NCBI GenBank assembly: GCA_045633845.1
Contig: JAZQZC010000036.1
Span: forward strand, 2,004-66,003
DNA length: 64,000 nucleotides
Reading direction: 5' to 3'
Origin: Clostridia bacterium
Lineage (GTDB): Bacteria; Bacillota; Clostridia; UMGS1810
How positions within the stretch are numbered: the stretch's first letter is position 1; every line of letters begins with the position of its first letter. The notes beneath the pieces are model-generated. The model was given only the letters and a program-made list of their open reading frames with translations. It did no database searches and was not told the origin of the DNA. Below are positions 1-64,000 of this stretch, piece after piece. The translations under genes and the position numbers were made by a program.

Positions 1-1
1 C

Positions 2-637
2 GTGAGGGTGGTACTTGAGCAGCTCAGGAGAGAAAAATGGTTTTGCTCCGGTGTCATTTTCTGGATGCTTGCAGATTGCTGGCCCGCAGCGGTAGGCTGG
101 ACATTTATAGATTACTATCTTATGCCAAAAGCGTCCTATTACAGCTTTAAAAGGTGTTCAAAGCCTGTTGTGTGCTCAGTAGATAAAAACGACGGTACAT
201 ACTCGGTGTATGTTTGCAACGACGGCACACAGCCTTGCAGTACAAAGCTTTGTGTGTACGCGGTGGATGTTAAATGCGGCAAAACGGAGCAGCTGTACAG
301 CGGAGAGGCTTGCGTGCCTTGCGGTGAGTCGCAGCTTGTACACAGCTTTGAGTACAGCTCAGATTGCATAATTGTTGCCGATACAGATAACGACAGAGCA
401 TTTTACAAAGAGGGCGCTCTCAATGTGTGCAAAACAGATGTTGAGTACGAGCTTGGCGAAAACTCTGTTACACTTAAATCCAAAGGCTACATTCAGGCAG
501 TAGAAATAGAGGGAAATGTGCTCCCTGAGGACAACTATTTCAGTATGCTCCCGGGAGAACAAAAAACCATAAAATTTACAAAAGCATATGCCGATGAAGC
601 TGCAGATATACACATATCTGCTTATGGGATAGAATAG
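2..637 (+). CDS. GH2-type glycoside hydrolase, C-terminal part (beta-mannosidase-like); 5' end lies outside the window
   Basis: The frame is open to the window edge, so the leading M in the ORF track is an edge artefact. The block VIFWMLADCWPAAVGWTFIDYY..KASYY resembles the conserved GH2 beta-mannosidase segment, followed by a beta-sandwich-like tail. Confidence 0.5.
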   Translation: MRVVLEQLRREKWFCSGVIFWMLADCWPAAVGWTFIDYYLMPKASYYSFKRCSKPVVCSVDKNDGTYSVYVCNDGTQPCSTKLCVYAVDVKCGKTEQLYSGEACVPCGESQLVHSFEYSSDCIIVADTDNDRAFYKEGALNVCKTDVEYELGENSVTLKSKGYIQAVEIEGNVLPEDNYFSMLPGEQKTIKFTKAYADEAADIHISAYGIE

Positions 638-646
638 GATACACTT

Positions 647-1486
647 ATGAAAATAAATGCACCCGCAAAAATTAATCTTGTGCTTGACGTATTAAACCGA
701 CGCCCCGATGGTTATCATAATGTAAAAATGGTTATGCAGTCACTCGCTCTGTGTGATGTTGTAACGGTAGAGCTCGGGGGCAGCGGCATTACAATTTCGT
801 CGAATAGCGGTGTTGTGCCATGCGATGATACAAACATTGCATACAAGGCAGCAAAAATGATGCTTGATAAAGCAAAGACGGACATGGGTGTTCATATTGA
901 TATTCAAAAAAACATTCCTGTTGCCGCAGGTCTTGCAGGCGGCAGCACCGACGGCGCGGCAGTTTTGCTCGCACTCAACAGTATGCTGGGGCTCGGACTT
1001 TCAAAACAAAAGCTGATGGAAATCGGCGGCAAATTCGGTGCCGACGTGCCATACTGCGTAATTGCTGGTACAGCTCTTGCCGAAGGTACGGGCACAGAGC
1101 TTAAGGAGCTTTGCTCCTACGGCAGCCACACAGTGCTGCTTGTAAAGCCCGATATTGCGGTGTCAACACCCTGGGTGTACAAAAATCTTAATTTGAGTGA
1201 CGTTTCACACCCCGATGTTGACAAATTTGTTGAGTGCATCAAAAATAAGCAATATACTCAAAGCTATGAGTATATGGGCAATGTTTTGGAAAGTGTAACA
1301 ATAAAAGAGTACCCCGTAATTGACCAAATTAAAAGCAAAATGTACTCTCTCGGTGCGCTCGTTTCGCTTATGAGCGGCAGCGGACCCACTGTTTTCGGCA
1401 TTTTTGAAAATGAAGCAAAAGCTCAGCTTGCAGCCGAAATTTTTAAAAAAGATTTTAAAGAGGTAATTGTTACTCGAACTGTATAA
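647..1486 (+). CDS. ispE: 4-diphosphocytidyl-2-C-methyl-D-erythritol kinase
   Basis: 279 aa. N-terminus MKINAPAKINLVLDV, GHMP-kinase motif PVAAGLAGGSTDGAA, and C-terminal MSGSGPTVFG. Confidence 0.92.
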   Translation: MKINAPAKINLVLDVLNRRPDGYHNVKMVMQSLALCDVVTVELGGSGITISSNSGVVPCDDTNIAYKAAKMMLDKAKTDMGVHIDIQKNIPVAAGLAGGSTDGAAVLLALNSMLGLGLSKQKLMEIGGKFGADVPYCVIAGTALAEGTGTELKELCSYGSHTVLLVKPDIAVSTPWVYKNLNLSDVSHPDVDKFVECIKNKQYTQSYEYMGNVLESVTIKEYPVIDQIKSKMYSLGALVSLMSGSGPTVFGIFENEAKAQLAAEIFKKDFKEVIVTRTV

Positions 1487-1510
1487 AATTTAAAAGAATA
1501 GTAAATAATT

Positions 1511-1547
1511 AGGTTGGACAAACAATTTGTCCAACCTTATTTTTTTA
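1511..1547 (+). terminator. Intrinsic terminator of ispE
   Basis: AGGTTGGACA-aacaatt-TGTCCAACCT followed by TATTTTTTT. Confidence 0.8.
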
Positions 1548-1551
1548 ACGA

Positions 1552-1743
1552 GGTGACAGTGGGGGATGTTCGCATGACAACGGGGACATTCCTCGCAAGA
1601 GGTGACAGTGGGGGATGTTCCTTTGTAAAAGGTGCGTCCCCATCTGTCACCGATTAATTTATTGCCGTCTGTTTGCTTGGGCAACGAGGACACACCCCTT
1701 GCGAGGAATGTCCCCGTTGTCATGTGAACATCCCACTGTCACC
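1552..1743. repeat. Family-1 palindromic repeat, locus 1 (alpha half + beta hairpin + inverted full alpha)
   Basis: Starts GGTGACAGTGGGGGATG and ends CATCCCACTGTCACC. Positions 1602-1743 are the reverse complement of locus 2 (2408-2551). The modules are shared with loci 3-5. Confidence 0.9.
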
Positions 1744-1776
1744 TGCCAACGCTTATAAATACCAGGAGGTACTTTT

Positions 1777-2412
1777 ATGAAAAAAATAATTTCCGCACTT
1801 TGTATAGGCTTTTTGTTATGCTTTGTGCTGAATGTCCATATGGATACCACCGAGGCCGCTCTTGCAAAAGGCATAATCCGTCTGCACGTTGTTGCAAACA
1901 GCGACAGCGAGGCCGACCAGGCGCTTAAATTAAAGGTGCGTGACCGCATACTTTCGGAGTGCAGCGATGAGTTTTCTGCAGCAAACAATATAGATGCAGT
2001 GTCTGCTGATATAAGCACAAACCTCCTATATATCAAAAAACAAGCCGAGGATGAGATTGCCAAAAACGGATATGATTATACAGTGGATGTAAGCTATGGT
2101 ACCCAAAGCTTCCCGCGAAAAAGCTACGGCGACATAACCTTTCCCGAGGGGGATTACCAGGCACTTAAGGTAGTAATAGGTCAGGGCAGCGGCAAAAACT
2201 GGTGGTGCGTGTTATTTCCGCCGCTGTGCTTTGTAGACGAGGCTTGTGTAAGCGTAGATGCTCAATCTCAGCAATATCTCAAAAATCAGTTGGGGAGCGA
2301 AACATACAGTATGGTAACAGACGGAGTGGAATTTAAGCTCAAAAGCTATGAGCTGTGGCAAAGCGGCAAGGAGCTTGTAAGCAATGCTATGATGCAGCTG
2401 GGGTTGAGGTGA
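1777..2412 (+). CDS. spoIIR: Stage II sporulation protein R
   Basis: Hydrophobic N-terminal signal/anchor. SpoIIR signature blocks IRLHVVANSDSEADQALKLKVRD and GKNWWCVLFPPLCF. RBS AGGAGG lies upstream. The stop TGA lies inside the first GGTGACAG of repeat locus 2. Confidence 0.9.
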   Translation: MKKIISALCIGFLLCFVLNVHMDTTEAALAKGIIRLHVVANSDSEADQALKLKVRDRILSECSDEFSAANNIDAVSADISTNLLYIKKQAEDEIAKNGYDYTVDVSYGTQSFPRKSYGDITFPEGDYQALKVVIGQGSGKNWWCVLFPPLCFVDEACVSVDAQSQQYLKNQLGSETYSMVTDGVEFKLKSYELWQSGKELVSNAMMQLGLR

Positions 2413-2551
2413 CAGTGGGGATGCTTGCATGACAACGGGGACATTCCTCGCAAGAGGTGTGTCCTCGTTGCCCAAGCAAACAGACGGCGATAAATTAATC
2501 AGTGACAGATGGGGACGCACCTTTTACAAAGGAACATCCCCATCTGTCACC
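2408..2551. repeat. Family-1 palindromic repeat, locus 2 (alpha + beta)
   Basis: GGTGACAGTGGGGATGCTTGCATGACAACGGGGACATTCCTCGCAAGAGG...AGTGACAGATGGGGACGCACCTTTTACAAAGGAACATCCCCATCTGTCACC. About 92 percent identical to the inverted copy in locus 1. Confidence 0.9.
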
Positions 2552-2717
2552 CATCATCTGGCTAATGTTAAGAATTTTAAAAATTTCGGTCTTTACAACG
2601 TGATTTTATTAATATATAATCGTATTAACAAATTATTTGTGCTAGGTCACTGTTATGATATTTAATCAAAAACTCATTAAAATCTTACGCAGACGATAAA
2701 TAAAGGAGCACCCCAAA

Positions 2718-3872
2718 ATGATTAACAATAACACTGTTGCAGCGATAATATGCGAATACAACCCCTTTCACAACGGACACAAATATCATATAGACCAAAC
2801 TAAAAAGCAATCCGGTGCAGATTATGTAATGTGCATAATGAGCGGCAGTATGGTTCAGCGCGGTGAAATTGCAATATCCGACAAATGGCAAAGAGCAAAA
2901 ACCGCTGTACAAAACGGCGCAGATTTGGTGGTGGAGCTGCCCACGGTCAGCGTGCTGCAGTCTGCAGATAATTTTGCATTTGGTGCAGTGGAGCTGCTCC
3001 ATAAAAGCGGTGTTGTTGATTTTTTGTCCTTTGGCAGCGAAACAGGGGATACTGAGCCACTTTATCACATAGCAAATATTCTTAATAATCCGCCTGAGGT
3101 GTTTACAAATACTGTTAAAGAGCAAATGGATATCGGCATAGGCTATCCTGCTGCGGTTAGAGCGGCATTATCAGCCTGTGGTATAAAAGATAAGCTCAAC
3201 CCCAACGATATACTTGCGGTCAATTATATAAAAGCACTACTGCAGTTAAAATCAACAATAAAGCCTGTTGCAGTGCCGCGTACCAATAGCTATCACAGCA
3301 GCTTGCCAAGCGGCGATGTTGCAAGCGCAACCGCAGTGCGCAATATGATGAAAAATGGAGAAGATATATCCCTCCTTGTGCCGCAAATCCCAACAGATAT
3401 ATATGACGAAAGCAGGCTCGAGAGCCTTGTTCTCGGCTTTTTCCGTCTTGCAGATGCTGCCAGCTTGCGTGATATTGCAGGTATGGAGGAGGGGCTGGCT
3501 GAGCGTATGATAAAAAGCGCAAAGCAAAGCACCTGCCTTGACCAATTTGTAGCAGGCTGCGTTACCAAGCGCTACACCGCTCATAGAATAAGACGTGTAA
3601 TGATGTGCTCAATTCTTGGTATTAAAAAGGGCAGCAACGCAAATTATCTGCGTGTTGTTGCAGCAAACCAAAAGGGCTTTGAAATTATTTCGCAAATAAA
3701 ACAAAATGCACATATCCCTGTTATTACAAAGCTTGCAGATTTTAACACACAATGTGACGGCGCGGTTGAGCTTGATATCCGCGCAACCGATATTGCATCT
3801 CTTTGCTCGTCGGTTTCCCAAAACCGCATAGCATCAAGGGATTATACAACCTCACCGCAGATTGTTAAATAA
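2718..3872 (+). CDS. tmcAL: tRNA(Met) cytidine acetate ligase (YlbM/UPF0348 nucleotidyltransferase family)
   Basis: N-terminus AAIICEYNPFHNGHKYHI (HxGH nucleotidyltransferase motif) and MSGSMVQRGE; about 385 aa, typical for the family. RBS AAGGAG. Confidence 0.8.
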   Translation: MINNNTVAAIICEYNPFHNGHKYHIDQTKKQSGADYVMCIMSGSMVQRGEIAISDKWQRAKTAVQNGADLVVELPTVSVLQSADNFAFGAVELLHKSGVVDFLSFGSETGDTEPLYHIANILNNPPEVFTNTVKEQMDIGIGYPAAVRAALSACGIKDKLNPNDILAVNYIKALLQLKSTIKPVAVPRTNSYHSSLPSGDVASATAVRNMMKNGEDISLLVPQIPTDIYDESRLESLVLGFFRLADAASLRDIAGMEEGLAERMIKSAKQSTCLDQFVAGCVTKRYTAHRIRRVMMCSILGIKKGSNANYLRVVAANQKGFEIISQIKQNAHIPVITKLADFNTQCDGAVELDIRATDIASLCSSVSQNRIASRDYTTSPQIVK

Positions 3873-3949
3873 CTACAAATCAAATTGGTTTACATAATAA
3901 AAACATAAAAAAAGCTCCAATTTATTTGTGAAATATTGACAATATACAC

Positions 3950-3978
3950 TTGACAATATGCACAACATTTGATACAAT
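3950..3978 (+). promoter_or_regulatory. Sigma-A type promoter for the sugar-uptake locus
   Basis: TTGACA (3950-3955), a 17-nt spacer ending in TGA, and TACAAT (3973-3978). Confidence 0.55.
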
Positions 3979-4081
3979 ATGTAATAGGTGTTATGGTAAA
4001 GATAACAAAATCTGATGTTTTGGTATAGAATTTATACTTTCGTCAGATGTGTTATAAATTAAAAAAAGGAGCGAAATTTTT

Positions 4082-5644
4082 ATGAAAAAGAATTTCAAAA
4101 GACTTGCTATAGTTGCATCAGCAATTGCAGCAACAGCTATGTTGGCTTCTTGCGGTGGCGACGACGTTGCCACAGGTGGCGGTTCTAACAAAGTTACATA
4201 CTGGGTTATGCTTTCAAACAATGCAGCTCAGGTTGTGAGTAACCTTGGCGAAACCCCATTGGCTCAGAAGCTTATGGAAACCTTCGATTGTGAAATCGAA
4301 TATCAGCACCCTGCACAGGGACAGGATGGAGAAAAGTTTAACATCTTAATTGCAAGCGGTAAACTCCCTGACATTATTGAATACAAATGGCAGACAAACT
4401 ATCCCGGCGGCCCACAGAAGGCTCTTGACGACGGCATTGTTCAGGAACTCAACCTCGAAACAGATGCACCAAATCTTGCTGCTTACATAAAAGACCATCC
4501 GGAACTTGACAAGATGATTAAAACTGACAATGGTCAGTACTATGGTTATCCTTTCATCAGAGGTGAAGAATACCTTCAGACTTCTGCAGGTATGATTATC
4601 CGTGATGATTGGCTCGATGACCTTGGTCTCGAACTTCCCGAAACAGTTGACGAATGGGAAGTAGTTCTCAAAAGATTTAAAGAAGAAAAGCTGGGCGGCG
4701 CAGCACCTTCAGTAAGTGCACTTCTCAATACTCAGGGTGGATTTATGCAGGCTTATGGCGTATGCACAAACGATCTCTATGTTGACAATGGCGTTATCAA
4801 ATATGGTCCTATGGAAGATGGCTTTAAAGACTGGCTTACTCTTATGAATGACTGGTACAACAAAGGCTACATCGCATCAGATTACACATCTTCTACAGAT
4901 GAACATGCTAAAACGCTCAACGGCGAGCTTGGTGTTACCGCTGGTGCATGTGGCAGCGGTATCGGCAGAATTATGGCTGCAGCTACCGAAGAAGGCTTTA
5001 GCGTTACAGGTACAAAAGCCCCTGTTCTCAACAAGGGTGACAAGCCTATATATGGTAACTATCAGAATGCTGTAACAGGTATCTTTGGTGTTATCACAAA
5101 AGACGCTAAAAACAAAGAGCTCTGCGCTAAAATCCTCGACTACGGTTACTGTGAAGATGGTATTATGCTCCACAACTTCGGTATCGAAGGCGAAAGCTAT
5201 ACTTTGGTAGACAAAGAAGGCTACGAAGGCAAATACCCACAGTTTACAGAGCTTATCACAAAAAATCCTGACGGTCTTTCAATGGCAGTTTCTATGTCAA
5301 GATACACAAACTCTCACACAGAAGCTCCATTTGTTCAGAAAAGAGAATATATGGAACAGTATGCAGCCCTTCCACAGCAGCAGCTTGCTTTGGAAAACTG
5401 GATGTACACAGATGTAAAAGAGCACTTCTTGCCTCCATACTCACTCACAGTAGACCAGATTAACGAAATTGCTACCGAAAGAGAAAACATCACTACATAC
5501 AGAGATGAAATGGTTGCAAAATTCATTATGGGTATCGAACCAATCGAAAACTTTGATGCATTCAGAGAAAACATCAAACAGAGAGGTATTGAAAAAATTA
5601 TTCAGTACAACCAGGAAGCATACGAAAGATATCAGACAAGATAA
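4082..5644 (+). CDS. ABC transporter extracellular solute-binding lipoprotein (large LplA-type sugar binder)
   Basis: Lipobox LASCGG after a signal peptide. About 520 aa, typical of family-1 SBPs that partner with LplB/LplC-type permeases, which follow. Confidence 0.85.
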   Translation: MKKNFKRLAIVASAIAATAMLASCGGDDVATGGGSNKVTYWVMLSNNAAQVVSNLGETPLAQKLMETFDCEIEYQHPAQGQDGEKFNILIASGKLPDIIEYKWQTNYPGGPQKALDDGIVQELNLETDAPNLAAYIKDHPELDKMIKTDNGQYYGYPFIRGEEYLQTSAGMIIRDDWLDDLGLELPETVDEWEVVLKRFKEEKLGGAAPSVSALLNTQGGFMQAYGVCTNDLYVDNGVIKYGPMEDGFKDWLTLMNDWYNKGYIASDYTSSTDEHAKTLNGELGVTAGACGSGIGRIMAAATEEGFSVTGTKAPVLNKGDKPIYGNYQNAVTGIFGVITKDAKNKELCAKILDYGYCEDGIMLHNFGIEGESYTLVDKEGYEGKYPQFTELITKNPDGLSMAVSMSRYTNSHTEAPFVQKREYMEQYAALPQQQLALENWMYTDVKEHFLPPYSLTVDQINEIATERENITTYRDEMVAKFIMGIEPIENFDAFRENIKQRGIEKIIQYNQEAYERYQTR

Positions 5645-5752
5645 TTTGTTTTGACTATTTATGGTAGGTAGTGCCTTTTGGGCACTGCCTACCTAAAATA
5701 TGTAAGGCACGATAAGTGCTTAAAAAAAGCAGAAAGGCTTAGGGAATTTATT

Positions 5753-6904
5753 ATGAAAACACCATTAGAATACGGGAAATTAGCATGTGATGCATATATT
5801 CATAAATTTGAACCGCATATGCTTCCGCCGGTCGGAACTTTGTTTTATCATCAGGGAGTCTGCCTTTCGGGTATGCAAAACATCTATAAGCTATGCGGTG
5901 ATAAAAAATATTTTAATTATATAAAAGATTATGTAGACAGTGTTATCGGCCCAAATGGCGAGATTATCGGTATTAAGCACGAATTAAATACCCCCCAAAC
6001 TGCAGACCTTGCAAAAAGATCTCTCGAAATGCTCGACCACAGACAGCCAATCATTTTGTTCTACAACCTTTACGAAGAAACAAAAGACGAAAAATATATG
6101 AATGCAATCAAAACGGTGGGTGAATCTATGTATTTCTGGCCTGTTAACCGCCATGGTGGCTACTGGCATATGATGATTCAGCACAATCAGATGTGGCTTG
6201 ACGGTGCATATATGGCAGGTCCGCTTTCGTGTATGTATGCAAACCTCACCGGTGACCCAACGCTGAGAGACAGAGCAATTAATCAGATATTCCTTATGGA
6301 TGACCATATGAAGGATGCAAAAACCGGTCTTTATTATCATGGTTGGGACGATTCATACTACGAACCAAAACAACCTTGGGCAGACGAAAAAACAGGACTT
6401 TCAAGTCAGTTCTGGTCAAGAGCCGTTGGCTGGTATGCAGTTGCTATTATGGATGTCCTCGAATTAATTCCTGCAGACCACCCTGCTTGTCCTCGTCTTA
6501 AGCAGATTGAAAAAGACTTGCTTACAAGCCTTGCAAACTTCCAGGACAAAGAGACAGGTATGTGGTTTGAGGTTATCGACCGCATTGACGCGCCTGACAA
6601 CTGGGTTGAAAGCTCGGGTACAAATCTCTTTATATACGCGTATGCAAAAGCAGTGCGTTTGGGTGTTGTATCTAAAGATGAATTTGGCGAAGTTATTGAA
6701 AAAGCATATAAAGGTAGTATCGACTCAACCTATATGGATGAAGATGGCTACCTTGTTATAGATAAAGTATGTGTAGGTACCTGTATTGATGAAGGCACAT
6801 ACGAGCATTACATCAATCGTGCACAAATCAAGAATGACCTCCATGGCGGTGGTGCTTTCCTTCTTATGTGCGCAGAAATGGAACGCTACAGACAAATGAA
6901 ATAG
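5753..6904 (+). CDS. GH105/GH88-type unsaturated glycuronyl (rhamnogalacturonyl) hydrolase
   Basis: Blocks QMWLDGAYMAGP, YYHGWDDS and FWSRAVGWYAVAIMD resemble YteR/YesR-type hydrolases. I moved the start to ATG 5753, because the TTG-extended ORF from 5678 overlaps a hairpin at 5664-5694. Confidence 0.75.
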   Translation: MKTPLEYGKLACDAYIHKFEPHMLPPVGTLFYHQGVCLSGMQNIYKLCGDKKYFNYIKDYVDSVIGPNGEIIGIKHELNTPQTADLAKRSLEMLDHRQPIILFYNLYEETKDEKYMNAIKTVGESMYFWPVNRHGGYWHMMIQHNQMWLDGAYMAGPLSCMYANLTGDPTLRDRAINQIFLMDDHMKDAKTGLYYHGWDDSYYEPKQPWADEKTGLSSQFWSRAVGWYAVAIMDVLELIPADHPACPRLKQIEKDLLTSLANFQDKETGMWFEVIDRIDAPDNWVESSGTNLFIYAYAKAVRLGVVSKDEFGEVIEKAYKGSIDSTYMDEDGYLVIDKVCVGTCIDEGTYEHYINRAQIKNDLHGGGAFLLMCAEMERYRQMK

Positions 6905-6959
6905 GTCAGTAAGTTTGGTTAATATTGACCTGACAACAGTTGAAGGGAGAATTTAAAAA

Positions 6960-7913
6960 ATGGCAAAAAACAAACAAGCAGCCATAAAGCCTGTAGATAA
7001 GCTCAGCTTCAGCTACAGACTCAAATCAGACATTTCTCGCAATTACGCACTGTACATCCTCATTATTCCTGTGATTTTGTACTACTTAATCTTTATGTAC
7101 AAGCCAATGTACGGCGCAGTAATCGCATTCCAGGACTACCGTCCGGTTCAAGGTGTATGGGGAAGTGAGTGGGTAGGCTTACTCCATTACAAACGCTTTT
7201 TCTCAAATCCTGACTTTGTAAGAATTTTCCGTAACACTCTTACAATCAGTATTTCGGGCATTGTCTTTGGTTTTCCTGCACCGATTATTCTCGCTCTTAT
7301 GTTCAACGAACTCAAGAGCCAGAAGTTTAAATCAATTGCACAGACCATTTCATACTTACCGCACTTTATTTCACTGGTTGTAGCCTGCGGTCTTATCAAA
7401 ACCTTTGTTAACGAAGGCGGTCTTATCTACAATATTGTAGTTGCTCTCGGCGGACCCGAAAAATCACTGCTCTCTCGTGCAGAGTGCTTTGTACCAATCT
7501 ATGTACTTTCAGGTATATGGCAGGAAATCGGCTGGGGTTCAATTATTTACCTTGCTGCTCTCTCAGGTATTGACCAGGAGCTTTACGAAGCAGCACGTAT
7601 CGATGGTGCCAACAAATGGAAACAGGTTTGGCACATCACACTTCCGGGCATTATGCCTACAATCATCATTATGCTTATTCTCCGACTCGGTGCGATAATG
7701 GGCGTAGGATACGAAAAGATTATTCTTTTGTACAACAGTCTTATTTACGAAACATCTGACGTTATATCCTCATACGTTTATCGTGTAGGTCTTGGCAGTC
7801 AGCAGTGGTCGTATTCATCGGCAGTTGGTCTGCTCAACTCTTTAATCAACTTCATCATCGTTATGACAACCAACAAGATTTCGGCTAAAGTTTCAGATAC
7901 ATCATTGTGGTAA
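6960..7913 (+). CDS. Sugar ABC transporter permease (LplB-like)
   Basis: Six TM segments and the EAA loop YEAARIDGANKWKQVWHITLPGI. Confidence 0.88.
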   Translation: MAKNKQAAIKPVDKLSFSYRLKSDISRNYALYILIIPVILYYLIFMYKPMYGAVIAFQDYRPVQGVWGSEWVGLLHYKRFFSNPDFVRIFRNTLTISISGIVFGFPAPIILALMFNELKSQKFKSIAQTISYLPHFISLVVACGLIKTFVNEGGLIYNIVVALGGPEKSLLSRAECFVPIYVLSGIWQEIGWGSIIYLAALSGIDQELYEAARIDGANKWKQVWHITLPGIMPTIIIMLILRLGAIMGVGYEKIILLYNSLIYETSDVISSYVYRVGLGSQQWSYSSAVGLLNSLINFIIVMTTNKISAKVSDTSLW

Positions 7914-7927
7914 GGAGGGGACATAAA

Positions 7928-8848
7928 ATGGATAAAGAAATCAGCAAAAATAAAATTAAAATCAGTACAGGCGAAAAGATATTCAATGTATTTAACGTTT
8001 GCTTTATGATTGCAATGATATTTATTATGTTCTATCCTATGTGGCACGTTGTGTGTGCGTCTTTCTCAAACCCGAGATTGCTCGCAGCTCACGATGGTGT
8101 TCTCATTATACCAAAGGGATGGTCACTCATTGCATACGACCTTATGATGGAAAATCCTATGATTCTCAAAGGCTACGGAAATACATTCTTTATACTTTTC
8201 TTCGGTCTTTTGGTAAATATGGTTATGACTTGTCTTGCAGCATACGTTCTCTCAAGACGTAACGTAATGCTCAACAAGCCGATTACAATGATGATTGTAT
8301 TCACAATGTACTTCAACGGAGGTCTTATCCCTACATATCTCAACATTATGGAGCTTGGACTCCTCGATTCGCTCTGGTCACTTATCATTCCGGGCGCAAT
8401 CAGCACATACAATATGATAGTACTTCGTACAGGCTTTGCATCTGTACCCGAAAGTCTTGAAGAATCAGCAAAAATTGACGGTGCGTCTAGCCTTAGAATT
8501 TTGTGGCAGATTATCATTCCGCTTTCAAAAGCTACAATTGCAGTTATTGCTCTCTACTACGCAGTTAGTCACTGGAACTCATGGTTCGGCGCAATGCTCT
8601 ATTTGTCAGACCGTCAGAAGTTCCCACTCCAGCTTATCCTGCGTGAAATCCTCATCAGCAACGATACAACATCAATGGTTGGTGAAGGCAGTATGGCAGG
8701 ACAGGGCGGTGCAGGTGAAGCATCATTTGTTAGCGAAACTGTAAAATACGCAGTTATCATTGTATCAACTGTTCCGATTTTGTGTGTATATCCTTTCATT
8801 CAGAAATACTTTACAAAAGGCGTTATGGTTGGAGCTGTTAAAGGTTAA
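7928..8848 (+). CDS. Sugar ABC transporter permease (LplC-like)
   Basis: EAA loop EESAKIDGASSLRILWQIIIPL. ATG 7928 is preceded by GGAGGGG. Confidence 0.88.
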   Translation: MDKEISKNKIKISTGEKIFNVFNVCFMIAMIFIMFYPMWHVVCASFSNPRLLAAHDGVLIIPKGWSLIAYDLMMENPMILKGYGNTFFILFFGLLVNMVMTCLAAYVLSRRNVMLNKPITMMIVFTMYFNGGLIPTYLNIMELGLLDSLWSLIIPGAISTYNMIVLRTGFASVPESLEESAKIDGASSLRILWQIIIPLSKATIAVIALYYAVSHWNSWFGAMLYLSDRQKFPLQLILREILISNDTTSMVGEGSMAGQGGAGEASFVSETVKYAVIIVSTVPILCVYPFIQKYFTKGVMVGAVKG

Positions 8849-8930
8849 TAATCGGCAGTGCCACTTTTCCTTAGCGTTTGAAGTATCAATTTCATTTCAC
8901 CCGCGAATACAAACAGTATATTTATAATAC

Positions 8931-8970
8931 AAAAAAATACTTCTCACTTTTTTGTGAGAAGTATTTTTTT
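8931..8970. terminator. Bidirectional intrinsic terminator between the permease gene and rnhA
   Basis: AAAAAAATACTTCTCAC-tttttt-GTGAGAAGTATTTTTTT, with an A-tract and a T-tract on the two sides. Confidence 0.8.
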
Positions 8971-8973
8971 ATA

Positions 8974-9435
8974 TTATTCCTCAACAACATCCTCCAACAG
9001 ATTATCTCCGTTAATCGCACTTGTTGCAAGCTTGTCACAACGCTCATTTTCGGGGTGACCTGCGTGCCCCTTTACCCATACAAATTCCACATTGTGCCGC
9101 TCAAGCTGAATAACCAGTCTTTTAAACAAATCCACATTTTTTGCTTTTTCGCTTTTGGTTCGGTACCAGTTGTTGCTTTTCCACTTTTCTATCCAGCCCA
9201 TATTTACGGAATCGACAAGATATTTTGAGTCACTTGTCAGCACAACATTGCACGGCTCTTTTAACGTCTCAAGTGCAACTACTGCCGCAAGTATTTCCAT
9301 TCTGTTGTTTGTAGTGCTCAAATAGCCCGCACTCAGCTCTTTTGTTGCTCCGTTGTATTCGAGTATTGCACCATAGCCGCCCTTGCCCGGATTGCCGCTG
9401 CAGGCGCCGTCTGTATATACCTTTACATTTTTCAT
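8974..9435 (-). CDS. rnhA: Ribonuclease HI
   Basis: VYTDGACSGNPGKGGYG, TNNRMEILA, WVKGHAGHPENERCDKLA. Start taken at MKNVKVY, with GGAG 8 nt upstream. Confidence 0.9.
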   Translation of the reverse strand: MKNVKVYTDGACSGNPGKGGYGAILEYNGATKELSAGYLSTTNNRMEILAAVVALETLKEPCNVVLTSDSKYLVDSVNMGWIEKWKSNNWYRTKSEKAKNVDLFKRLVIQLERHNVEFVWVKGHAGHPENERCDKLATSAINGDNLLEDVVEE

Positions 9436-9459
9436 AAAAATCTCCATCTTTCGGCTATA

Positions 9460-10335
9460 TCAAATATCCTGCTCATCATCTGCAGCTTGCTTTGCAGGTG
9501 TCAGCAGGTAATTATCAATAGTAGGATATACCGAAAATGTTATTACATATCCCACAAATGCCAATGATATAATAAATGCCGCTATTGCACCATAAAACAT
9601 ATAATATACGCTTGCAAAAAGCACAGCTCCCACAATAATGCTTATAAATATATTAAGGGGCAGCTTTGCAAAGGCAAACAAAAATGCATTATGAAATATA
9701 TCCTTGAGTTTTAGCTTAAATGTTACCATCATAACGTATATATAATAGTGCATCCAAAGGTAAACAAGTGCAAAAACACAAATTGTCGCCATAAGATACG
9801 GTGCCGCAGATACAAGCTCAGGAGCCCAGTCTTTTGCCATATATCCGTAAAAAACAAGTGCAACATACATAACTGTGCAAAGCACAAGGTCAAGTATTGC
9901 CATAAGGGTGCCTTGCTTAAAGTTCTTTTTAAAGTTGTCAAAAAAGTCGCTGAGCACCCACGCGTGCTCCTGCCTCTGAAAGTTGCGGATTACATATGTA
10001 AAGCCCGCAGTTGCAGGCCCTGCAACAAACAGCGATGCCACAAGTACAATGAGTCCGATAATATCTCCCGAAAGCACAATGAGAGGATAATCCCTTAAAT
10101 CCTGCACATTTATTACTCCGTCAGCCATTATGGCAGGGTTTACTCTGAGAGAGAGTAACAGACCTATAACAAGGGGTATAAGTGTTATTGCATATATCAT
10201 ATTAAGCTGTATAAGCTTGCCCGGCTTTCGCCCAAAAAGCTCAAAAAACAAGAAAAAACGATGCTTTTCGGGTGCGTCCTTTTCAACACCCGGACCTTCC
10301 TTTAAATAGTTGTTAAATAAACCCATCAAATTCAT
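9460..10335 (-). CDS. DUF624 (YesL-like) membrane protein
   Basis: The N-terminus FNNYLKEGPGVEKDAPEKHRFFLFFELFGRK followed by multiple TM segments is typical of YesL-family proteins next to sugar ABC loci. Confidence 0.65.
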   Translation of the reverse strand: MNLMGLFNNYLKEGPGVEKDAPEKHRFFLFFELFGRKPGKLIQLNMIYAITLIPLVIGLLLSLRVNPAIMADGVINVQDLRDYPLIVLSGDIIGLIVLVASLFVAGPATAGFTYVIRNFQRQEHAWVLSDFFDNFKKNFKQGTLMAILDLVLCTVMYVALVFYGYMAKDWAPELVSAAPYLMATICVFALVYLWMHYYIYVMMVTFKLKLKDIFHNAFLFAFAKLPLNIFISIIVGAVLFASVYYMFYGAIAAFIISLAFVGYVITFSVYPTIDNYLLTPAKQAADDEQDI

Positions 10336-10446
10336 TTCCTTTCAGTAATATATAAAAGAGTATATCACGAATACGCATAAAAATCAAATATATTTTGTTG
10401 TCATATTGCTAGTTTTGTGATATACTGAACTGAGGTAGGTGATTGT

Positions 10447-11175
10447 ATGAAAAAAACTGCAATAATTACAGGCGGTACACGCGGTATAGGAGCTGCCTGT
10501 GCAAAAAGGCTATACGATATGAACTATAATATTGTGCTTGTATATTCCTCTGACGATGTTGCCGCAAACAGCTTTACTGAGGGCAGAGATATGACACGCA
10601 TAATGCTTGTAAAAGCAGATGTGTCCGACTTTGATGCAATGCAGAAAATGGGGCAAAAGGTAATGCAAAAATTCGGCTCGGTTGAAGTACTTATTAACAA
10701 TGCAGGTATTGCAAGCCAAAAAATGATTAACGATATTTCGGAATACGAGTGGGACAGAATGTTTGCCGTAAACACAAAGGGCTGCTTTAACTGCGTAAAG
10801 GCAGTGCTCTCCTGTATGATACACAACAAATACGGCAGAATTATTAATGTTGCATCAATTTGGGGCGAGGTTGGAGCTTCCTGCGAGGTTCATTATTCCG
10901 CCTCAAAAGCTGCTGTAATCGGCTTTACAAAGGCTCTGGCAAAAGAGCTTGCACCGTCGGGCATTACTGTAAACTGTATATCTCCTGGAGTTATTGATAC
11001 CGATATGAATTCACACCTTGGCAAGGAGGTTTTGCGCGAGCTTGCCGACGAAACACCTGTTGGCAGAATAGGCACTGCCGACGACATTGCCCATGCAGTG
11101 GAGTTTTTGATATCAGACAAATCATCTTTTATAACAGGTCAGATTATTGGTATAAACGGCGGATTTGTAATTTAA
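10447..11175 (+). CDS. Short-chain dehydrogenase/reductase, 3-oxoacyl-ACP reductase-like
   Basis: TGGTRGIG Rossmann motif, NNAG, and catalytic YSASKAAV. Confidence 0.85.
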   Translation: MKKTAIITGGTRGIGAACAKRLYDMNYNIVLVYSSDDVAANSFTEGRDMTRIMLVKADVSDFDAMQKMGQKVMQKFGSVEVLINNAGIASQKMINDISEYEWDRMFAVNTKGCFNCVKAVLSCMIHNKYGRIINVASIWGEVGASCEVHYSASKAAVIGFTKALAKELAPSGITVNCISPGVIDTDMNSHLGKEVLRELADETPVGRIGTADDIAHAVEFLISDKSSFITGQIIGINGGFVI

Positions 11176-11216
11176 ATATTATCTTACATAAAATTTATAA
11201 AGGTTAAAGCTAATGA

Positions 11217-11457
11217 GCAAAATCGGTGCAAACAGAGTCTGCATATGATATGGTTTTTACAAGTTGTTTTTATATTTTGCCCGATTTGGTGGTAAAATGC
11301 CAAGAACAAAATAAGTTCCATAATTATCTTGGCATTTTAGCGCAACCACGACGAAAAAATTTCGGCGGCTTTGCGCGTGCCATTAAATCGGGTAAAATAT
11401 AAATTACAAATTGTTAAACCACTTATCATCCGCAGACGACGTTTGCACCGATTTTGC
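11217..11457. repeat. 241-bp rod-like palindromic element (family 3, single copy in window)
   Basis: 17-bp perfect termini GCAAAATCGGTGCAAAC / GTTTGCACCGATTTTGC. Nested inverted repeats include GTCTGC/GCAGAC, TATATTTTGCCCGATTT/AAATCGGGTAAAATATA and AAAATGCCAAG/CTTGGCATTTT. Confidence 0.85.
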
Positions 11458-11571
11458 AAATTTTACATCCACATTATTTTTAGTTTGTTCACAATTCACT
11501 AATGTTTTTTTAATGTTAAAATGATATACTTGTTAATATAATAAAGCATATTGTGTAAAAGGAGACCAACT

Positions 11572-13350
11572 ATGAAAATTTTAAAGCTTCTTGACGGAAA
11601 AGTAAATTTAAAATTAGGCAAAAAAAGTCTGGAAATCAGCAAAAAAATTCTGGCAATCATAATTGCGGCATTGCTTGTAGTTTTTGTGTTTACATATTCA
11701 TTTTTTACAGGCAGCGACAAAACATCCGCTGAGCTTGTTAACGCCCAGGTTACAAGAGGTGACATTGTAAGCTCTATTGAGGGTACAGGAGTAATTGAGG
11801 CAATTAATCAGTACGAGGTAACCTCTCTTGCAAAAGGTGATATAATTGCCGATTATTTTGAAGAAGGCGACTATGTAGAAAAGGACCAGCTCCTTTACGA
11901 GATGGACAGCTCTTCTGTAGCAAGCACTATTGAGAGGGCGCAGTCAAGTCTTGAAAAAGCGCAGATGAATTACGACCAGGCAACCGAAGATGTTGCCAAC
12001 CTTAATATAAAGGCAGACATTTCGGGTGTTATTACATCACTCAACATTAAAAAGGGCGACCAGGTAGGCAACAATACAGTTGTTGCTGAGATTATAGACA
12101 GAAGTACAATGCTGCTCCGTATTCCATTTAATGCAAACGATGCACAAAAGCTTTGGGTGGGGCAGAGTGCTACAGTAAACTTAGAGAGCTCATTTACTTC
12201 GGTAAACGGCAAGGTTTCAAGAATTGCAACAGGCTCAACCATCAACTCCTATGGTGTTGCAGTAACAAACGTTGAGCTTGAGGTACCTAACCCCGGCTCC
12301 ATTAAGCCAGGTGACAAGGCTACTGTTGTAGCAGGAGATTGTGCTTGCAACGACGCAGGTGAATTTGAATATAAAAATGAGTCTACAATCACCGCAAAGG
12401 TGTCGGGCAAGGTTACGGCTTTAAATTACCACGAGGGTGACAAAATTTCGCAAGGCGCAGTAATTGCGCGTCTGGAGAGTGACAGCGTAACATTAAGCGC
12501 ACGCTCAAACAGGCTTTCGCTCAATGATGCGGTAAGCTCACTCAAGGATGCGCAGGAAACTCTTGACGATTACAGAATAACGGCGCCTATTTCGGGCAAG
12601 GTTATAGAAAAAACTGCAAAAGCAGGCGAAAAGCTTGACACAAACTCATCCTCAACAATGGCAATCATTGCAGACCTTTCATCACTTATATTTGAAATGA
12701 GCATTGATGAGCTTGATATAAGCAAAATCAAAGTGGGTCAGGAGGTTCAGATAACTGCCGATGCAATAGAAAATACCACTTTTACAGGAACTGTAACAAG
12801 TGTAAGCATAGTAGGAACTTCGACTCAGGGTGTTACAAGCTATCCTGTAAAGGTTACTATACAAGACGGCGAGGACAGCGGACTTATACCGGGAATGAAC
12901 GTAACCGGTAATATTATAGTTGAATCGGTAGAGGACGTACTCCGCGTACCTGTTTCGGCAGTAAGAAGAGGCAACTTTGTTATAGTTAAGGATGACGGAA
13001 CAGTTGACCAAGCAAATTACGATGACGGAACAGTTGACGAAGCAAATTACGATGACGGAGCAAAGCTTGACGATGCAGACAAACAGGCAGCACGCCTTGA
13101 AAATATGAAAAAACAGCTTGACATACCTGACGGATATACAGTTGTTCAGGTAGAAACAGGCTTAAGTAATAATACATTTATCGAAATTAAGAGCGGACTT
13201 TCCGAGGGGCAGACAGTTTTACTTCCCGATACCACCGAATCAGCCGCAGCAACTCAGCAAGGTATGATGGGCGGTATGAGAGGAATGCCCGGTGGAATGG
13301 GCGGTATGCCTTCAGGCGGAGGAATGCCCAGTGGCGGTATGCGCCAATAA
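11572..13350 (+). CDS. HlyD/MacA-type efflux adaptor (membrane-fusion protein)
   Basis: N-terminal TM segment, coiled-coil and lipoyl/beta-barrel blocks (ITAPISGKVIEK), directly upstream of MacB-type ATPase and FtsX permease genes. ATG 11572 follows AAGGAG. The C-terminus carries a Gly-Met-rich tail. Confidence 0.85.
   Translation: MKILKLLDGKVNLKLGKKSLEISKKILAIIIAALLVVFVFTYSFFTGSDKTSAELVNAQVTRGDIVSSIEGTGVIEAINQYEVTSLAKGDIIADYFEEGDYVEKDQLLYEMDSSSVASTIERAQSSLEKAQMNYDQATEDVANLNIKADISGVITSLNIKKGDQVGNNTVVAEIIDRSTMLLRIPFNANDAQKLWVGQSATVNLESSFTSVNGKVSRIATGSTINSYGVAVTNVELEVPNPGSIKPGDKATVVAGDCACNDAGEFEYKNESTITAKVSGKVTALNYHEGDKISQGAVIARLESDSVTLSARSNRLSLNDAVSSLKDAQETLDDYRITAPISGKVIEKTAKAGEKLDTNSSSTMAIIADLSSLIFEMSIDELDISKIKVGQEVQITADAIENTTFTGTVTSVSIVGTSTQGVTSYPVKVTIQDGEDSGLIPGMNVTGNIIVESVEDVLRVPVSAVRRGNFVIVKDDGTVDQANYDDGTVDEANYDDGAKLDDADKQAARLENMKKQLDIPDGYTVVQVETGLSNNTFIEIKSGLSEGQTVLLPDTTESAAATQQGMMGGMRGMPGGMGGMPSGGGMPSGGMRQ
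12991..13059 (+). repeat. In-frame 30-bp tandem duplication inside the adaptor gene
   Basis: GATGACGGAACAGTTGACCAAGCAAATTAC is repeated at 13021 with one mismatch, plus 9 nt of a third unit. It encodes DDGTVDQANY DDGTVDEANY DDG. Confidence 0.9.
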
Positions 13351-13378
13351 GCATCAGTAAAGGAGATATAGCCGCATA

Positions 13379-14065
13379 ATGATAGAATTAAAAAACATAT
13401 ACAAAATTTACTCAGACGGCGACAGCGAAATAAGAGCACTTGACGGCGTATCACTGCATGTGTCACAAGGTGAATTTGTATGTATTGTAGGCTCTTCGGG
13501 TTCGGGTAAATCCACCTGTATGAACATCATAGGCTGCCTTGACATCCCCACAACAGGTGAATATTGGCTTAATGGCACCGATGTCAGCACAATGGGCGAA
13601 AAGGAGCTTGCTCACATACGCAATCGCGAGCTTGGATTTATTTTTCAGCAATACAATCTCATTCCAAAGCTCACTGTGCTTGAAAATGTGGAGCTTCCAC
13701 TTTTGTACAAGGGCTTAAAGCCCGCCGAAAGAACGGAAATGGCAAAAAAAGCTCTCCAAAGAGTAGGACTTGCCGACAGAGCCAAAAAATATCCGTCACA
13801 GCTTTCGGGAGGTCAGCAGCAGAGAGTGTCTATTGCACGTGCTCTTGCAGGCAACCCGCCTGTTATACTTGCCGACGAACCCACAGGTGCACTTGATTCA
13901 AAAACAGGTAGAGAAGTGCTTGAATTTTTAAAGCAGCTAAACCGCGAGGGCACAACAATAGTACTTATCACTCATGACAACTCAATAGCTGACCAAATAA
14001 AGCGCGTAGTGCGAATTCACGACGGAAAAATAGTTGCCGATGAGGTAAAGGAGGATGCACAATGA
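13379..14065 (+). CDS. ABC transporter ATP-binding protein, MacB/LolD type
   Basis: Walker A GSSGSGKST, signature LSGGQQQRV, Walker B ILADEPTGALD. Confidence 0.92.
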   Translation: MIELKNIYKIYSDGDSEIRALDGVSLHVSQGEFVCIVGSSGSGKSTCMNIIGCLDIPTTGEYWLNGTDVSTMGEKELAHIRNRELGFIFQQYNLIPKLTVLENVELPLLYKGLKPAERTEMAKKALQRVGLADRAKKYPSQLSGGQQQRVSIARALAGNPPVILADEPTGALDSKTGREVLEFLKQLNREGTTIVLITHDNSIADQIKRVVRIHDGKIVADEVKEDAQ

Positions 14066-15240
14066 ATATAAAACAGGCATTCGGCCTTGCACTCAAAAGC
14101 CTTGCCGGAAGCAAAATGCGCTCATTTTTGACAATGCTGGGCATCATTATCGGTGTTGCAGCGGTTATAGTTATTGTAAGCATAGTAAATGGTATGACTC
14201 AGGATGTTTTGAGTGAGTTTGAAAATCTTGGTGCTACCACAATAACAGTAAGCGTAAGGGGCAGAGGCGGCAACAGAAGCGTATCTATAGATGATATGCA
14301 AAATCTTGTTGACGACAACCCCCAATACCTTGAGTCTATGACACCAAACATTGTGGTTGCAGGCGCAACTGCCAAAAACGGCAGCACAAATGTTGATGTC
14401 TCAAGCTGTGTGGGCGTTAACGAAAATTATGCTCACATTAAGGGGCTCACAATAGAACAGGGCAGAAGCATCGAATATGTGGATTGCGAAGCAATACTGC
14501 GTAACTGTGTAATAGGCACATATATAGCAAATGAGCTGTACGGAACCAACGATGTTGTAGGTGAAACAATAAAGCTTAACGGATATTCATTTCAGATTGT
14601 GGGCGTACTTGAAGAAACTGCCGACAGTGAAGAGGCAAGCGCCGATGATGTGATAATTATTCCGTACACAATGGCATCGAGAGTGTCAAACAGCTTTACA
14701 ATGGGCAGCTATACCTTTAATGCCACAAGCAAAGAGGTTGCTGACAAGGCTCAGGATTTTATTGAGGAATATCTTTTTGGTGTGTTTTCAAATACCAATG
14801 CTTACACGGTGAGCAATATGGCAAGTATAATAGAGGTTATCAATGAGCTCACTGACACAATGTCCCTTGTGCTTGCGGGTGTTGCAGGTGTTTCGCTTCT
14901 TGTTGGCGGCATCGGTATTATGAACATAATGCTTGTGTCGGTAACAGAGCGCACAAGAGAGATAGGTATACGCAAATCCCTCGGTGCCACGCCGTGGGAT
15001 ATAATGAGCCAGTTTGTTGTAGAAGCAATAACTACAAGCTGTATAGGAGGGGTAATTGGCATCCTGCTTGGTATTGCCGGGTCGTATGCCGCCACGCTGT
15101 TTGGATTGACAGCGATACCATCCGTTCCGGCTATGCTTATATCTTTTACTGTATCTGCATTTGTAGGTATAGCATTTGGTTATTTCCCTGCAAAAAAAGC
15201 AGCATCGCTCAATCCGATAGATGCTTTGCGATATGATTAA
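14062..15240 (+). CDS. ABC transporter permease, FtsX/MacB type
   Basis: MacB_PCD-like extracytoplasmic domain between TM1 and TM2. C-terminal FtsX block RTREIGIRKSLGAT...AKKAASLNPIDALRYD. Overlaps the ATPase stop by 4 nt. Confidence 0.9.
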   Translation: MNIKQAFGLALKSLAGSKMRSFLTMLGIIIGVAAVIVIVSIVNGMTQDVLSEFENLGATTITVSVRGRGGNRSVSIDDMQNLVDDNPQYLESMTPNIVVAGATAKNGSTNVDVSSCVGVNENYAHIKGLTIEQGRSIEYVDCEAILRNCVIGTYIANELYGTNDVVGETIKLNGYSFQIVGVLEETADSEEASADDVIIIPYTMASRVSNSFTMGSYTFNATSKEVADKAQDFIEEYLFGVFSNTNAYTVSNMASIIEVINELTDTMSLVLAGVAGVSLLVGGIGIMNIMLVSVTERTREIGIRKSLGATPWDIMSQFVVEAITTSCIGGVIGILLGIAGSYAATLFGLTAIPSVPAMLISFTVSAFVGIAFGYFPAKKAASLNPIDALRYD

Positions 15241-15259
15241 AAAAGGAGTTGATTTAAAT

Positions 15260-17566
15260 ATGAAAAAAAGAATTTTGTGTTTAATAGTGGTATTATCAAT
15301 GCTGCTTTGCTCATATCCAACACTAAGTTTTGCATCTGATGCTGCATACAACGAGGAGAGTGCAATAACTCTTGTTAAAACACTCCAAATAATGATTGGC
15401 GACGAAAACGGCGATATGGAGCTTGACAAAAATGTTTCCAGAGCAGAATTTGCAAAAATTGCCGTTGTAATGTCGCAGTTTCGCAAAACAGTTGCAACAT
15501 CCGGTACAACATCGGTATTTTGGGACTGTACCTTTAAGCACTGGGCGTCACCATATGTAAGAGTTGCTGTTACAAACGGAATTATAACAGGATATCCCGA
15601 CGGCACCTTCCGCCCCGAAAACACTGTTGCTCTGGAGGAAGCAGTTACAATAATGCTTAAGCTCCTTGGCTATACAAACGATGATTTTGGCACCTCGTGG
15701 CCATATGGTCAGATGGGTATTGCAGCAAGCGCCCACATTCTTGACAACGTAGACAAAAACATAGGTGATACACTCAAGCGCAGGGATGTGTTAAAAATAG
15801 TATATAACACGCTTGTTGCAAATCCAAAAAATGCACAGAGCGTGTCGTCAAAGTATCTTGAACAGCTTGACTGCAACTTGTACGAGGATGCAATAATCAT
15901 TGCCACAAATAAGCAAAACAACTCTGTAACACCCGGCTATGTGCTCACAAGTGCAGGCACCTTTAAAATAAGCGGCAGCCTTGACGACGACCTTATTGGC
16001 CGCAAAGGCGACCTCATAACCGAAAACGGCAACGACTATGCGGGCTTTATGCCATCTGTTCAGACAGCGCAAAAGCACGTTGTATATTCAAGGCTCAGCG
16101 ATACACTTGTTACATACTGTGACGGTGCAATGACAAGCTTTTCGGTAGATTCAAACGTTACTGCATATTTAGATACAAACAAAACAACATACGGCTCTGT
16201 TAAAAGCTCAATTTCTACAGGTGACACCATTTATCTTATGAAAAATGCGTCGGGCAGCGTTGACTACATAACAGTTGCCACAAATAATATGGAGGGCCCA
16301 AAAACAGTTACTTCATCGGGATGGTACAATTCGTTTACATCTGATGTGTCGACTCTTACAGTTATGCGTGATGGTGTAAGGTCGGCTGCTTCGGATATTC
16401 AGACAAATGACATTGTGTACTATCTTGAGGATGTAAACACTGTGTTTGCATACAGCCGCAAAATTACAGGTGTGTACGAAAAAGCTACACCAAACAGAGA
16501 TATGCCTACTTCAATTACAGTGTCGGGTACACAATATACTCTCGAAACTGCTGCCGCATTTGACAAGGTTTCGTCAAACGGTGATTGCAAAATAGGTGAT
16601 ACTATCACACTTCTTATAGGCAAAGACGGTCAGGTTGCTGATGTTATGTCGGCAACCGGCTCAACCTCTGCAGTTGCGGGCTATCTTGTGGCAACAGGTA
16701 CAAAACAGTTTACAAATGCCGACGGCGATGCGTATTCTTCGGTATATGCGTCGCTTGTGTGCTCTGACGGCAACGAGCTTGAGGTTATTACAAGGAACGA
16801 CTATTCAACATATATCAACAAGGTAATGAATGTAAAATTCAACGATGGTGTTGCCTCTCTTTCGGTTGCAAAGGCAGACACAAATGTGTACGGAGCAGTT
16901 GACAGCGATACACTTAAAATTGGCACACACACCGTTGCCGAGGGAGCAAATATTCTTGATATAACAACCAACGACAGCGATGACGAGCCTGGAGCATATA
17001 CTGTTACATATCTGCAAAGGCTTGACGGAGTATATGTGGAAGCAAATAAGGTTTTGTACTGCAAAAAGAACAACAAGGGTGAAATATCCGATTTGATTCT
17101 CCAAAATGTAACAGGTGATGCATATAGCTACGGTGTAATAACAAACCTTACCGAAAGCGGCTCAAACGAGGGTATGTCGGTATCCTCCAAGCGATACACC
17201 TGTGATATTCTTGGAAAGCAGTACTCCTGCTCAATCAACTATGGCAGTACTTTTAAAAAGAGTATGCCTGCAGCGTTTATTCTCTCGGGAGGAAGCATTG
17301 TGGGTATGAAGGCTCTCAATCACTATTCGGGAGTTGTAAAAGCAGTTAACGAAGGTACAATCACAATTGCTTCAAATACTTATCTTTTGAGCGACGATGT
17401 GGCAGTGTACAAGGTAACGGCAAGCGGAAGCGCAACCTCTGCATTTACAATACTGCCTATAAGCGAGCTGAAAAATAATCTCAGTGACTATTCGGTATCC
17501 GCTTATTATGACAAAACTCAGGACAAGGGCGGAAGAGTTAGGGTAATAATAGCTAAGGAAAGATAA
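15260..17566 (+). CDS. SLH-domain cell-wall-anchored protein
   Basis: Signal peptide, then SLH repeats (VSRAEFAKIAVVM; HWASPYVRVAVTNGIITGYPDGTFRPENTVALEEAVTIMLKLLGY). The remainder is beta-rich and of unknown function. ATG 15260 follows AAGGAG. Confidence 0.75.
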   Translation: MKKRILCLIVVLSMLLCSYPTLSFASDAAYNEESAITLVKTLQIMIGDENGDMELDKNVSRAEFAKIAVVMSQFRKTVATSGTTSVFWDCTFKHWASPYVRVAVTNGIITGYPDGTFRPENTVALEEAVTIMLKLLGYTNDDFGTSWPYGQMGIAASAHILDNVDKNIGDTLKRRDVLKIVYNTLVANPKNAQSVSSKYLEQLDCNLYEDAIIIATNKQNNSVTPGYVLTSAGTFKISGSLDDDLIGRKGDLITENGNDYAGFMPSVQTAQKHVVYSRLSDTLVTYCDGAMTSFSVDSNVTAYLDTNKTTYGSVKSSISTGDTIYLMKNASGSVDYITVATNNMEGPKTVTSSGWYNSFTSDVSTLTVMRDGVRSAASDIQTNDIVYYLEDVNTVFAYSRKITGVYEKATPNRDMPTSITVSGTQYTLETAAAFDKVSSNGDCKIGDTITLLIGKDGQVADVMSATGSTSAVAGYLVATGTKQFTNADGDAYSSVYASLVCSDGNELEVITRNDYSTYINKVMNVKFNDGVASLSVAKADTNVYGAVDSDTLKIGTHTVAEGANILDITTNDSDDEPGAYTVTYLQRLDGVYVEANKVLYCKKNNKGEISDLILQNVTGDAYSYGVITNLTESGSNEGMSVSSKRYTCDILGKQYSCSINYGSTFKKSMPAAFILSGGSIVGMKALNHYSGVVKAVNEGTITIASNTYLLSDDVAVYKVTASGSATSAFTILPISELKNNLSDYSVSAYYDKTQDKGGRVRVIIAKER

Positions 17567-17570
17567 GTCG

Positions 17571-17620
17571 ACCTTCAAAAAAGGATGCACCGCAAATGCG
17601 GTGCATCCTTTTTTGAAGGT
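17571..17620. terminator. Bidirectional intrinsic terminator
   Basis: ACCTTCAAAAAAGGATGCACCGC-aaat-GCGGTGCATCCTTTTTTGAAGGT, a 23-bp stem containing A and T tracts. Confidence 0.85.
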
Positions 17621-17673
17621 CTTGTAATCTTAGTAGGGGTCGATGCCCACATCGACCCGAAAAATCATATAAA

Positions 17674-19221
17674 TTATTTGTATGATATAAAAAAGTTGCC
17701 TATATCACCATAAAAGGTAGACATATTTGCGGTAATGCCGCCTTTGATGTAGCTGCTTACAAACAACGCAGTGTTTGTGTGAAACAATGGGATTTGCGGC
17801 ACATTTTCGTCAAAATATTTACGGAAGTTTTCAAAAAACAGCTCGCTGTTTTGCTTGTCGGGTGACATCATATTGAGGTTTGCAAGCAGACTGTCAAATT
17901 CGTCATTTGCAAATGTACATACATTCTGGTTTGTTTTTTGAAGCGAGCTGAACATAAAGTCCATATTCATATTGTTGTTCATTATAACTTCGCCAATATA
18001 CAAATCATAATCCGCTTCGCTTATTCGCTGCTTGTATTGTTCAAAGTTAACTGCCTCAGGCACAAGAGTAATTCCGTAAGGCTCAAATGCCTTTTTGAGA
18101 TAGGCGGCGGTTCGCTGTTTAATGTCGCTTTCACTGTTGTACAAAAGCTTAAGCGAAAGGTTGTATTTAAGTATCTGAGGCTTTTGGGTGCTCTGTGAGC
18201 TGCCGCTTTCACTTTTTGCAGCATTTTCAAAATAATATGCGGTGGATATTATAGGCAGTGTTGCGGGAGATGCGTGTGAAAACATTACATCCTCCACAAT
18301 TTCATTTCTGTTTATAATGCTGTTTATATCACGCCTCAGTACAACATCGCTTGTGGGCTCTTTGTTTGTGTTGATGCCGATAAAGGCATAACGCGGTGAG
18401 CTTGTTTCGTATATTTTGTGATTTGCAGTAAAGTTGAATTTGCCCCAGTTGCTTCCATTGGTGGTGAACATATCAATTTCGCCTGCATCAAATGCGTGAA
18501 CAAGGTCGTCTGAGCTATGCATAAACGAAATCTTTATACTGTCAAGATATGCCTTTTTGCTGCCGTACCATTGGTCGTTGCGTACAAAGGTCATATTTTT
18601 GTTTTGCAGTCTGCCATCATATTTGAATTTGCCTGTTCCTATTGGCACAAAAGAAGAATTCTCCTTTGCAAAGCTCTGCTTTGCAAGCCCTGCGGGAAGT
18701 ATAGGAAAGTCAAGAGCATTTACAAAATCAGCCTGTGGTGATATAAGCTCTATGGATACTGTAAGGGCATCTGTTATTTTGTAGCTGAGTACATTTTTAA
18801 AAAGCTCACTGTACGGAGTTTCGTAGTGCTTAATATAGTCAAAGGTTGCAACAACATCTGCTGCATCTAAGATTGTACCATCGTGAAATTTAATATCGGG
18901 CTTTATTTTAATGGTATATATTTTGTTGGATGTAGAAACTGTGTAGCTCTGCGCAACAACAGGAGTTGCCTCAAGGGTGCTTTCTGCCTTAAAAAGACCT
19001 TCGTACACAATCATAAGCACATCGCGCACATTCTGATACTGTGTGGCAAGGGGGTTGAGCGTATCGGGCACAAAGCATGCAAGAGTTATGCTGCCTCCCT
19101 GCTGAGGTATTAAATTTTCGGAGCTTGGCTGCTCGCCCTGCGTATCATCCTTTGTGCATCCGCCAAATACAAGTGCCGCAGCCATAACAAGAGCTGCCAG
19201 TTTAAAAGATTTGTTTTTCAT
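17674..19221 (-). CDS. Family-5 (peptide/nickel type) ABC substrate-binding lipoprotein, with no cognate permease nearby
   Basis: Lipobox VFGGCTKD, with length and blocks typical of OppA/DppA-like SBPs. Start moved to MKNKSFKL (19221), which follows GGAG; the longer ORF would overlap ymdB. Confidence 0.75.
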   Translation of the reverse strand: MKNKSFKLAALVMAAALVFGGCTKDDTQGEQPSSENLIPQQGGSITLACFVPDTLNPLATQYQNVRDVLMIVYEGLFKAESTLEATPVVAQSYTVSTSNKIYTIKIKPDIKFHDGTILDAADVVATFDYIKHYETPYSELFKNVLSYKITDALTVSIELISPQADFVNALDFPILPAGLAKQSFAKENSSFVPIGTGKFKYDGRLQNKNMTFVRNDQWYGSKKAYLDSIKISFMHSSDDLVHAFDAGEIDMFTTNGSNWGKFNFTANHKIYETSSPRYAFIGINTNKEPTSDVVLRRDINSIINRNEIVEDVMFSHASPATLPIISTAYYFENAAKSESGSSQSTQKPQILKYNLSLKLLYNSESDIKQRTAAYLKKAFEPYGITLVPEAVNFEQYKQRISEADYDLYIGEVIMNNNMNMDFMFSSLQKTNQNVCTFANDEFDSLLANLNMMSPDKQNSELFFENFRKYFDENVPQIPLFHTNTALFVSSYIKGGITANMSTFYGDIGNFFISYK

Positions 19222-19235
19222 TTTAAATTCTCCAG

Positions 19236-20012
19236 TCAGTCGGTGTACAACAAACGGCTTATTTTTGTGCATTTGTTTGTATTTTCGTCTATTTGTACTA
19301 TAATGCCGCATAGCTTTGCTTTGCCGCTTGCATGCTCAAATTTTTGGGGCAGGGCAGTGGTAAAGCGCTGAATTATTATCTCTTTAGAAATTCCCAGCAC
19401 CGAGTGAATTGCCCCTGTCATACCAATATCGGTTATATATGCAGTGCCTTTTGGCAGTATTGTTTCGTCAGCCGTCTGCACATGGGTATGAGTGCCAAAC
19501 ACACAGGTCGCTTTTCCGTCCAGAAAATATCCCATAGCAATTTTTTCGCTTGTGGTTTCTGCGTGAAAATCCACCATTATAATATCGGCTTCGTTTTTGT
19601 ATTTTTGTATTTCTGCTTCTGCTGCCTTAAAGGGGCAGTCAATATTAAGCAGATTAACTCTGCCCATAACGTTGATTATGCATATTTTTTTGCCGTTGCA
19701 ATTAAGCAGCATACTGCCACAGCCTGGTGTACCCTCGGGGTAATTAAGAGGCCGCACTATATTGTTTTCGTTTTCGAGAATTTTTACAACATCCTTTTTG
19801 CCAAAGGTGTGATTGCCCATTGTAAATGCATCAATGCCAATTTCGCAAAGTGTGTGGTAGTCGCCAAACGTGAGTCCGTTGCCACCCGACACGTTTTCGG
19901 CATTTGCGATACAAAAATCTATGTTGTAATCCTGTTTTATTTCGCGGAGAACAAGGGATGTGTAACCCAGTCCGCAATCTCCGAAAATATCTCCGATAAC
20001 CAAAATATTCAT
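19236..20012 (-). CDS. ymdB: YmdB-type metallophosphoesterase (2',3'-cyclic-nucleotide 2'-phosphodiesterase)
   Basis: MNILVIGDIFG, ANAENVSGGNGLT, GNHTF, and DFHAETTSEK. The position directly downstream of rny matches the arrangement in Bacillus. Confidence 0.88.
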   Translation of the reverse strand: MNILVIGDIFGDCGLGYTSLVLREIKQDYNIDFCIANAENVSGGNGLTFGDYHTLCEIGIDAFTMGNHTFGKKDVVKILENENNIVRPLNYPEGTPGCGSMLLNCNGKKICIINVMGRVNLLNIDCPFKAAEAEIQKYKNEADIIMVDFHAETTSEKIAMGYFLDGKATCVFGTHTHVQTADETILPKGTAYITDIGMTGAIHSVLGISKEIIIQRFTTALPQKFEHASGKAKLCGIIVQIDENTNKCTKISRLLYTD

Positions 20013-20065
20013 TTTAAAATAGCCTTTCCATATATATCTTATAGCTTTATGTGCTTTGTTTTCGA

Positions 20066-20104
20066 TGAAAAATATAAAGAGCGGACTTATAAAAAATCCG
20101 CTCT
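20066..20104 (-). terminator. Intrinsic terminator after rny
   Basis: On the minus strand: AGAGCGGA-ttttttataag-TCCGCTCT followed by TTATATTTTT. Confidence 0.6.
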
Positions 20105-20117
20105 CAAATTATGTTAA

Positions 20118-21662
20118 TTATTTTGCGTAATCTACTGAACGAGTTTCTCTGATAACGTTAACTTTTATCTGTCCCGGATACTCAAGTTCACTTTCTATTT
20201 TTTTAACTATATCTCTTGCAAGGAGTATGGTATCCTCTTCTTTAACGCTTTCGGGCTTAACCATAATTCTGATTTCTCTGCCCGCCTGAATTGCGTAGGA
20301 TTTTTCTACTCCGCTAAATGAATTTGCAATTTCTTCAAGTCTTTCAAGTCGTTTGATGTATGTTTCCAGGTTTTCACGTCTTGCACCCGGTCTTGCAGCG
20401 CTTATTGCGTCACAGGCCTGTACAATGCAGGCAATAACAGTGTTTGCCTCAACATCACCGTGGTGAGCGGCAATTGCGTGAATAACCTCTTGTGATTCGT
20501 GATATTTTTTAGCAATATCTACACCAATGTCAACGTGTGAGCCTTCAATTTCGTGGTCGATAGATTTACCGATATCGTGAAGTAAGCCCGCTCTTTTTGC
20601 TGTTTTGATATCAACGCCAAGCTCTGCAGCCATAATACCTGCAAGGTGTGCAACCTCGGTAGAATGCTTTAATACATTTTGACCATAGCTTGTACGATAT
20701 TTCATACGGCCAAGAAGCTTTATAAGCTCAGGGTGCAGACCATGTACACCTGTTTCAAATGTAGCCTGTTCACCCTCCTGCTTGATAATTGCATCAAGCT
20801 CCTTGCGTGATTTTTCAACAGTTTCTTCAATTCTTGCCGGATGAATACGTCCGTCAACAATGAGCTTTTCAAGTGCCATTCGTGCAATTTCTCTTTTTAC
20901 AGGGTCAAAGCACGAAAGAATAACTGCTTCGGGGGTATCGTCTATAATAAGGTCAATACCTGTAAGAGTTTCGAGTGCTCTTATATTTCTGCCTTCGCGG
21001 CCGATAATTCGGCCCTTCATTTCGTCGTTGGGGAGAGCCACAACAGAAACGGTAGTTTCTGCAACATGGTCAGCCGCACATTTTTGAATTGCAAGACTGA
21101 TAATGTTTTTTGCTCTCTTCTCAGCCTCGTCTTTAGCCTGAGATTCAATATCTTTAATCATTATTGCTGCTTCGTGACGAACTTCTGTTTCAATATTTTT
21201 GAGCAAATACTGTTTTGCGTCCTCAACAGACAAACCTGATATTTTTTCCAACATTTCAAGCTGAGCATTTTTAATCTTGTCAGTTTCGGCCTTGAGAGCT
21301 TCGGCTTCTTTGATTTTTTGATTAAGCAGCTCGTCTTTTTTTTCAAGAGCTTCGGACTTTTTGTCCAATGCTTCTTCTTTTTGCTGAATACGACTTTCCT
21401 GTCTATTCATTTCCTTGCGTCGTTCTTTAGATTCTTTTTCAAATTCATTTCTGCTTTTATGAATTTCATCCTTTGCCTCGAGCAAAGCTTCTTTCTTCTT
21501 TGTTTCGGCTTCTTTTACGGCCTGATCAACAATAGCTTTTGCTTTTTGTTCAGCACCGCCGATTTTAGCCTCGGCAATTTTCTTTCTGTACATGCTGCCT
21601 GCAAAAAAGGCAACAACACAGCAAACTGCCGCAGCTGCAATTGTAATTATTAATTCTGTCAA
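20118..21662 (-). CDS. rny: Ribonuclease Y
   Basis: N-terminal TM segment, long Lys/Glu coiled coil, KH domain ([15 protein letters not shown]), HD domain (HDIGK...HHGD). TTG start follows AAAGGAGG. Confidence 0.95.
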
Positions 21663-21806
21663 GTTAAATCCTAACCTCCTTTTCTTTTAGAAATTTGTTT
21701 TCACTTAGTTTTTGGGCATCGAAAATATAAGTCGATGAAAGCAATGCGCAAAGTGCACATACGCATTGTTTGAATTACACAAAAATAAATAATAACATAC
21801 ACATTT

Positions 21807-21835
21807 ATTTTATAACATTTTTGGGCTTGTGTCAA
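21807..21835 (-). promoter_or_regulatory. Sigma-A type promoter upstream of rny
   Basis: On the minus strand: TTGACA, a 17-nt spacer, then TAAAAT, about 145 nt upstream of the rny start. Confidence 0.5.
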
Positions 21836-21854
21836 TGTTTTTTTGGACGTTTGA

Positions 21855-22706
21855 CTACATATTATTCTGCTTTTTTGCAGCGGTAACCGTATTTCGCATA
21901 AGGGTTGCTCTTGTCATAGGGCCTACGCCGCCCGGTACTGGGGTAATGTGTGATACTATGTCAAAAACCTCGTCAAAGTTTACGTCACCGCAAAGCTTGC
22001 CGTCGGCATTTCGGTTCATACCTACGTCAATTACAACTGCGCCCGGCTTTACGGCGTCCTTGCCAATAAGATTTGCTTTGCCAACTGCTGCAACGAGTAC
22101 GTCTGCATTTTGGCATATTTCGTTAAGATTTTGGGTTTTTGAGTGGCATATTGTAACTGTGGCATTTTTGTGCAGCAGCATCATTGCCTGAGGCTTGCCC
22201 ACAATGTTGCTTCTGCCCACAACCACGCAGTTTTTGCCGCAAAGGTCAATTCCCGAAAGTTCGATTAAGTCCATAACACCTGCAGGTGTACAGGGAAGAA
22301 ATTCGTAATCACCTGTCATAATTTTGCCTACATTCTGTGGGTGGAATGCGTCAACATCCTTTGAAGGGTCAATTGCATTTATAATACTTTTTTCGTTTAT
22401 GTGCTTTGGCAGCGGCAGCTGAACAAGTATGCCGTTGATGCTTTTGTCGTTGTTAAGCTTGTGTATAAGCCTAAGCAGCTCTTGTTCTGTTGTGTCACCA
22501 CTGAGGGTAATTTGCTCGGAGTGCATTCCCAATTCAATGCAGTCTTTTGATTTGGAATTTACATATACCTTTGATGCGGGATTGTCACCTACAAGTATTA
22601 CTGCAAGCCCGGGGGTGATGCCTTTTTGCTTTAAAACATCAACCTCTGCTTTAAGCTGATTTTTGATTTTTTGCGCAAGCATTTTTCCGTCAAGTATTTT
22701 GCTCAT
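21855..22706 (-). CDS. folD: Bifunctional methylenetetrahydrofolate dehydrogenase/cyclohydrolase
   Basis: ILDGK...[34 protein letters not shown] and [11 protein letters not shown]. Confidence 0.95.
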
Positions 22707-24547
22707 TTTCTGTTTCTCCTTGAATATAATTTGTTGTTGTTTGTTTGCCTGTGATTTTCGGGCGGAACAAGGCAGCCCTGCGAATAACCTATCAAATCCT
22801 CTCTGCCTGCAAGCTTTAGTGCTTTAATAACAGTTTTTCTGTTTTCGGGTCTGTCAAACTGGAGCAGTGCACGCTGCATCTGCTTTTCGTTTATATCCCT
22901 TGGCACATACACCTCCTGCATTGTAAGAGGGTCAAGCCCTGTGTAAAACATACAGGTAGAAAGGGTAAAGGGTGTAGGGTAAAAGTCCTGTACCTGCTCG
23001 GGATGCATATGATGCTGCTTTAAATAAAGGGCAAGCTCTATTGCATCGTTTAGCGTGCTGCCCGGATGGCTTGACATAAGGTATGGCACAAGATACTGCT
23101 TTTTGCTTAGGTTTTTGTTTATGCTATAAAACTTTTCGCTGAATTTATCGTATACCTTTTTCGATGGCTTGCCCATAAGCCTCAGCACATTGTCGGATAT
23201 ATGCTCGGGAGCTACTTTAAGCTGACCGCTTATATGGTGCTTGCACAAATCGTAAAAGAATGTATCGTCTTTGTCATTTATAAGGTAGTCGTAGCGTATG
23301 CCTGAGCGTATAAACACTTTTTTTACGCCTGGCAGGCTGCGCAGCTTTCGTAAAAGTGAGGTATAACGCCTGTGATTGATTTCAAGATTTTTGCAAGGCT
23401 CGGGGAAAAGGCATTGCTTGTTTTTGCAGGTTCCTCTTTGCATCTGCTCTTTGCACGACGGCCCGTCAAAGTTGGCTGTGGGTCCGCCTACATCGTGAAT
23501 ATAGCCTTTAAAATCCTTGTCCTTTGTCATAGCAGTTGCTTCGTCTATTACCGACTGGTCACTGCGCGACTGCACAATTCTGCCCTGATGAAAGGTGAGT
23601 GCACAAAAGCTGCAGCTGCCGTAGCAACCACGATTGTGGGTTATGGAAAATTTAACCTCTTCTATTGCAGGCACACCTCCCATACTCTCATAAACAGGGT
23701 GGTATGTGCGCATAAATGGCAGGGCATATACCTCGTCAAGCTCACGGGAGCTTAGAGGCATCATCGGCTTTGTTGCCACAAGATATCTGTCGCCGTGCTT
23801 TTGAACAAGCGTTTTGCCCCTTATGGGGTCTTGATTTTGGTATTCTATTTTTGTTGCAATGCAATACTTTTTATTGTCGTCACGTACCTCTTCCATAGAG
23901 GGCAGCTCAATATAATCGTCAATCTCCGATATATCTTTTTTTATATAGCAGCAGCCGTCTGCGCAGGTGTCATCGAGTGCAATGCCATCGCGTAGTGCGT
24001 TTGCAAGCTGTACAATAATTTTTTCGCCCATTCCGTAGGTCAAAACATCTGCACGCGAGTCAAAAATTATGGAGCGGCGCACCTTGTTGTCCCAATAGTC
24101 ATAGTGGGCAAAGCGGCGCAGACTTGCCTCTATTCCGCCTATTATAATAGGCACGTCACTGTATGCCTCTTTTATTCTGTTGCAATACACAATTACCGCT
24201 CTGTCGGGTCTTTTGCCTGCCTCACCGCCCGGGGTGTAAAGGTCGTTGCTGCGCTTTTTCTTTGCGGCGGTGTAGTGGTTTACCATAGAGTCAATGTTGC
24301 CTGACGAAACAAGGAATGCATACTTTGGCTTGCCTAAGCTTTTAAAATCCTCGCAATCGTGCCACCTGGGCTGTGCAATAATGCCTACCGTAAAGCCGTG
24401 CTTTTGCAAAATTCGCGAAATTATGGCATGACCAAAGCTCGGGTGGTCCACATAGGCGTCACCGCACACATATACAAAGTCGAGCTGTTCAATTTTTTGT
24501 TTTTCCATATCCTCGCGGCATATGGGCAAAAATCCTTTTTGTATCAT
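22703..24547 (-). CDS. ygiQ: YgiQ-family radical SAM protein (UPF0313)
   Basis: N-terminal block [25 protein letters not shown], radical SAM cluster [10 protein letters not shown]; about 614 aa. The stop overlaps the folD start. Confidence 0.88.
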
Positions 24548-24556
24548 TTTGGTTCC

Positions 24557-26914
24557 TTATTTCATCAACATCTCATTATATTGCTCTCTTGTTATAAGCA
24601 CCTGACGAGGCTTGTTGCCGTCAAGCTCGGATATTATTCCGCGTCGTTCCATCTGGTCTATAATGCTTCCTGCTCTGTTGTAGCCTATGCGAAATCTCCT
24701 TTGCAAGAGAGATGTGGATATTGTACCACTGTCTACCGCCATTTCGATTGCCTCGGGCAGCAGCTCGTCTGCATCACCCGGGTCTTGTCCGTCGGGCTCG
24801 TAGTGTTCTTCGCTCTCAAGCTGCTCTATAACAGTTTCGTCATAAGACGGTGTATAGTCGCTGGAGACAGCCTCCACAACTTTTTTAACGTCGCCGTCCG
24901 ATACAAATGCACACTGCATACGGCTTGGCTTTGTTTCGCCAACAGGCATATAAAGCATATCACCTTTGCCTATAAGCTTTTCGGCGCCGCCCATATCAAG
25001 AATTGTTTGCGAATCACGCACCGACGCAACCATAAACGAAATACGGCTGGGTACATTGGCTTTAATGTTACCTGTAATAAATTTTACAACAGGTCGCTGT
25101 GTTGCAATTACAAGGTGCATACCTGCAGCGCGGGCAAGCTGAGCAATACGGCAAACATAGTTTTCTACATCGCCGGGGGCAACCATCATAAGGTCGGCAA
25201 ACTCGTCTATGAGTATAACAATAGACGGCATTTTGCCCTCGGGAGTCCCGTTGCGCTCCATAAGCTCGTTGTAGCCCTGAATGTTACGCACATTGTTTTG
25301 CTCAAAAATTGAGTATCGCTCGGTCATTTCTTTAACTGCCCAGCCAAGAGCACCTGTGGCTTTTTTTGCATCCTTAACCACAGGGATAAGCAGGTGGGGA
25401 ATACCGTTGTACACGCCAAGCTCAACCTGCTTGGGGTCTATCATAACAAGCTTTACTTCGTTTGGGTCTGCCTTGTACAAAAGGCTTATTACAAGTGTGT
25501 TTATGCATACACTCTTACCTGCACCTGTAGCACCTGCAATAAGCAAGTGGGGCATTTTTGCAAGGTCCATAATAATGGGCTTTCCGCTTATGTCTTTGCC
25601 CAGTGCAACCGCAAGCTTTGAGGGGTGATTTTTAAATTCGTCACTCTCGAGTACATCGCGCAGCATAACGTCGCTTCTGTTTTTGTTTGCAAGCTCAATT
25701 CCTATTGTGGTTTTGCCGGGTATTGGTGCAACCATAACGTCTTTTTCTGCCGCAAGGGCAAGAGCAAGGTCTTTTGAAAGTGAGGTTATCTGGCTAACCT
25801 TAACACCCTCGGCAGGCTTAACCTCGTAGCGTGTAATTGTGGGGCCCTGGCTGATTTCCACAACGCTTGCATCTACCTTAAAGCTGTGGAGTGTTTCAAC
25901 AAGCTGACGTGCATTTTGCTGAAGCTCCTCGCTTGATGCACCAGGTCCTGCGGCTCTTTTTGGCTTTGAAAGCAAGTCGAGCTGCGGGTAGTTGTACTGC
26001 AAAATCAAATCATTCTTTTCGGCTGCGGTTGTTTCCATCTCGCGCTTTATTTCGCAGTCAAGCTGCTCTTTTTCCTGCTCGGTAAGTCGCGGTTCAACCT
26101 CTGGCTCGGCAGCAACCTCGTGGTCGATGTATTCTTTTTCGCCGTTGGCTTTTATAATTTCTTTTCCTGCCTCTGTGTTTATTGTAATGTCGTTCGGCAT
26201 AACTTCAAACTGCTCTTCAACAGCCTTGATTTCCTGTTCTGCCTGTGCAACCTTTTTCTTGTCAACCTTTACCACTGTGTGAGCAACAGGGTTAAATTCT
26301 TCGTCTGCTTCTTTTCGGTTTTCTTCTTTTATGGTGTCAATATCCTCTTTTATGTGACGTGCAGTGCCTGTAATCATACGGATAATACTATTTATCACTT
26401 TTACAATGGAAATATTGAATATTGCTATACAAAGTATTATAAACAGTGCAAAAAACAAAATATTTGCTCCTACTGAGCCAAGAAGTGCCTGCATAGGCAT
26501 ACCAATGCTTGCACCTATAAGTCCGCCGCTTGGGTGAAGCTGTGCGTATGTATAGTACATTGCGTATTCCATACCGCTGCTTGAGGCCAAAATCATATGG
26601 AATATTGCGGTAAGGTCAATAAATGCAACGCCCGAGAGTATCATCTTTTTGCTTATTCCGTTTTTTTCGGGAGCAAACAGGCAGTATACCGTTGCTGCAA
26701 TTGCGGCAACAGGCAGCAAATATGCACAGTAGCCAAACAATCCCATAAAGCATTCGGATATAAAGCCGCCTACTGCACCGCCGCTTCCCGAATAGATGCT
26801 TATTGCAAAAAATATGCTTGCTGCAATTATGCAGACAGCAGTGATTTCAAATGATGCTGTACTTTTTGGGGCAGTACTTTTTACCTGCCTCTTTTTAGTG
26901 CTTTTTTTAGCCAT
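24557..26914 (-). CDS. ftsK: DNA translocase FtsK/SpoIIIE
   Basis: N-terminal TM domain, Walker A GATGAGKS, DEFADLMM, and a C-terminal gamma winged-helix (LLQRRFRIGYNRAGSIIDQME). Start set at MAKKSTKK (26914, RBS GAGGAA). The 24 extra N-terminal codons in the ORF track read into the inserted element. Confidence 0.93.
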   Translation of the reverse strand: MAKKSTKKRQVKSTAPKSTASFEITAVCIIAASIFFAISIYSGSGGAVGGFISECFMGLFGYCAYLLPVAAIAATVYCLFAPEKNGISKKMILSGVAFIDLTAIFHMILASSSGMEYAMYYTYAQLHPSGGLIGASIGMPMQALLGSVGANILFFALFIILCIAIFNISIVKVINSIIRMITGTARHIKEDIDTIKEENRKEADEEFNPVAHTVVKVDKKKVAQAEQEIKAVEEQFEVMPNDITINTEAGKEIIKANGEKEYIDHEVAAEPEVEPRLTEQEKEQLDCEIKREMETTAAEKNDLILQYNYPQLDLLSKPKRAAGPGASSEELQQNARQLVETLHSFKVDASVVEISQGPTITRYEVKPAEGVKVSQITSLSKDLALALAAEKDVMVAPIPGKTTIGIELANKNRSDVMLRDVLESDEFKNHPSKLAVALGKDISGKPIIMDLAKMPHLLIAGATGAGKSVCINTLVISLLYKADPNEVKLVMIDPKQVELGVYNGIPHLLIPVVKDAKKATGALGWAVKEMTERYSIFEQNNVRNIQGYNELMERNGTPEGKMPSIVILIDEFADLMMVAPGDVENYVCRIAQLARAAGMHLVIATQRPVVKFITGNIKANVPSRISFMVASVRDSQTILDMGGAEKLIGKGDMLYMPVGETKPSRMQCAFVSDGDVKKVVEAVSSDYTPSYDETVIEQLESEEHYEPDGQDPGDADELLPEAIEMAVDSGTISTSLLQRRFRIGYNRAGSIIDQMERRGIISELDGNKPRQVLITREQYNEMLMK

Positions 26915-26950
26915 TTTAATTCCTCGCTTATTTTTTTCTGAAGGTTTCCA

Positions 26951-27228
26951 TAGTGTGACAGGATTCGAACTCTCAATGCCTGACATCTGAAATTTTTGAA
27001 ATCTTTCAGTTTGTCGGTTTTGACGGGCGTCAGCCCGCCTGCAACCTGTCGCACTGAAATCTCAACAAAAATTTCAAGATGGCAGGTGCAAAGCAGTTTC
27101 ACATAGAAAAATTCTTCTGAAACAAGGTAAATTACGAAGGGAATACTTGCGTATTTTCAAGGAATTTACCGATGTTTTAGGTGAATTTTTTATGTGAAAC
27201 CAATGTTGGTTCGAGTCCTGTCACACTA
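26951..27228. mobile_element. Family-2 MITE-like element, copy A (274 bp plus flanking TA/TA)
   Basis: Termini GTGTGACAGGATTCGAAC / GTTCGAGTCCTGTCACAC with TA on both sides. 260/276 identical to the inverted copy at 48823-49098. Overlaps the last 16 codons of rho. Confidence 0.85.
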
Positions 27229-28526
27229 AGTTCTTTGTTACTTTTTGTTTTTAATAAGTTTGCAATCAGGGTTTCGGTAACATCGGCACCGCCGTTGCCT
27301 GACAGGCTTCGCCTTAATGCCCACGAAAATTCTTTTTCGCTTTTGGAGAGGATTAGCTCGTCTTTTCGTGTGCCAGATTTGTAAATGTCAATTGCAGGGA
27401 ATATTCTGCGCTCCGAAAGCCGTCTGTCAAGGTGAACCTCCATATTGCCTGTGCCTTTAAATTCTTCAAAAATTACATCGTCCATTCTGCTGCCTGTTTC
27501 GATAAGGGCAGTTGCAAGGATGGTAAGGCTGCCGCCTTTTTCGATGTTTCGAGCCGCACCAAAAAACTTTTTGGGCTTGTGCAGTGCAGCAGGGTCAATG
27601 CCGCCCGAGAGTGTTTTGCCTGTAGACGGAACAGTAAGGTTGTACGCTCTTGCAAGCCTTGTAATGCTGTCAAGGAGAATTACCACATCCTGTCCGTGCT
27701 CAACAAGGCGCTGTGCACGCTCCAAAACCATCTCGGCAACCTTTATGTGGTGCTCAGGCAGCTCGTCAAAGGTAGAATAAATAACCTCGCCGTCTATTGA
27801 GCGCTTCATATCGGTAACCTCTTCAGGTCTTTCGTCTATAAGCAAAACAATCAGGTTTACCTCGGGGTTGTTTTTGCTGATGCTGTTGGCAATGGATTTG
27901 AGCAGGGTGGTTTTGCCCGCCTTTGGCGGAGCAACAATCATACCTCGCTGACCCTTGCCTATGGGAGCAATAATGTCTACAAGACGCATTGCGTGGTTGT
28001 CTGGCTCTGCTTCAAGGCGTATCCTCTCGTTTGGATACACAGGGGTGAGCACGTCAAAGGGCTTGCGGTTGATTGCCTTGTCGAGAGTGTCGCCGTTTAT
28101 ATCCTTTACATATATAAGTGCGTCGGAACGCTCTCTGTCATTTTTTGGTCGGCATATGCCGTGAACCATATCGCCTGTCTTAAGACGAAAACGTCTTATC
28201 TGAACAGGTGATACATATGTATCGTCGTCTGTAGACAAATAATTTTCACCGCGCAAAAAACCATACCCATCCTCGCAAAGCTCCAGTATACCTGTAACCT
28301 CGTAGGTGTTATTTTGATTTTCGTTTTCGTTTTGGGGGGCTTTTTCGGCAGGAGTACCGTCGGGTATCTGTTCGGGGAGTGCTTGGTCGGTTTGTAAATC
28401 TTTATCGGACAACAAGTTTATAAGCTCGTCTTTTTTCAGCTTGCTTATGCTTTTGATGCCCTTTTCTTTTGCAAGCTCCTTGAGGCTTGCAAGTGACATT
28501 TTTTGCAATTCGTTTTTTGTGCTCAT
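27177..28526 (-). CDS. rho: Transcription termination factor Rho, with C-terminal 16 aa encoded by the inserted element
   Basis: Rho N-terminal domain ([14 protein letters not shown]), CSD-like RNA-binding domain (GYGFLR), Walker A PPKAGKT, and Q and R loops. The tail after ...KTKSNKEL is element sequence. Confidence 0.95.
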
Positions 28527-28692
28527 ACAATTACTCCGTTAAATAAATTATTTATTATAATAAGTATATCACAATTGTGCAATTAATGCAAATAACAAAA
28601 AAGTTACATTTTTTAAAAATAACACTAGAAAATATTATTATAATAATGTATAATAAAATTATAATATATAAATTGCGGTGGTGCAACGGTTT

Positions 28693-29490
28693 ATGAAAAA
28701 AATTTATAATTATTTACATATGCTTGTACAAAAAATCCTGGATGATGAAATGCTGCTTAGAGCATCAAGCGTCAGCTTTTATATTTTGCTTGCGTTTTTT
28801 CCTTTTGTAATTATTGTATTTTTGCTAAGCACATTTATCAGCCCCACAATAAGCAATTGGCTCCTTCATGCTATTGAGGTATTCCCCGATGATGTGGAGA
28901 TCATCATAACAAGCCTTGTTACCAATGCCGAAATCAGCAGTGCGCTCATTTTTGCCCTGGTGGGTGTTTCGGTATGGACACTTTCAAGCGCTCTTGTTAC
29001 GCTTTCAAATTCACTCAATGTGTTTTACAAGGTAAAGGAAACAAGGAGTTATATAATAACACGCCTCCTTGCAATACTGTGGGCAATTTTGTTTTTTGTG
29101 CTTATTGTTTCTATTATGGTTATTGTTGTATTTGGTGATTTGATTTTGGGTATGCTGTATCGGCATTTTGGTATAGAGCCTCACGGACTTGCGCTTGAGC
29201 TTGCGGGGTATGCAACTCTTTATATAATAGTAACTTTTTTAATTGCGGTTATATACAAATTTGTACCTAATATAAAGATTGTATTCACTTCGGTTATAAA
29301 GGGTTCGGCAATAACAACGCTTTTGTGGGTGGTTTCATCTTATGTATTTTCTATATATGTAAACAATTTTGCGAGGTACCATCTTCTTTACGGCTCTATT
29401 GCAGGTATTATTATTCTTGTAACGTGGATATATATAACCTCAATGGTTTTGCTGCTCGGTGGCGAAATAAATGCATTATCTCAAAAATAA
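28693..29490 (+). CDS. YihY/BrkB-family membrane protein
   Basis: Six TM segments with the family block SSVSFYILLAFFPF and C-terminal YGSIAGIIILVTWIYITSMVLLLGGEINA. Confidence 0.8.
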   Translation: MKKIYNYLHMLVQKILDDEMLLRASSVSFYILLAFFPFVIIVFLLSTFISPTISNWLLHAIEVFPDDVEIIITSLVTNAEISSALIFALVGVSVWTLSSALVTLSNSLNVFYKVKETRSYIITRLLAILWAILFFVLIVSIMVIVVFGDLILGMLYRHFGIEPHGLALELAGYATLYIIVTFLIAVIYKFVPNIKIVFTSVIKGSAITTLLWVVSSYVFSIYVNNFARYHLLYGSIAGIIILVTWIYITSMVLLLGGEINALSQK

Positions 29491-29602
29491 TTTGAAAATT
29501 TTTCAAAAAACACTTGCAAATTGTGTTTTTATTTGATACAATATACCTTGTGTTTATTTGAAATGATATATTTTTATGAATTTTAGCAGGAGGTGCATAT
29601 AC

Positions 29603-29791
29603 ATGGCAAAGTGTGAAATTTGCGGTAAGGGTGTTACTTTTGGTATTAAAGTAAGCCACTCTCACAGAAGATCAAACAGAACTTGGAAAGCAAACGTAAG
29701 ATCAGTAAAGGCTGTAGTTAACGGTACACCTAAAAAGATTAATGTTTGCACAAGCTGCTTGCGTTCAAACAAGGTAACAAGAGCCGTTTGA
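29603..29791 (+). CDS. rpmB: 50S ribosomal protein L28
   Basis: MAKCEICGKGVTFGIKVSHSHRRSNRTWKANV. AGGAGG lies 7 nt upstream of ATG 29603. Confidence 0.95.
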   Translation: MAKCEICGKGVTFGIKVSHSHRRSNRTWKANVRSVKAVVNGTPKKINVCTSCLRSNKVTRAV

Positions 29792-29816
29792 TTGCATCAA
29801 TTATTTATAGAAAATC

Positions 29817-29846
29817 GCAGGGCGCATATAGCAGCCCTGCTTTTTT
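29817..29846 (+). terminator. Intrinsic terminator of rpmB
   Basis: GCAGGGC-gcatatagca-GCCCTGC followed by TTTTTT. Confidence 0.8.
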
Positions 29847-29856
29847 CTGTTTTTAA

Positions 29857-29925
29857 CTACATTCTGAAAATTGCTTTCAAAAATTTTCTCATTAGCTTTG
29901 GTGCAGTAAGTACAACTATTTTCAT
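29857..29925 (-). CDS. spoVM: Stage V sporulation protein M-like 22-aa peptide
   Basis: Not in the ORF track (under 60 aa). MKIVVLTAPKLMRKFLKAIFRM matches the amphipathic SpoVM pattern (B. subtilis MKFYTIKLPKFLGGIVRAMLGSFRKD). RBS AGAGGTG lies 7 nt upstream. It sits next to rpmB, as in Bacillus. Confidence 0.7.
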   Translation of the reverse strand: MKIVVLTAPKLMRKFLKAIFRM

Positions 29926-29941
29926 ATTAAATTCACCTCTG

Positions 29942-30094
29942 TTATGACCAATAATAGCACCAACACAATATACCAAGCAATATACCCTCAACAATGGCTA
30001 TTATTATCGGAGGGAAAACAAATGCCAGAAACATCCCTGCCACAAACCCCATAATAATGCAGCCGCATATTCTGTGATGAAATTTTTTGAACAT
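29942..30094 (-). CDS. 50-aa hydrophobic small protein (two predicted TM segments), function unknown
   Basis: Not in the ORF track. MFKKFHHRICGCIIMGFVAGMFLAFVFPPIIIAIVEGILLGILCWCYYWS. Strong RBS GGAGGTG 6 nt upstream of the ATG. The stop lies 16 nt upstream of spoVM. Confidence 0.5.
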   Translation of the reverse strand: MFKKFHHRICGCIIMGFVAGMFLAFVFPPIIIAIVEGILLGILCWCYYWS

Positions 30095-30165
30095 TGTATT
30101 CACCTCCGGTTATTGTAATATATTCTTGAAAAACCCATCTTGTCACAAAAAATTAAATTATATAA

Positions 30166-30194
30166 TTGACAAAAGTGCATACGATATATATAAT
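30166..30194 (+). promoter_or_regulatory. Sigma-A type promoter of acpP
   Basis: TTGACA (30166-30171), a 17-nt spacer, and TATAAT (30189-30194). Confidence 0.6.
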
Positions 30195-30227
30195 ATATTT
30201 AGCATATTTTAGATGGAGGTGAAATTA

Positions 30228-30458
30228 ATGGAATTTGAAACAATAAAAAGAATTCTTGTAGAACAGTTGGGAGTGTCTGAAGATGAAATCACACTTGATT
30301 CTACATTTGAAAATGATTTGGGTGCAGATTCACTCGACCTTGTTGAAATTTTGATGGCACTTGAAGAAGAATACGGCTTTGAAGTATCTGAAGACGAAGT
30401 TGAAGGAATTGATACTGTTGGCAAAGCGGTAGAATACATCAAGGCACATGCCGAATAA
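30228..30458 (+). CDS. acpP: Acyl carrier protein
   Basis: LGADSLDLVEILMALEEEYG, carrying the phosphopantetheine-attachment Ser. ATG 30228 follows GGAGGTG. Confidence 0.95.
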   Translation: MEFETIKRILVEQLGVSEDEITLDSTFENDLGADSLDLVEILMALEEEYGFEVSEDEVEGIDTVGKAVEYIKAHAE

Positions 30459-30469
30459 GGAGAATATTA

Positions 30470-31156
30470 ATGAAGAGTAATCTGGCACAGCTGGAACAAA
30501 AGCTCGGATATAAATTTAAAAACCCAAAGCTGCTTACACAAGCACTGTGTCACAAATCATATATAAATGAAAGTGATGGCAGCATCAAGTCGTACGAAAG
30601 ACTTGAGTTTTTGGGCGATTCGGTATTGGGAGTTGTTGTCAGCCGATACATATACGATAACTATGCATCGTTTCCCGAGGGTGAGCTAACAAAGCTTCGG
30701 GCAGCTGTTGTGTGCGAAAGGTCGCTTTCGCAGCTGGCACGCAACCTTAATATGGGAGAGTATATATATTTAAGCAAAGGCGAAATGCAAAGCGGAGGGG
30801 CAGACAAGGATGCTATACTTTGCGATGTGTTTGAAGCGGTAATTGCAGCAATATATCTCGACAGTAATATGGAAAAAGCGCGCACGTTTATATTAAACAA
30901 TCTTGCCGATATAATACAAAAGCAGGCGCAGCTCGGCAGTGACTTAAACGATTACAAAACAACCCTGCAGGAAATTGTGCAGCAAGACGGCGGCACTGTT
31001 GAATACAAAATTGTTTCGGAATCGGGGCCCGACCACGCCAAGCAGTATGAGGCAGCTGTGTATGTAAACGGAAGCAGTGTTGCATTGGGCAGCGGCGGCA
31101 GCAAAAAGAAGGCACAGCAGGATGCCGCAAAAAATGCAATTAAACTAATAAAATGA
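30470..31156 (+). CDS. rnc: Ribonuclease III
   Basis: Signature ERLEFLGDSVLG and a C-terminal dsRBD (GPDHAKQYEAAVYVNG...KKKAQQDAAKNAI). Confidence 0.95.
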   Translation: MKSNLAQLEQKLGYKFKNPKLLTQALCHKSYINESDGSIKSYERLEFLGDSVLGVVVSRYIYDNYASFPEGELTKLRAAVVCERSLSQLARNLNMGEYIYLSKGEMQSGGADKDAILCDVFEAVIAAIYLDSNMEKARTFILNNLADIIQKQAQLGSDLNDYKTTLQEIVQQDGGTVEYKIVSESGPDHAKQYEAAVYVNGSSVALGSGGSKKKAQQDAAKNAIKLIK

Positions 31157-31169
31157 ATAATAAGCTAAA

Positions 31170-31205
31170 ACAGCATTCTCATTAAATTGAGGATGCTGTT
31201 TTTTT
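31170..31205 (+). terminator. Intrinsic terminator of rnc
   Basis: ACAGCATTCTCA-ttaaat-TGAGGATGCTGT followed by TTTTTTT. Repeat locus 3 starts 3 nt later. Confidence 0.75.
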
Positions 31206-31207
31206 GT

Positions 31208-31480
31208 GGTGACAGAGTGATAAGAGGGGTGACAGTGGGGAAGTTCCTTTGCAAAAGGTGCGTCCCCATCTGTCACAGGTTAGTGTTTGCCATATGTTCG
31301 CACAACAAGCGAGGACACACCTCTTACGAGGAATGTCCCCGTTGTCATGCGAACATCCCCATTTGTCACAGTTTAGTGTTTGCCATATGTTCGCACAACA
31401 AGCGAGGACACACCTCTTACGAGGAATGTCCCCGTTGTCATGCGAACATCCCCATTTGTCAAAACATCCCCGTTTGTCAC
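31208..31480. repeat. Family-1 palindromic repeat, locus 3 (beta hairpin + two tandem 93-bp inverted alpha units + terminal motif)
   Basis: GGTGACAGTGGGGAAGTTCCTTTGCAAAAGGTGCGTCCCCATCTGTCAC, then 31277-31369 and 31370-31462 almost identical. Confidence 0.9.
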
Positions 31481-31583
31481 TTGCTCTTTTGTGTAAAATT
31501 GTTAAAAAGTGCGTTTGCGTTTGTGACTTTTTAACAAAAATGCAAAAAAAGCGAAAAATCACAAAAAAATTTTGCATTAGCTA

Positions 31584-31612
31584 TTGCAAAAGTGCCAAAA
31601 ATGGTTTAAAAT
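31584..31612 (+). promoter_or_regulatory. Candidate mraZ (dcw) promoter
   Basis: TTGCAA (31584-31589), a 17-nt spacer, and TAAAAT (31607-31612). Confidence 0.45.
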
Positions 31613-31622
31613 TTAGTTATTA

Positions 31623-31658
31623 GTGGTGATTTGTGGTACAAAGTGGTTAAAAGTGGTA
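31623..31658 (+). promoter_or_regulatory. Putative MraZ operator: four direct GTGGT repeats with exact 10-bp phasing
   Basis: GTGGTGATTT GTGGTACAAA GTGGTTAAAA GTGGTA, starting at 31623, 31633, 31643 and 31653, just downstream of the -10 box and 27 nt upstream of mraZ. Confidence 0.6.
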
Positions 31659-31684
31659 AATTTTATTTGAAATGAGGTGAGAAA

Positions 31685-32119
31685 ATGTTCACAGGGGAGT
31701 ACCGTCACAGCGTTGATACAAAGGGCAGAGTCATTATGCCTGCCAAATTCCGCGAGACACTTGGCAACAAGTTCTTTTTGACGCGCGGACTTGACGGCAA
31801 TCTGCAGATTTATTCATACGACGAATGGATGAAGGTGTGTGAAAAGCTCAGCAGCCTTCCTACCTTGGTGGACAAAAACTCACGTGCACTTTCAAGACAC
31901 TTGTTATCGGGATGCGTTGAGTGTGAAGTAGACAAGCAGGGCAGAATACTCATTCCGTCATCACTTCGTATCAGTGCAAAAATAGATAAAGACGTTGTGG
32001 TAATCGGCAACGGCAACAAGGTGGAAATATGGAGCAGCGAGGTATGGGATGGCTACATTGACGAAATAGACACCGACCAGATTGCCCAAAACCTTTGTAA
32101 CCTTGGCATAATGATTTAA
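31685..32119 (+). CDS. mraZ: Transcriptional regulator MraZ
   Basis: MFTGEYRHSVDTKGRVIMPAKFRE and a second SpoVT-AbrB repeat DKQGRILIPSSLR. Confidence 0.95.
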   Translation: MFTGEYRHSVDTKGRVIMPAKFRETLGNKFFLTRGLDGNLQIYSYDEWMKVCEKLSSLPTLVDKNSRALSRHLLSGCVECEVDKQGRILIPSSLRISAKIDKDVVVIGNGNKVEIWSSEVWDGYIDEIDTDQIAQNLCNLGIMI

Positions 32120-32134
32120 TTCGGCGGTATAATT

Positions 32135-33067
32135 ATGGATTTTAGACATATATCGGTTTTGCTTGAAGAATCGGTACAAAATCTCAATATAAACAAAGAC
32201 GGCATATATGTTGACTGCACTATGGGTGGTGGCGGACACAGCCAAAAAATTGTGTCGCAGCTCTCGCCAAAGGGTACGCTTGTTGGCATAGACCGCGATA
32301 CCGAGGCTCTTGCTGCAAGCAGACAGCGGCTTTCGCAGTATAACAACGTAATATATGTACACAACAATTTTCACAATATAAAAAGCGTTCTTGCGTCACA
32401 TAGCATCAGCGAGGTTGACGGAATTATAGCAGACCTTGGAGTGTCATCCTACCAGCTCGACAACAGAGAGCGCGGCTTTAGCTATATGGAGGATGCGAAG
32501 CTTGATATGCGTATGGATGCAACATCTGATTTTGATGCATACAAGCTTGTTAATACATACAGTGAAGCACAGCTTGCAGATGTAATATTCCGCTATGGCG
32601 AAGAAAGATTTTCGCGCAAGATAGCAAAAGCTATTGTAGATAAGAGAGCGGACAAGCCTATTGAAACCACACTGGAGCTTGTTGAAATAATCAAAAAAGT
32701 AATACCCGAAAGGTTCAGACAAAAGGGCTCACACCCTGCCAAGCGAACCTTCCAAGCATTAAGAATAGAAGTAAACAGTGAGCTTGACCCGCTTGCACAG
32801 GCAGTGGAGGATATGTTTGATTGCTTAAAGCAGGGCGGCAGGCTCAGCATAATAACATTTCATTCTCTTGAGGACAGGATTGTTAAAACAAAGTACAATG
32901 AGCTGTCGCAAGGGTGCATATGCCCGCCTGATTTTCCTGTATGCGTGTGCGGTAAAACACCTCGGGGTAAGGTAATTACACGAAAACCCATACTTCCCAC
33001 AGAGGATGAATGTGAACAAAACAAGCGCTCAAAAAGCGCAAAGCTCAGAATTATAGAAAAATTGTAA
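32135..33067 (+). CDS. rsmH: 16S rRNA (cytosine1402-N4)-methyltransferase
   Basis: [39 protein letters not shown]-like [12 protein letters not shown], and AKLR. Confidence 0.95.
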
Positions 33068-33078
33068 AGGAGTGCAAT

Positions 33079-33498
33079 TTGTTGGATAAATATGTCAGCG
33101 GTACAGCAGCATACAACTACGGCAGCGCTTTGCCGTATGAGTCACAGCAGATACGACCACAGCTTAAAGAGGTAAAGGCACCTTGGGTAAACAAAAACAG
33201 AATAATTGCAAAAACGTTATGTGTGTATATGGCTGTTGTGTTTGTACTTCTTATAGGTATATTGTACAGCCAGGTGCTCGTAATGCAGGCAAAAAGCAGC
33301 ATCGACACAATGGAGCAGCAGCTTGCAGCTATTACAGAAGAAAACAGCATCAAAAAAATTCAGCTTGAACAAAGCGTTGACCTTAAAAAGATAGAAGAGA
33401 TTGCAATATCACAATATGGTATGCAGCGACCTGACAACAATCAGATTATTTATGTGAGAGTGGTTCAGGACGATTATGGTGAAGTAATAAAAAACTAA
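33079..33498 (+). CDS. ftsL: Cell-division protein FtsL-like (single-pass, coiled coil)
   Basis: 139 aa. One TM segment (LCVYMAVVFVLLIGILY) followed by a coiled coil. Sits in the canonical slot between rsmH and the division PBP. TTG start 6 nt after AAGGAG. Confidence 0.6.
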   Translation: MLDKYVSGTAAYNYGSALPYESQQIRPQLKEVKAPWVNKNRIIAKTLCVYMAVVFVLLIGILYSQVLVMQAKSSIDTMEQQLAAITEENSIKKIQLEQSVDLKKIEEIAISQYGMQRPDNNQIIYVRVVQDDYGEVIKN

Positions 33499-33661
33499 CA
33501 TAATTGACACATTTGTACAATAATAATTTAAAGACTAAAAAAGTGTGAAATCATTACCCCATTGGTCATTTTGGCCGTGGGGTAGGCTTGGCTTTAGCCA
33601 TTGGAGTTCGGATAGTACTCCAATGGCTAACGAAAATAAATAATCAGGAAAGGGAACGGAT

Positions 33662-35842
33662 ATGAGCAGAGACGAAATTATGTTAAAAAAGAGAATAATT
33701 CACATTATATTTGTATTCGGACTCGGTATGCTTGTAGTTCTCGCTTCTCTTTTCAGATGGCAGATTATAAAGGGCGACGAGCTGCAAAAAAAGGCGATTG
33801 CACAGCAAACTCAGGAAAGCAGCATAAGCTCTGACAGAGGCGTAATTTATGACCGAAACGGCAAAATTCTTGCGCAGAATTCCTCGGTAGAAACTGTAAC
33901 CGCAAGCCCAAAGGACGTACAAAAGGCGGGCAAGGTAGACGAAACAGCGCAAACTCTCGCGCAAATTCTGGGTCTTGATGCCGAAACGGTTAAAAACAAA
34001 TTAAATCAAAATCTTGACCACGTGGAAATAAAGAAAAAGGTTGACATCGAAACCACAAATCTCATCCGCGAAAAAGACCTTGCAGGTGTATTTTTGGTTG
34101 ACGATACAAAAAGATATTACCCATACGGCTCGCTTGCAGCTCACGTAATAGGAACAACCGGTACCGACAATCAGGGGCTTTCGGGCGTTGAAATGGTATA
34201 CGAAGAATATCTCAAGGGCAAGCCGGGCAGACTTATTTCAAACCGCAACGACGACGTTACCGATATGCAGTATGAAGAATATGAGCGCTCTGTTAACGGC
34301 AGCAACATTGTGCTTACAATTGATGAAATTATTCAGCATTTTGTTGAATCGGAGCTTGAGCAGGCGTGCAAGGATTACAAGGTAGAAAACGGCGCTGCGT
34401 GTATAATAATGAACGCAAAAACAGGCGAAATTCTTGCAATGGCAACATACCCTACATTTGACCTTAACAATCCCTTTACTCTTACCGACCCCGATGTACT
34501 TGCGAGTCTTGAGCAGTACGAGGGTGAGGAGAGAACACAAAAATACAATGACGAAGTGTATAAGCTGTGGCGAAACAAAGCGGTTGTTGACTCATATGAG
34601 CCAGGCTCCACATTTAAATCAATCACAGCTTGTATGGCGCTTGAAGAGGGTGTTGTGAGCCTTAATGAGGTGTTTAACTGCAGCGGCAGTATGCGTGTTG
34701 CAGATACAAACATCAGCTGCTGGAAGGCAGGCGGTCACGGCTCCGAAACCTTTGTACAGGGTGTTGAGGGCTCTTGTAATCCGCTGTTTATGACACTTGG
34801 CGCAAGAGTAGGCGCAAAAAATTTTTACAAATACTACAAAGCATTCGGCTTTACCGAAACAACAGGCTTTGATTTGCCGGGCGAAGCATCGGGCACATTC
34901 CACGAAATGAGCAATTTTAACGACGTAGAGCTTGCAACAAGCAGCTTTGGTCAGACATTTATCATTACACCGCTGCAGCTTATTACGGCTTATTCGGCAA
35001 TTACAAACGGCGGCAATATGGTGCGCCCTCACATTGTTAAGCAGATAATCGATGACAATGGCAACGTTATAAAAAATAATGAAACCGAAATTATAAGACA
35101 GGTTGTGTCGGAGGATACTGCTCAGACAGTATGTAATGTGCTGGAGGGCGTTGTTTCCAAAAATACAGGTAAAAACGCATATATAAAAGGCTTCAGAGTT
35201 GCGGGTAAAACAGGCACAAGTGAAAAATTACCTCGTGGCAACGGTAAATATGTTGCATCGTTTATCGGCTTTGCGCCCTGCAACGACCCCGAAATTATAG
35301 GTCTTGTAATGCTTGATGAGCCTATGGGCGTATCACATATGGGCGGCGCAACTGCGGCTCCTACATTTAAAAATATTTTTGACAATGTTTTGAGATATCT
35401 CAACATAGAGCCTCAGTACACCGAGGAGGAGCTTGCATCTCTCGACAATTCGGTTCCTAACGTTGAGGGGCTTGGCAAATCGGATGCTATTGCAAAATTT
35501 GCAAATACAGGTCTTAAATACAATATAATAGGCTCGGGCAGCAAAATAACAAGCCAGATTCCAAAAGGCGGCTCCACACTTCCCGATGGTTCTACTGTAG
35601 TGCTTTACACCGAGGATGCGCAGACTCAGCAGGTAGAGGTGCCAAACCTTATTGGTATGACTGCATCTCAGGCTAACACAGCGCTTACAAATTCGGGGCT
35701 TAATATTAAAGAAATCAATGTTGCCGAAAATGCATCAAGCGGAACTGCGGTTGTAAACAAGCAGGAGCCTGCGGCGGGCACAAAGGTTAACCGCGGTACT
35801 GTTGTAAACGTTCAATTCAGCTACACCGACAATGTTCATTAA
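33662..35842 (+). CDS. Class B penicillin-binding protein (FtsI/SpoVD type) with C-terminal PASTA domains
   Basis: N-terminal TM segment, dimerisation domain, and transpeptidase motifs STFK, SCN (SxN) and KTGT. The C-terminal PASTA-like repeat includes VEVPNLIGMTASQANTALTNSGL. Confidence 0.9.
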   Translation: MSRDEIMLKKRIIHIIFVFGLGMLVVLASLFRWQIIKGDELQKKAIAQQTQESSISSDRGVIYDRNGKILAQNSSVETVTASPKDVQKAGKVDETAQTLAQILGLDAETVKNKLNQNLDHVEIKKKVDIETTNLIREKDLAGVFLVDDTKRYYPYGSLAAHVIGTTGTDNQGLSGVEMVYEEYLKGKPGRLISNRNDDVTDMQYEEYERSVNGSNIVLTIDEIIQHFVESELEQACKDYKVENGAACIIMNAKTGEILAMATYPTFDLNNPFTLTDPDVLASLEQYEGEERTQKYNDEVYKLWRNKAVVDSYEPGSTFKSITACMALEEGVVSLNEVFNCSGSMRVADTNISCWKAGGHGSETFVQGVEGSCNPLFMTLGARVGAKNFYKYYKAFGFTETTGFDLPGEASGTFHEMSNFNDVELATSSFGQTFIITPLQLITAYSAITNGGNMVRPHIVKQIIDDNGNVIKNNETEIIRQVVSEDTAQTVCNVLEGVVSKNTGKNAYIKGFRVAGKTGTSEKLPRGNGKYVASFIGFAPCNDPEIIGLVMLDEPMGVSHMGGATAAPTFKNIFDNVLRYLNIEPQYTEEELASLDNSVPNVEGLGKSDAIAKFANTGLKYNIIGSGSKITSQIPKGGSTLPDGSTVVLYTEDAQTQQVEVPNLIGMTASQANTALTNSGLNIKEINVAENASSGTAVVNKQEPAAGTKVNRGTVVNVQFSYTDNVH

Positions 35843-35854
35843 AGGGTGATAAAC

Positions 35855-37285
35855 TTGAAATTAACCGAGTTGTTAAAAGGAGTATCCGTTATAAAAATAC
35901 ACAATGAGCAGGATTGTGACATTACGGGTGTTCAGTATAATTCATTAAAAATACAAGAGGGTAATTTGTTTGTGGCAATAACAGGCTTTTCTACCGACGG
36001 GCACAAGTATATTTCGTCTGCAGTGCAAAATGGTGCTGTTGCCGTTGTTGCCGAAAAATATACCCCCGATGTAAATTGCGTACAAATTATTGTACAAAAT
36101 TCGCGCATTGCCGAGGCGCAAATCAGCGCAAACTACTTTGGCAATCCTGCAAAAAAATTCAAGCTTATAGGTATTACAGGCACAAACGGCAAAACAACCT
36201 GCACATATCTTGTTAAAAAGATACTCGAGCATTCAGGCTATAAGGTTGGGCTTATAGGCACAAATCAAAATATGATTGGCTCAGAGGTTTTTGAAACAGG
36301 GCGTACAACTCCCGATTCTTTTGAGCTCTGGCAGCTTTTTGCCAAAATGGCACAGCAAAATGTTGACTATGTGGTAATGGAGGTTTCATCTCACGCACTG
36401 GAGCTTTTTAGAGTTTACGGATGCAATTTTTATGTAGGTGCATTTACCAACCTTACGCAAGACCATCTTGATTTTCACATTACAATGGACAATTATGCTG
36501 CAGCAAAGCAAAAGCTTTTTGATATGAGCGCAGCGGCAGTAATAAATACAGACGACAAATATGGCATGCAAATGGCTCAAAAATGCGATTGCTCTGTTAT
36601 AGGCTACGGAGTAAAAAACAATTGCGACTTGCAGGCAAAGCAAATAGAGTACAGCGACAGCGGTGTGGCATTTGAGGCTCATGGGCAGCAGTATAAGCTT
36701 GGTATTCCGGGCGAATTTTCGGTTTACAACGCTCTTTGCGCAATTGGTGTGTGCAAGCGGTGCGGAATTGACGCAAATGCTATTGCCGATGCATTAAAGG
36801 CAGCAGACGGTGTAAAGGGCAGAGCAGAGGTGGTAAACACAAATACCGACTACACAGTTATGATTGACTATGCTCACACACCCGACGGCATACAGAATAT
36901 ATTAAACACTGTAAGAGGCTTTGCAAAAGGCAGAGTAATAATACTTTTTGGCTGCGGCGGTGACAGAGATAACACAAAAAGACCCATTATGGGCAAGGTT
37001 GCAGGGGAGCTTGCAGACTTTTGTATTGTAACAAGCGACAATCCGCGAAGCGAGGACCCAATGGCTATTATAGATATGATTGAGCCTGCGGTAAAACAAA
37101 CGGCAACACCGTATGTGGTAATTCCCGACAGACGCAAGGCAATAAAATATGCCCTGCAAAACGCAAAAAGCGGCGATGTAATAGTACTTGCAGGCAAAGG
37201 CCACGAAACCTATCAGGTGCTTAAGGGCGGCACAATACATTTTGACGAAAGAGAAATTATACACGAGCTTTTAAAAAAACAATAA
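35855..37285 (+). CDS. murE: UDP-N-acetylmuramoyl-L-alanyl-D-glutamate--2,6-diaminopimelate ligase
   Basis: GITGTNGKTT, the DNPR motif (TSDNPRSEDP, meso-DAP type) and GKGHE. The ORF opens at GTG 35846; TTG 35855 (MKLTELLKG) has better RBS spacing. Confidence 0.9.
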   Translation: MKLTELLKGVSVIKIHNEQDCDITGVQYNSLKIQEGNLFVAITGFSTDGHKYISSAVQNGAVAVVAEKYTPDVNCVQIIVQNSRIAEAQISANYFGNPAKKFKLIGITGTNGKTTCTYLVKKILEHSGYKVGLIGTNQNMIGSEVFETGRTTPDSFELWQLFAKMAQQNVDYVVMEVSSHALELFRVYGCNFYVGAFTNLTQDHLDFHITMDNYAAAKQKLFDMSAAAVINTDDKYGMQMAQKCDCSVIGYGVKNNCDLQAKQIEYSDSGVAFEAHGQQYKLGIPGEFSVYNALCAIGVCKRCGIDANAIADALKAADGVKGRAEVVNTNTDYTVMIDYAHTPDGIQNILNTVRGFAKGRVIILFGCGGDRDNTKRPIMGKVAGELADFCIVTSDNPRSEDPMAIIDMIEPAVKQTATPYVVIPDRRKAIKYALQNAKSGDVIVLAGKGHETYQVLKGGTIHFDEREIIHELLKKQ

Positions 37286-37316
37286 ATGTGCTATTTGATA
37301 AACGGGGGAAGTAGAT

Positions 37317-38288
37317 ATGGAAAATACAATTTACAAATTAATACTTGCGGCAGTTGTTGCATTTGCAATAGCGGTAGTTGCGACACCAATTTTTATACCT
37401 GTGCTTCACCGACTCAAATTTGGTCAGGAAATCAGAGAAATAGGGCCCAAATGGCATCAAAAAAAGAGCGGCACACCAACAATGGGCGGCATTATATTTA
37501 TAATTCCCGTAATTGTGTGTTCAATACTTTTTGTACGTAATCTCACAGGGCTGTGCCTTGTGCTTTTTGGTTTGTCATTTGGCATAATAGGCTTTATAGA
37601 CGACTATATCAAGGTTGTCAAAAAACGAAATCTCGGGCTTACCGAAAAGCAAAAATTTTTACTTCAGCTCGGGGCAAGCATAATATTTTTGCTTGCGGCA
37701 ATGAGGCTTGATATTGTTACAACCGAGGTTGTAATACCTTTTGCAAAAATTACAGTTGATTTTGGCTTTGTTTACATACCATTTGCTTTGTTTGTGCTTT
37801 TGGGTACCACCAACGCAGTAAATTTAACAGACGGAATTGACGGACTTGCATCATCTGTTACGGTTGTTGTGAGCGTTGTTTTTGCAATTGTTGCATATTT
37901 TTCGGGTAATATTGCTGTTACCGAATATGCCATCATTGTTGCGGCAGGATGCTTTGGCTTCTTTTTGTTTAACAAATGCCCCGCAAAGATTTTTATGGGC
38001 GATACGGGTTCGCTGTTCCTCGGCGGCTCGGTATGCGGGATGGCACTTGTGCTTGGTCAGCCCATACTTCTTGTAATTGTCGGCGGAGTGTATGTGCTTG
38101 AAACCTTGTCGGTTATTTTGCAGGTTGCATCATTTAAGCTGACAGGCAAAAGAATTTTTAAAATGTCACCAATTCATCACCACTTTGAAATGTGCGGATG
38201 GAGCGAAAACAAAATTGTAACAGTGGCTGTAACGGCATCTGTTATTCTTGGTATTATTGCCGTGTTGGGAGGAGTTAACATTGGCTGA
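37317..38288 (+). CDS. mraY: Phospho-N-acetylmuramoyl-pentapeptide transferase
   Basis: KxGTPTMGG, NAVNLTDGIDGLA, MGDTGSLFLGG, and PIHHHFE. Confidence 0.95.
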   Translation: MENTIYKLILAAVVAFAIAVVATPIFIPVLHRLKFGQEIREIGPKWHQKKSGTPTMGGIIFIIPVIVCSILFVRNLTGLCLVLFGLSFGIIGFIDDYIKVVKKRNLGLTEKQKFLLQLGASIIFLLAAMRLDIVTTEVVIPFAKITVDFGFVYIPFALFVLLGTTNAVNLTDGIDGLASSVTVVVSVVFAIVAYFSGNIAVTEYAIIVAAGCFGFFLFNKCPAKIFMGDTGSLFLGGSVCGMALVLGQPILLVIVGGVYVLETLSVILQVASFKLTGKRIFKMSPIHHHFEMCGWSENKIVTVAVTASVILGIIAVLGGVNIG

Positions 38289-39426
38289 GCGAACACGCAG
38301 AACAACAGAGACAAAAAGTAAAAGACGAAAAAATCGTGATGTTAATTATACATTTTTTGTAATGGTAATTGCACTTTTGGCGTTTGGGCTTATTATGGTG
38401 TTTTCCGCATCAAGTCCGCGAGGTCATTACAACTATTCCGATGCCCTGTACTTTGTAAAAAGGCAGGCTATATTTGCCGTAGTCGGATTTTTGCTTATGA
38501 GCTTTGTATCCAAAATATATTACAAGGTATGGTATAAGCTTACGTGGATTGTTGCGGGCATCACCCTTTTGATGCTTGCGGCAGTTGCGGTAATGGGCAC
38601 AACAGGCGGCGGTGCACAGCGCTGGCTTGCCATTGGTCCTATAACAATGCAACCCTCTGAGGTGGCAAAATTTGCGGTTGTTGTGCTTATGGCACGAATA
38701 CTTACTGATTACGGAAATGATATGTCATCATTTTTTAAGGGCTTTTGCCTTATGATGGTTGTACCTGTGGTATTTTGCGCAATTGTCCTGTTTGAAAAAC
38801 ACCTCAGCGGAGCGGTAATTATACTGCTTGTAGGTATAGTACTGGTGTTTGTTGCAGGTGCAAAAATAAAGCATTTGCTTATTTGCCTTGCTGCAATAGT
38901 TCCTCTTGGAGCAGTTGCGGTAATTATTGAGCCATACAGAGTAAAAAGAATACTGAGCTTTCTTGACCCGTTTGCGGATATCAAGGGCGACGGATATCAG
39001 ATTGTACAGTCACTTTACGCAATCGGCTCAGGCGGCTTGTTTGGAGTAGGCCTTGGTCAGAGCAGAGAAAAATATCTTTACCTGCCCGAGGCACATACAG
39101 ATTTTATATTTTCGGTAATATGCGAGGAGCTTGGATTTTTTGGCGCTTTGCTTGTAATAGTTATGTTTACAATTCTTGTTGTAACAGGCTTTAAAATTGC
39201 AATCAAATCACCCGACAAATTTTCTTCACTTCTTGTAACAGGATTAACGAGCCTTGTCGCAATGCAGGTGGTATTTAATATTGCCGTTGTTTCGTCAACA
39301 ATGCCTTGCACAGGTATTACACTTCCGTTTTTTAGCTACGGTGGCTCGTCGCTTATAATCAACCTTGTTGAAATGGGCGTAATACTAAATGTGTCAAGGT
39401 ATGTGAATAATCAAAATAAACTGTAA
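38281..39426 (+). CDS. ftsW: SEDS protein FtsW/SpoVE (peptidoglycan glycosyltransferase)
   Basis: 10-TM SEDS pattern with MVFSASS, QPSEVAKF, PEAHTDFIF and LPFFSYGGSS. Start proposed at TTG 38281 after GGAGG; the ORF opens at 38248, inside mraY. Confidence 0.88.
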   Translation: MAERTRRTTETKSKRRKNRDVNYTFFVMVIALLAFGLIMVFSASSPRGHYNYSDALYFVKRQAIFAVVGFLLMSFVSKIYYKVWYKLTWIVAGITLLMLAAVAVMGTTGGGAQRWLAIGPITMQPSEVAKFAVVVLMARILTDYGNDMSSFFKGFCLMMVVPVVFCAIVLFEKHLSGAVIILLVGIVLVFVAGAKIKHLLICLAAIVPLGAVAVIIEPYRVKRILSFLDPFADIKGDGYQIVQSLYAIGSGGLFGVGLGQSREKYLYLPEAHTDFIFSVICEELGFFGALLVIVMFTILVVTGFKIAIKSPDKFSSLLVTGLTSLVAMQVVFNIAVVSSTMPCTGITLPFFSYGGSSLIINLVEMGVILNVSRYVNNQNKL

Positions 39427-39438
39427 GGTGGTTATATA

Positions 39439-40539
39439 ATGAAAATTCTTTTGGCAGGAGGAGGCACCGCAGGACATATAAATCCTGCAATTGCCATAGC
39501 AAAATATGCAATTACCCAGGACAAAAACTGCGAAATTTTGTTTGTGGGCAAAGCAGGCGGTATGGAGTCACGTCTTGTACCTGCTGCAGGGTTTGATATT
39601 GAATATATCGAAATTGAGGGCTTAAAGCGCAAGCTTACCCTTTCCAACATCAAAACTGCGGTAAAGCTTGTTACCTCGGTGTCAAAATGCAAAAAAATAA
39701 TAAAGCGCTTTAAACCCGATGTGGTTGTGGGCACAGGCGGTTATGTGTGCGCTCCTGCGGTTATTGCAGCAAACAGCAAAAAAATCCCCACGCTTATACA
39801 TGAGCAGAATGTTTTTCCGGGCAGCGCAATAAAAATGCTGTCCAAAAAATCAACAGTTACCGCAATCAGCTTTGAAGAAAGCAAAAAATTTCTTTCGGGG
39901 GCAAAAAATGTTGTGTTTACAGGTAACCCCGTAAAGCCCGATATTACTCAGACAGACTACCAAAGCGCCCGCAAAGAGCTCAGCATTGGTGACGAAAAAT
40001 ACATAGTTGCATTTGGCGGAAGCCTTGGTGCAAAAAAAATAAACGATGTAATTACAGACTACATCAAAATAATAAACAACAAGCCTGACATAAGGCTTTG
40101 CTTTGCAACAGGCATCAACAATTACGACGGAGTTGTAGGTGAGCTTAAGCGCCAGGGCATAACCATAGGGGCTAATATCGAAATCCGTAAATACATAGAC
40201 AATATGAATGTTGTTATGAATGCGGCAGACCTTGTTATATGCCGCTCGGGTGCAATTACGCTCTCGGAGCTTTGTGTGCTTGGCAAGCCATCAATACTTG
40301 TGCCGTCGCCAAATGTTACAAACAACCATCAGGAATATAACGCCCTCGCTCTTCAAAGGGGCGGTGCGGCGGTTATGATAGCCGAGAGAGAATTTGATGC
40401 GCAAGTCTTGAATTTGCAAATAAACAAAATACTCTCCGACCAAAACGTTTACACAGATATGAGCATTTGCGCAAAAAAGCTTTCAAGCGCCGATGCAACC
40501 CAAATTATATACAACAAGCTAAAGCAAATTAAAAAATAA
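39439..40539 (+). CDS. murG: Undecaprenyldiphospho-muramoylpentapeptide beta-N-acetylglucosaminyltransferase
   Basis: GGGTAGHINPAIAIA, GTGGYV, and RSGAITLSEL. Confidence 0.95.
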   Translation: MKILLAGGGTAGHINPAIAIAKYAITQDKNCEILFVGKAGGMESRLVPAAGFDIEYIEIEGLKRKLTLSNIKTAVKLVTSVSKCKKIIKRFKPDVVVGTGGYVCAPAVIAANSKKIPTLIHEQNVFPGSAIKMLSKKSTVTAISFEESKKFLSGAKNVVFTGNPVKPDITQTDYQSARKELSIGDEKYIVAFGGSLGAKKINDVITDYIKIINNKPDIRLCFATGINNYDGVVGELKRQGITIGANIEIRKYIDNMNVVMNAADLVICRSGAITLSELCVLGKPSILVPSPNVTNNHQEYNALALQRGGAAVMIAEREFDAQVLNLQINKILSDQNVYTDMSICAKKLSSADATQIIYNKLKQIKK

Positions 40540-40742
40540 CCTTGCAAAAAATCGCTCAGCGATTTTGGATATACTCCGCAACCCCTCTACCACCTAATAT
40601 TTTATGCGGAGTAAATAACTCCATCACTGTCACACTAAGTGATGGAGTTAAATTTATAAATAATGTTTTAAAATATAGATGTGTAACTTTGAATATTTTT
40701 TCGGCATAATATGTAATTGACTACAATGTCGGAGGGATATTT

Positions 40743-41999
40743 ATGAATTCAATAAGAGTAGGGTCAAAAAACAAATTATATGGCGATGTAACCGTACAGG
40801 GTTGCAAAAATGCCGTACTTCCAATACTTGCAGCCGCTCTGTTGAATGAAAAGCTCAATGTAATACATAACTGCCCGATGCTGTCGGATGTAATAACAAC
40901 TCTTGATATTGTTAAAAGTCTCGGGGTAAATGCACAATTGTATGGCTCAACTGCAGTAATAGACAGCAAAAGCATAAAGGATTATTGTATTCCCGAGCAT
41001 ATGATGGGCAAACTGCGTTCGTCAATTATTTTGGCTGCACCTGTTTTGTCACGATGCAAAAAAGCACAATTTACCATGCCTGGGGGCTGCGAAATAGGCA
41101 CCCGCCCCATAGATATACATCTTGCCGCTTTTGAAAAAATGGGTGTTGATGTTGAGTGTAACGATGGCGTTGTAAGCTGTGACGCCAAAAACCTTCATGG
41201 CGCAGATATTCATCTGCCTGTTCCGTCGGTAGGAGCTACCGAAAATATAATGCTCCTTGCCTGCAGGGGCAGGGGAGTAACCACCATATACAACGCTGCC
41301 AGAGAGCCTGAAATATGCGATTTGGCGCAATTTTTAAACAATATGGGAGCAAGGGTTTTTGGTGCCGGTACCGATACCATTACAATATATGCGGTAAAAA
41401 GCCTTGGCGAGAGCGAATATACAGTAATGCCCGACAGAATAGAGGCAATAACATATGCCTGCGCCTGTGCATGCGCAGGGGGTATTGTAAATTTGCACAA
41501 TATCAATTATAATCATATTAACAGTGTTATGACAGTGCTTTGCAATATGGGTCTTAAGGTAGTTCCGTACTGCGACAAAATGACAGTATCGGCAAAATCA
41601 AAGCTTAAGTGTCCTCATTTTGTTTCCACAAGGCCGTACCCGGGATTTCCAACAGATGCACAGTCAATACTTATGTCTGTAATGAGTATGTCCGACGGCA
41701 GCGGAAAAATTGTGGAAAATATATTTGAAAACCGCTTAAAGCACGCATATGAGCTTGTCAAAATGGGTGCGGATATTGTGGTTGAGGATAACAGCGCAAT
41801 TGTAACAGGCAAAAGCTTAACAGGAGCAACAGTAGACGCCTGCGATTTGCGCAGCGGAGCCGCACTAGTTATTGCAGCGCTTGGCTGCGAGGGCGAAAGC
41901 ATTGTAAACAAATGCGAATATATAGACAGAGGTTACGAAAGCTTTGTGCCAAAGCTCAAAGCTCTGGGCGCAAATGTAGAAAGGATGAAAAACGAGTGA
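40743..41999 (+). CDS. murA: UDP-N-acetylglucosamine 1-carboxyvinyltransferase
   Basis: GSKNAVLPILAAALL, the catalytic-loop block PGGCEIGTRPID, and YPGFPTD. Confidence 0.95.
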   Translation: MNSIRVGSKNKLYGDVTVQGCKNAVLPILAAALLNEKLNVIHNCPMLSDVITTLDIVKSLGVNAQLYGSTAVIDSKSIKDYCIPEHMMGKLRSSIILAAPVLSRCKKAQFTMPGGCEIGTRPIDIHLAAFEKMGVDVECNDGVVSCDAKNLHGADIHLPVPSVGATENIMLLACRGRGVTTIYNAAREPEICDLAQFLNNMGARVFGAGTDTITIYAVKSLGESEYTVMPDRIEAITYACACACAGGIVNLHNINYNHINSVMTVLCNMGLKVVPYCDKMTVSAKSKLKCPHFVSTRPYPGFPTDAQSILMSVMSMSDGSGKIVENIFENRLKHAYELVKMGADIVVEDNSAIVTGKSLTGATVDACDLRSGAALVIAALGCEGESIVNKCEYIDRGYESFVPKLKALGANVERMKNE

Positions 42000-42742
42000 T
42001 AAACAAAGTAAAACAGTATATAAATAAATACTTCGGCACCAAAAAGCAACAGGGCATATTTGCTATACTTGTTTTGCTAATTGTTTTTGTTTCGCTTTTT
42101 ACGCCTATATATGAGATACAAAACATCGAGGTTCAAGGCAATACAACGGTAGATGCAAACACAATCATAAAAGCATCGGGAATAAAAATAGGTGAGAGCG
42201 TATTTAAGCTTGATGCCGCGTCGGCAAAAAAAGGTGTTTCAAAGGTTGCGTATATCGACACGGTTAAAATCAAAAGGCGCTTTCCCGATACTGTGGTAAT
42301 TGAGGTTACCCAGAGCACCGAGTGCGCATACATAAATTTTGTAGGCGGTTACGTGGGCATAGACGAAAAGGGCAAGGTGCTTAATGTAAAGCAAAAATTG
42401 ACTGATGTAACTAAACCCATTGTGTACGGAATAAGCATTTCAAATTTTGAAATAGGCAGCAATGTCACCATAGGTGATGAACAAAAAAGAAAAGTTCTTT
42501 TTGAAATGCTCGGTCAGATAAGGTCAAGCGGCATTGAAGAAAAAATTCAGTATATGGATATTAATGATTTTGACAATATTACATTTACTCTCAAAAACAA
42601 AATTTCGGTAAAGCTGGGCAACACCAACAGCCTTAAATACAAAATTGCATATCTTAAGTCTGTGCTTGATGAGCTTGGCGATACCACAGGGGGAGTTATT
42701 GACATTACCGACACCGAAAATGTTGTGTACAACGCAAATTAG
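41996..42742 (+). CDS. ftsQ: Cell-division protein FtsQ/DivIB (POTRA domain)
   Basis: TM segment IFAILVLLIVFV followed by the POTRA block IQNIEVQGNTTVDANTIIKASGIKIGESVF. Start proposed at GTG 41996, overlapping the murA stop (GTGA). Confidence 0.75.
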   Translation: MINKVKQYINKYFGTKKQQGIFAILVLLIVFVSLFTPIYEIQNIEVQGNTTVDANTIIKASGIKIGESVFKLDAASAKKGVSKVAYIDTVKIKRRFPDTVVIEVTQSTECAYINFVGGYVGIDEKGKVLNVKQKLTDVTKPIVYGISISNFEIGSNVTIGDEQKRKVLFEMLGQIRSSGIEEKIQYMDINDFDNITFTLKNKISVKLGNTNSLKYKIAYLKSVLDELGDTTGGVIDITDTENVVYNAN

Positions 42743-42921
42743 TGCCAAATACACAAAAAATGTGTATATAAATTAACAAATTGTAAAAATTTTAAAAAAA
42801 TGCTGGTAATATTGGAATTTGTGTGATATAATTAAAAAGTCTTAATATATCATAGCGTAAATATGCGCTTTTTCACTTATAGCAAAACAACTGATAAAAT
42901 AAAAAAACGGAGGAGAAAATT

Positions 42922-43986
42922 GTGTTGAATTTGGATATCGAAAAAGATTTGACCGCCAAAATGGTCGTTGTAGGTGTAGGCGGAGGCGGTAACAACGCCG
43001 TTAGCCGTATGATCAGTGAAGGTCTTGTTGGTGTTGAATTTGTAGCTATCAACACAGACAAACAGGCACTTTATAAAATCAATTCCGAAAAAGTAACCGC
43101 AAAAATTCAGATTGGCGAAAAGCTTACAAAAGGCCTTGGCGCAGGTGCAAACCCTGAGGTTGGCCAGAAAGCTGCCGAAGAAAGCAAGGAAGAAATCAAA
43201 AAAGCAATCCAGGATGCTGATATGATATTTATCACAGCAGGTATGGGCGGCGGTACAGGTACCGGCGCAGCTCCTATTGTTGCATCTATTGCAAAAGAGC
43301 TTGGCATACTCACTGTTGGTGTTGTTACAAAGCCCTTCTCATACGAGGGCAAAAAGAGAATGACAAGAGCTATCGAGGGTATTGGCAATCTTCAGGGCTA
43401 TGTAGATGCACTTATCGTAATCCCTAACGACAAGCTCGAGGATACCTGCATCGAGCAGACAAAGGTTCTTGATGCATACAAAATGGCAGACGGCGTTCTT
43501 AATCAGGGTGTTAAGGGTATTGCCGACCTTATTTCGAGCCCCGGTATCATCAATGTTGACTTTGCAGACGTTACCACAGTTATGCGTAATTCAGGTATTG
43601 CACATATGGGTATAGGCAGAGCTACAGGCGAAAACCGAACTGAAAGAGCAGTTAATATGGCTATCAACAGCCCGCTTCTCGAAACCTCTATTGTTGGTGC
43701 AACAAAGGTTGTTGTTAACGTAGCAGGTGGCTCCGACCTTACATTGTTTGAGGTTAACAAAGCAGGTGCTCTTATTCACGACCTTGTTGACGAGGATGCT
43801 GACATTATATTTGGTAACTCTATGGACGAGTCATTGGGTGACGAAATTGTTGTTACAATTATTGCCACAGGCTTTAACGGAAATGCTGCTCCTGCGCTGG
43901 ATTCAGCAGCGCAGCAGGACGAAAGCTTTCCAAAATCTGTATTTGATGAAGACGATGTTGAAATCCCTTCATTTCTTCGTAAATAA
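42922..43986 (+). CDS. ftsZ: Cell-division GTPase FtsZ
   Basis: [10 protein letters not shown], the tubulin signature [10 protein letters not shown], and NVDFADV. GTG start follows GGAGGAG. Confidence 0.96.
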
Positions 43987-44011
43987 TTGAGAAAGGCATA
44001 GGCGTATCAAT

Positions 44012-44464
44012 ATGAAATGTCCGTTTTGTGAATATACCGAAAGCAAGGTTATAGATTCAAGACCTGTTGACGAAGGCGCTTCTATCAGACGAAGAAGAGA
44101 GTGCCTCAAATGCGAAAAGAGATTTACCACATATGAGCAGATTGAGTCAGTTCCTCTTATTGTTATCAAAAAAGACGGCAAAAGAGAGGTGTTCAACAGA
44201 CAAAAGCTTATCAATGGTATTTTGCGTGCTTGTGAAAAAACACAGGTGAGCTACTCTCAGGTTGAAAACCTTGTAAGTGAAATCGAAAGCGGTATGCACA
44301 ACAGATTGGATAAAGAAATTCCCTCTACCGAAATAGGTGAGCTTGTTATGAACAAGCTCAAAACCATTGATGATATTGCATATGTTCGCTTTGCCTCTGT
44401 TTACAGAGAGTTTAAGGATGTAAATACATTCCTTGAAGAATTGAATAGGATATTGCGAAAATAA
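44012..44464 (+). CDS. nrdR: Transcriptional repressor NrdR
   Basis: [18 protein letters not shown]...[17 protein letters not shown] zinc ribbon plus an ATP-cone. Confidence 0.95.
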
Positions 44465-44511
44465 GTGAGGAATAAAGGGATGCCTTCGGGACATCCCTTT
44501 TTATATGTATT

Positions 44512-45495
44512 ATGTATATCGGAAACGTAAAACTAAATAACAATATATTTCTTGCACCAATGGCTGGTATTACCGATTTGCCTTTTCGACTTATGTGCAA
44601 AAAATATGGGGCAGGGCTTGTGTTTACCGAAATGGTAAGCTCCAAGGCTATGTTTTACGATGACAAAAAAACAATGAGCCTGATTGAAACAAACGAGCAG
44701 GAAAAGCCCTTTGCCGTTCAGATTTTTGGCAGTGACCCCGATATAATGGCAAAAACTGCCTACAAGGCACTGTCTACAGGGGCGTCAATAATAGATATAA
44801 ATATGGGCTGCCCTGCACCAAAGGTTGCCAACAACGGCGACGGCAGCGCACTGCTTGAGCAGCCGCAGCTTATCGGTAAAATTGTAAAAAGCGTGTCGTC
44901 GGCGGTGGATGTACCTGTAAGTTGCAAAATTCGCAGCGGCTTTAAACAGATTGCCGATGTTGAATACATTGCCAAAACCATTGAGCAAAATGGAGCGGCG
45001 GCAATAACAGTGCACCCACGCACACGTGAAATGTACTATTCGGGCACTGCAGACCGCAGTATAATAAAGCTTGTAAAACAAAGTGTGTCAATCCCTGTTA
45101 TAGGCAACGGCGACATTTTTGATGCTAAAAGTGCAAAGGATATGATAGATTATACAGGTTGTGACGCCGTAATGGTTGCCCGCGGTGCACAAGGCAATCC
45201 TTTTATATTCAGGCAGATAAACGAGCTTTTTCAAAATGGCAGGGTAGAGTATTACCCGTCAAACAGCCAAAAATTAGACGTTATGTGTGAGCATATAGAT
45301 ATGCTTGTAAAGCTCAAGGGCGAATACATCGGCGTTCGTGAGGCACGCAAGCACATTGCATGGTACATCAAGGGTATGAAGGACAGCGCCAAAATGCGTG
45401 AAAGCGTGTGCAGAATTTGCACATATGATGAACTGAAAAACAAAATAAAAGAGTATCGTGAAATGATAAAAAACGAGGGATCTGTAGCAAAATGA
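44512..45495 (+). CDS. dusB: tRNA-dihydrouridine synthase
   Basis: LAPMAGITDLPFR, DINMGCPAPKV, ITVHPRTR, and GNGDI. Confidence 0.9.
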   Translation: MYIGNVKLNNNIFLAPMAGITDLPFRLMCKKYGAGLVFTEMVSSKAMFYDDKKTMSLIETNEQEKPFAVQIFGSDPDIMAKTAYKALSTGASIIDINMGCPAPKVANNGDGSALLEQPQLIGKIVKSVSSAVDVPVSCKIRSGFKQIADVEYIAKTIEQNGAAAITVHPRTREMYYSGTADRSIIKLVKQSVSIPVIGNGDIFDAKSAKDMIDYTGCDAVMVARGAQGNPFIFRQINELFQNGRVEYYPSNSQKLDVMCEHIDMLVKLKGEYIGVREARKHIAWYIKGMKDSAKMRESVCRICTYDELKNKIKEYREMIKNEGSVAK

Positions 45496-45538
45496 TTTTT
45501 TCGGGACGTCCAGGAGGCCGTCCCCTACATATATTGCA

Positions 45539-45717
45539 GGTGACAGGGGGATGTTCGCATGACAACGGGGACATTCCTCGCAAGAGGTGCATAGGTGACA
45601 GTGGGGAAGTTCCTTTGCAAAAGGTGCGTCCCCATCTGTCACCGATTAATTTTTTGCCATTTGTTCGCACAACAAACGGGGACGCACCTTCTGCGAAGGA
45701 ACTTCCCCCACTGTCCC
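45539..45717. repeat. Family-1 palindromic repeat, locus 4 (alpha half + beta hairpin + linker + beta variant)
   Basis: GGTGACAGGGGGATGTTCGCATGACAACGGGGACATTCCTCGCAAGAGG...GGTGACAGTGGGGAAGTTCCTTTGCAAAAGGTGCGTCCCCATCTGTCACC...ACGGGGACGCACCTTCTGCGAAGGAACTTCCCCCACTGTC. It ends at the gatD stop codon. Confidence 0.9.
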
Positions 45718-46422
45718 TTACGGCATTGGCTCCCTATTAACTATATATTCGTTTGCTTTTGTTTCAAATTCGTCATCCAAAGGCAAAAGCTCAATATCCT
45801 CGCCGTATTTTTTTGTAAGGGCACATTTTATTATATAATCTGCAATTTCGGGGTTTTTGGGAAGCAGCGGGCCATACACATAAGTGCCTATAAGGTTGTT
45901 GTATATAATTCCTTCGCTTTGGTTTGACGGAAAAATCATATTGCCAAGAGTGTTATAGCCATCTGTATTTGTACTGCGGCTTTTGTTAATAAAACCGGTT
46001 ATTTTTGTTTTAAACAAATTGCTTTCGATTATTACGTCACTTGTTATTTTTTGACATTTGGTGGTTGTTGTATTCAAAATACCAATACCTTGTATTGCTT
46101 TTTCGCCAATTTCGCAATTTGTTCCAAGCATTTCGTAGCCGCTGCATATTGCAAGCACACATCCGTTTTTCTCTATATAATTTTTTAGCTCCTCTTTTTG
46201 CTCTGCAAGTCTTTGGCAAATGTCCTCCCAGTCTTTGTCAGAGCCACCGCCTATATACAAAATATCGGTATTTTCAAAATCTATTTTGTCGTCGCCGTAG
46301 TACTCTGTTACCTTTGATTCAATTTCTCTTTTTTTGAGTCGGTAGGTTAGAGCCATAATGTTGCCTTTGTCACCATAAAGGTTGAGTACATCGGGATATA
46401 AATGTGCAATTGTAATTTCCAT
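45718..46422 (-). CDS. gatD: Lipid II isoglutaminyl synthase, glutamine amidotransferase subunit (CobQ-like GATase)
   Basis: HLYPDVLNLYGDKGN, the block ICSGYEMLG containing the catalytic Cys, and its position directly downstream of murT. Confidence 0.88.
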   Translation of the reverse strand: MEITIAHLYPDVLNLYGDKGNIMALTYRLKKREIESKVTEYYGDDKIDFENTDILYIGGGSDKDWEDICQRLAEQKEELKNYIEKNGCVLAICSGYEMLGTNCEIGEKAIQGIGILNTTTTKCQKITSDVIIESNLFKTKITGFINKSRSTNTDGYNTLGNMIFPSNQSEGIIYNNLIGTYVYGPLLPKNPEIADYIIKCALTKKYGEDIELLPLDDEFETKANEYIVNREPMP

Positions 46423-46425
46423 TGT

Positions 46426-47772
46426 TTACTCCTCCTTTTGTTCAAGTGATTTGAGTACCTGTTGCGTTTTAAAAAGCTCTGTATAGTTAACAAGCACATA
46501 GCATACTTCGCCGCTTTGGGCTATAAGCTGCTTTAAGGTTTGTTCGTTGTTTTCTTTTGCCTGCACATCTTCAAAGCCTGCATATTTGAGCCGCAGTGCC
46601 AAATCGTATTTTCGCATACCGCCTGCAACAATTGTATTTACGTTTGCTTTTGTTAAGTTTTCCACGTCCATATCCCACATCCACGAAATATCGCATCCGT
46701 CAGAGGGGTTGTCGTTTATTGCAATAATCACATCCTTGCTCCGCTTGTCAGATGCAAGTGTTGCTATTGCCTGATTAAAGCCTGCAGGGTTTTTTGAAAG
46801 GTTGAGAATAACTGTTTTTCCGCCGATTGTAAATGCTTCCATTCTGCCAATTTGCGGCTTGTAATTGTTGTATACTTCGTTTATGCTGTGGGTAGGCAGA
46901 TTTGCGCTTTCGTATGCACAAAAGGATGCCAGTACATTATATATGTTGTAAAAACCGCGGTAATTGAGTGAAAGGTTTAATGCTGTGCCTCTGTAATTTA
47001 CATCAAAGGACATTCCGTTTTTGAGATTGATATTCACTGCGCCGTAATCGCAGTCAGGACGCTTAAAATCACATTTAGGACATTCAAAGCTGCCGAGCTG
47101 ACTGTAATGATAGTAGTTGTATTTAAGCTCTGCTCCGCATTTTGGGCAATTTCTGCCTTCTCTTGTTTCGGCAATATTGTTGCTGCTGCAATCCTGGTCA
47201 ATTCCGTAGTAAAGGCACTTTCTGTCTTTTCCGAGCTGCACGCACAAGGGGTCGTCGGCGTTGAGTATCAGTGTTGTGTCGGGCACTTTTTGGATTGCCT
47301 CATCAAGCAATGCGGCTGTCATTTCTGTTTCGCCGTAGCGGTCCATCTGGTCACGGAACAGATTTGTAACAATAATTTTGTGGGGCTTAACGTGGTTTAC
47401 AATGTGTCTGAGGCTCGCTTCATCACATTCTATTGCCGCATAATCACAATTGAGCCTTCCGCTGATTTTTGCTTTGCTTATAAAGCTGCACGCAACCCCG
47501 GGCAGCATATTTGCTCCCACATTGTTGCACACAACCCTGCTCCCTGCACATTCAAGCAGCTCGCAAAGCAGGTTGTTTGTTGTGGTTTTGCCGTTTGTTC
47601 CGCATACGGCAATTATTTCGTGCTTTATCTGATCTGATAGTCTTTTGAGTATCCCAGGCGAAATTTTGAGTGCAATTGTTCCGGGGCCTGACGAGCCTTT
47701 TTTGCCCATCATTTTGCTGATGCCAATGAGTGTTTTACATGCTATTATTGCTATTGAATCTCTTATATTCAC
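46426..47772 (-). CDS. murT: Lipid II isoglutaminyl synthase, Mur-ligase-like subunit
   Basis: Mur ligase P-loop CGTNGKTTT, a zinc ribbon CPKCGAELKY...CPKCDFKRP, and a DUF1727-like C-terminal domain. Start set at GTG 47772, 8 nt after AAAGGAG. Confidence 0.88.
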   Translation of the reverse strand: MNIRDSIAIIACKTLIGISKMMGKKGSSGPGTIALKISPGILKRLSDQIKHEIIAVCGTNGKTTTNNLLCELLECAGSRVVCNNVGANMLPGVACSFISKAKISGRLNCDYAAIECDEASLRHIVNHVKPHKIIVTNLFRDQMDRYGETEMTAALLDEAIQKVPDTTLILNADDPLCVQLGKDRKCLYYGIDQDCSSNNIAETREGRNCPKCGAELKYNYYHYSQLGSFECPKCDFKRPDCDYGAVNINLKNGMSFDVNYRGTALNLSLNYRGFYNIYNVLASFCAYESANLPTHSINEVYNNYKPQIGRMEAFTIGGKTVILNLSKNPAGFNQAIATLASDKRSKDVIIAINDNPSDGCDISWMWDMDVENLTKANVNTIVAGGMRKYDLALRLKYAGFEDVQAKENNEQTLKQLIAQSGEVCYVLVNYTELFKTQQVLKSLEQKEE

Positions 47773-47793
47773 CTTAACTGCTCCTTTCAAATA

Positions 47794-48804
47794 TTACAGC
47801 TTTAATTTAAGGTCGTTTGGTTTTATCCAGTTAATCTTTTTAAGTATTGCCGAAAACAGCGGTGTAAGTATTGCCGGGAGCACAAAGCAAACCAAAAGCA
47901 TACCCACAAGCTTAAATGTGTTAAAGCCTGCATCGGTCATAAGTCCTATCGGGCCTACAAGACCGCAGGTGCCCATACCCGAAGCTATTGCAACAGGGTT
48001 TTCAAGCTTAAAGAGTATTGTTGATATGGGGCCTGTAATTGCACTTGTAAGTATGGAGGGAATCCATATTCGCGGGTTTTTCATTATGTTGCCCATCTGC
48101 AGCATACTTGTGCCCAGGCCCTGAGCAACAAGGCCGCCAAAGCCGTTTTCTTTAAAGCTCATAAATGCAAAGCCCACCATCTGCGCACAGCAGCCTGCTG
48201 TTGCCGCGCCGCCTGCAAGGCCCACAAGCCCGAGGGATGCACAAATTGCAGCAGAGCTTATGGGCAGTGTGAGGCATATGCCCACAACAACCGAAACAAG
48301 CATACCCATCCAAAATGGCTCAAGCTCAATACAGGTCATAATAAAGCTGCCGAATGCTGCCATAACAGACGAAACAGCAGGGCTTACAAACATAGCCATT
48401 GCAGTACCTGCCGCAATTGTAACGGTGGGGGTTACAAGTATGTCTATTTTTGTCTCTTTACTAACTATTTTACCAAGCTCGCATGCAACAACAACTGCCA
48501 CAAATGTACCCATAGGCCCACCAAGAGTGTTTGAAGCAAAGCCCACTGCGCAAAGGGAGAGCAGCACAAGGTTTGGTGCGTTCATTGCACTGCCTATTGC
48601 CACCGCCATTGCAGGGCCTGTTGCAGATGTTGCATATTCCTTCATTGTGGCAAAAAATTCTATACCTGTTTTGTCATACACAGTGCCGAATATTGTGCCG
48701 ATAAGTAATGATGCAAAAAGACCGAGCGCCATTGCTCCCAGTGCATCAATAAAATATGCCTTGAATGTAATGTTGATGTTTTTGCGTTTTAAAAAGTTTT
48801 TCAT
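47794..48804 (-). CDS. PTS EIIC-like integral membrane protein (stand-alone EIIC_2-type)
   Basis: About 336 aa and highly hydrophobic, with Gly/Ala-rich helices (GPAMAVAIGSA, GLVGLAGGAATAGCCAQM), as in orphan EIIC-like proteins. No EIIA/EIIB partner lies nearby. Confidence 0.55.
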   Translation of the reverse strand: MKNFLKRKNINITFKAYFIDALGAMALGLFASLLIGTIFGTVYDKTGIEFFATMKEYATSATGPAMAVAIGSAMNAPNLVLLSLCAVGFASNTLGGPMGTFVAVVVACELGKIVSKETKIDILVTPTVTIAAGTAMAMFVSPAVSSVMAAFGSFIMTCIELEPFWMGMLVSVVVGICLTLPISSAAICASLGLVGLAGGAATAGCCAQMVGFAFMSFKENGFGGLVAQGLGTSMLQMGNIMKNPRIWIPSILTSAITGPISTILFKLENPVAIASGMGTCGLVGPIGLMTDAGFNTFKLVGMLLVCFVLPAILTPLFSAILKKINWIKPNDLKLKL

Positions 48805-48821
48805 TTGTTATCATTCCTTTG

Positions 48822-49099
48822 CAGTGTGACAGGACTCGAACCAACATTGGTTTCACATGAATAATTTACCTGAAACTTCAGTAAATTCCTTGAAAATACG
48901 CAAGTATTCCCTTCGAAATTTACCTTGTTTCAGAAAAATTATTCTATGTGAAACTGCTTTGCACCTGCCATCTTGAAATTTTTGTTAAGATTTCAGTGCG
49001 ACAGGTTGCAGGCGGGCTGACGCCCGTCAAAACCGACAATCTGAAAGATTACAAAAATTTCAGATGTCAGGCAGTGATAGTTCGAGTCCTGACACACTA
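48822..49099. mobile_element. Family-2 MITE-like element, copy B (inverted relative to copy A)
   Basis: GTGTGACAGGACTCGAACC...AGTTCGAGTCCTGACACAC, flanked by CA on the left and TA on the right. 94 percent identical to the reverse complement of copy A. Lies 19 nt upstream of the EIIC-like start codon. Confidence 0.85.
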
Positions 49100-49209
49100 T
49101 ATTAATATTATTCTATACCAAATTTAAAAAAAGTTCAACAGTTTAAAGTGTATTTTATGCATAATTCGTCATTTGGTATATATTTATATAATTGAAAGGA
49201 GTTTTTTTG

Positions 49210-50157
49210 TTGAATAAATTAATAATAGATAGCGGAACAAGACTGGTTATAGAAATAAAAAACAACAATATTATATGTGATGACGGCAAACACGAGCAGC
49301 TTTTGTCAGACCAATTGTATAATGATTTAGACGGCTATGTGACCGATAGCGGAATTACCGAAATATTTGCTTCAGGCGATACATATGTTACGAGATTTAC
49401 ATATAACGGAGTATGGCACAAAACAGATGTTGTAAGCAACGCTGCGGGCAGCGGCAAAATAAAAGGTGTTAAAGCTCTGACGGTTGGTTTGTATAAAAAC
49501 CTGTTTTACAGCGTGTACAAAAATGGCAAAAATATTCTTGTGCATCATATTATGGGCAGTGGAATAGACAAAGTATCTGCTGTGGATTACCTTGGCAGCC
49601 GCTGCAGATATACTGTGTTTTGCGATGGTAACGACAATATAAATATATGGTATGTTAATGAGACAGAAGAGCTTTGCAGCGCTAAATATATATGGTCGCA
49701 AAAAAAGTACTCACAAAAGGAGCTGCATGCCCAAAATGTGCTTAATTTGTGCGTGGTGCCGTGCAAATCGGGTGATACATACATTGCCGTTGTACAAAAA
49801 AACAAAGGCTACAACGAGGTGTGCTTTAAGTCAAAATCAGACGAAAATTTTGCAATGCTTGGCTTTGGCGTGGATTTTAATTGTGATGTGGCGGTTGTAA
49901 GTACTGAGGGGGCAGTTTATGTGCAGTGGATAGACTCAAAGGGCTGCGCAGAGAGCGTAAGCTATGACGGTGGCAAAACCTTTGGGCGCCCCAGTGATGT
50001 ACACAATATAAAATCTGCTCTATGCAAAATGTGTGCATACCGATGCGTGCAAAATTATAATGTAAAAACAGTTGATTTGTGCGTATCGGGCGGCAAAAAG
50101 CTCTTACACGAAAGTGCAATTATAGAATTATTAAAAAAGGAGACAGAAAATGAATAA
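49210..50157 (+). CDS. Hypothetical protein (one BNR/Asp-box-like motif)
   Basis: About 315 aa and beta-rich, with SYDGGKTF resembling an Asp-box. I recognise no other family motif. TTG 49210 lies 8 nt after AAAGGAG. Confidence 0.4.
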   Translation: MNKLIIDSGTRLVIEIKNNNIICDDGKHEQLLSDQLYNDLDGYVTDSGITEIFASGDTYVTRFTYNGVWHKTDVVSNAAGSGKIKGVKALTVGLYKNLFYSVYKNGKNILVHHIMGSGIDKVSAVDYLGSRCRYTVFCDGNDNINIWYVNETEELCSAKYIWSQKKYSQKELHAQNVLNLCVVPCKSGDTYIAVVQKNKGYNEVCFKSKSDENFAMLGFGVDFNCDVAVVSTEGAVYVQWIDSKGCAESVSYDGGKTFGRPSDVHNIKSALCKMCAYRCVQNYNVKTVDLCVSGGKKLLHESAIIELLKKETENE

Positions 50158-50749
50158 TTATGTAAGATTTTTTAATGCAGATTGTCAGGGCAGAAACATT
50201 TCGTTTTATATCAATGACGATATGGGTGCCGAAAATATTGAGTTTGGCAGCTTTAGCAGATACATACAAATAAACGGCAATCAGGCAACCTTTGGTATGT
50301 CCTGCCTCGATTGCAAAATAGGTGACTGCGGCACCCTCACTCTTAACTTTGACAGCTCCTCCGTTTATACTGTTGCGGCAGTGTGCATAGGCGGAGAGGT
50401 TTGCCTTTACGGCATAAGAGAAATGTTTGGCGAGCCCAACCGCGCAAGCGCAAACTTAAGGGTGTGCAACTTAAGCCCCGATATATCGGAGGATGATTTG
50501 TATGCAAACCGATACAAAATAATAGGGGATATAGACTATCTTGAAGTAAGCAAGTATATCAAAATGATTCCCGATACATACGACTTTACAATAAAAGACG
50601 ATAAGGAAATTAAATTCAACATAGGCAAGCAGACGCTCAAAAACGGAAAGTACAATACATTTTATATTATAGGCAAGCTCAAAGCAAAGCCCGAAATGAG
50701 ATGCATTGTATCAACAGATGCAATGAGCTACGAGGGCGACGCACTGTAA
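50150..50749 (+). CDS. DUF4397-like protein
   Basis: Two repeats of the pattern hRhhN.sPD...h.hY.N......h.Y...S.Yh (VRFFNADCQGRNISFYIND; LRVCNLSPDISEDDLYANRY). Its start overlaps the upstream stop by 8 nt. Confidence 0.45.
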   Translation: MNNYVRFFNADCQGRNISFYINDDMGAENIEFGSFSRYIQINGNQATFGMSCLDCKIGDCGTLTLNFDSSSVYTVAAVCIGGEVCLYGIREMFGEPNRASANLRVCNLSPDISEDDLYANRYKIIGDIDYLEVSKYIKMIPDTYDFTIKDDKEIKFNIGKQTLKNGKYNTFYIIGKLKAKPEMRCIVSTDAMSYEGDAL

Positions 50750-50776
50750 TTTAAAATATGCCAAACGGCAATGCTC

Positions 50777-51050
50777 GTGACAGTTGGGGATGTTCGCATG
50801 ACAACGGGGACATTGCTCGCAAGAGGTGTGTCCTCGCTTGTTGTGCGAACAGATAAAAACTAACCAGCGACAGACGGGGACGCACCTTTTGCAAAGGAAT
50901 ATCCCCATTTGTCACTTTTGCACAAAAGAGCTCGGTGGGGGATATTCGTCCGCAGGACGTGTGTCCCCGCATCCGGGCGACCGCAAGTGACAGTAGACAG
51001 ACGGGGACGCACCTTTTGCAAAGGAACATCCCCGTCTGTCTACTGTCACC
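50777..51050. repeat. Family-1 palindromic repeat, locus 5 (alpha + beta + degenerate beta + extended beta)
   Basis: GTGACAGTTGGGGATGTTCGCATGACAACGGGGACATTGCTCGCAAGAGG... ending with a perfect 21-bp stem GTGACAGTAGACAGACGGGGA / TCCCCGTCTGTCTACTGTCAC. Confidence 0.9.
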
Positions 51051-51079
51051 CAAAAATATCAAAAAGTTTAAAAAAGGTA

Positions 51080-51108
51080 TTGACAAACCAAATTTCGGGT
51101 GATATAAT
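51080..51108 (+). promoter_or_regulatory. Sigma-A promoter of the infC-rpmI-rplT operon
   Basis: TTGACA (51080-51085), a 17-nt spacer with an extended TG, and TATAAT (51103-51108). Confidence 0.7.
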
Positions 51109-51111
51109 ACT

Positions 51112-51220
51112 CAAGGAAAGTAAAGCAGAAGTCCACTTCTCACCTGCGGATTTGGTATGTCCGTATGGTTAATACATTTGTTTTATGTGTATAAGTGGGT
51201 GGATTTCGCCCACTTTTTTT
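51112..51220 (+). promoter_or_regulatory. Ribosomal protein L20 leader (attenuator) of the IF3 operon
   Basis: About 110-nt structured leader between the promoter and infC, ending in the terminator AAGTGGG-tggatttcg-CCCACTT plus TTTTTT (51193-51220). This arrangement is typical of the Firmicute L20 leader. Confidence 0.6.
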
Positions 51221-51244
51221 AATTTATTTTGGAGGTGCTTTATC

Positions 51245-51754
51245 ATCGCTATTAAAGAATGTTCAATTAATGAAGAAATCAAAGCAAAAGAAGTCAGATT
51301 AATTGGTGTTGACGGCTCACAGCTTGGTGTTATGTCTGTAAAAGAGGCTATGGCAAAAGCCGAACAAAGTAATCTCGACCTTGTGGAAATTTCGCCTCAG
51401 GCAGTTCCGCCGGTGTGCAAGATTATGGACTACGGAAAATACAGATTTGAACAGGCAAAGCGTGAAAAGGAAACTAAGAAAAATCAAAAAATTGTTAACA
51501 TCAAGGAAGTTAAAATGTCACCTTCTATTGATGTTCATGATTTTAACACCAAGGTTAATCAGGCTGCAAAGTTCTTAAAGTCGGGTGATAAAGTTAAAAT
51601 TACCGTTAAGTTCAGAGGCAGAGAGCTTCATCACACAGCTCTCGGTCAGGAGCTGCTCGAGAGAGTTGCAACTGCTCTTTCGGAGGTTGGCAACGTTGAA
51701 AAGCAAGCCAAGCTCGAAGGTAGAAATATGGCAATGGTAGTTGCCCCTAAATAA
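51245..51754 (+). CDS. infC: Translation initiation factor IF-3 (non-AUG start)
   Basis: INEEIKAKEVRLIGVDGSQLGV, DLVEISPQAVPPVCKIMDYGKY, and C-terminal FRGRE. There is no in-frame ATG after the RBS GGAGGTG (51231-51237). Candidate starts are ATC 51245 (7-nt spacing), ATC 51242 and ATT 51251. Confidence 0.9.
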   Translation: MAIKECSINEEIKAKEVRLIGVDGSQLGVMSVKEAMAKAEQSNLDLVEISPQAVPPVCKIMDYGKYRFEQAKREKETKKNQKIVNIKEVKMSPSIDVHDFNTKVNQAAKFLKSGDKVKITVKFRGRELHHTALGQELLERVATALSEVGNVEKQAKLEGRNMAMVVAPK

Positions 51755-51797
51755 AATATATTTTAAATGATTTTAATTATCGGAAGGAGTGTTCGTA

Positions 51798-51995
51798 ATG
51801 CCAAAAATTAAAACCCACAGAGGTGCGGCAAAAAGATTTAAACTTACCAAAAGCGGAAAGGTTAAAATTAACCAAGCATTCAGAAGACACATTTTGACCA
51901 AAAAGTCAACTAAGAGAAAAAGAGCTTTGAGAAAGCCGGCTTATGCAGCAAGCGCAAATGTTGCTACAATCAAGAGATTAATTTTGTATAAATAA
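51798..51995 (+). CDS. rpmI: 50S ribosomal protein L35
   Basis: [27 protein letters not shown] lies upstream. Confidence 0.95.
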
Positions 51996-52016
51996 GATAT
52001 AGGAGGAGGCATCAGA

Positions 52017-52370
52017 ATGGCTAGAGTAAAAGGTGCATTGGCAACCAGAAAAAGACGTAAAAGAGTTTTGAAACTCGCAAAAGGATACAGAGGCGCAAAA
52101 TCAAGATGTTTCAGAACTGCTAAACAGGCAGTAATGAAATCTTTGGTATATGCTTACATCGGCAGAAAGCAGAAAAAGAGAGAATTCAGACAGCTCTGGA
52201 TTACAAGAATCAGTGCTGCTGCTAAATTGAACGGCATCAACTATTCACAGTTTATGAACGGTCTCAAAAAAGCAGGCATCAATATGAACAGAAAAATGCT
52301 TTCTGAAATCGCTATTGCAGATCCTGCTGCTTTCACCGCATTGGTTGAAAAAGCAAAGGCAGCTCTTTAA
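52017..52370 (+). CDS. rplT: 50S ribosomal protein L20
   Basis: [29 protein letters not shown]. Confidence 0.96.
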
Positions 52371-52397
52371 TAATCGAAAATTATAAAACAAATACAC

Positions 52398-52436
52398 AAA
52401 ACGTCACTGTATGATCGCAGTGACGTTTTGTTGTTA
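52398..52436 (+). terminator. Intrinsic terminator of rplT
   Basis: AAAACGTCACTG-tatgatcg-CAGTGACGTTTT followed by GTTGTT. Confidence 0.75.
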
Positions 52437-52501
52437 TTGACTTTATGTTGGGTTTGGGCTATAATTATAATGTATTATTATAATGTTTGGGAAGTATATA
52501 T

Positions 52502-53281
52502 ATGATAACAGAGATACAAAGCAGTTCAAACCTATTATTTAAAAATACAAAAAAGCTTTTAAATGCGTCCGACCGCAAAAAAGCAAAAAAGTTTATTGTT
52601 GAGGGATATCGCATAGTAGCAGATGCAGTAAGGCACAATGCAGATATAGATTATATCGTAATCAGCCAGGAGTATCAGCTTGAAGCCTTTGAGCAAAGCC
52701 ACAGGGTTTATCGCTTTAGCAAAAAGCTTTTTTCACAAATAAGCGGTACTGTTAATTCACAGGGGATTATTGCAGTGGTCAATTGCTTTGACACACAAAT
52801 AAATATTGCACAAGGTAACTATAGCAACATTGTGTATCTCGATTGTGTTACCGACCCGGGCAATATGGGCACAATACTTCGCACCTGCGATGCAATGGGG
52901 GTAGATTGCGTTATTGCGTCAAAGGGCTGTGTGGACATATACAACCCCAAGGTTGTGAGGGCCACAATGGCAAGTATGTTCTGCGTTCCTGTATTTTGCG
53001 ATGCTGACGATACAGTTATCACTGAGCTTAAGCAAAATGAATTTTCTGTTGTGGGAACTGTCATTGACGGCAGTATTTCGGTGTTTGACAGTGACCTTAC
53101 AGGCAAAACCGTTATTGTTATGGGTAACGAAGCAAACGGAATAAGCGACAAGGTAAAGCAAATGTGTGATGTAAAAATAAAAGTACCAATGTCGGGCGGG
53201 GCAGAATCACTCAATGTGGCAGTGTGCTGCGCAATGGTGCTTTACGAAAAAACAAGACAGAACTATATCGGGGAGGTGTAA
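52502..53281 (+). CDS. TrmH/SpoU-family RNA 2'-O-methyltransferase
   Basis: DPGNMGTILRTCDAMG, GNEANGIS, and ESLNVAVCCAMVLYE. Confidence 0.85.
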   Translation: MITEIQSSSNLLFKNTKKLLNASDRKKAKKFIVEGYRIVADAVRHNADIDYIVISQEYQLEAFEQSHRVYRFSKKLFSQISGTVNSQGIIAVVNCFDTQINIAQGNYSNIVYLDCVTDPGNMGTILRTCDAMGVDCVIASKGCVDIYNPKVVRATMASMFCVPVFCDADDTVITELKQNEFSVVGTVIDGSISVFDSDLTGKTVIVMGNEANGISDKVKQMCDVKIKVPMSGGAESLNVAVCCAMVLYEKTRQNYIGEV

Positions 53282-53284
53282 CTG

Positions 53285-54124
53285 ATGGGTGATATTTTAG
53301 CTTTTCTTATAGACAATATCAAAATGGTGCGTGTACGTGACATAATAGATATCGCCATAGTATCTTATGCTCTTTACAAGGGCATAAAGCTCATCAAAGA
53401 AACAAGAGCAGCACAGCTTATAAAGGGTGTTGTAATACTTATACTGTTTACACAGCTTTCGGGCTGGATGCAGCTTAATTCAACAAACTATATTTTGTCA
53501 AATACTATGCAGGTTGGTGTTTTTGCTTTGCTTGTAGTATTTCAGCCTGAGCTTAGGCGCATACTCGAAAAAGTGGGTACAACATCCTTCGGCAAGTTTT
53601 TTTCGCAGGATTATGACACCGAAAACATAACTCCCCACATATGCGAAGCGGTAGAATATATGTCGTCACAAAAAATCGGTGCGCTTATTCTTTTGGAGCG
53701 TAACACAAAGCTCGGTGACATTATGACGTCGGGCACAGTGCTCAATGCAAAGGTTACTCCCCAGCTGCTTATAAACATATTTATGTCAAACACACCTCTG
53801 CACGATGGTGCAACTGTTATTGGTGACAATATAATAAAAGCATCTGCCTGCTTTTTGCCCCTGTCGCAGAGCAGCGAGCTCAGCAAGGAGATGGGCACAA
53901 GGCACAGAGCTGCCGTTGGTGTGTCGGAGGTTACCGACTGCATTGCCATTGTTGTAAGTGAAGAAACAGGCAACATTTCTATGGCAAAAAACGGCAAAAT
54001 CACACGCAATTTAACGTCCAAAAAGCTTGGTGACGAAATAGACAAAATAATGCAGGCGGACAAAACCATTACAGATACAGATATCAAAAATAAATTCAGA
54101 ATTTGGACGGTGAAAAAGAAATGA
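53285..54124 (+). CDS. cdaA: Diadenylate cyclase CdaA
   Basis: Three N-terminal TM segments, then the DAC domain motifs TPLHDGATVI and GTRHRAAVGVSE...IVVSEETG. Confidence 0.95.
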   Translation: MGDILAFLIDNIKMVRVRDIIDIAIVSYALYKGIKLIKETRAAQLIKGVVILILFTQLSGWMQLNSTNYILSNTMQVGVFALLVVFQPELRRILEKVGTTSFGKFFSQDYDTENITPHICEAVEYMSSQKIGALILLERNTKLGDIMTSGTVLNAKVTPQLLINIFMSNTPLHDGATVIGDNIIKASACFLPLSQSSELSKEMGTRHRAAVGVSEVTDCIAIVVSEETGNISMAKNGKITRNLTSKKLGDEIDKIMQADKTITDTDIKNKFRIWTVKKK

Positions 54125-55164
54125 AATCATTTATAAAATCAGATTATTTTATAATGCTTATATCCGTTCTTGTTTCTATTTTTTTGTGGATTTATGTGGC
54201 TTACGACCAAAATCCTATCCACGAAACCTGGATTAAGGATGTACCAATAATGTACACAAATCAGTCCCCCGATTTTGAAAGCGGCAAGCTTGTTGTGCTT
54301 GAGGGCAAGCTTGACACCGTTGATGTAAAAATAAGAGGCAGACGCAGCATTATTTCTACAGTAGACGCATCACAGCTTACCTGCAGTGTCAATATGAGCG
54401 AGGTAACCAAAAGCGGCTCGTATTCCATACCTATATCTTTTTCGTCAGCAGTTTACGGAGTGGAGCTAACGCAAAAAAATCCCTATAATGTAGATTTGAT
54501 TGTGGACAAAACAGTAACAGACGAAAGAGAGATTACCGTTACAACAACAGGCAGTGCAAAAGACGGATTTGTTGTGGGTGAAGTAATCGGCGAGCCAAAG
54601 GTTGTAAAGCTTACAGGCCCTCAGAGCATTATATGGAGCGTTGATGAGGCAGTTGTTTCGGTTGACGTTACAGGTGCCGACGCAGATATTGTAAACCTGT
54701 ACAAAATAAAGCTTTACAATGACTCGGGAACAGAAATTACAGACAACAGAATAAGCAAAAATATAGAATACTGTGATGTTACATGTCATATATTCGCCAA
54801 AAAGCAGCTTAATGTAACACCGCTTTTGGGCAGTGAGTTTAACAGCAGAGGTGATAGGATTGTTGTATCGGGTGTTAATCCTCAAAGCATAACCCTCATA
54901 GGTACAAAAGAGCAGCTTGAAGGAATAACTGCAATATACACAAAAAATATTAATGTGTCCGATATTACAGAGCCTGCAGCTGTTACGGCGCAGCTCGATT
55001 TGTCGCAGCTTGTGCAGGGTGTTGCCGTTGAAGGCAATATTACCGAGGTTCAACTACAGCTTTATGCGGAAGGCTCGCAGCAAAATGATGAGCAAAACCA
55101 AAATGATGAAAAACAAAATAATGAACAGCAGGACGAACAGTCCGGCAACGGAGGAAATGAATAA
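54121..55164 (+). CDS. cdaR: CdaA regulatory protein CdaR (YbbR-like repeats)
   Basis: N-terminal TM segment, repeated YbbR-type beta domains, and a Q/N/E-rich tail. ATGA overlap with the cdaA stop. Confidence 0.8.
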
Positions 55165-56513
55165 TGGGTAGATTATTTGGAACAGATGGTGTAAGAGGTA
55201 TTGCCAACAAAGAGCTCACAGCGGAATTGGCTTTTAAATTGGGACAGGCAGGTGCACTTGTGCTTACAAAGCACAGTGAGGGCGCGCCAAAAATTCTTGT
55301 TGGCAAAGATACAAGAATTTCGGGAGATATGCTTGAGGCAGGGCTTATTGCGGGATTTTGCTCGGTGGGCGCACAGGTTGTATGTGTGGGTACAATACCA
55401 ACCCCTGCAGTTGCATACCTTGTACGCAAATACAAAATGGATGCAGGCGTTGTAATTTCGGCATCCCACAACTCAATGGAATACAACGGTATCAAATTTT
55501 TTAACAAAGACGGCTACAAGCTGAGTGATGATATCGAAAACGAAATAGAAGAATACATCCTCGACGGCAAGCCAATTGGCGAGCTCCCCGAGGGTGCAGG
55601 CGTGGGCAGGGTTTCACGCATCGACACAGGCAAGAGAGATTACGTAGATTTTGTAAAATCTACTGTCAGCGGTGATTTTTCAAGCCTCAAAATTGCAATC
55701 GACTGTGCAAATGGTGCATCATATGAGTGTGCAAAGCTTGTGTTTAAAGAGCTTGGTGCAGATGTAATTTTAATTAACAATGTTCCCAATGGTACAAATA
55801 TCAACGACAAATGCGGCTCCACACATATGGAGGGCTTGTCGGAGTTTGTTGCATCTAACGGCTGCGATCTGGGTCTTGCTCTCGACGGCGACGCCGACAG
55901 ACTTTTGGCAACAGATGAAAAGGGCAATATTGTTGACGGCGACAAAATTATGATACTTTGCGGTATGGCTCTTCGTGAAAAGGGAATGCTTAAAAATAAC
56001 ACCATAGTTGGCACAGTTATGAGCAATCTTGGATTTTTTAAAGCACTTGACGAGCTTGGCATCCTGTACGAAAAAACTGCAGTAGGCGACAGATACGTGC
56101 TCGAAAATATGCTCAAAAACGGCTATGCAATAGGCGGCGAGCAGTCGGGTCACATTATATTTATCGACTACAACTCTACCGGTGACGGCTTGCTCACAGC
56201 AGTACAGCTTGCAGCGGCACTTCGTGACAGCGGTCTGAGTATGTCTGATTTTGCATCGTTTATAAAAATCTATCCACAGGTGCTTGTAAACGCAAAAATA
56301 AAAAATGAGTACAAATCAACATATATGGATGTACCCGAAATTGCCGATGCTATTGCAAAAATCGAGCAAAAATTTGAGGGCAACGGCAGAGTGTTAATAA
56401 GACCTTCGGGCACAGAGCCCCTTGTGCGAGTAATGCTTGAGGGCAGCAACAGGGATGAGCTGCTTGAAGATGCAACACAGCTTGCAAAACTTATGGAAGA
56501 AAAATTGGGTTAA
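55164..56513 (+). CDS. glmM: Phosphoglucosamine mutase
   Basis: LFGTDGVRG, the active-site block [25 protein letters not shown], and GEQSGH. Confidence 0.96.
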
Positions 56514-56516
56514 AAT

Positions 56517-57161
56517 ATGAAAAAAAAGGAACGTGTTTGTGAAATTGCAAAGGTTTTTGACACTGTTTATCCAAATGCCGAGTGTTCTCTTGATTACACT
56601 ACCGATTTTGAGCTGCTTTTTGCGGTGATTTTGTCGGCTCAGTGCACAGATGCAAGGGTAAATATTGTAACAAAGCAGTTGTTTAAAAGATATAAAACTA
56701 TTGAGGACTACGCAGGTGCCGATTTAAACGAGCTTATGGATATAGTCAAAACCTGCGGCTTTTACAAAAACAAAGCAAAAAACATAATCAGTGCAGCAAA
56801 TTCCATTGTTAATGATTTTGGGGGCAGGGTTCCCGATACAATTGAGGAGCTTACCTCTCTTGCGGGGGTAGGGCGCAAAACGGCAAATCTTATTTTGGGC
56901 GATATTTTTGGTAAGCCCGGAGTTGTGGTTGACACCCACTGCATACGTTTGTCAAACCGCTTTGGACTCACAACTCAGCAGGACCCGGTAAAAATAGAGC
57001 TGGAGCTTGCAAAAATTATTCCTCCCGAAATTCAGAGTCATTTTTGCCATCAGCTTGTGCTTCATGGAAGGGCATACTGCAATGCCCGAAAGCCGCTTTG
57101 CCAAAACTGCCCTGTAAGCCACCTTTGCAAATACTTTGAAAAACAAAACAAAAGGAGATAA
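56517..57161 (+). CDS. nth: Endonuclease III
   Basis: HhH-GPD block LAGVGRKTANLILG and the C-terminal 4Fe-4S motif C..ARKPLCQNCPVSHLC. Confidence 0.93.
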   Translation: MKKKERVCEIAKVFDTVYPNAECSLDYTTDFELLFAVILSAQCTDARVNIVTKQLFKRYKTIEDYAGADLNELMDIVKTCGFYKNKAKNIISAANSIVNDFGGRVPDTIEELTSLAGVGRKTANLILGDIFGKPGVVVDTHCIRLSNRFGLTTQQDPVKIELELAKIIPPEIQSHFCHQLVLHGRAYCNARKPLCQNCPVSHLCKYFEKQNKRR

Positions 57162-57165
57162 CCAA

Positions 57166-58023
57166 ATGGCATATTTCGGACCTTCGGGTAATGAAGACGC
57201 TTTTTATGAGGCAGGATATAAGTCATCGGTTCAGATGCCCGAATATACGGCAAAATTAGGCCTTGATGCATATGAGTATCAGTGCTCACGAGGTGTAAAA
57301 ATAACACAAAAAACTGCAAATGCCTTGGGCGACGAAGCAAATAAGCACAACATAAAGCTTAGTATTCACGCACCGTACTATATCAACCTTGCAACAGACG
57401 ATGAGCAAAAAAGAATAAACAGTATAAAATATATAACCGACAGTATGATTGCGGCAAAGCATATGGGTGCCGACAGGGTTGTTGTTCACTCAGGAGCCTG
57501 CTCCAAAATGTCGCGCCAAGCTGCTATGGAATATGCCTTTAAAACACTTAAAATGGCATATGACGAAGCAAAAAATCTTGGTGTAGAGTCTGTTCACATC
57601 TGCCCCGAAACAATGGGAAAAATAAATCAGCTCGGTGATTTGGAAGAGGTGCTCAGCCTTTGCGCAATCAACGACTCGTTTTTGCCTACAATAGACTTCG
57701 GTCATCTCAACGCGCGGACTTTTGGAGGATTGAAGGCATATGAGGATTATGAACATATATTCAACAGAATAGAGGATGTTCTGGGCTTTGACAGGCTCAA
57801 CTGCTTTCATGCCCATTTTTCACGCATAGAGTTTACACCAAACGGCGGCGAAAAAAAGCATCACACTCTTGATGATACTGAGTACGGCCCCGAGTTTGAT
57901 CCAATTGCCGAAATTTTAGCCAAAAGAGATTTGCATCCCACCATTATTTGCGAGTCAAACGGCAATATGGCACAGGATGCGCTAAGACTTAAAAATATGT
58001 ATCTTGCTGCAAAAAGAGGGTAA
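57166..58023 (+). CDS. Xylose-isomerase-like TIM-barrel protein (AP endonuclease 2 / Endo IV-related)
   Basis: LSIHAPYYINLA, VVVHSG, and IDFGHLNAR. ATG 57166 follows AAGGAG. Confidence 0.65.
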   Translation: MAYFGPSGNEDAFYEAGYKSSVQMPEYTAKLGLDAYEYQCSRGVKITQKTANALGDEANKHNIKLSIHAPYYINLATDDEQKRINSIKYITDSMIAAKHMGADRVVVHSGACSKMSRQAAMEYAFKTLKMAYDEAKNLGVESVHICPETMGKINQLGDLEEVLSLCAINDSFLPTIDFGHLNARTFGGLKAYEDYEHIFNRIEDVLGFDRLNCFHAHFSRIEFTPNGGEKKHHTLDDTEYGPEFDPIAEILAKRDLHPTIICESNGNMAQDALRLKNMYLAAKRG

Positions 58024-58027
58024 CGCA

Positions 58028-59071
58028 ATGGATAGAGCACACAAACTTTTACCGCTTTTGTCGGAGCTTGGGCTTGATGCAATACTTGTAACCGACCGCA
58101 AAAATGTTTTGTATTTTTCGCACTTTTCGGGCAGCAACGGGTATCTTGTTGTTACAAAGACACAAAAAATACTTGTTACCGACTCTAGATATACAACTCA
58201 GTCAAAAATGCAGGCACCCGAATTTCAAATAGAGGAAATGAGAGATTTTAAAATTGAGAATGTCCTGGGTGACAAGGCAAAGGTTGGCTTTGAAAACAAA
58301 ACAATTCTGCACTGCGAATATTGCTCATTCAGCAGCAAAATCAAACAGCTTGTGCCCCTTGATTTTGCTCTTACTCAAATAAGAAGTATAAAAGACGATG
58401 AAGAAATAAAAAATATATCATATGCCGCACAAATTGCTGACAAAGCATTTTTGCATATGACAGATTTTATTCGCGAGGGGATGACAGAGCTTGAGGCTGC
58501 GTTTGAGCTCGAAATGTATATGCGAAGCCTCGGCGCATCGTCAGTGTCTTTTGAGTCTATTGTTGCTTCGGGCAAAAACGGCGCAATGCCCCACGCACGG
58601 CCGTCAGACAAAAAAATGCAAAACGGCGACCTTGTTGTTATGGACTTTGGCTGTGTGTATAACGGCTACTGCAGCGATATGACCCGCACCATTGCAATAG
58701 GAGCTGTATCACAGCAAAAGCTTGATGTGTACAATACTGTGCTTAAGGTTCAAAAAGAGTGTATCAATATGGCAAAGCCCGGAGCAAAATGCAGTGACAT
58801 ACATAATCATTCATTTAAAAGCCTTGACAACATTTACAAAAATTGCTATGGTCACGGCCTTGGTCACGGAGTGGGGTTGGAAATACACGAGCTGCCAAAC
58901 CTCAATTCAAAAAGTGATTATGTGCTCCAAACGGGTAATGTAATAACCATAGAGCCGGGTGTATATATCGAGGACTTATGCGGTGTCAGAATAGAAGATT
59001 TGGTTTTAATAACAGATGAAGGATGCAAAATTTTATCGAATTCTACCAAAGAATTAATAAAAATCAAATAA
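58028..59071 (+). CDS. M24-family Xaa-Pro aminopeptidase
   Basis: Creatinase-like N-terminal domain, then metal ligands in DFGCVYNGYCSDMTRT, HGLGHGVGLEIHE, and IEPGVY...RIED. Confidence 0.88.
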   Translation: MDRAHKLLPLLSELGLDAILVTDRKNVLYFSHFSGSNGYLVVTKTQKILVTDSRYTTQSKMQAPEFQIEEMRDFKIENVLGDKAKVGFENKTILHCEYCSFSSKIKQLVPLDFALTQIRSIKDDEEIKNISYAAQIADKAFLHMTDFIREGMTELEAAFELEMYMRSLGASSVSFESIVASGKNGAMPHARPSDKKMQNGDLVVMDFGCVYNGYCSDMTRTIAIGAVSQQKLDVYNTVLKVQKECINMAKPGAKCSDIHNHSFKSLDNIYKNCYGHGLGHGVGLEIHELPNLNSKSDYVLQTGNVITIEPGVYIEDLCGVRIEDLVLITDEGCKILSNSTKELIKIK

Positions 59072-59156
59072 AATTGCAAAAAACACTTGCAATATATGTA
59101 AAAATACAGTAAAATGTTAATATCTAATCAAATGACTAATCGGAGGTATATTAAAT

Positions 59157-59714
59157 ATGATTACAGCAGGTGAATTTAGAAACGGTGTTACATTCGAGCT
59201 CGAAGGCAACGTTTTTCAGATTGTTGAATTCCAGCATGTAAAACCGGGTAAAGGTGCAGCTTTTGTACGTACAAAGCTTAAAAACGTTATTACAGGCGGT
59301 GTGGTTGAAAAAACCTTCAGACCTACCGAAAAAATGCCAAAAGCACATATAGAACGTAAGGATTACGAATATCTTTACAACGATGGTGAGCTCTATTACT
59401 TTATGGAGCAGGAAACATTCGAGCAGATGCCTCTCAGTGCAGACCAGCTCGGTGATTCACTTAAATTTGTTAAGGAAAATATGGTAGTTAAAGTATTGTC
59501 TTACAAGGGCAATGTATTTGGTGTAGAGCCTCCTACATTTGTAGAATTGGTTGTTACCGAAACAGAGCCCGGCTTTAAAGGCGATACAACAACAGGTGCT
59601 ACAAAGCCTGCAACTCTCGAAACAGGTGCTACAATCAACGTACCGCTCTTTGTTAACCAGGAGGATACAATCAGAGTTGACACAAGAACAGGCGAATATA
59701 TGGAAAGAGTTTAA
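59157..59714 (+). CDS. efp: Elongation factor P
   Basis: [44 protein letters not shown]. Confidence 0.96.
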
Positions 59715-59754
59715 TTTCTGTTTAAATAATTTTTAAGAAAGGTTGGTTGTTGTT

Positions 59755-60174
59755 ATGGAAAATATTTCAAATCAGATTTCTTATTTAAAAGGTCTTGTGG
59801 AAGGTCTTGATATAGACGCATCTTCCAAAGAAGGTAAAGTATTTGAGGCTATTATAGACGCTCTTGACGAAATTAATGATACAATCAACGATTTGTATGA
59901 TTATCAGGACGAAATTGCAGAGCAGGTAGATATGATTGATGACGACCTTGCAGAGATTGAAGAAGAGCTCATCGATTGCTGCGACGAGGATTGCGATTGC
60001 TGCGACGACTGTGATTTTGATGACGATATCGAGTATTACGAAATTGAGTGTCCCAACTGTCATGATGTAATCTGCATCGATGAAGATTGCTTTGAGGATG
60101 ATGACGAAATCGTTTGCCCTAACTGCAGCGAGCCAATCGAAATCAATTTTGAAGTAGAACAAGACGAAGAATAA
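59755..60174 (+). CDS. Highly acidic Cys-rich zinc-ribbon protein (function unknown)
   Basis: 139 aa. Helical acidic N-terminal half, a CCDEDCDCCDDC cluster, then CPNC...17 aa...CPNC. Confidence 0.5.
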   Translation: MENISNQISYLKGLVEGLDIDASSKEGKVFEAIIDALDEINDTINDLYDYQDEIAEQVDMIDDDLAEIEEELIDCCDEDCDCCDDCDFDDDIEYYEIECPNCHDVICIDEDCFEDDDEIVCPNCSEPIEINFEVEQDEE

Positions 60175-60180
60175 TTTACC

Positions 60181-60213
60181 AAAAAGAAGTATACATTATT
60201 GTGTACTTCTTTT
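60181..60213 (+). terminator. Intrinsic terminator after the zinc-ribbon gene
   Basis: AAGAAGTATAC-attatt-GTGTACTTCTT followed by TTT. Element C starts at the next nucleotide. Confidence 0.7.
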
Positions 60214-60490
60214 TAGCCGAAAGATAGTAATCCGAACCTCGATTTTAAAAGGTGAATTTTCGCTTTCGTTGTGTTAAAATACTCGGTAATCCACCAAGGA
60301 TTACCTGCGTTTTTGCCTTACGCAACCAAAAATTCACTACTTTTAAAATTCCACGACCTGAACCAGATGGAATTTTGAGTAAATTTTGGTGCGGAAGATG
60401 AAGCAAGGCTGACGCCTTGCAACTAGACATAACCGAAAGTTACCCAAATTACGCTGTTTCAGGCGGGTTCGGATTACTCTCTTTCGGCTA
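60214..60490. mobile_element. Family-2 MITE-like element, divergent copy C (273 bp plus TA/TA)
   Basis: Termini GCCGAAAGATAGTAATCCGAACC / GGTTCGGATTACTCTCTTTCGGC, flanked by TA on both sides. It has the same length and helix layout as copies A/B and shares GGCTGACGCC at the same offset. Confidence 0.75.
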
Positions 60491-60550
60491 GCCTTATCTG
60501 CCTACGGTAAGGCTATGTACAATTTTTGTTTATATGTAGGCGGAAAGGCT

Positions 60551-62650
60551 ATGGAAAATCAAATGACAAGAGTATCAGATATGTTTGGTTCAATGGTGTT
60601 TAACGATACTGTTATGAGGGAAAGACTCCCGAGAGAAACATATAAAGCACTTCAAAAAACCATAAAAGACGGCAAACATCTTGAGCTTAGTCTTGCCACT
60701 ATTGTTGCAAATGCAATGAAGGATTGGGCTATCGAAAAAGGTGCTACACATTATACACACTGGTTTCAGCCTATGACAGGCATCACTGCCGAAAAGCACG
60801 ACAGCTTTATTACCCCTACCGAAAACGGCAAGGTTATAATGGAGTTTTCGGGCAAGGAGCTTGTTAAGGGTGAGCCTGATGCGTCATCATTCCCATCGGG
60901 CGGACTTCGTGCTACCTTTGAGGCGCGCGGTTACACTGCCTGGGATCCATCATCATATGCATTTATAAAAGATAATATCCTTTGTATTCCCACAGCTTTT
61001 TGCTCATTTGGCGGCGAGGCTCTTGACAACAAAACCCCGCTTCTTCGCTCAATGGAAGCTATTAACCGCCAGGCAATGCGCGTAATCAAGCTTTTTGGCA
61101 ACGAAAATGTCACATCTATTAAAACAACTGTGGGTCCCGAGCAGGAGTATTTTCTTATTGACAAGGATGTGTACGAGCAGCGCAAGGACCTTATATACAC
61201 AGGCCGTACTCTTTTTGGTGCCCGCGCTCCAAAAGGTCAGGAAATGGATGACCATTACTTTGGCGCCATAAAACCGAGAGTTGCAGCCTTTATGGATGAA
61301 CTCAATGAGGAGTGCTGGAAGCTTGGTATTCTGGCAAAAACACAGCATAACGAGGCAGCTCCTGCGCAGCACGAGCTTGCTCCTGTATACACAACAACAA
61401 ATATTGCGGCAGACCACAATCAGCTCACAATGGAGCTTATGCAAAAAATTGCAAAAAAACACAATATGGTATGCCTGCTTCACGAAAAGCCCTTTAAAGG
61501 CGTTAACGGCAGCGGCAAGCATAACAACTGGTCACTTACCACAAACACAGGTGTTAACCTGCTTGAACCAGGGGACACCCCATACGAAAATGCACAGTTT
61601 ATATTGTTTTTGTGTGCAGTTATCAAAGCAGTTGACGAGTATCAGGATTTGCTGAGAATTTCCATTGCATCGCCAGGCAACGACCACCGACTTGGTGCCA
61701 ACGAAGCGCCGCCTGCAATTGTGTCAATGTTTTTGGGTGATGAGCTAAATGAGGTTCTCGAGGCTATCGAAAATGATACAGGCTACGATGCTAAAGAAAA
61801 AGAGGTTATGAGAGTCGGCGTACATATTTTGCCAAAATTTAACCGCGACACCACCGACCGCAACCGAACAAGCCCCTTTGCATTTACAGGCAACAAGTTT
61901 GAGTTTCGTATGCTTGGTTCGTCTGCATCGGTTTCGTTTAGCAACGTGGTAATAAACACCGCTGTTGCAGAGGTGCTGCGCACATTTGCCGACGAGCTCG
62001 AAAATTCAAAGGATTTTGATAACGATTTGCACGCTTTGGTTGCAAAAACAATAAAAGAGCATAAGCGTATAATCTTTAACGGCAACGGTTATGATGATGC
62101 CTGGGTGGCAGAAGCCAAAAAACGCGGACTTTTAAATCTCAAATCCACACCCGATTGCCTGCCGTACTTTATAAAAGACAAAAACATTGCTCTGTTTACA
62201 ACACACAAGGTATTTTCCGAAACAGAGATGCGTGCAAGATACGAAATAATGCTCGAAAATTATTCAAAGCTTATTAATATCGAAACACTCACTGCTCTCG
62301 ATATGACTAAAAAGCAGATACTTCCTGCGGTCAGCGCATATATTAAACAAATTGCCGAAACGGCACTTGCAAAAAAACCTTTTGGTGCAGATACCACATA
62401 TGAGGTTGAAACACTCACTTTAATGTCAAAGCTTGCAGGTGAGGCGCATAATCTTGTTTGCGAGCTTGAAAATCACTCGCGTGAGGCAGAATCAATAAAA
62501 GATGCAAAAGAAAAAGCGGATTATTATAAGGATAATGTACTTGTTACAATGGCACAAATCAGAGAAAGAATTGACGCTCTTGAATCTATGACATCTGCAA
62601 AATACTGGCCATATCCTTCATACGGCGAGCTGCTTTTTGGTATTAAGTAA
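60551..62650 (+). CDS. glnN: Glutamine synthetase, type III
   Basis: About 700 aa. N-terminal [18 protein letters not shown] and [12 protein letters not shown], then [10 protein letters not shown]. The start at ATG 60551 is uncertain; ATG 60563 is also possible. Confidence 0.88.
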
Positions 62651-62664
62651 TTTGGAGGAATATT

Positions 62665-63249
62665 ATGGAGTTTACACAAATCAAGGGTACCATTTTTGGG
62701 TACAAAAAGGTTGATGTTGTTCAGTATATAAGCGAGCTCAATGAGCTTCACACTGCGCAGCTTCAAAATAAAAAAGACGAGCTTGAAGAGCTCAAAAAAG
62801 CAAACGATGGCGAAATTAATTCGTTAAAAGCGCAAAACGAGGAGCTTGAATTAAAGGTTAATGAGCTCAAAGAGCAGCTTAACAGTGTTCAGACAGAGCT
62901 TAATTCTACACTTTCTGCGCTTGAGCTTTTAAAGAATGAGCACAACAGCCTGCTTGAAGAAACAACAGATTTGAGAGATAAAAGCGAGTTTATTGCAACT
63001 GCTATTATCAAAGCCGAAAAATGTGCAGGTCTGCTTGTTAACGAGGCTCGTAGCAATGCAACCGAAATTGTTAATCAGGCACACCAAAAGGTTGAAGCCG
63101 AAAAGCAAAAGCTCGAAAAAGCAAAGGAATATGTATCTGATATCAGAGCACAGTTCAACAACCTTGCAACTCAGATTAACACTGTTTTGGGTTCAACCGA
63201 AGCTGAGCTTAATGTAAAAATCAGCTCAATCGAAAAGGCAAGCAAATAA
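62665..63249 (+). CDS. DivIVA-domain-like coiled-coil protein
   Basis: The N-terminus FGYKKVDVVQYISELNE resembles the DivIVA N-domain pattern (GYd..eVd.fld). The rest is a long coiled coil. Confidence 0.55.
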   Translation: MEFTQIKGTIFGYKKVDVVQYISELNELHTAQLQNKKDELEELKKANDGEINSLKAQNEELELKVNELKEQLNSVQTELNSTLSALELLKNEHNSLLEETTDLRDKSEFIATAIIKAEKCAGLLVNEARSNATEIVNQAHQKVEAEKQKLEKAKEYVSDIRAQFNNLATQINTVLGSTEAELNVKISSIEKASK

Positions 63250-63252
63250 AAG

Positions 63253-63281
63253 TTGACAAAACACAAAAAAAGTGTTATCAT
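63253..63281 (+). promoter_or_regulatory. Sigma-A promoter of the pheS leader
   Basis: TTGACA (63253-63258), a 17-nt spacer with TG, and TATCAT (63276-63281). Confidence 0.6.
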
Positions 63282-63287
63282 CTTTTT

Positions 63288-63538
63288 TGTAGGCGTTGAA
63301 GATGTGTAAGTAGCAAAAGAATTTTCTTCAAAGAGAGAGCATATCGTCGGCTGTGAGTATGCTTGTTGAAACCTTTTGTGAATTTCAGCATTGGAGCCTT
63401 CTGCGAAAAGTATTTTGCGTTAAGCAGACATTACCGTAATGGCAAAAATCGGACTAAAAGAGCGAAATTTATATTTCGAAATAGGGTGGTACCGCGAGCA
63501 ATCTCGTCCCTTACATATGGGCGATGATTGCTTTTTTG
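63288..63538 (+). promoter_or_regulatory. T-box riboswitch, Phe specifier (UUC)
   Basis: AGAGAG bay, distal-loop GCTGTGA, a specifier-loop candidate GAATTTCA (UUC followed by A), the T-box sequence AATAGGGTGGTACCGCG (63480-63496), and the terminator GAGCAATCTCGTCCC...GGGCGATGATTGC plus TTTTTT. Confidence 0.85.
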
Positions 63539-63602
63539 CTATAGGAAATTCCGCTTTTGTGTGTTCGCGAGTGAGATGAAAACAAGTCTTGTTCGTGACA
63601 AC

Positions 63603-63626
63603 AGCGGCAATCGCCGCTTTTTGTTT
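63603..63626 (+). terminator. Second terminator-like hairpin between the T-box and pheS
   Basis: AGCGGC-aatc-GCCGCT followed by TTTTGTTT, 35 nt upstream of the pheS ATG. Confidence 0.5.
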
Positions 63627-63660
63627 ATATAAATATTAACTTGATATATATGGAGGTAGC

Positions 63661-64000
63661 TATGAAAACCAAAATAGCACAAATCAAAGCAGACTTGGAA
63701 AGCAAGCTTGTTGTGGGAATTGGTATGGAGGAGTACAAGCTTCTTCGCGAACAATATCTCAGTAACAAATCGGGCGAAATTCCAAATCTTATGAAAGCAA
63801 TGAGAGATGTACCCAAAGAGGAAAAGCCTCAGATGGGCAAAATTATCAATGAGCTTAAGGTATGGGCAGAGGAGCGCTTCGGTGAAGTTGATGCGGCTCT
63901 TAAGGCAACCGAGCTTGCCGAAAAAAATGCAAAAGAATCTGTTGATATCACAATGCCTGCAACCAAAAATGAAACAGGCTCACTTCACCCCACAACACTC
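63661..64000 (+). CDS. pheS: Phenylalanine--tRNA ligase alpha subunit, N-terminal part (3' end outside window)
   Basis: The ORF is open to the window end and so is absent from the ORF track. MKTKIAQIKADLESK...YLSNKSGEIPNLMKAMRDVPKEEKPQMGKIINELK matches the coiled-coil N-terminus of PheS. RBS GGAGG lies upstream and the gene sits downstream of a Phe T-box. Confidence 0.85.

Follow-up and report, generated by a model that had tools for sequence, protein, structure and literature searches.

What kind of sequence fills the gap at positions 1552-1743, between an ispE-like kinase gene and the sporulation gene spoIIR, and how would it have come to be there? The question belongs to a window of 64,000 nucleotides, the whole stretch of DNA analysed here, from a spore-forming member of the Clostridia with a GC content of about 42%, known only from metagenome assemblies. 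An earlier note on this DNA had placed the locus, with four others, in a dispersed, modular, palindromic and intergenic family comparable to BIME/REP repeats. Copies found elsewhere and empty sites in relatives support that view, and the five loci are probably copies of a non-autonomous, non-coding mobile DNA repeat, similar in kind to REP/BIME/REPIN, BOX or MITE sequences. The family is apparently undescribed, of a familiar kind, and it is filed here as new because no named family fits.

The core motif and its confinement

Exact matches to the strict form of the core, GACARNNGGGGAY, number 15 in the 64-kb window, where 0.01 would be expected, and none of 100 shuffles came near that count. Relaxed to GACAR-N(0-4)-GGGRA, it has 26-27 matches, compared with 0.2-0.8 in shuffles of the window preserving its dinucleotides. 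All of these matches fall within five loci that amount to some 1.1 kb of intergenic DNA, and no relaxed core was found in the rest of the 64 kb. The number of copies counted by eye beforehand, about 29, was slightly high and essentially right, and the observation that no core lies inside a gene holds for every relaxed match.

Read directly, the sequence has all five loci where they had been placed, each of them intergenic. Locus 1 (1552-1743) separates the ispE-like kinase gene from spoIIR, and locus 2 (2408-2551) follows spoIIR and precedes a HIGH-nucleotidyltransferase gene. Locus 3 (31208-31480) lies between rnc and mraZ, locus 4 (45539-45717) between dus and a CobQ-like amidotransferase gene, which converge, and locus 5 (50777-51050) between a DUF4397 gene and infC. 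The independent assemblies L001, L002 and L057 match loci 1 and 2, as well as the right end of locus 5, at every base except for one indel; as these assemblies give the same sequence, those three stretches are not assembly artefacts.

Hairpins, units and loci

The basic block of the family, as read from the sequence, is a hairpin. Its outer stem pairs GTGACAG-N(1-3)-GGGGA with TCCCC-N(1-3)-CTGTCAC, and encloses a conserved, mismatched internal loop and a short inner stem-loop. The beta hairpin is exactly as it had been described, GTGACAGatGGGGA-cgca-CCTTT-tgc-AAAGG-aaca-TCCCCatCTGTCAC. The alpha module, previously put at about 95 nt, is real, but it is not a linear segment: it folds into a long hairpin of its own, about 75 nt in length (GGGGAT-GTTCGCA-tga-CAAC-GGGGAC-att-CCTC-GCAA-GAGG-tgt-GTCCTC-gctt-GTTG-TGCGAAC), whose loop is a GCAA tetraloop and whose inner part follows the beta plan. 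A third type, found in locus 5, has the same architecture with a different inner stem, GTCC/GGAC.

These hairpins had been taken for the pieces of free mosaics. The family is indeed modular, but two ordered arrangements recur. Class I units, of about 140 nt, run alpha-linker-beta; they are found at 2408-2551, 50777-50915 and 31229-31369 in the window, and also on contigs L011 and L049 (8105-8248) of related genomes. Class II composites, of about 195 nt, open with an alpha head of 52 nt, after which comes a class I unit in inverted orientation, that is, inverted beta, linker and inverted alpha. Copies are present at 1552-1743, in degenerate form at 45539-45717, at the first spoIIR-flanking site of L049 and, in the opposite orientation, on L058. 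The inverted ends measure 14-20 nt in class I and 42-52 nt, with 95% complementarity, in class II; the 52-nt ends arise because the composite begins with an alpha head and goes on with an inverted class I unit.

Locus 1 is thus a class II composite without a single strand assignment, made of an alpha head on the forward strand (1552-1604), inverted beta (1602-1650), linker (1651-1669) and inverted full alpha (1670-1743). Its head pairs with the inverted alpha through arms of 42-52 nt that are 95% complementary, and the predicted fold reaches -134 kcal/mol. Locus 2 is a class I unit on the forward strand, with alpha at 2408-2483, linker at 2484-2501 and beta at 2502-2550; 134 nt of it are 94% complementary to positions 1601-1734 of locus 1. 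Locus 3, on the reverse strand, opens with a degenerate head (31208-31228), continues with inverted beta (31229-31276) and two inverted linker-plus-alpha copies in tandem (31277-31369 and 31370-31461, 98% identical with a 93-nt period), and closes on a half-core remnant (31462-31480). Locus 4, again without a strand assignment, is a decayed class II copy, with alpha head (45539-45589), inverted beta (45595-45642), linker (45643-45661) and an inverted alpha (45662-45717) that has suffered an internal deletion between two TCCCC words. Locus 5, on the forward strand, combines a class I unit (50777-50915, with alpha at 50777-50852 and beta at 50867-50915), the third hairpin at about 50934-50974 (GGGGA-tattc-GTCC-gca-GGAC-gtgtg-TCCCC) and a beta with a doubled head (50987-51049). 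The termini (G)GTGACAG...CTGTCAC(C) are those reported before, except that locus 3 opens with the degenerate head GGTGACAGAGTGATAAGAGGG ahead of its first full core; the right end of locus 4, already noted as degenerate, reads CTGTCCC.

The predicted folds are very stable throughout, from -74 to -152 kcal/mol per locus. When the copies are aligned, the inner 40 nt of alpha are invariant, mismatches included, and form the best conserved part of the element, above its termini. Compensatory changes affect only 2 of 25 alpha pairs, too few to demonstrate selection at the level of the fold. Alpha is more stable on the forward strand in 8/8 copies and beta on the reverse strand in 10/10, owing to G-U wobbles, and the G-U positions of alpha are conserved. 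We read the invariant alpha interior, together with this sparse covariation, as the mark of a constraint on recognition by an enzyme and not of an RNA function.

Filled and empty sites

The spoIIR region was compared among relatives by searching for SpoIIR homologues and comparing their contigs: L049 (87% SpoIIR identity with the window), L050 (80%), L051-L053 (86%) and L054-L056 (72%). The gene order ispE-spoIIR-(HIGH-nucleotidyltransferase) is conserved across them. The two gaps flanking spoIIR are filled with repeats only in the window and in L049; in L050, L051-L053 and L054-L056 both are short and repeat-free. The earlier note had held that conservation of position across relatives would speak against a dispersed repeat. 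No such conservation was seen: both sites are empty in three related lineages, and presence of the repeats is polymorphic at each of them.

The borders of the filled sites carry traces of these differences. In L050, L051 and L054, where the site of locus 1 is empty, the spoIIR ribosome-binding site comes directly after the ispE terminator, and the SpoIIR frame of the empty genomes is several codons longer. In the window, the spoIIR stop codon TGA (2410-2412) comes from the opening bases of locus 2, and the element takes the place of the ancestral C-terminal codons. At site 1, filled and empty versions differ by more than the element, namely by some 20-30 nt that include a new ribosome-binding site. 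L049 has an extra unit (8105-8248) after the next gene, where the window is without a repeat; this third filled/empty comparison, after the HIGH-nucleotidyltransferase gene, is confounded by a rearrangement at the site. Outside the region syntenic with the window, positions 13501-13550 of L049 hold a lone 48-nt beta hairpin in the loop of a terminator-like stem. To be sure, the filled-versus-empty comparisons are also compatible with deletion, and no transposition event is directly documented.

One rival reading makes the family a classical MITE. Bacterial MITEs such as Correia, RUP and ERIC are elements of 100-200 nt with terminal inverted repeats, the potential to fold as a whole into a hairpin, and insertion polymorphism among strains, and the window family resembles them in all four respects. 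Its copies would then move as double-stranded DNA, the inverted ends of 14-20 or 52 nt being the sites of a DDE transposase encoded by an insertion sequence (IS) elsewhere. The element size of 140-195 nt fits, as do the clear terminal repeats (G)GTGACAG...CTGTCAC(C) with ends 5'-TG...CA-3'; another MITE-like element, of 278 nt, lies in the same window and makes an active IS repertoire plausible, and the flanks of locus 2 show a possible, doubtful and degenerate 6-nt duplication, ATGATG / ATCATC. Yet neither of the two filled/empty comparisons, nor any of the eight perfect metagenome hairpins, showed a clean target-site duplication, conservation is highest in the interior and not at the ends, and single hairpins occur alone. 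No parent IS turned up either: an IS with these ends was found neither in plasmids, phages and viral contigs nor in the window, which is a weak result. Within that search, one unit and a generic hairpin (from a wider group discussed below) had no BLAST match in plasmids and phages, and neither beta nor the generic hairpin nor its head matched viral contigs. We hold a classical MITE to be unlikely.

Divergence and turnover of copies

That the family is dispersed, as had been proposed, is borne out by copies that related genomes carry on further contigs (L003 and L011 of the SGB_1127 metagenome-assembled genome, MAG, and L049) and by a translated copy, P0002. Coding DNA of the window and of the SGB_1127 MAG is 77-81% identical. 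An alpha copy of that MAG at a non-orthologous site is nevertheless 98% identical to two alpha copies of the window, whereas identity is only 84% between orthologous alpha copies of the window and L049. On these sequence comparisons, the pattern is that of a family re-copied from a conserved master, with inserted copies decaying; a locus-specific functional RNA would give the opposite pattern.

Turnover also occurs within occupied sites. Four assemblies, with flanks at least 99.6% identical or with the same MraZ protein, have repeats in the gap between rnc and mraZ, and its content differs in each, in unit number, orientation and subtype. The window has inverted beta followed by two inverted alphas, L060 a single inverted unit with another alpha subtype, L059 an end in forward beta, and L058 a forward unit with an inverted alpha tail behind it. 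These differences are no more than one k-mer or read length away from unique flank, and part of the variation may be an assembly effect, L059 and L060 being short contigs that end inside the repeat. A second case is the unit after spoIIR, forward in the window and reversed in L049, with an identical left junction. The alpha head and the inverted-beta head have some 20 nt in common (GTGACAGNNGGGGATGTTC), so that a flip between inverted ends is the simplest explanation at this site.

Flips of this sort could also suggest arrays of sites for a host protein, in which the asymmetric 12-13-nt core would be the target of a nucleoid protein, a regulator or a recombinase, and the inversions would be programmed, as in shufflons or invertons. 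Each locus does hold several cores, direct and inverted, with tandem iterations of the head such as GTGACAGTAGACAGAC and CCCCATTTGTCAAAACATCCCCGTTTGTCAC; at the 3' site of spoIIR a unit between inverted heads has been inverted in place, orientation differs at the level of strains at rnc/mraZ, and the head is conserved across contigs ranging from 40 to 62% GC. This is hard to reconcile with the lack of a recombinase gene near any locus, with flipped segments that carry neither promoter nor coding sequence to switch, and with the empty orthologous sites, from which a host binding site would not be missing in close relatives. Such arrays seem highly improbable.

The same rearrangements may be looked at as the work of no dedicated enzyme at all, copies spreading passively by replication slippage, template switching or gene conversion among those already present. 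The inverted duplications of class II, the TCCCC deletion of locus 4, the 93-nt tandem duplication of locus 3 and the iterated heads are all typical of hairpin-driven errors of replication. What passive spread leaves unexplained is the appearance of new copies at previously empty, unrelated sites, and an identity of 98% between copies from species with gene identities of about 79%; we hold it to be highly improbable. A mobile repeat, our preferred reading, need not exclude such errors once a copy is in place.

The alpha module is limited to a narrow clade. It is known from only a handful of genomes, in one GTDB species and one other translated copy. A scan of GTDB genomes with an 18-mer of alpha returned 38 loci, two of them real and both in one Clostridia MAG, the rest being chance matches without the core; a 22-mer of alpha had no match in JGI metagenomes. 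A protein database search with the spurious open reading frame (ORF) that spans locus 3 retrieved only itself and P0002.

Setting among transcription signals

The loci sit in a particular kind of gap. The terminator scan placed an intrinsic terminator of the ispE-like gene at 1511-1547 on the forward strand, a few bases before locus 1, and that of rnc at 31167-31209, also forward, with a T-run that abuts locus 3. Just 3' of locus 2 lies a promoter-like site for the next gene, TTTACA-17-TATAAT (2592-2620, forward), which puts locus 2 between two transcription units; its sequence is conserved in relatives with an empty site. Just 3' of locus 5, the infC operon has a consensus promoter, TTGACA-17-TATAAT (12/12; 51080-51108, forward), followed by an L20-leader-like match at 51117-51227. 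Loci 1 and 3 therefore start just after intrinsic terminators, and loci 2 and 5 end before downstream promoters. In a scan of three regions, which cover loci 1, 3 and 5 and the flank of locus 2, the repeats themselves showed neither T-tails nor any strong promoter. A role as intrinsic terminators was dropped for the same regions: no T-run follows the hairpins, and the scan returns only the terminators of the upstream genes.

Could the repeats be structured RNAs selected by the host, whether stabilisers of mRNA 3' ends, terminators, RNase III sites or small RNA genes? The very stable predicted folds, the GNRA-type (GCAA) tetraloop of alpha and its conserved G-U positions would suit such a role, and all five loci lie downstream of a gene, one of them directly after rnc, the gene of RNase III. 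The evidence from relatives runs the other way, with sites that are empty in close relatives and orthologous copies that drift faster than non-orthologous ones. Relative to flanking genes, the copies seen include 3 forward and 6 reverse units; both orientations, and the opposite strands on which alpha and beta fold better, argue against a single functional transcript. Loci 1 and 3, behind strong terminators, are probably poorly transcribed. There is almost no covariation, and in Rfam 15 the repeats match no family at gathering score; E-value mode yields only eukaryotic miRNA-hairpin models, with 23-49 bits against cut-offs of 64-130. Selection of the loci as host RNAs is very unlikely.

Comparison with known repeats

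As a mobile repeat, the window family comes close to the REP/BIME/REPIN sequences (PMC3116915, PMC3733652). These too are short imperfect palindromes, exclusively intergenic and mostly downstream of genes, and they are found as single copies, as inverted doublets folding into larger hairpins and as clustered mosaics; their master sequence is conserved across related species as individual sites turn over, and most copies have no adjoining transposase. The details differ. The unpaired 5' GTAG/GTGG tag that defines REPs (PMC3733652) is lacking, the ends being (G)GTGACAG paired with CTGTCAC(C), and so are the CGTC tag, the 8-9-bp stem and the CCA tail of two described superfamilies (PMC3733652). 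Against REP palindromes of 20-40 nt, the window hairpins are longer, at 48 and about 75 nt, and their internal loop is conserved. REPIN-RAYT systems have a cognate, single-copy Y1 (RAYT) transposase gene, as a rule with the repeats on its flanks; no such gene was found in the window or in the fetched loci. The host is an uncultured member of the Clostridia; the text of a 2013 survey of tagged REPs never mentions Firmicutes (PMC3733652). REPINs, as inverted doublets, are the predominant and replicating form of REPs; each window hairpin is an inverted pair of cores and class II an inverted pair of alphas, in a sample too small to tell which form would be the replicating one. Among the copies seen, no orientation bias suggests a preference for one replication strand.

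Within the Firmicutes, the BOX elements of Streptococcus (boxA-boxB(n)-boxC, PMC3049150) are modular, composite, non-coding repeats with modules of about 50 nt in varying number. Like the window family, they have strong predicted structure and intergenic positions, sometimes modify gene ends and create spurious ORFs, and have no known mobilising enzyme (PMC3049150). Their description (PMC3049150) sets them apart by a fixed A-B-C order, whereas the window modules share one hairpin architecture and are used in both orientations; BOX also appears dormant (PMC3049150), in contrast with window-family loci that differ between near-identical strains. Set against that description, the window family showed no noticeable resemblance to BOX. 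The general features of MITEs, with which the family was compared above, are summarised in PMC3049150 and PMC3184786.

The earlier remark that the family is not recognised from the literature agrees with the lack of an Rfam match and of any paper containing the head of the related metagenome hairpins: literature queries with the generic-hairpin head and keywords, which did not include the window alpha and beta sequences themselves, found no description.

Several other readings were set aside. An integron attC site (R''/R' RYYYAAC...GTTRRRY) does not agree with ends GTGACAG/CTGTCAC, no integrase is present, and the flanks are core genes in conserved order. A CRISPR array is discordant with irregular spacing and copies in both orientations, an invertible promoter with a flipped segment that has no promoter, and a TnpB/IscB guide-RNA scaffold with the lack of such a gene nearby and of an Rfam match. 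SpoIIID or Spo0A boxes were dropped for a poor match to their consensus. Finally, kinship with the 'family-2' element of the window, suggested beforehand, found little support. The two have only the word GTGACAGG in common; family-2, flanked by TA on 3/4 ends, looks like a separate MITE, the 278-nt element mentioned above, and a transposase common to both was rejected on these grounds.

A wider group of hairpins

A generic pattern of head and tail retrieved eight further metagenome contigs (L041-L048), with a GC content of 40-62%. Their hairpins all extend the head to GTGACAG-NN-GGGGACGG(T)nC, with the spacer TT in 6/8, and each contig has several of them, invariably between ordinary genes; the 9-nt head is iterated in tandem. 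They share with the window family a head of 13-14 nt, inverted pairing (here into a hairpin of 56-68 nt), iteration of the head, and an intergenic and patchy distribution. They differ in the interior of the stem, GGTnC...TTTTGTCA as against CGCACCTTTT... in the window family, and have no alpha module. Their hosts are other deep-branching, uncultured Bacillota-like organisms; a peptidase gene adjoining generic hairpins has its best named relatives at about 40% identity (Peptococcaceae, Oscillospiraceae), and a contig related at 82% contains no generic hairpin. The window family looks like one branch of this broader, patchily distributed group, on a common descent that we infer from some 20 shared bases.

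The window itself has a single GGGGACGG word, which is not above chance (17/100 shuffles). It lies in a small forward-strand hairpin, GGGACG-tccaggagg-CCGTCCCC (45503-45527), adjoining locus 4. This small hairpin may have been left behind by the wider GGGGACGG group, or it may just be the terminator of dus.

A bolder proposal would make the window family a branch of a large, undescribed superfamily of REPIN-like hairpins in uncultured Bacillota, with the head GTGACAG-NN-GGGGAC(G), propagated and perhaps inverted by a vertically inherited enzyme. Candidates for that enzyme would be a domesticated HUH transposase and a site-specific recombinase, either of them recognising the core together with the mismatched internal loop, and the differences at rnc/mraZ would then reflect ongoing, enzyme-driven shuffling and not slow decay. 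We regard this as distinctly doubtful.

How the family might spread, and what it means

On the comparison with relatives, new intergenic sites gain copies, mostly in the non-essential gap between the end of a transcription unit and the next promoter, and occasionally in the last codons of a gene. Once inserted, a copy drifts at about the neutral rate, and occupied loci undergo repeated flipping, duplication, truncation and overwriting, most simply explained through recombination or replication template-switching between their many inverted cores.

Spread would need an enzyme encoded elsewhere in the genome, able to recognise the conserved core and the hairpin interior. The observation that the window contains no transposase extends to integrase and recombinase domains, none of which is present in its 50 proteins, and no gene for a mobilising enzyme adjoins the copies in any fetched locus of relatives or metagenome contigs. 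Our preferred, still tentative, guess is a transposase of the HUH/Y1 type, which would act on a folded single strand as RAYTs do on REPs; it is preferred because clean target duplications are missing, the interior is conserved above the termini and single hairpins occur alone. Next comes, as a rather unlikely option, a DDE transposase that would work on the inverted ends. The consequences for the host look incidental: SpoIIR has a new C-terminus and stop codon, a ribosome-binding site has been displaced, and any read-through RNA would contain very stable hairpins. Elements of this kind are familiar, and the analysis demonstrates no new mechanism.

To our knowledge, work on REP and REPIN repeats, and on the domesticated transposases that go with them, has dealt almost wholly with Proteobacteria. 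An insertion-polymorphic hairpin family in Clostridia of the gut or rumen would extend biology of the REP/REPIN type to a new phylum. Its consequences are also practical. The repeats break metagenome assemblies, several contigs ending inside them; they create spurious ORFs, such as a 131-aa 'protein' now in databases; they can alter the ends of genes, as happened to the C-terminus and stop codon of SpoIIR; and they provide markers at the level of strains. The master sequence of the family is better conserved than the genes around it, and its 13-nt core would be a concrete handle for finding the enzyme.

Repeat insertion around spoIIR

The spoIIR gene is flanked by two loci of the main repeat family, and judged from the sequence its end is rewritten by repeat insertion. 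In the window the stop codon comes from the GTGACAG of the inserted repeat, and the ancestral C-terminus ...MMYLSTKY* has become ...MMQLGLR* (2390-2412, against 10640-10680 of L050, a relative in which these sites are empty). On the 5' side, the inserted repeat has come between the start codon and its former ribosome-binding site; directly after the repeat stands a new AGGAGG. The gene lies between inverted copies of 134 nt that are 94% complementary (1601-1734 versus 2418-2551), and homologous recombination between them could invert it as a whole; L001 and L002, contigs of independent assemblies matching the window, showed no inverted form. Furthermore, a glycoside-hydrolase-2 gene lies between spoIIR and the HIGH-NTase gene in the relatives L049 (4763-6916) and L054 (1951-4104), and is absent from the window, L050 and L051, so that the neighbourhood has been rearranged beyond the repeats themselves.

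Other repeats in the window

The element that the earlier note called family 2 is MITE-like and separate from the main family, with which it has only GTGACAGG in common. Its two mutually inverted copies (26950-27227 and 48823-49100; 278 nt, 94% identical) occupy the ftsK/rho gap and the gap between EIIC and an unknown gene, and TA adjoins three of their four ends. The inverted ends, of about 20 nt (TAGTGTGACAGGAyTCGAAC / GTTCGAGTCCTGTCACACTA), look like the T-arm and acceptor end of a tRNA; ARAGORN found no tRNA at either copy.

A third repeat, an inverted pair of 67 nt with 70% complementarity (11212-11278 / 11396-11462), lies in the gap that separates an SDR gene from an HlyD-like gene. It is 77-80% similar to DNA adjoining an alpha-module copy in an SGB_1127 metagenome-assembled genome (L003, 4141-4503). 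The HlyD-like gene itself holds a 30-nt tandem duplication in perfect frame (12991-13050, 97% identical).

RNA leaders

Upstream of infC-rpmI-rplT, a match to the L20 leader (51117-51227; E = 9e-9) scores 57.6 bits, just under the Rfam cut-off of 58.7. The leader is probably real, and a perfect sigma-70-type promoter lies ahead of it (51080-51108). A second, weak L20-leader match is found at 20067-20170 on the minus strand (E = 0.13). Near the window end, a T-box leader (63287-63514) reaches 102.9 bits, exceeding the Rfam gathering score.

False genes and copy number

The main repeat family also gives rise to false genes. This is exemplified by P0001, a spurious ORF of 131 aa (31182-31577, minus strand) built wholly of repeat sequence and listed as an NCBI protein in a public protein collection; a second repeat-derived ORF, P0002 (141 aa), comes from another contig, of 35 kb. 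Finally, several independent metagenome contigs of the window organism (L057, L059, L060 and L002) end within repeat loci, which suggests that copies of the main family are numerous enough to break short-read assemblies.

Follow-up and report, generated by a model that had tools for sequence, protein, structure and literature searches.

A recent, polymorphic MITE insertion into the 3′ end of rho in a Clostridia bacterium, and the family of elements to which it belongs

The 3′ end of rho in the window, the whole 64,000-nt stretch of Clostridia DNA analyzed here, carries a recent, polymorphic MITE insertion. The inserted element is very probably a MITE in the sense of a 274-bp non-coding, non-autonomous cut-and-paste DNA transposon. 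Its arrival exchanged the last 7 residues of Rho for 16 and displaced ftsK by 276 bp, so that the distance from the rho stop codon to the ftsK start codon grew from 13 nt to 262 nt. The features of the locus are as follows.

26953 to 27226, plus strand, which is the family's 'forward' orientation (left repeat-GCCT ... GAAACC-right repeat): inverted-repeat element of 274 bp, MITE subfamily A
26951 to 26952: left TA of the target-site duplication
27227 to 27228: right TA of the target-site duplication
26953 to 26970, plus strand: left terminal inverted repeat, GTGTGACAGGATTCGAAC
27209 to 27226, plus strand: right terminal inverted repeat, GTTCGAGTCCTGTCACAC, 17 of 18 positions complementary to the left repeat
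26978 to 27087: hairpin H1, about 110 nt, with the apical stem GGGC-GTCA-GCCC
27096 to 27200: hairpin H2, about 105 nt, with an invariant GTTTC...GAAAC base
27177 to 28526, minus strand: rho in its present form, 449 aa
27227 to 27180, minus strand: element-derived rho codons 434 to 449, followed by the stop codon at 27179 to 27177
26928 to 26951, minus strand: stranded old rho tail METFRKK with its stop codon TAA (26930 to 26928)
24557 to 26914, minus strand: ftsK, 785 aa, with the ribosome binding site (RBS) GAGG at 26925 to 26922 and the ATG at 26914

On the minus strand, rho reads ...GAA CTT AGT GTG ACA GGA CTC GAA CCA ACA TTG GTT TCA CAT AAA AAA TTC ACC TAA. Because this reading crosses the right repeat, the last 16 codons and the stop codon are element sequence: the protein runs ...KTKSNKEL, continues for 16 element-encoded residues and ends at a stop located 47 nt inside the element. 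Past the element, the same strand reads ATG GAA ACC TTC AGA AAA AAA TAA, then GCGAGGAATTAAA, then the ATG of ftsK. The target of the insertion was thus a TA spanning rho codons Leu433 and Met434 (CT-TA-TG). According to an alignment to solved Rho structures, the exchange of tails starts approximately 5-7 residues before the protein end, after the ATPase core. Upon re-reading of the sequence, all coordinates of the first-pass annotation were found to be correct, including 26953-27226 and its TA flanks, as was its assignment of the last 16 rho codons and stop to the element.

The uninterrupted form of this locus is present in five element-free relatives (L001, L002, L003, L140 and L141), whose nucleotide identities to the window are 96%, 88%, 85% and 74-78%. 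In DNA alignments, all five lack exactly the 276 bp present in the window, where the extra block sits between ...AAAGAACT and ATGGAAAC. The first-pass annotation had predicted the sequence of the empty site, and L141 carries it as GAACTTATGGAAAC (GAACT-TA-TGGAAAC) with a single TA; L140 and L001 carry the synonymous GAACTGATGGAAAC with TG in place of TA. The tight rho-ftsK junction, obtained in that annotation by deleting the element in silico, is likewise the natural state, as all five relatives have 13 nt between the rho stop and the ftsK ATG, and FtsK of L140 and L141 is 785 aa long behind this 13-nt spacer. The closest relative, L140 (GCA_052839005.1), matches the window at 96% DNA identity to the left and right of the junction, where the window shows a net gain of 276 bases. 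The insertion is therefore polymorphic at about the species level, and it must be recent, as had been proposed, because a metagenome-assembled genome (MAG) at 96% nucleotide identity retains the empty site.

The protein sequences tell the same about the original Rho tail. The window Rho belongs to a 90%-identity cluster of six proteins, in which P0122 and P0125 (440 aa) have 15-residue ends identical to the tail reconstructed in silico by removal of the element; the window Rho is 97% identical to P0122 over about 433-436 aa. The other three cluster members (446 aa) end in ...KTKNNKELMETFRKK followed by the stop. In agreement with the expected orthologue tail, the close homologues, comprising the 90% cluster and the next-closest proteins, end in (M/I)ETFRKK, with LIETFRKK in the next homologues, and the METFRKK relic stranded beyond the element matches the tails of P0122, P0125 and P0001. 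No relative has a Rho that natively ends in the 16-residue element tail.

Presence in one genome and absence from another gives no direction by itself, and the element could in principle be ancestral at rho and have been lost from the relatives by precise excision. The five relatives, which range from 96% to approximately 75% nucleotide identity, share the same uninterrupted junction, tail and stop, and repeated independent exact excisions would be needed to produce this pattern; we thus reject ancestral presence as extremely improbable. Rho homologues far outside the group also retain an ...EF(I/M)..(K/R)K-type tail.

We also considered that metagenome assembly had misplaced a repeat in the MAG contig. 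Among the metagenomic copies of the family, the same left flank is found joined to different right flanks, indicating that assemblers or recombination can mis-join sequences at the element repeat. At rho, however, collinearity with the relatives extends for several kb on both sides of a complete element with an exact TA duplication, and a chimeric join would not produce a perfect filled site. An artefact at this locus is accordingly scarcely credible, and the MITE insertion is taken as real below.

The element is bounded by terminal inverted repeats of 18-20 nt; counting the TA, each arm has 20 nt and the two are complementary at 95% of positions. The repeat 18-mer occurs four times in the window when up to three mismatches are allowed, against 0.02 occurrences expected by chance, and these four correspond to both termini of the rho element and both termini of a second copy. 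The predicted fold consists of a terminal stem formed by both repeats and the two internal hairpins, with minimum free energies of -123.9 kcal/mol on the plus strand and -114.4 kcal/mol on the minus strand (z-scores of -13.5 and -12.0, respectively). There is no coding capacity for a transposase in 274 bp, and the open reading frames (ORFs) inside the element are mechanical ones overlapping the host genes. The repeats also generate misleading gene calls, including a spurious extension of FtsK by 24 N-terminal residues and protein tails beginning with SVTGLEP. When the window copy and loci of subfamilies B and C (see below) were searched against Rfam, none reached the gathering threshold, and the best scores came from miRNA and sRNA models at chance level, far below the threshold. 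Consensus scans of every subfamily revealed neither a conserved sigma-70-like promoter nor a conserved intrinsic terminator; a terminator-like match in L032 consists of the terminal hairpin and a flank that is T-rich by chance.

To evaluate the fold, we used a structure alignment of 26 copies with 70 consensus pairs. In this alignment, 95.3% of the cells are paired, compared with 28-45% in controls in which the partners were slid by 1-3 columns. Compensatory double changes are found at 36 of the 70 pairs and at 18 of the 24 pairs in helices 2-5 of the family consensus, which form H1; H2 corresponds to helices 6-10. Several pairs occur as three different Watson-Crick types, one in each subfamily, and the outer repeat columns are invariant across the 26 copies. 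As the independent lineages are few, essentially the three subfamilies with the variation inside each, statistics based on shuffling call for caution; even so, the slid controls and the three-state pairs make the covariation convincing despite the few lineages.

The conservation of the stems shows no preference for one strand. On pairs predicted from both strands, G-U occupies 24 cells and A-C 25, the strand with the lower minimum free energy (forward versus reverse) differs between subfamilies, and the GC skew is approximately 0. Strand-specific selection on an RNA was rejected on these grounds. Covariation that is the same on both strands points to a requirement at the DNA level, or one independent of orientation, rather than to one particular RNA, and the terminal stem and two hairpins may be required in the DNA for the element to transpose or persist.

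The window contains a second copy, oriented oppositely to the first.

48824 to 49097, minus strand: second copy, 274 bp, 94% identical to the rho copy without indels

This intergenic copy precedes a PTS EIIC gene (47794-48804, minus strand), whose ATG is 19 nt downstream of it, and is flanked by CA and TA on the plus strand instead of two TAs. The two copies differ by two compensatory pairs in H2. This second copy, the wider family and the stop codons that the termini provide in the other two frames had been missed by the first-pass annotation.

Exact-pattern scans with the terminal repeat returned more than 100 loci in a set of one genome per species and at least 120 further loci in metagenome contigs. 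Many of the matches are at contig ends, as expected for a multi-copy repeat. At least 53 full copies of 272-274 bp with unique flanks were recovered from gut Clostridia MAGs and metagenomes, and the family comprises at least three subfamilies: of the 53 copies listed, 7 belong to A (the window type), 40 to B and 6 to C. The TA target-site duplication suggested by the first-pass annotation extends to the family, since 49 of the 53 copies among the matches listed have TA on both sides; beyond the TA, the target sites have little in common except weakly C/T-rich and purine-rich surroundings. A BLAST search with the window copy misses subfamilies B and C, as the interiors of the subfamilies are largely different and what they share is length and architecture. 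The named hosts are uncultured gut Clostridia, namely MAGs of Acutalibacteraceae, Ruminococcaceae and 'Eubacteriales' obtained from humans, sheep, goat and buffalo. In the JAZQEG MAG, the rho site is empty (L141) and a 95.6%-identical copy of subfamily A is located elsewhere (L075), indicating that subfamily A has been active in the clade. No similar sequence was found in the plasmid and phage collections, and a string search of the literature for the repeat returned no relevant paper. The MITE family appears to be undescribed; it is a new family of a well-known kind, the bacterial MITE.

The scans also detected mini-elements consisting of the repeat hairpin alone, flanked by TA, at a minimum of 19 unique sites. 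Among the 19 sites listed, the mini-elements are 27 or 28 bp long at 17 and 44-45 bp at 2. Most simply, we infer that these are deletion derivatives that arose across the direct repeats CCTGTCAC present at both ends.

The element is short and non-coding, has terminal inverted repeats, and exists at filled and empty sites and as dispersed similar copies, all of which are properties of MITEs; the TA target with its 2-bp duplication is that of IS630/Tc1-mariner elements. Long conserved terminal repeats together with a TA duplication are the signature of DDE transposition of the IS630/Tc1-mariner type. The mobilizer is thus probably an IS630/Tc1-like TA-targeting transposase, a class assignment that rests on inference from the sequence because a recombinase with a 2-bp TA crossover would also leave TA on both sides. 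Such a DDE transposase would act in trans, making 2-nt staggered cuts at TA.

We searched for this partner among the approximately 230 loci listed. No transposase is enclosed by a pair of repeats at IS-like spacing (0.7-6 kb), and none of the ORFs abutting a repeat encodes one. The search was extended at all loci to any TA-flanked 18-nt inverted repeat at 0.7-3 kb spacing, and all ORFs of at least 180 aa were clustered to find multi-copy proteins; the ORFs inside the candidate intervals turned out to be housekeeping genes. The sole multi-copy transposase near some of the listed copies is of the ISL3 type, which generates an 8-bp duplication and is the wrong kind of partner. The repeat of IS630 itself, CTAAATAGCTGCGC... 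(PMC11544213), is unrelated to that of the element. Mobilization by a RAYT as in REP/REPIN sequences was rejected in view of the consistent TA duplication and the long repeats, and no RAYT-like ORF is found near the listed copies.

A site-specific recombinase acting at a 2-bp TA core, such as an IS607-type serine or IS110-type DEDD enzyme with a circular intermediate, would make the two TAs something other than a true duplication. A duplicated TA and a TA crossover core are inseparable by sequence alone, and the lack of a DDE partner among the listed loci fits this alternative as well. Against it, the repeats of 18-26 nt are nearly perfect and conserved. Such repeats typify DDE cut-and-paste elements, in contrast to the ends of IS607 or IS110. 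Moreover, the targets share little beyond the TA and a weak context, and no recombinase gene is located near any listed copy. We therefore regard the recombinase as very unlikely and retain transposition by a DDE enzyme as the preferred reading.

Several known elements resemble the present family. The Correia/NEMIS elements of Neisseria are likewise non-coding and multi-copy, lie within genes or beside them, and have terminal inverted repeats of approximately 24-26 bp and TA at both termini (PMC2229807); in both cases the transcripts fold into long stem-loops, here by prediction, and neither family has a firmly assigned transposase. They resemble each other in kind only. Correia/NEMIS reside in another phylum than the Firmicutes gut Clostridia and measure 107-155 bp, compared with 273 bp and a three-part fold kept by covariation for the present element. 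Promoter activity, an IHF site and cleavage by RNase III are described for Correia/NEMIS; in the present element, the terminal duplex is a putative RNase III site. RUP of Streptococcus pneumoniae shares TA insertion, terminal inverted repeats, multiple copies and non-autonomy, and is thought to be mobilized by IS630-Spn1 (PMC2229807). RUP is 107 bp long with 9-bp repeats, and was assigned through the resemblance of its repeats to a resident IS630-family element; no such IS630 partner was found for the present element among the listed loci. The cyanobacterial Nezha is an IS630-derived MITE similar in TA insertion, repeats, copy number and non-autonomy.

Translated fusions also have precedents. 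RPE of Rickettsia, ERIC and RU-3 are palindromic mobile repeats that are translated within host proteins, including as C-terminal fusions (PMC2229807). In the present family, the tails of Rho, a GNAT acetyltransferase and a Tim44-like protein are translated fusions of this sort. RPE is found in-frame within proteins, whereas the present elements are mostly at the very ends of ORFs. Their termini give stops in two of the three frames, which makes long read-ins exceptional.

The junction TA-GTGTGA reads differently in each codon phase. When the TA occupies codon positions 1 and 2, it forms a TAG stop with the first G of the element; the next phase reads xTA GTG TGA, that is, two codons and then a stop; the third phase runs on for 16-17 codons into the element. 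An insertion thus terminates the host ORF immediately in two of the three phases. Many copies are located at the exact ends of real ORFs, for example that of an asparagine synthase ending at the junction TAG. rho was entered in the third phase and acquired 16 element codons before the TAA. Third-phase tails beginning with SVTGLEP are found in Rho, in the GNAT acetyltransferase (L049) and in the Tim44-like protein (L006), the latter two ending in SVTGLEPVTPTKQ(K/N)FA. Landing at the end of an ORF is thus common for these elements, and rho represents the case of the unlucky phase.

Over its outer 18-21 nt, the repeat has exactly the sequence of the T-arm and the 3′ acceptor strand of genuine tRNA genes, and the same exact repeat pattern recovers bacterial and phage tRNA genes, two of which were read by eye as tRNA-Arg from the anticodon loop. 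The matches in viral contigs were discarded as elements, as 22 of 22 look like phage tRNA genes when judged from their sequence. Each end of a subfamily B or C element forms a separate hairpin, GTGACAGG-TTCGAGT-CCTGTCAC. The stem of the local terminal hairpin measures 8-10 bp (12 bp with the TA, closed by a UUCGAGU loop). This terminal hairpin has the same GG-UUCGA(G/A)U-CC T-loop signature as the tRNA T-arm minihelix. Only the T-arm and the 3′ segment of the acceptor are shared with a tRNA gene, and the cloverleaf is absent: the element has no D arm and no anticodon arm, and ARAGORN predicts 0 tRNA genes in the window, on which the identification of the element as a tRNA gene was rejected. 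The resemblance may be due to chance or may be a relic.

To determine how copies are placed relative to genes, they were oriented by their internal asymmetry, and a Shine-Dalgarno sequence with a start codon was sought within approximately 35 nt of either end. Among the matches listed, a gene start is near the right end at 14-17 unique sites and near the left end at 2, namely the rho/ftsK copy and L013 (binomial p of approximately 0.001-0.004). Most of the upstream ORFs run into the left end. Neither a promoter or terminator nor skew or strand-specific pairing was found to account for this orientation bias, and a purely DNA-level parasite offers no explanation for it.

The bias bears on a further reading, in which the mobile element is also a functional structured RNA module, placed between cistrons or in a 5′-UTR, that processes or stabilizes the neighboring mRNAs and uncouples the rho and ftsK messages. 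Recognition would be by RNase III on the terminal stem of 20-26 bp, or by RNase P or Z on the minihelix-like ends. Besides the gene starts abutting the right end and the ORFs reading into the left, this reading would accommodate the very stable, covariation-supported fold, the 12-bp stem with its UUCGAGU loop, and an outer repeat that matches tRNA 3′ ends exactly. An RNase III is also at hand, as a putative rnc is located at 30470-31156 in the same window and its counterpart in L141 has Pfam RNase III and dsRBD domains. The stem-loop transcripts of the Neisseria Correia elements are known substrates of RNase III (PMC2229807). On the other hand, the conserved stems have no strand asymmetry, the better-folding strand varies by subfamily, no Rfam family or conserved promoter or terminator is associated with the element, ARAGORN finds no tRNA in the window, and the rho copy itself is in the minority orientation. 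Taken together, we consider the RNA module unlikely and prefer the plain MITE with a fold kept independently of strand.

As to the rho-ftsK mRNA, the junction RNA is predicted to leave the RBS and AUG of ftsK unpaired, with the element folding separately. The element may thus sit in the message as a self-contained module of approximately -120 kcal/mol that leaves the ftsK RBS free, and it would remove any translational coupling between rho and ftsK. The 20-bp terminal duplex is predicted to be a possible RNase III site in this mRNA; ribosomes ending rho cross the first 47 nt of the element and would open the duplex.

These features can be drawn together into a broader proposal, that the family is a mobile, self-folding 'punctuation' module whose tRNA-minihelix-like ends, stem and hairpins are read after transcription by host RNases (RNase III, RNase P or Z), whose stops allow harmless landing where genes end, and whose single orientation ahead of genes is kept by selection because it tunes the message downstream, for instance by processing or stabilizing it. 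We judge this proposal to be quite unlikely as a whole. If it were true, the insertion would have split the tightly coupled rho-ftsK pair into two messages handled independently of each other.

To specialists, the event as such will come as no surprise, since MITE-ORF fusions and MITEs between co-transcribed genes are already known. Its value is that of a clean, dated case in which a MITE rewrote the C-terminus of a global regulator and broke a conserved 13-nt rho-ftsK junction, and the conspecific empty allele provides a control for the role of the Rho C-terminal tail and of rho-ftsK coupling. The family is abundant in uncultured Clostridia of human and animal guts, and its repeats break metagenome assemblies. 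The three-part fold, the terminal stops, the tRNA-like ends and the orientation bias are worth following up, and together they make the family a system for studying constraints on MITEs beyond transposase binding.

A strong orientation bias runs through the MITE family, as the right (GAAACC-side) end points toward the adjacent gene's Shine-Dalgarno sequence and start codon at 14-17 sites and the left end at 2 among the 53 copies listed. The rho/ftsK copy is one of the two exceptions. The second copy in the window is located in a divergent intergenic region and is flanked by CA/TA, not TA/TA:

48824-49097, second MITE copy, in the orientation opposite to the rho copy and 94% identical to it
47794-48804, minus strand, PTS EIIC gene, whose ATG lies 19 nt downstream of the right end of this copy

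The comparison loci (L handles) also contain TA-flanked mini-elements of 27, 28, 44 or 45 bp at no fewer than 19 unique sites. These consist of the terminal-repeat hairpin only, GTGTGACAGG-ACTCGAA-CCTGTCACAC, as in the following examples:

L105:2383-2409
L012:5882-5908
L035:4595-4621
L014:3737-3780
L259:781-825

Many MITE copies directly border one end of a distinct TA-flanked repeat, whose terminus is TAGGCAAGCGA(G/T)AATAATCCGAACC (L032:571-598, L048:2919-2950, L109:5531-5560, L035:4622-4660 and the flanks of L179, L207 and L216), and their insertion point is the terminal TA of that repeat. Hybrids carrying one end of each element seem to be present at some loci, L007 among them. An ISL3-type transposase gene with a zinc-finger N-terminus adjoins subfamily B copies in at least five loci (L009:184-853, L193, L216, L226 and L192), and in L216 and L226 its ORF terminates at the MITE junction TAG. 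In three sets of metagenome contigs, a single left flank leads into the MITE and then into differing right flanks (L168, L173, L215, L222 and L235; L180, L188, L192, L224 and L226; L250 and L251), which reflects either assembly chimeras at the MITE or real recombination between copies.

The exact MITE repeat pattern also matches apparently genuine tRNA genes in bacterial (L015, L018, L055, L062 and L108) and viral (L118-L139) loci. Judged by eye, the cyanobacterial and Lachnospiraceae matches look like tRNA-Arg, and the many viral ones resemble phage tRNAs. Since the pattern matches such genes, the MITE terminus cannot be told apart from the T-arm plus 3′ acceptor strand of a tRNA across 18-21 nt.

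A different repeat family, with ends GGTGACAGTGGGGGATG..., surrounds the SpoIIR gene in the window as two inverted copies, the arms of which span 134 nt with 94% complementarity:

1550-1745, first copy
1777-2412, SpoIIR gene, whose TGA stop falls within the end of the repeat
2405-2555, second copy

In the conspecific MAG with the empty rho site, a related block of ~250 bp separates ftsK from the radical-SAM gene (L140:5097-5345); the window lacks this block, a case of reciprocal polymorphism between the two genomes.

MITE-derived C-terminal tails reading SVTGLEPVTPTKQ(K/N)FA are carried by a GNAT acetyltransferase (L049:1767-2038) and a Tim44-like protein (L006:6689-6962), and these are parallels to the Rho tail. 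On the ftsK side, the insertion produced an in-frame ATG at 26986 within the MITE (window 26915-26986, minus strand), because of which the mechanical ftsK ORF encodes 809 aa, MSGIESSNPVTLWKPSEKNKRGIK followed by MAKK.... No Shine-Dalgarno sequence precedes the ATG at 26986 on the minus strand. FtsK could appear in gene-caller output with 24 false extra residues at its N-terminus.

Follow-up and report, generated by a model that had tools for sequence, protein, structure and literature searches.

The window, that is, the whole stretch of 64,000 nucleotides analyzed here from a contig of a Clostridia bacterium, contains two copies of one element in opposite orientations. A repeat search of the window returned arms at 26950-27227 and 48823-49100 that are 278 nt long and 94% complementary, and the inverted repeat reported in a preliminary description of this DNA is real: 26951-27228 on the + strand (copy A) and 48822-49099 on the - strand (copy B) are 94% identical and can be aligned without gaps. 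The 20-mer TAGTGTGACAGGAYTCGAAC is present at all four ends of the two copies with zero or one mismatch, and it occurs nowhere else in the window. Copy A is located between rho (27177-28526, - strand) and ftsK (start at 26914, - strand), and copy B between a PTS EIIC gene, whose protein has no exact match on record, and a divergent ORF. A third member of the same superfamily, copy C (60214-60490, - strand), belongs to a different subfamily; it is 277 nt long, has TA on both flanks and the terminal repeat TAGCCGAAAGAGAGTAATCCGAACC, is 75% identical to the element of locus L066, and is situated between the ORFs 59743-60174 and 60515-62650. Elsewhere in the window we observed a T-box leader at 63287-63514 (+ strand; Rfam RF00230, 102.9 bits), which fits a Firmicutes/Clostridia origin, and clustered palindromic units of 45-60 nt at 1553-1746, 2416-2551, 31218-31461, 45536-45717, and 50777-51042, arranged in a REP/BIME-like layout; these units (GTGACAGnTGGGGA..CCTTTnnAAAGG..TCCCCAnCTGTCAC and GGGGATGTTCGCATGACAACGGGGACATTCCTCGCAAGAGGTG) have no sequence relation to the elements described here.

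The origin of copy A can be read from the adjacent genes. The closest Rho homologs (91% and 85% identity) end in ...KELMETFRKK*, with ftsK 13 nt downstream. Rho of the window ends in ...KEL followed by 16 element-encoded residues; the new 3' end of the gene, 16 codons and a stop, occupies 27177-27227 on the - strand. The seven codons that formerly closed rho, together with its stop (ATG GAA ACC TTC AGA AAA AAA TAA = METFRKK*), have been displaced and remain beyond the element at 26928-26951 on the - strand, followed on that strand by the ribosome-binding site and the start (26914) of ftsK. The empty site is found at loci L120 and L116; it reads AAAGAACTGATGGAAACC in L120, compared to AAAGAACT-TA-[GTGTG...CACAC]-TA-TGGAAACC in the window. 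Since the rho frame is restored only by removing the element together with one TA, copy A is, as judged from these alignments, a MITE insertion with TA target duplication inside the last seven rho codons; the comparison, made at the rho-ftsK junction of relatives, covers copy A only. The insertion exchanged the last seven residues of Rho for 16 element-encoded ones and moved ftsK to a distance of about 280 nt from rho. Because the rho genes of relatives provide the empty site, the elements are not a stand-alone RNA gene.

Including the two TA target duplications (26951-26952 and 27227-27228), copy A spans 26951-27228 on the + strand, the element proper being 26953-27226 plus one TA. The strand with the core sequence GACGGGCGTCAGCCCGCCTG is called 'top' here; in copy A it is the + strand and in copy B the - strand. 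The left terminal inverted repeat (26953-26977, + strand) forms the 5' strand of the closing stem P1 and pairs with 27201-27226 (+ strand), the right terminal inverted repeat and 3' strand of P1. Inside P1, hairpin 1 (26978-27087, 110 nt) folds more stably as the - (bottom) strand, with -49.0 against -44.1 kcal/mol, and hairpin 2 (27096-27200, 105 nt) as the + (top) strand, with -42.5 against -33.0 kcal/mol. They are separated by the junction linker GCAAAGCA (27088-27095, + strand), which lies within the conserved sequence CAGGTGCnAAGCAGTTT. The tip of hairpin 1 carries an invariant 20-nt core (27022-27041, + strand) that forms on the bottom strand a 7-bp stem GGCGGGC/GCCCGUC with a UGAC loop and the flanks GCA...AA, and the apex module of hairpin 2 (27117-27180) matches model R1. 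The right end also contains GGTTCGAGTCC; a tRNA-like T-arm was considered and rejected, as this sequence, whose partner is the left end, only resembles one; neither a tRNA nor a tmRNA was detected in the window.

Copy B, with its top strand on the - strand of the window, is organized in the same way, with hairpin 1 at 48963-49072, the core at 49009-49028, and hairpin 2 at 48850-48954. Its flanking TA at 49098-49099 is intact and the other flank is mutated to TG; between the end of the copy and the downstream start codon of PTS EIIC (48804) there are 17 nt. A promoter-like sequence TTGAAC-17-TAGAAT (49110-49138, - strand), identified by its match to the consensus only, closely precedes copy B; a PTS EIIC mRNA starting there would contain all of copy B, as its top strand, in the leader. 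In copy C hairpin 1 has the tip CAAGGC-GTCA-GCCTTG, in which the loop is unchanged and the stem covaries.

Short size, lack of coding capacity, terminal repeats, and dispersal define miniature inverted-repeat transposable elements, or MITEs (PMC3184786). The elements are 276-278 bp long, which is below the MITE bound of about 600 bp, and have no capacity to encode a transposase; their terminal inverted repeats measure 20-28 bp and stem P1 about 21-28 bp. They occur in many dispersed copies, and a target duplication against an empty site was found for copy A. The TA duplication characteristic of IS630/Tc1-mariner transposons is thus present in this copy, and one subfamily (TAGTGCTCC...) may make a 4-bp CTAG duplication instead of TA. 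Protein coding was rejected: frames are open through the GC-rich core, yet starts, stops, and frame usage are not conserved between subfamilies. Transposase genes with matching ends were found neither in the window, nor at 241 fetched loci, nor between the distant pair of end matches at L175, where the 4.8-kb interval holds housekeeping genes.

A gap-free comparison of copies A and B yields 16 differences within the element and two more at its outer edge. The preliminary description read four of them as two compensatory changes in one helix. The pair C27114-G27183 of copy A, T-A in copy B, does hold in the minimum free energy (MFE) folds of both copies. The other pair, A27109/T27188 against T/A, is compensatory in the register of copy B, but in the MFE fold of copy A the helix slips by one base and 27109 pairs with 27187. 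Three pairs described there as G:T in copy A and G:C in copy B were confirmed (26964:27215, 27119:27178, and 27106:27191), and a fourth alternation, absent from that description, is seen at 27126:27170, which is G:C in copy A and G:T in copy B. Read on the + strand of copy A, each of the four alternations is a wobble; hairpin 2 contains three of them. In the related copy L078 from another species the two compensatory pairs are in the A state at each of their members, and the other positions form a mosaic of the A and B states; hence the paired changes co-segregate. The fold of copy A is far beyond chance on either strand, with -124.7 kcal/mol (z = -14.2) for the + strand and -115.2 kcal/mol (z = -11.7) for the opposite one.

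The family extends far beyond the window. In a scan of one genome per species, the 20-nt core was found at more than 115 loci, nearly all of them in gut metagenome-assembled genomes of Oscillospiraceae/Clostridia. About 14 of these core matches can be aligned to the window element over its full length; the remaining ones share only a core of about 24 nt at the tips of long hairpins, the arms being unrelated between subfamilies. Still other elements with unrelated arms have, at the hairpin tip, a covarying stem flanked by GCAGG...UCAAGG. As the loci were picked by an exact match to the core or a terminal repeat, the conservation of these particular 20-mers is partly by construction; moreover, the subfamilies share ancestry and are not fully independent.

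Two architectures are observed. Simple elements consist of one hairpin of 155-180 nt, and composite elements of the closing stem, the core-bearing hairpin 1, the linker (CAGGTGCnAAGCAGTTT), and hairpin 2. Five composite subfamilies, with unalignable arms, were found via the core; four are 277-279 nt long and that of L066 is 253 nt. In a metagenome scan the right terminal repeat was detected in more than 120 human-gut contigs, most of which represent a sixth subfamily of 276-277 nt with the same ends and a replaced interior, whose hairpin 1 tip is the antisense of GCAGGAATAC-TGCC-GTATTTCAAG. The length of composite elements is therefore 276-279 nt in all subfamilies but the 253-nt one. Further terminal repeats of these elements are, among others, TAGTGCTCCATCC and TAGAGCAGCACCC. 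Oscillospiraceae bacterium 50-58, MGBC151848, and the CAKSTI01 MAG are examples of genomes that contain the elements in large numbers.

The neighboring genes are unrelated across loci, with sigma factors, SpoVA-like proteins, and ABC transporters as recurring kinds, and no recurrent neighbor protein family was found near the fetched loci. The core has a single match among 2.9 million viral contigs, and BLASTN gave no match in plasmid and phage collections. In Rfam 15 the window elements had no match at gathering or permissive thresholds, the best sub-threshold candidates being chance miRNA-like hairpins, and elements of 18 loci covering all subfamilies did not match Rfam families either. Our literature search found the core sequence in no paper and no relevant MITEs of these taxa. 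Long-hairpin MITEs are a kind already known (PMC3184786); what we did not find described is the superfamily itself, its fixed architecture and tip motif across unrelated arms, and the opposite polarity of its modules.

Several observations concern the wider population of these elements. Modules with tips of the GGAATAC/GTATT- or AATCC/GGATT-type and no canonical core are present at L068 (7846-7911), L100 (6225-6289), L095 (473-526), L104 (1905-1969), and L025 (about 75-415), so that the superfamily is larger than the core scan shows. In human-gut contigs (L126, L127, L128, L140, L144, L177, L186, L203, L226, and L240) the right flank of the S10 element often adjoins another element family, which starts with TAGGCAAACGAGAATAATCCGAACCCG, the TA being shared by the two; this suggests that elements insert beside ends already in place, that the two travel as a pair, or that the assemblies are tangled. 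Mini-hairpins of 31 nt (TAGTGTGACAGGTTCGAGTCCTGTCACACTA) in L157, L199, L205, and L240 consist of the two ends only; they may have arisen by deletion across a CAGG microhomology or have been left behind by excision. Deletion derivatives of 106 nt and 200 nt were seen in L047 and L175, respectively. Finally, two species have elements of different subfamilies, in opposite orientation, at about the same position of an orthologous locus directly behind a gene for a MATE transporter (L004, 6787-6948; L091, 4081-4240), which points to independent insertions at a favored spot.

Conservation of the fold was assessed in 21 composite copies from five subfamilies, with base pairs taken from RNAalifold. 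The consensus has 73 pairs, 42 of which show double-sided changes; 95.9% of the cells are paired, compared with 77.8% in column shuffles and 33-52% with slid partners, and none of 500 shuffles reached the observed value by any measure. The covariation that the preliminary description expected of a conserved fold is thus found, and its claim that more than the terminal repeats is conserved stands, the fold being kept across six composite subfamilies with unrelated arms. The tip stems also covary (CGGGC/GCCCG, GAATAC/GTATTT, AATCC/GGATT, CAATAC/GTATTG, and CAAGGC/GCCTTG) within the constant flanks GCAGG...(U)CAAGG. The sense-strand tip signature is GCAAGG-N7-8-CGCAGG-[stem-loop]-UCAAGGA-N6-7-CGCAGC, in which the internal loop C-AA-G/C-GCA-G occurs twice in dyad relation. 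Composite members carry two such modules in opposite polarity inside the closing stem.

These data bear on another explanation, by which the element is a common MITE that depends on its terminal repeats only, and palindromy, core, and wobble bias are leftovers of a palindromic ancestor. Individual copies do decay neutrally, as described below, and bacterial MITEs are classically known for long stem-loops (PMC3184786). However, the arms have diverged beyond alignment while pairing, length, junction, and tip motif were kept, the wobble polarity of the variable arms is the same in every subfamily, and a subfamily with identical ends and a replaced interior keeps the architecture. We consider this explanation very improbable.

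A perfect palindrome folds equally well on both strands, and differences between the strands come from G:T versus A:C pairs and from loops. Simple elements fold better on the bottom strand, by 5-37 kcal/mol. In each of the 22 composite copies the bottom strand gives the better fold of hairpin 1 (a difference of about 4-21 kcal/mol) and the top strand that of hairpin 2 (about 5-20 kcal/mol). When the tips were replaced by GAAA, leaving the arms as the only source of asymmetry, the bottom strand was still preferred by 51 of 52 simple elements and by hairpin 1 of all 22 composite copies, and the top strand by hairpin 2 of all 22. With DNA parameters the corresponding counts are 51/52, 19/22, and 21/22; the asymmetry becomes smaller, and is gone for hairpin 1 of copies A and B. 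In the subfamily of the window the asymmetry of hairpin 1 is small (about 3-9 kcal/mol) and vanishes or reverses with DNA parameters. As the asymmetry largely persists with DNA parameters, RNA and single-stranded DNA (ssDNA) are indistinguishable from sequence. We base the asymmetry mainly on energies, because wobble counts on alifold pairs depend on the strand that supplies the pair list and are circular; a wobble census of this kind was dropped in favor of the energies, for which removal of the tips served as a control.

A covariance model of the hairpin 2 tips, built on the top strand, recognized the tips of 12 simple elements that had not gone into it; every match (E from 1e-5 to 0.035) was to the bottom strand, and the top strand gave none. 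Hence the two hairpins are related modules of opposite polarity. A weak match of the model at 58324-58378 is an unrelated small hairpin. The strand on which a module folds best is the one with its 3' end at the tip closer to that module.

The preliminary description had ascribed the wobbles to one strand, proposed selection on a folded RNA or ssDNA form as opposed to conserved transposase-binding ends only, and raised the question of a discrete RNA of about 270 nt from the copy-A-plus/copy-B-minus strand. The wobbles are indeed strand-specific, but the bias is split, with hairpin 2 following the proposed strand and hairpin 1 the opposite one, each in 22/22 copies. A structured non-coding RNA from that strand would account for the compensatory changes and the top-strand wobbles between copies A and B, and the MFE of the whole element is 5-10 kcal/mol better on this strand in all copies of the window's subfamily. 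The excess, however, comes from hairpin 2 only. Moreover, copy A is a TA-duplicating transposon insertion in a coding region and is most likely transcribed from the opposite strand in rho-ftsK, no promoter or terminator is conserved, and an Rfam match is lacking. A separate RNA of this kind is therefore hardly credible.

Where selection acts was addressed by counting mutations within four simple subfamilies, the counts being small. Singleton changes at Watson-Crick pairs comprise 24 wobbles on the bottom strand, 24 wobbles on the top strand, 32 other mismatches, and 6 compensated changes; for the shared changes these numbers are 17, 4, 9, and 16. As the singletons look neutral and the shared changes are fold-preserving, it seems to be propagation that needs the fold, and not each single locus. 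The pattern seems to reflect neutral decay after insertion combined with fold-preserving change along lineages that are still transposing. Consistent with neutral decay, no orientation bias relative to flanking genes was observed (among single-hairpin elements, 36 are co-oriented and 42 opposite).

These counts also weigh on a further possibility, namely that co-transcription of the MITE with host genes lets the hairpins function at the RNA level, in processing, stability, or insulation like ERIC, Correia, and BOX. With two modules of opposite polarity a composite element would work in either orientation, and elements of this kind would be tolerated and hence persist. Copy A lies inside the rho-ftsK operon, where it must be transcribed as the bottom strand for ftsK to be expressed and probably is. 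Copy B, at which no intrinsic terminator was found, is situated between the promoter-like site and the ribosome-binding site of PTS EIIC, and it is probably transcribed as the top strand, from 49110-49138, in the leader of the PTS EIIC mRNA. Stems rich in G:U are typically found in RNA, RNA parameters give a larger asymmetry than DNA parameters do, and MITE transcripts are known substrates of RNase III/E (PMC10969869; PMC3184786). At the same time, the singletons are not fold-sparing (24:24:32), so that single loci seem unconstrained, no gene orientation is preferred though only one strand folds well, and neither terminator nor promoter signals are conserved. An internal promoter, TTGAAA-N17/18-CGTAAT-like, seen in the antisense of the hairpin 2 tip in S5/S6, was considered and rejected, being absent in S7 and without an equivalent in hairpin 1. 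Overall, we regard a function as co-transcribed RNA as unlikely.

Strand-specific folding could also indicate an ssDNA element of a HUH-type enzyme, similar to REPIN/RAYT or IS200/IS605, with GCAG and the stem-loop as the recognition site. The conserved flanks around a covarying hairpin (GCAGG...UCAAGG) and the opposite polarity of the modules, as in REP doublets, agree with this, and the antisense strand of each tip contains CCTTGA, which we take, as a lead only, to resemble the CTTG cleavage motifs of Rep/IS91 enzymes. On the other hand, symmetric terminal repeats and an empty site with TA duplication fit staggered double-strand cutting, the modules are about 110 nt and not 20-40 nt long, and no Y1/Y2 transposase gene stands beside any of the 241 fetched loci, though RAYT genes are normally flanked by the repeats. 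We find an element of this type quite improbable.

The explanation that we favor, with moderate confidence, is that both repeats are copies of a 276-bp TA-duplicating non-autonomous MITE from a superfamily of gut Oscillospirales/Clostridia, whose hairpin modules would fold as single strands for propagation. In the proposed mechanism, a TA-specific transposase, IS630/Tc1-mariner-like or IS5/IS427-like, would recognize the terminal repeats in trans, and propagation of the element would require the hairpin modules to adopt their fold in single-stranded nucleic acid. Because selection appears to act on mobility and each module folds best on the strand with its 3' end at the nearer tip, ssDNA would be favored over RNA as the folded form. 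The twice-repeated C-AA-G/C-GCA-G loops might then serve as a binding platform for a protein, possibly a dimer. It is conceivable, and we suggest it only tentatively, that the superfamily represents a class of mobile DNA whose spread depends on strand-specific folding of long hairpin modules, one per strand and each on the strand with its 3' end at the nearer tip, with the dyad internal-loop motif recruiting a protein. If true, this would imply hairpin-dependent (ssDNA- or RNA-assisted) transposition or a second-strand-synthesis step, not known for TA-duplicating transposons with terminal repeats.

The usual view is that MITEs require nothing but their terminal repeats. In the superfamily described here, length, three-way junction, tip motif, and wobbles on a defined strand are kept throughout while all else is replaced and single copies decay, which points to a structural requirement for mobility itself and offers a handle on the movement of hairpin-type bacterial MITEs. 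In human-gut Clostridia the family is abundant; it breaks metagenome assemblies, many matches being at contig ends, and it alters genes, as in the window, where the C-terminus of Rho is rewritten and rho is separated from ftsK.

Among known systems, the elements are similar to ERIC/IRU, Correia (NEMIS), and RUP in being short, non-coding, dispersed, mostly intergenic, and co-transcribed, with terminal repeats and stem-loops (general features in PMC3184786; PMC10969869). Unlike these families, which are 100-160 bp long and share no sequence similarity with them, they are twice as long, form a three-way junction of two modules of about 110 nt with opposite polarity, and retain a superfamily-wide tip motif and a fixed length across unrelated arms. 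Insertion at TA has been reported for Correia, ERIC, and RUP, and RUP has been linked to IS630-Spn1; to our knowledge, the mobilizing enzymes of ERIC and Correia elements are still unknown. We also know of no description of strand-specific wobble maintenance in the ERIC, Correia, or RUP families.

With the REP/REPIN-RAYT system (Y1 HUH) the elements share a small hairpin with a conserved 5' tetranucleotide, inverted pairs, strand-specific folding, and hundreds of extragenic copies. However, REPs are 20-40 nt long with a 5' GTAG, have no terminal repeats or target duplication, and flank RAYT genes, whereas the modules described here are about 110 nt and TA-flanked; an assignment to this system was rejected on unit size, the TA duplication, and the lack of a recurrent neighbor gene. 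The emphasis on structure over sequence, a single folded active strand, and imperfect hairpins tolerant of G:T are also typical of integron attC sites and of IS200/IS605 ends. An attC site has R and L boxes and stands in cassette arrays next to an integrase, features that are absent here; it was rejected as a candidate, the ends being GTTCGAG and not GTTRRRY, and the copies solitary and located among housekeeping genes in either orientation. Ends of the IS200/IS605 type lack terminal inverted repeats and a duplication, and their subterminal hairpins share one strand; an IS200/IS605-derived PATE was likewise rejected in view of the terminal repeats, the TA duplication, and the preference of the two hairpins for opposite strands. 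In TA duplication, terminal repeats, and hairpin-forming non-autonomous derivatives the elements resemble the MITEs of Tc1/mariner-IS630 transposons, such as plant Stowaway, and the IS5/IS427 group; they differ from both in that no autonomous partner was found at the loci analyzed and that their internal modules are conserved in structure, which the binding of a transposase to the terminal repeats does not explain.

Follow-up and report, generated by a model that had tools for sequence, protein, structure and literature searches.

The beta hairpins in the 64,000-nucleotide stretch of DNA analyzed here (the window) are probably REP-like, mobile, non-coding repeats of the TIRtron/TIRYT type, in which the single-stranded DNA (ssDNA) hairpin is under selection. 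That the hairpin itself is the selected unit had been proposed in the preliminary description, and this was supported by 160 units genome-wide, whose stems stay complementary while their letters change. We favor ssDNA rather than RNA as the folded molecule.

Hairpin units in the window

Direct reading of the sequence recovered every sequence quoted in the preliminary description at the position given there: the inner stems CGTCC-GCA-GGACG (50947-50959) and CCTTC-TGC-GAAGG (45687-45699), CCTTT-TGC-AAAGG or its reverse complement at loci 3-5, CCTTT-TAC-AAAGG at loci 1-2, the outer-arm pairs GACAGATGGGGA/TCCCCATCTGTC (2504-2548) and GACAGACGGGGA/TCCCCGTCTGTC (50996-51040), and the perfect 21-bp stem of locus 5 (Table 1). 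The 5-bp stem with a 3-nt loop, described as invariable, holds for the beta units of the window, whereas 4-bp/4-nt (CCTC-TTGC-GAGG) and 5-bp/2-nt (CGTGC-AA-GCACG) versions exist genome-wide.

Table 1. Hairpin units of the window and the candidate transposase gene
Feature	Coordinates	Strand	Description
Terminal half-unit GTGACAGTTGGGGATG	50777..50792	+	GACAG arm and GGGGA block, partnerless; opens the locus-5 cluster
Alpha hairpin GTTCGCATGACAACGGGGACATTGCTC-GCAA-GAGGTGTGTCCTCGCTTGTTGTGCGAAC	50792..50850	+	Identified from fold and family table
Beta hairpin 1, locus 5	50869..50913	+	GACAGAC-GGGGA-CGCA-CCTTT-TGC-AAAGG-AATA-TCCCC-ATTTGTC
Hairpin 2, locus 5	50938..50968	-	Minus strand GGGGA-CACA-CGTCC-TGC-GGACG-AATA-TCCCC; without GACAG arms
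Beta hairpin 3, locus 5	50987..51049	+	Perfect 21-bp outer stem GTGACAGTAGACAGACGGGGA / TCCCCGTCTGTCTACTGTCAC (50987-51007 / 51029-51049)
Beta unit, locus 4	45678..45708	+	Compensated inner stem CCTTC-TGC-GAAGG
Beta unit, locus 4	45603..45633	-	CCTTT-TGC-AAAGG on the minus strand
Beta unit, locus 3	31237..31267	-	Identified by sequence reading and pattern scan
Beta unit, locus 2	2511..2541	+	Loop TAC, perfect arms GTGACAGAT/ATCTGTCAC
Beta unit, locus 1	1611..1641	-	Loop TAC on the minus strand
Y1 gene, RAYT/TIRYT-type, 248 aa	G000:C6:3894-4640		Single copy; candidate enzyme

Half-units like the one that opens locus 5 begin clusters elsewhere in the genome too. The adjoining alpha hairpin (GGGGA / 4 nt / stem-loop / 4 nt / TCC(T/C)C) follows the beta plan in reversed orientation, with folding energies of -18.4 kcal/mol (DNA) and -36.2 kcal/mol (RNA) and a z-score of about -5; its type, CCTC-TTGC-GAGG, has 34 copies in the genome family table. 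Beta hairpin 1 has imperfect outer arms (GACAGAC versus ATTTGTC, with one A.C mismatch and one G.T wobble), an imperfection absent from the preliminary description. The inner stem CGTCC/GGACG of hairpin 2 is the sole copy in the genome, and the CCTTC stem of locus 4 has six genomic copies, five of which are fully paired. An ORF of 111 aa over locus 5 is spurious and was created by the repeats.

Beta hairpin 3 of locus 5 has doubled arms (GTGACAG-TA-GACAGAC), a 4x4 internal loop (CGCA/AACA), the inner stem CCTTT/AAAGG, and the loop TGC. It adopts the predicted fold with both DNA and RNA parameters, with energies of -28.7/-31.1 kcal/mol (DNA) and -46.7/-55.6 kcal/mol (RNA) and z-scores of -9.6 to -11.2, and none of 200 shuffles folded equally well. 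A perfect outer stem of at least 21 bp occurs twice in the genome; the 21-bp stem is the top of a length distribution and no special class.

Architecture and pairing across the genome

The 1.48-Mb genome contains at least 160 units of the form G(G/A)GGA-4 nt-stem/loop-4 nt-TCCCC, a pattern whose anchors impose no inner pairing. A stricter pattern matched the genome 92 times, and as its reversed version gave no match, these hits are not due to chance. The units share four parts: outer arms that are variable but complementary (GACA-R-NN / NN-Y-TGTC), a G/C clamp (GGGGA/TCCCC) conserved in sequence, a conserved irregular segment in which C-R-C-A faces A-A-Y-N, and an apical stem-loop whose sequence is free provided that pairing holds.

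Inner-stem positions were Watson-Crick paired in 159/160, 160/160, 154/160, 154/160, and 78/84 units (93-100%), although these counts are not independent events, the copies being related by copying, and are inflated by recent amplification. The inner stem takes at least seven distinct paired sequences across the genome, and individual positions alternate between pairs (C-G 130 and G-C 30; T-A 81, C-G 47, and G-C 26; T-A 70 and C-G 8). Covariation extends to a position placed in the supposed internal loop (G-C 101, A-T 56, three exceptions). In the outer arms, whose covariation was noted in the preliminary description, each of the four Watson-Crick pairs occurs at the base adjoining the clamp (AAAT/ATTT, AAAC/GTTT, AAAG/CTTT, and AAAA/TTTT), and a 1-nt bulge is conserved in many copies. 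Loops (TGC 44, TTC 10, TAC 8, TTT, TTA, and others) were about sixfold more variable per site than stems.

Paired variants are far more numerous than unpaired ones in this larger sample of 160 units. About 10 copies have a G.T wobble in the inner stem and five have a true mismatch; all five are singletons, while paired variants have 1-44 copies each (6-44 for the major types). The overall architecture would be expected if a RAYT/TIRYT-type Y1 (HUH) tyrosine transposase recognized the element as a folded single DNA strand. Recognition by the protein would rest on the clamp and the irregularities, the apical stem would serve only to maintain the fold, and copies without pairing would no longer be copied. 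Such a loss of copying would account for the occurrence of broken variants as singletons and of paired ones in multiple copies.

The symmetric, sequence-conserved GGGGA/TCCCC blocks would also suit palindromes that serve as double-stranded sites for a dimeric host protein, such as a nucleoid protein, gyrase, or a regulator, and E. coli BIMEs bind IHF and gyrase. A dimer reading the duplex would, however, constrain sequence and not complementarity, whereas the apical stem and outer arms vary freely and still pair. The asymmetry of the conserved irregular segment and the absence of the units from orthologous loci of the sister species also argue against such sites, and we regard them as very improbable.

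One strand folds better than the other. The strand reading GGGGA(T/A)GTT...TGCGTCCCC (strand B) has the advantage through G.U pairs in 121 of 125 units, and its loops are mostly GNA or GNRA; it may be the active strand. Inner-stem wobbles are of the T.G kind on strand A (six types versus one), while those of the clamp, irregular segment, and outer arms fall on strand B. Wobble asymmetry was thus rejected as an indicator of the active strand because the two signals conflict, though strand B folds better overall.

Pairing across species

A cross-species alignment of 45 rows was compared with 500 shuffles and with slid registers. Paired cells amounted to 93.1%, against 85.7 ± 0.6 in the shuffles, and double-sided changes to 61, against 22.5 ± 6.2; no shuffle reached the observed value for either measure (0/500). 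Pairing was at most 57.6% in the slid registers, and the same anchors matched by chance in unrelated genomes gave 0-1 paired positions.

The core GGGGACACA-stem/loop-AATGTCCCC was also found in MAGs of Syntrophomonadaceae, Desulfotomaculum, Peptococcaceae, and Dethiobacter. These cores in other Bacillota comprise at least 48 different, mostly paired apical stem-loops, and 54 of 67 among the matches listed had at least four consecutive Watson-Crick pairs. With anchors that leave the segment free, the asymmetric CRCA/AAYN segment was retained in 89 of 91 units, and its asymmetry is also kept across classes of Bacillota. Palindrome-perfecting repair is therefore disfavored, as it would erase this asymmetry.

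These data bear on whether the fold is selected at all. A few palindromic masters could have been amplified recently, with complementarity arising from template switching or gene conversion between copies. Most copies indeed belong to a few nearly identical types, the independent compensatory events in this genome are few (roughly 5-8), and at one orthologous site the interspecies arm change is a replacement by another copy and not two point mutations. Template switching would, however, perfect the irregular segment, which stays asymmetric in nearly all of these units and across the classes. The excess variability of loops over stems, the diversity of paired apical stem-loops in distant genomes, and the fact that broken stems are never multi-copy also speak for selection on the fold, and we consider its absence quite improbable.

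Genomic distribution and mobility

The units are strictly intergenic, with none of the 77 clusters lying inside a real ORF. The strict pattern had 92 copies in this genome, four in one congener, and none in 39 other relatives. The sister species (G004) lacks loci 4 and 5, as well as eight clusters of contig C26, at the syntenic sites. As the units are missing at these orthologous sites, they are insertions or deletions and not fixed regulatory sites.

No target-site duplication was visible at the five empty-site junctions read against G004, all of which involve composite clusters and are not single-event junctions. Some units form composites of about 150 bp with inverted termini (TGACA-NNN-GGGGAWGTT). 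Such composites, together with the presence/absence between species, would be expected of ordinary MITEs moved by a DDE transposase that reads double-stranded termini (GTGACAG..GGGGA), with the hairpin as a by-product of the inverted terminal repeats. Against this stand the lack of a duplication at the junctions read, the apical stem, which is not terminal and yet keeps its pairing through sequence change, and the conserved asymmetry of the irregular segment, which is unexpected for double-stranded terminal repeats. Non-systematic inspection also showed no transposase gene bounded by these termini. We judge MITEs of this kind to be improbable.

The intergenic location would also fit an RNA hairpin whose pairing is kept for a host function, acting as a 3'-end stabilizer, an RNase barrier, or a terminator, as has been reported of some E. 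coli REPs. Units often lie at 3' ends of genes, and convergent gaps account for 19 of 65 clusters, compared with 16% of background gaps. Some units within operons lie between a stop codon and the next RBS and must be transcribed, and one cluster occupies the place of an ordinary bidirectional terminator in the sister species. The better fold of strand B through G.U pairs and its GNA or GNRA loops also agree with such a role. Intrinsic termination was rejected, as a run of at least four T followed only 15% (strand A) and 26% (strand B) of units, compared with 12% of the background, and there was no orientation bias; the T-run 3' of the hairpin on strand B is in favor of an RNA role, whereas 74-85% of units are without one.

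In tandem gene contexts, 36 units were co-oriented with transcription and 42 were anti-oriented, showing no bias; hence, the better-folding strand is transcribed no more often than the other. The orthologous gaps of the sister species work without the repeats. The hairpins were matched by no family of Rfam 15, which was searched at gathering thresholds and at E ≤ 10 with the locus, the whole window, and 17 loci of other genomes; generic miRNA-precursor models far under the thresholds were the only matches, and the window and the 17 loci gave nothing. An RNA role would also leave unexplained the lineage-specific burst (92 versus 4 versus 0) and the motif that the hairpins share with the flanks of the Y1 gene described below. 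Taken together, we consider selection on an RNA hairpin unlikely, and selection on the ssDNA hairpin is the preferred explanation. Orientation relative to replication, assessed using gene strand as a proxy, was also unbiased (37:43). A lagging-strand ssDNA mechanism might have given rise to an orientation bias, whose absence counts against the preferred explanation. A full-text literature search for the motif strings returned unrelated primers only.

Candidate Y1 transposase gene

The 248-aa protein (Table 1) matched Pfam Y1_Tnp with 59.9 bits (cut-off 23), and its best NCBIfam match was REP_Tyr_transpos with 64.6 bits, which is under the cut-off of 80. Its HUH motif (NHVHLL) and tyrosine motif (YIHQNP) were recognized by eye. 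Subclass 2.1 proteins (see below) are expected to carry a C-terminal HTH or Bac_DnaA_C-like domain; the C-terminal extension of about 100 aa had no Pfam HTH match even at E ≤ 10, and a PDB sequence search with the C-terminal region found no relative.

The gene is flanked by inverted GACAAAA-GGGGACGG-TTTTGTC repeats, which have the hairpin arms and the GGGGAC motif. In G000 (this genome), G004, and G035, the last with a 60% identical protein, inverted AAAW-GGGGACGG...TTTTGTCAAC units were found upstream and just downstream of the Y1 gene. The arms of these units (GACAAA/TTTGTC) and GGGGACG-NN-CCTTTT match the dispersed hairpins, and the flank motif fits GGGGWS, with G and not A at position 7 in both the gene flanks and the beta units. 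The arms and the GGGGAC-N3-CC core are common to the flanks and the 160 dispersed hairpins, yet the two are not identical: GGGGACGG lies in a loop at the flanks, while GGGGACRC pairs with TCCCC in the dispersed units. There were 15 occurrences of GGGGACGGTCC units, several of them within hairpin clusters.

Within the genus, a close ortholog (95%) was found only in G000 and G004, the two genomes that alone carry the hairpins, and four congeners have neither. This co-occurrence is the one observation that suggests that the 248-aa enzyme may bind, cleave, or move the hairpins. Homologues of the gene were present in 12 of 39 relatives without this hairpin family; thus, the Y1 gene is not sufficient for the hairpins. 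Five hairpin-bearing genomes of other classes have 2-8 Y1 homologues each, and no dispersed GGGGACACA hairpin was observed immediately beside a Y1 gene in these distant genomes. Hairpins of the form [arm]-GGGGACGGTTC-[complementary arm] were found near the gene at about 20 of 30 fetched homologue loci, roughly half of which have them on both sides, and the hairpin arms differ among Y1 paralogues.

A second Y1 gene, encoding 163 aa, was rejected as the partner: it is missing from G004, which bears the hairpins, occurs in G002, which does not, and lacks repeats on its flanks. A search of this genome revealed no gene of the TnpA-IS200 type (about 150 aa, with a high Pfam score).

Comparison with known repeat systems

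TIRYT genes were defined by inverted repeats on their flanks that contain a GGGGWSAS motif; a portion of these repeats is scattered, singly or as dimers or clusters (Di Nocera, De Gregorio, and Rocco; Di Nocera et al. 2013, PMC3733652). TIRYT proteins correspond to TnpA-REP subclass 2.1, and no REP-like secondary structure was reported adjoining subclass 2.1 genes (Quentin et al. 2018, PMC6006769). The present system resembles TIRtrons in its single-copy RAYT-like Y1 gene, its inverted-repeat flanks with a GGGG-W-S-A-S-like motif (GGGGACGG at the gene; GGGGACAC / GGGGACGC in the dispersed units), and the scattering of repeats between genes as singles, dimers, and clusters. It differs in its host, a member of the Clostridia, whereas the published TIRtron examples consulted are from Proteobacteria and Acidobacteria (e.g., S. 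maltophilia and K. versatilis). Here, both the flanking repeats and the dispersed units form hairpins whose arms covary; an apical stem-loop is added in the dispersed units, which number at least 160, and motif position 7 differs from the published A.

The units resemble the REP/BIME and REPIN-RAYT systems of Enterobacteria and Pseudomonas (Bertels and Rainey 2011, PMC3116915; Ton-Hoang et al. 2012, PMC3333891; Messing et al. 2012, PMC3479197) in being short, imperfect, highly repeated extragenic palindromes that form mosaic clusters, are lineage-specific, keep hairpin pairing by compensatory change, and have a putatively cognate single-copy Y1 transposase flanked by repeats. Unlike those systems, this one has no GTAG tag in its beta and alpha units, whose arms are GACAR and whose clamp is GGGGA. 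Its host is a Gram-positive anaerobe, its enzyme carries the C-terminal extension, and the repeats at the Y1 gene are not identical to the dispersed ones. A separate GTAG-tagged family of eight copies is present in the same genome.

Imperfect hairpins with conserved irregularities and no target-site duplication are also known from the subterminal hairpins of IS200/IS605 elements (IS608 and ISDra2), which are read by a Y1 HUH enzyme on one ssDNA strand; the units here, however, are not the ends of an autonomous IS, and no TnpA of the IS200 type was found. Hairpin-folding MITEs (Correia/NEMIS, RUP, and ERIC) are likewise non-coding and intergenic, with inverted termini and presence/absence between strains, but they create a target duplication (TA in several of these elements) and rely on DDE transposases, whereas no duplication was seen here and pairing reaches non-terminal parts.

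We tentatively suggest, as a possibility that falls short of the probable, that subclass 2.1 Y1 enzymes (TIRYTs) throughout Bacillota act on the GGGGA-clamp hairpin, which would be the DNA substrate long missing for them. In such a substrate, a conserved wobble or mismatch geometry would close into a near-continuous helix on one strand only, and that strand would carry a GNA/GNRA-type loop and a freely covarying apical stem. The flanking "TIRs" of the Y1 genes are themselves hairpins, with GGGGACGGTYC in the loop. The nested half-unit arrays (locus 5, and L017 of a Desulfotomaculum MAG) would record self-targeted insertion into existing hairpins.

Implications

The repeat family adds one more case to an already known class of elements, probably the REP type. 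REP-like repeats and domesticated Y1 transposases are well studied in Proteobacteria and hardly in Gram-positive anaerobes. The genome provides a clean data set, with its 160 or more units, several compensated stem types, an empty-site sister species, and a single candidate enzyme, and the recognition rules of the TIRYT type are thus directly testable with oligonucleotides. As the repeats break MAG assemblies and create spurious ORFs, masking is advisable in the annotation of gut Clostridia.

Apical stem and outer arms of the hairpin family

The source genome (G000; 1.48 Mb in 54 contigs, 39.7% GC, 97.7% complete) was searched with the anchors G(G/A)GGAC(G/A)C(A/G) and NA(C/T)N-TCC(C/T)C, leaving 10-17 free bases between them and demanding no inner pairing. 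The search returned 160 units in 77 clusters. The inner stem was CCTTT/AAAGG in about 70 copies, CCTC/GAGG in about 45, CGTGC/GCACG in about 25, and CCTTC/GAAGG in 6, and CCTT/AAGG, CGTCC/GGACG, and CGTGCC/GGCGCG were found in few or single copies each. Watson-Crick pairs were formed at position 1 in 159 units, at position 2 in all 160 (C-G 130, G-C 30), at positions 3 and 4 in 154 each (position 4: T-A 81, C-G 47, G-C 26), and at position 5 in 78/84 (T-A 70, C-G 8). The loops were free to vary (TGC 44, TTC 10, TAC 8, also TTT, TTA, TTGC, and others), and one covarying pair (G-C 101, A-T 56, 3 exceptions) lay within what had been described as an internal loop. The preliminary description had proposed that the hairpin itself is the selected unit. 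Unpaired variants were clearly not as common as paired ones, as a true inner-stem mismatch was observed in only five of the 160 units, every one a singleton, and the proposal is supported by stems that stay Watson-Crick across different sequences while the loops vary. About ten copies carried a G.T wobble in the inner stem; these look like intermediates, as with CCTTT..GAAGG, which would link CCTTT/AAAGG to CCTTC/GAAGG.

The outer-arm base adjoining the GGGGA block was found as all four Watson-Crick pairs (AAAT/ATTT, AAAC/GTTT, AAAG/CTTT, and AAAA/TTTT), and the co-varying arms noticed earlier (GACAGAT/ATCTGTC and GACAGAC/GTCTGTC) are members of this series. The commonest arm form had a conserved 1-nt bulge (GTGACAG-A-TGGGGGA / TCCCCCA-CTGTCAC), and GAGGA stood opposite TCCCC in about 40% of the units. 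The shortest perfect outer stems had 5 bp, and two in the genome had at least 21 bp.

All sequences quoted in the preliminary description were present at their coordinates by direct reading, including the perfect 21-bp stem of the last hairpin of locus 5, one of the hairpin-repeat clusters in the window. The predicted fold of this hairpin was exactly the 21-bp stem, internal loop, and apical hairpin with DNA and RNA parameters alike, with z-scores near -10 and no shuffle folding as well. The outer arm of the first beta hairpin of the locus contained one A.C and one G.T. A promoter (-35 TTGACA, -10 TATAAT) for an L20-leader-like element directly followed the cluster. Spurious ORFs were created by the cluster, and a naive genome-wide ORF call placed 69 of the 160 units inside such ORFs, which gene callers may label as hypothetical proteins.

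Coordinates of the repeat elements and associated genes
Feature	Location	Description
Locus 5	window 50777-51049	Bordered on one side by the stop codon of a 199-aa gene (50749) and on the other by the infC promoter and its L20-type leader; order: half-unit (GTGACAGTTGGGGATG), "alpha" hairpin, three hairpins that share an architecture
Last hairpin of locus 5	window 50987-51007 / 51029-51049	Perfect 21-bp outer stem, then a 4x4 internal loop, capped by an apical hairpin of 5 bp and 3 nt
Spurious ORFs	window 50751-51086 (minus strand) and neighbouring frames	53-111 aa
L20-leader-like element	window 51117-51227	Upstream of infC; 57.6 bits, just below the Rfam gathering score of 58.7
248-aa Y1 gene	G000:C6:3894-4640	Matches Pfam Y1_Tnp; best NCBIfam REP_Tyr_transpos, under cut-off
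GGGGACGGTCCTTTTTTGTCAAYT tandem arrays	G000:C21:52833-52900, C44:4086-4190, C31:~9110-9143, C18:33240-33280	24-nt unit
Degenerate 163-aa-type Y1 copy	G000:C45:41365-41751
Inverted GTAGGGGACGGCCTCCNGGACGTCCC pair	G000:C45:41368-41564	Within the degenerate Y1 gene
GTAGGGGACGGCCTCCNGGACGTCCC copies	window 45503-45528 (minus strand); also G000:C3, C7, C10, C45	8 in the genome
CCGTTGGGGACGGAGCTGTTTTT copies	e.g., G000:C1:9971, C22, C26, C48:6781-6805	At least 8
Nested hairpin cluster	G000:C26:33037-33164 (18036-18163 of fetched locus L189)	Between convergent genes
Syntenic site in G004	G004:C1:19348-19422	Ordinary bidirectional terminator instead
Second orthologous hairpin	G000:C48:~6900-6990	AAAT/ATTT arms
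Its ortholog in G004	G004:C15:~11546-11600	AAAC/GTTT arms
Half-unit arrays, Desulfotomaculum sp. MAG	L017 7780-8000; L038 6680-6810	Several left halves (GGGGACACACCTCC), then several right halves (GGAATGTCCCC)

Covariation in other Bacillota

The same anchors were used to scan one genome per species. Among the matches listed, at least 67 units had the CACA/AATG form (Syntrophomonadaceae, Desulfotomaculum, Peptococcaceae, Dethiobacter, and other Bacillota MAGs); the 67 carried 48 different apical stem-loops (e.g., CCTCC-TTC-GGAGG, CCCC-TTC-GGGG, and CCTGC-TTC-GCAGG), and 54 had four or more consecutive Watson-Crick pairs. Other anchor combinations gave, among the matches listed, about 50 chance matches in Actinomycetes and other groups, mostly with no such pairing. 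In a gap-free alignment of 45 distinct 31-nt cores from G000 and other genomes, 93.1% of cells were paired (85.7 +/- 0.6 shuffled), double-sided changes numbered 61 (22.5 +/- 6.2 shuffled), and the covariation score was 0.272 (0.122 shuffled). None of 500 shuffles reached any of the three values, and slid registers paired at 57.6% or less. The aligned copies are related by copying and the events are not independent, but the direction of covariation is still unambiguous. Non-selective maintenance of the palindromes is considered very unlikely.

In the Desulfotomaculum loci, the half-unit arrays look like the outcome of repeated insertion of units into the loops of pre-existing ones, and two of the units in L038 are each preceded by the 13-nt string TCGTCAGCGGATA.

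The two strands of a unit differ. On strand A (GGGGAC(G/A)CA...AA(C/T)N-TCCCC), the irregular segment is interrupted by A.C and A.A mismatches, and on its complement, strand B, these become T.G wobbles and one T.T, leaving the helix almost continuous. Strand-B loops are GCA/GAA/GTA (GNA) or GCAA/GTAA (GNRA), and this strand was the better folder in 121 (RNA parameters) and 120 (DNA parameters) of 125 distinct units. With anchors leaving the segment free, the asymmetry was kept in 89/91 units. A role of the palindromes as a double-stranded DNA binding site is regarded as highly improbable. We hypothesize that strand B is the active strand; the few inner-stem wobbles lie on strand A, and thus the two signals conflict.

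Genomic placement and turnover

No cluster (0/77) lay inside a real ORF. Convergent gaps were somewhat over-represented (19/65 clusters vs 16% of background gaps), and no orientation bias was detected relative to transcription (36:42) or, by a gene-strand proxy, to replication (37:43). One cluster lies between a stop codon and the RBS of the next gene and is therefore inside a transcript; RNA-level roles of the hairpins are nevertheless judged unlikely overall.

A strict pattern matched 92 times in G000, 4 times in a sister species of the same genus (G004), and in none of 39 further relatives, and the reversed-pattern control gave zero matches. Loci 4 and 5 and eight consecutive clusters of contig C26 were missing at the syntenic G004 sites, where the flanking genes abut, and no target-site duplication was seen at the five empty-site junctions read. 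That the repeats are a DDE-type MITE is quite unlikely.

Two G004 copies were orthologous to G000 copies. The first pair had an identical 31-nt core and a diverged neighbouring spacer. The second differed in its arms, and G000 retained an extra left half-unit at C48, which suggests that the old hairpin took up, or gave way to, a new copy, a nested replacement rather than two point mutations.

Candidate enzyme and related systems

Three Y1 (HUH) transposase loci were found in G000. The 248-aa gene has inverted copies of GACAAAA-GGGGACGGTCC-TTTTTTGTCAAC on both its upstream and downstream sides, as do the G004 ortholog (95%) and a homologue (60%) from another family. The arms of these flanks (GACAAA/TTTGTC) and their GGGGACG-NN-CCTTTT string recur in the dispersed hairpins. 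The flank unit is also found within hairpin clusters, and tandem arrays of the same inverted-repeat unit (GGGGACGGTCCTTTTTTGTCAAYT) often abut such clusters. Within the genus, both this gene and the hairpins were found only in G000 and G004. In other classes, 2-8 homologues are encoded by each of five genomes that bear the hairpins. At about 20 of 30 fetched homologue loci, arm-GGGGACGGTTC-complementary arm hairpins lie near the gene, and at about half of these loci they lie on both sides of it; the arms differ between paralogues. The 163-aa Y1 gene was rejected as a partner because its distribution does not follow that of the hairpins.

A second REP-like family with a 5' GTAG tag (GTAGGGGACGGCCTCCNGGACGTCCC) is present, and the genome may hold two REP/Y1 systems. 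Another short family (CCGTTGGGGACGGAGCTGTTTTT) resembles a small hairpin with a trailing T-run.

RAYT-like genes with flanking inverted repeats sharing GGGGWSAS were named TIRtrons/TIRYTs, and some of their repeats are dispersed as singles, dimers, and clusters (Di Nocera et al. 2013, PMC3733652). Most TIRYT proteins were placed in TnpA-REP subclass 2.1, beside whose genes no REP-like structure was found (Quentin et al. 2018, PMC6006769). The covariation argument was already made for REPINs (Bertels and Rainey 2011, PMC3116915). From its sequence features, the G000 family fits the TIRtron/TIRYT class; the common features are a Y1 gene, flanks with GGGG-W-S, and copies dispersed in the genome. 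It differs in its Gram-positive host, an explicit hairpin shape with covarying arms and an added apical stem-loop, a high copy number for a small genome, and a motif whose position 7 is G rather than A. The family lacks the GTAG tag and is not a classical REP by that criterion.

The hairpin is supported as the selected unit. The most likely mechanism, which we consider probable, is that the resident candidate TIRYT-type Y1 enzyme would recognise the folded single-stranded DNA of the hairpin, and the apical stem would be needed solely to hold the fold.
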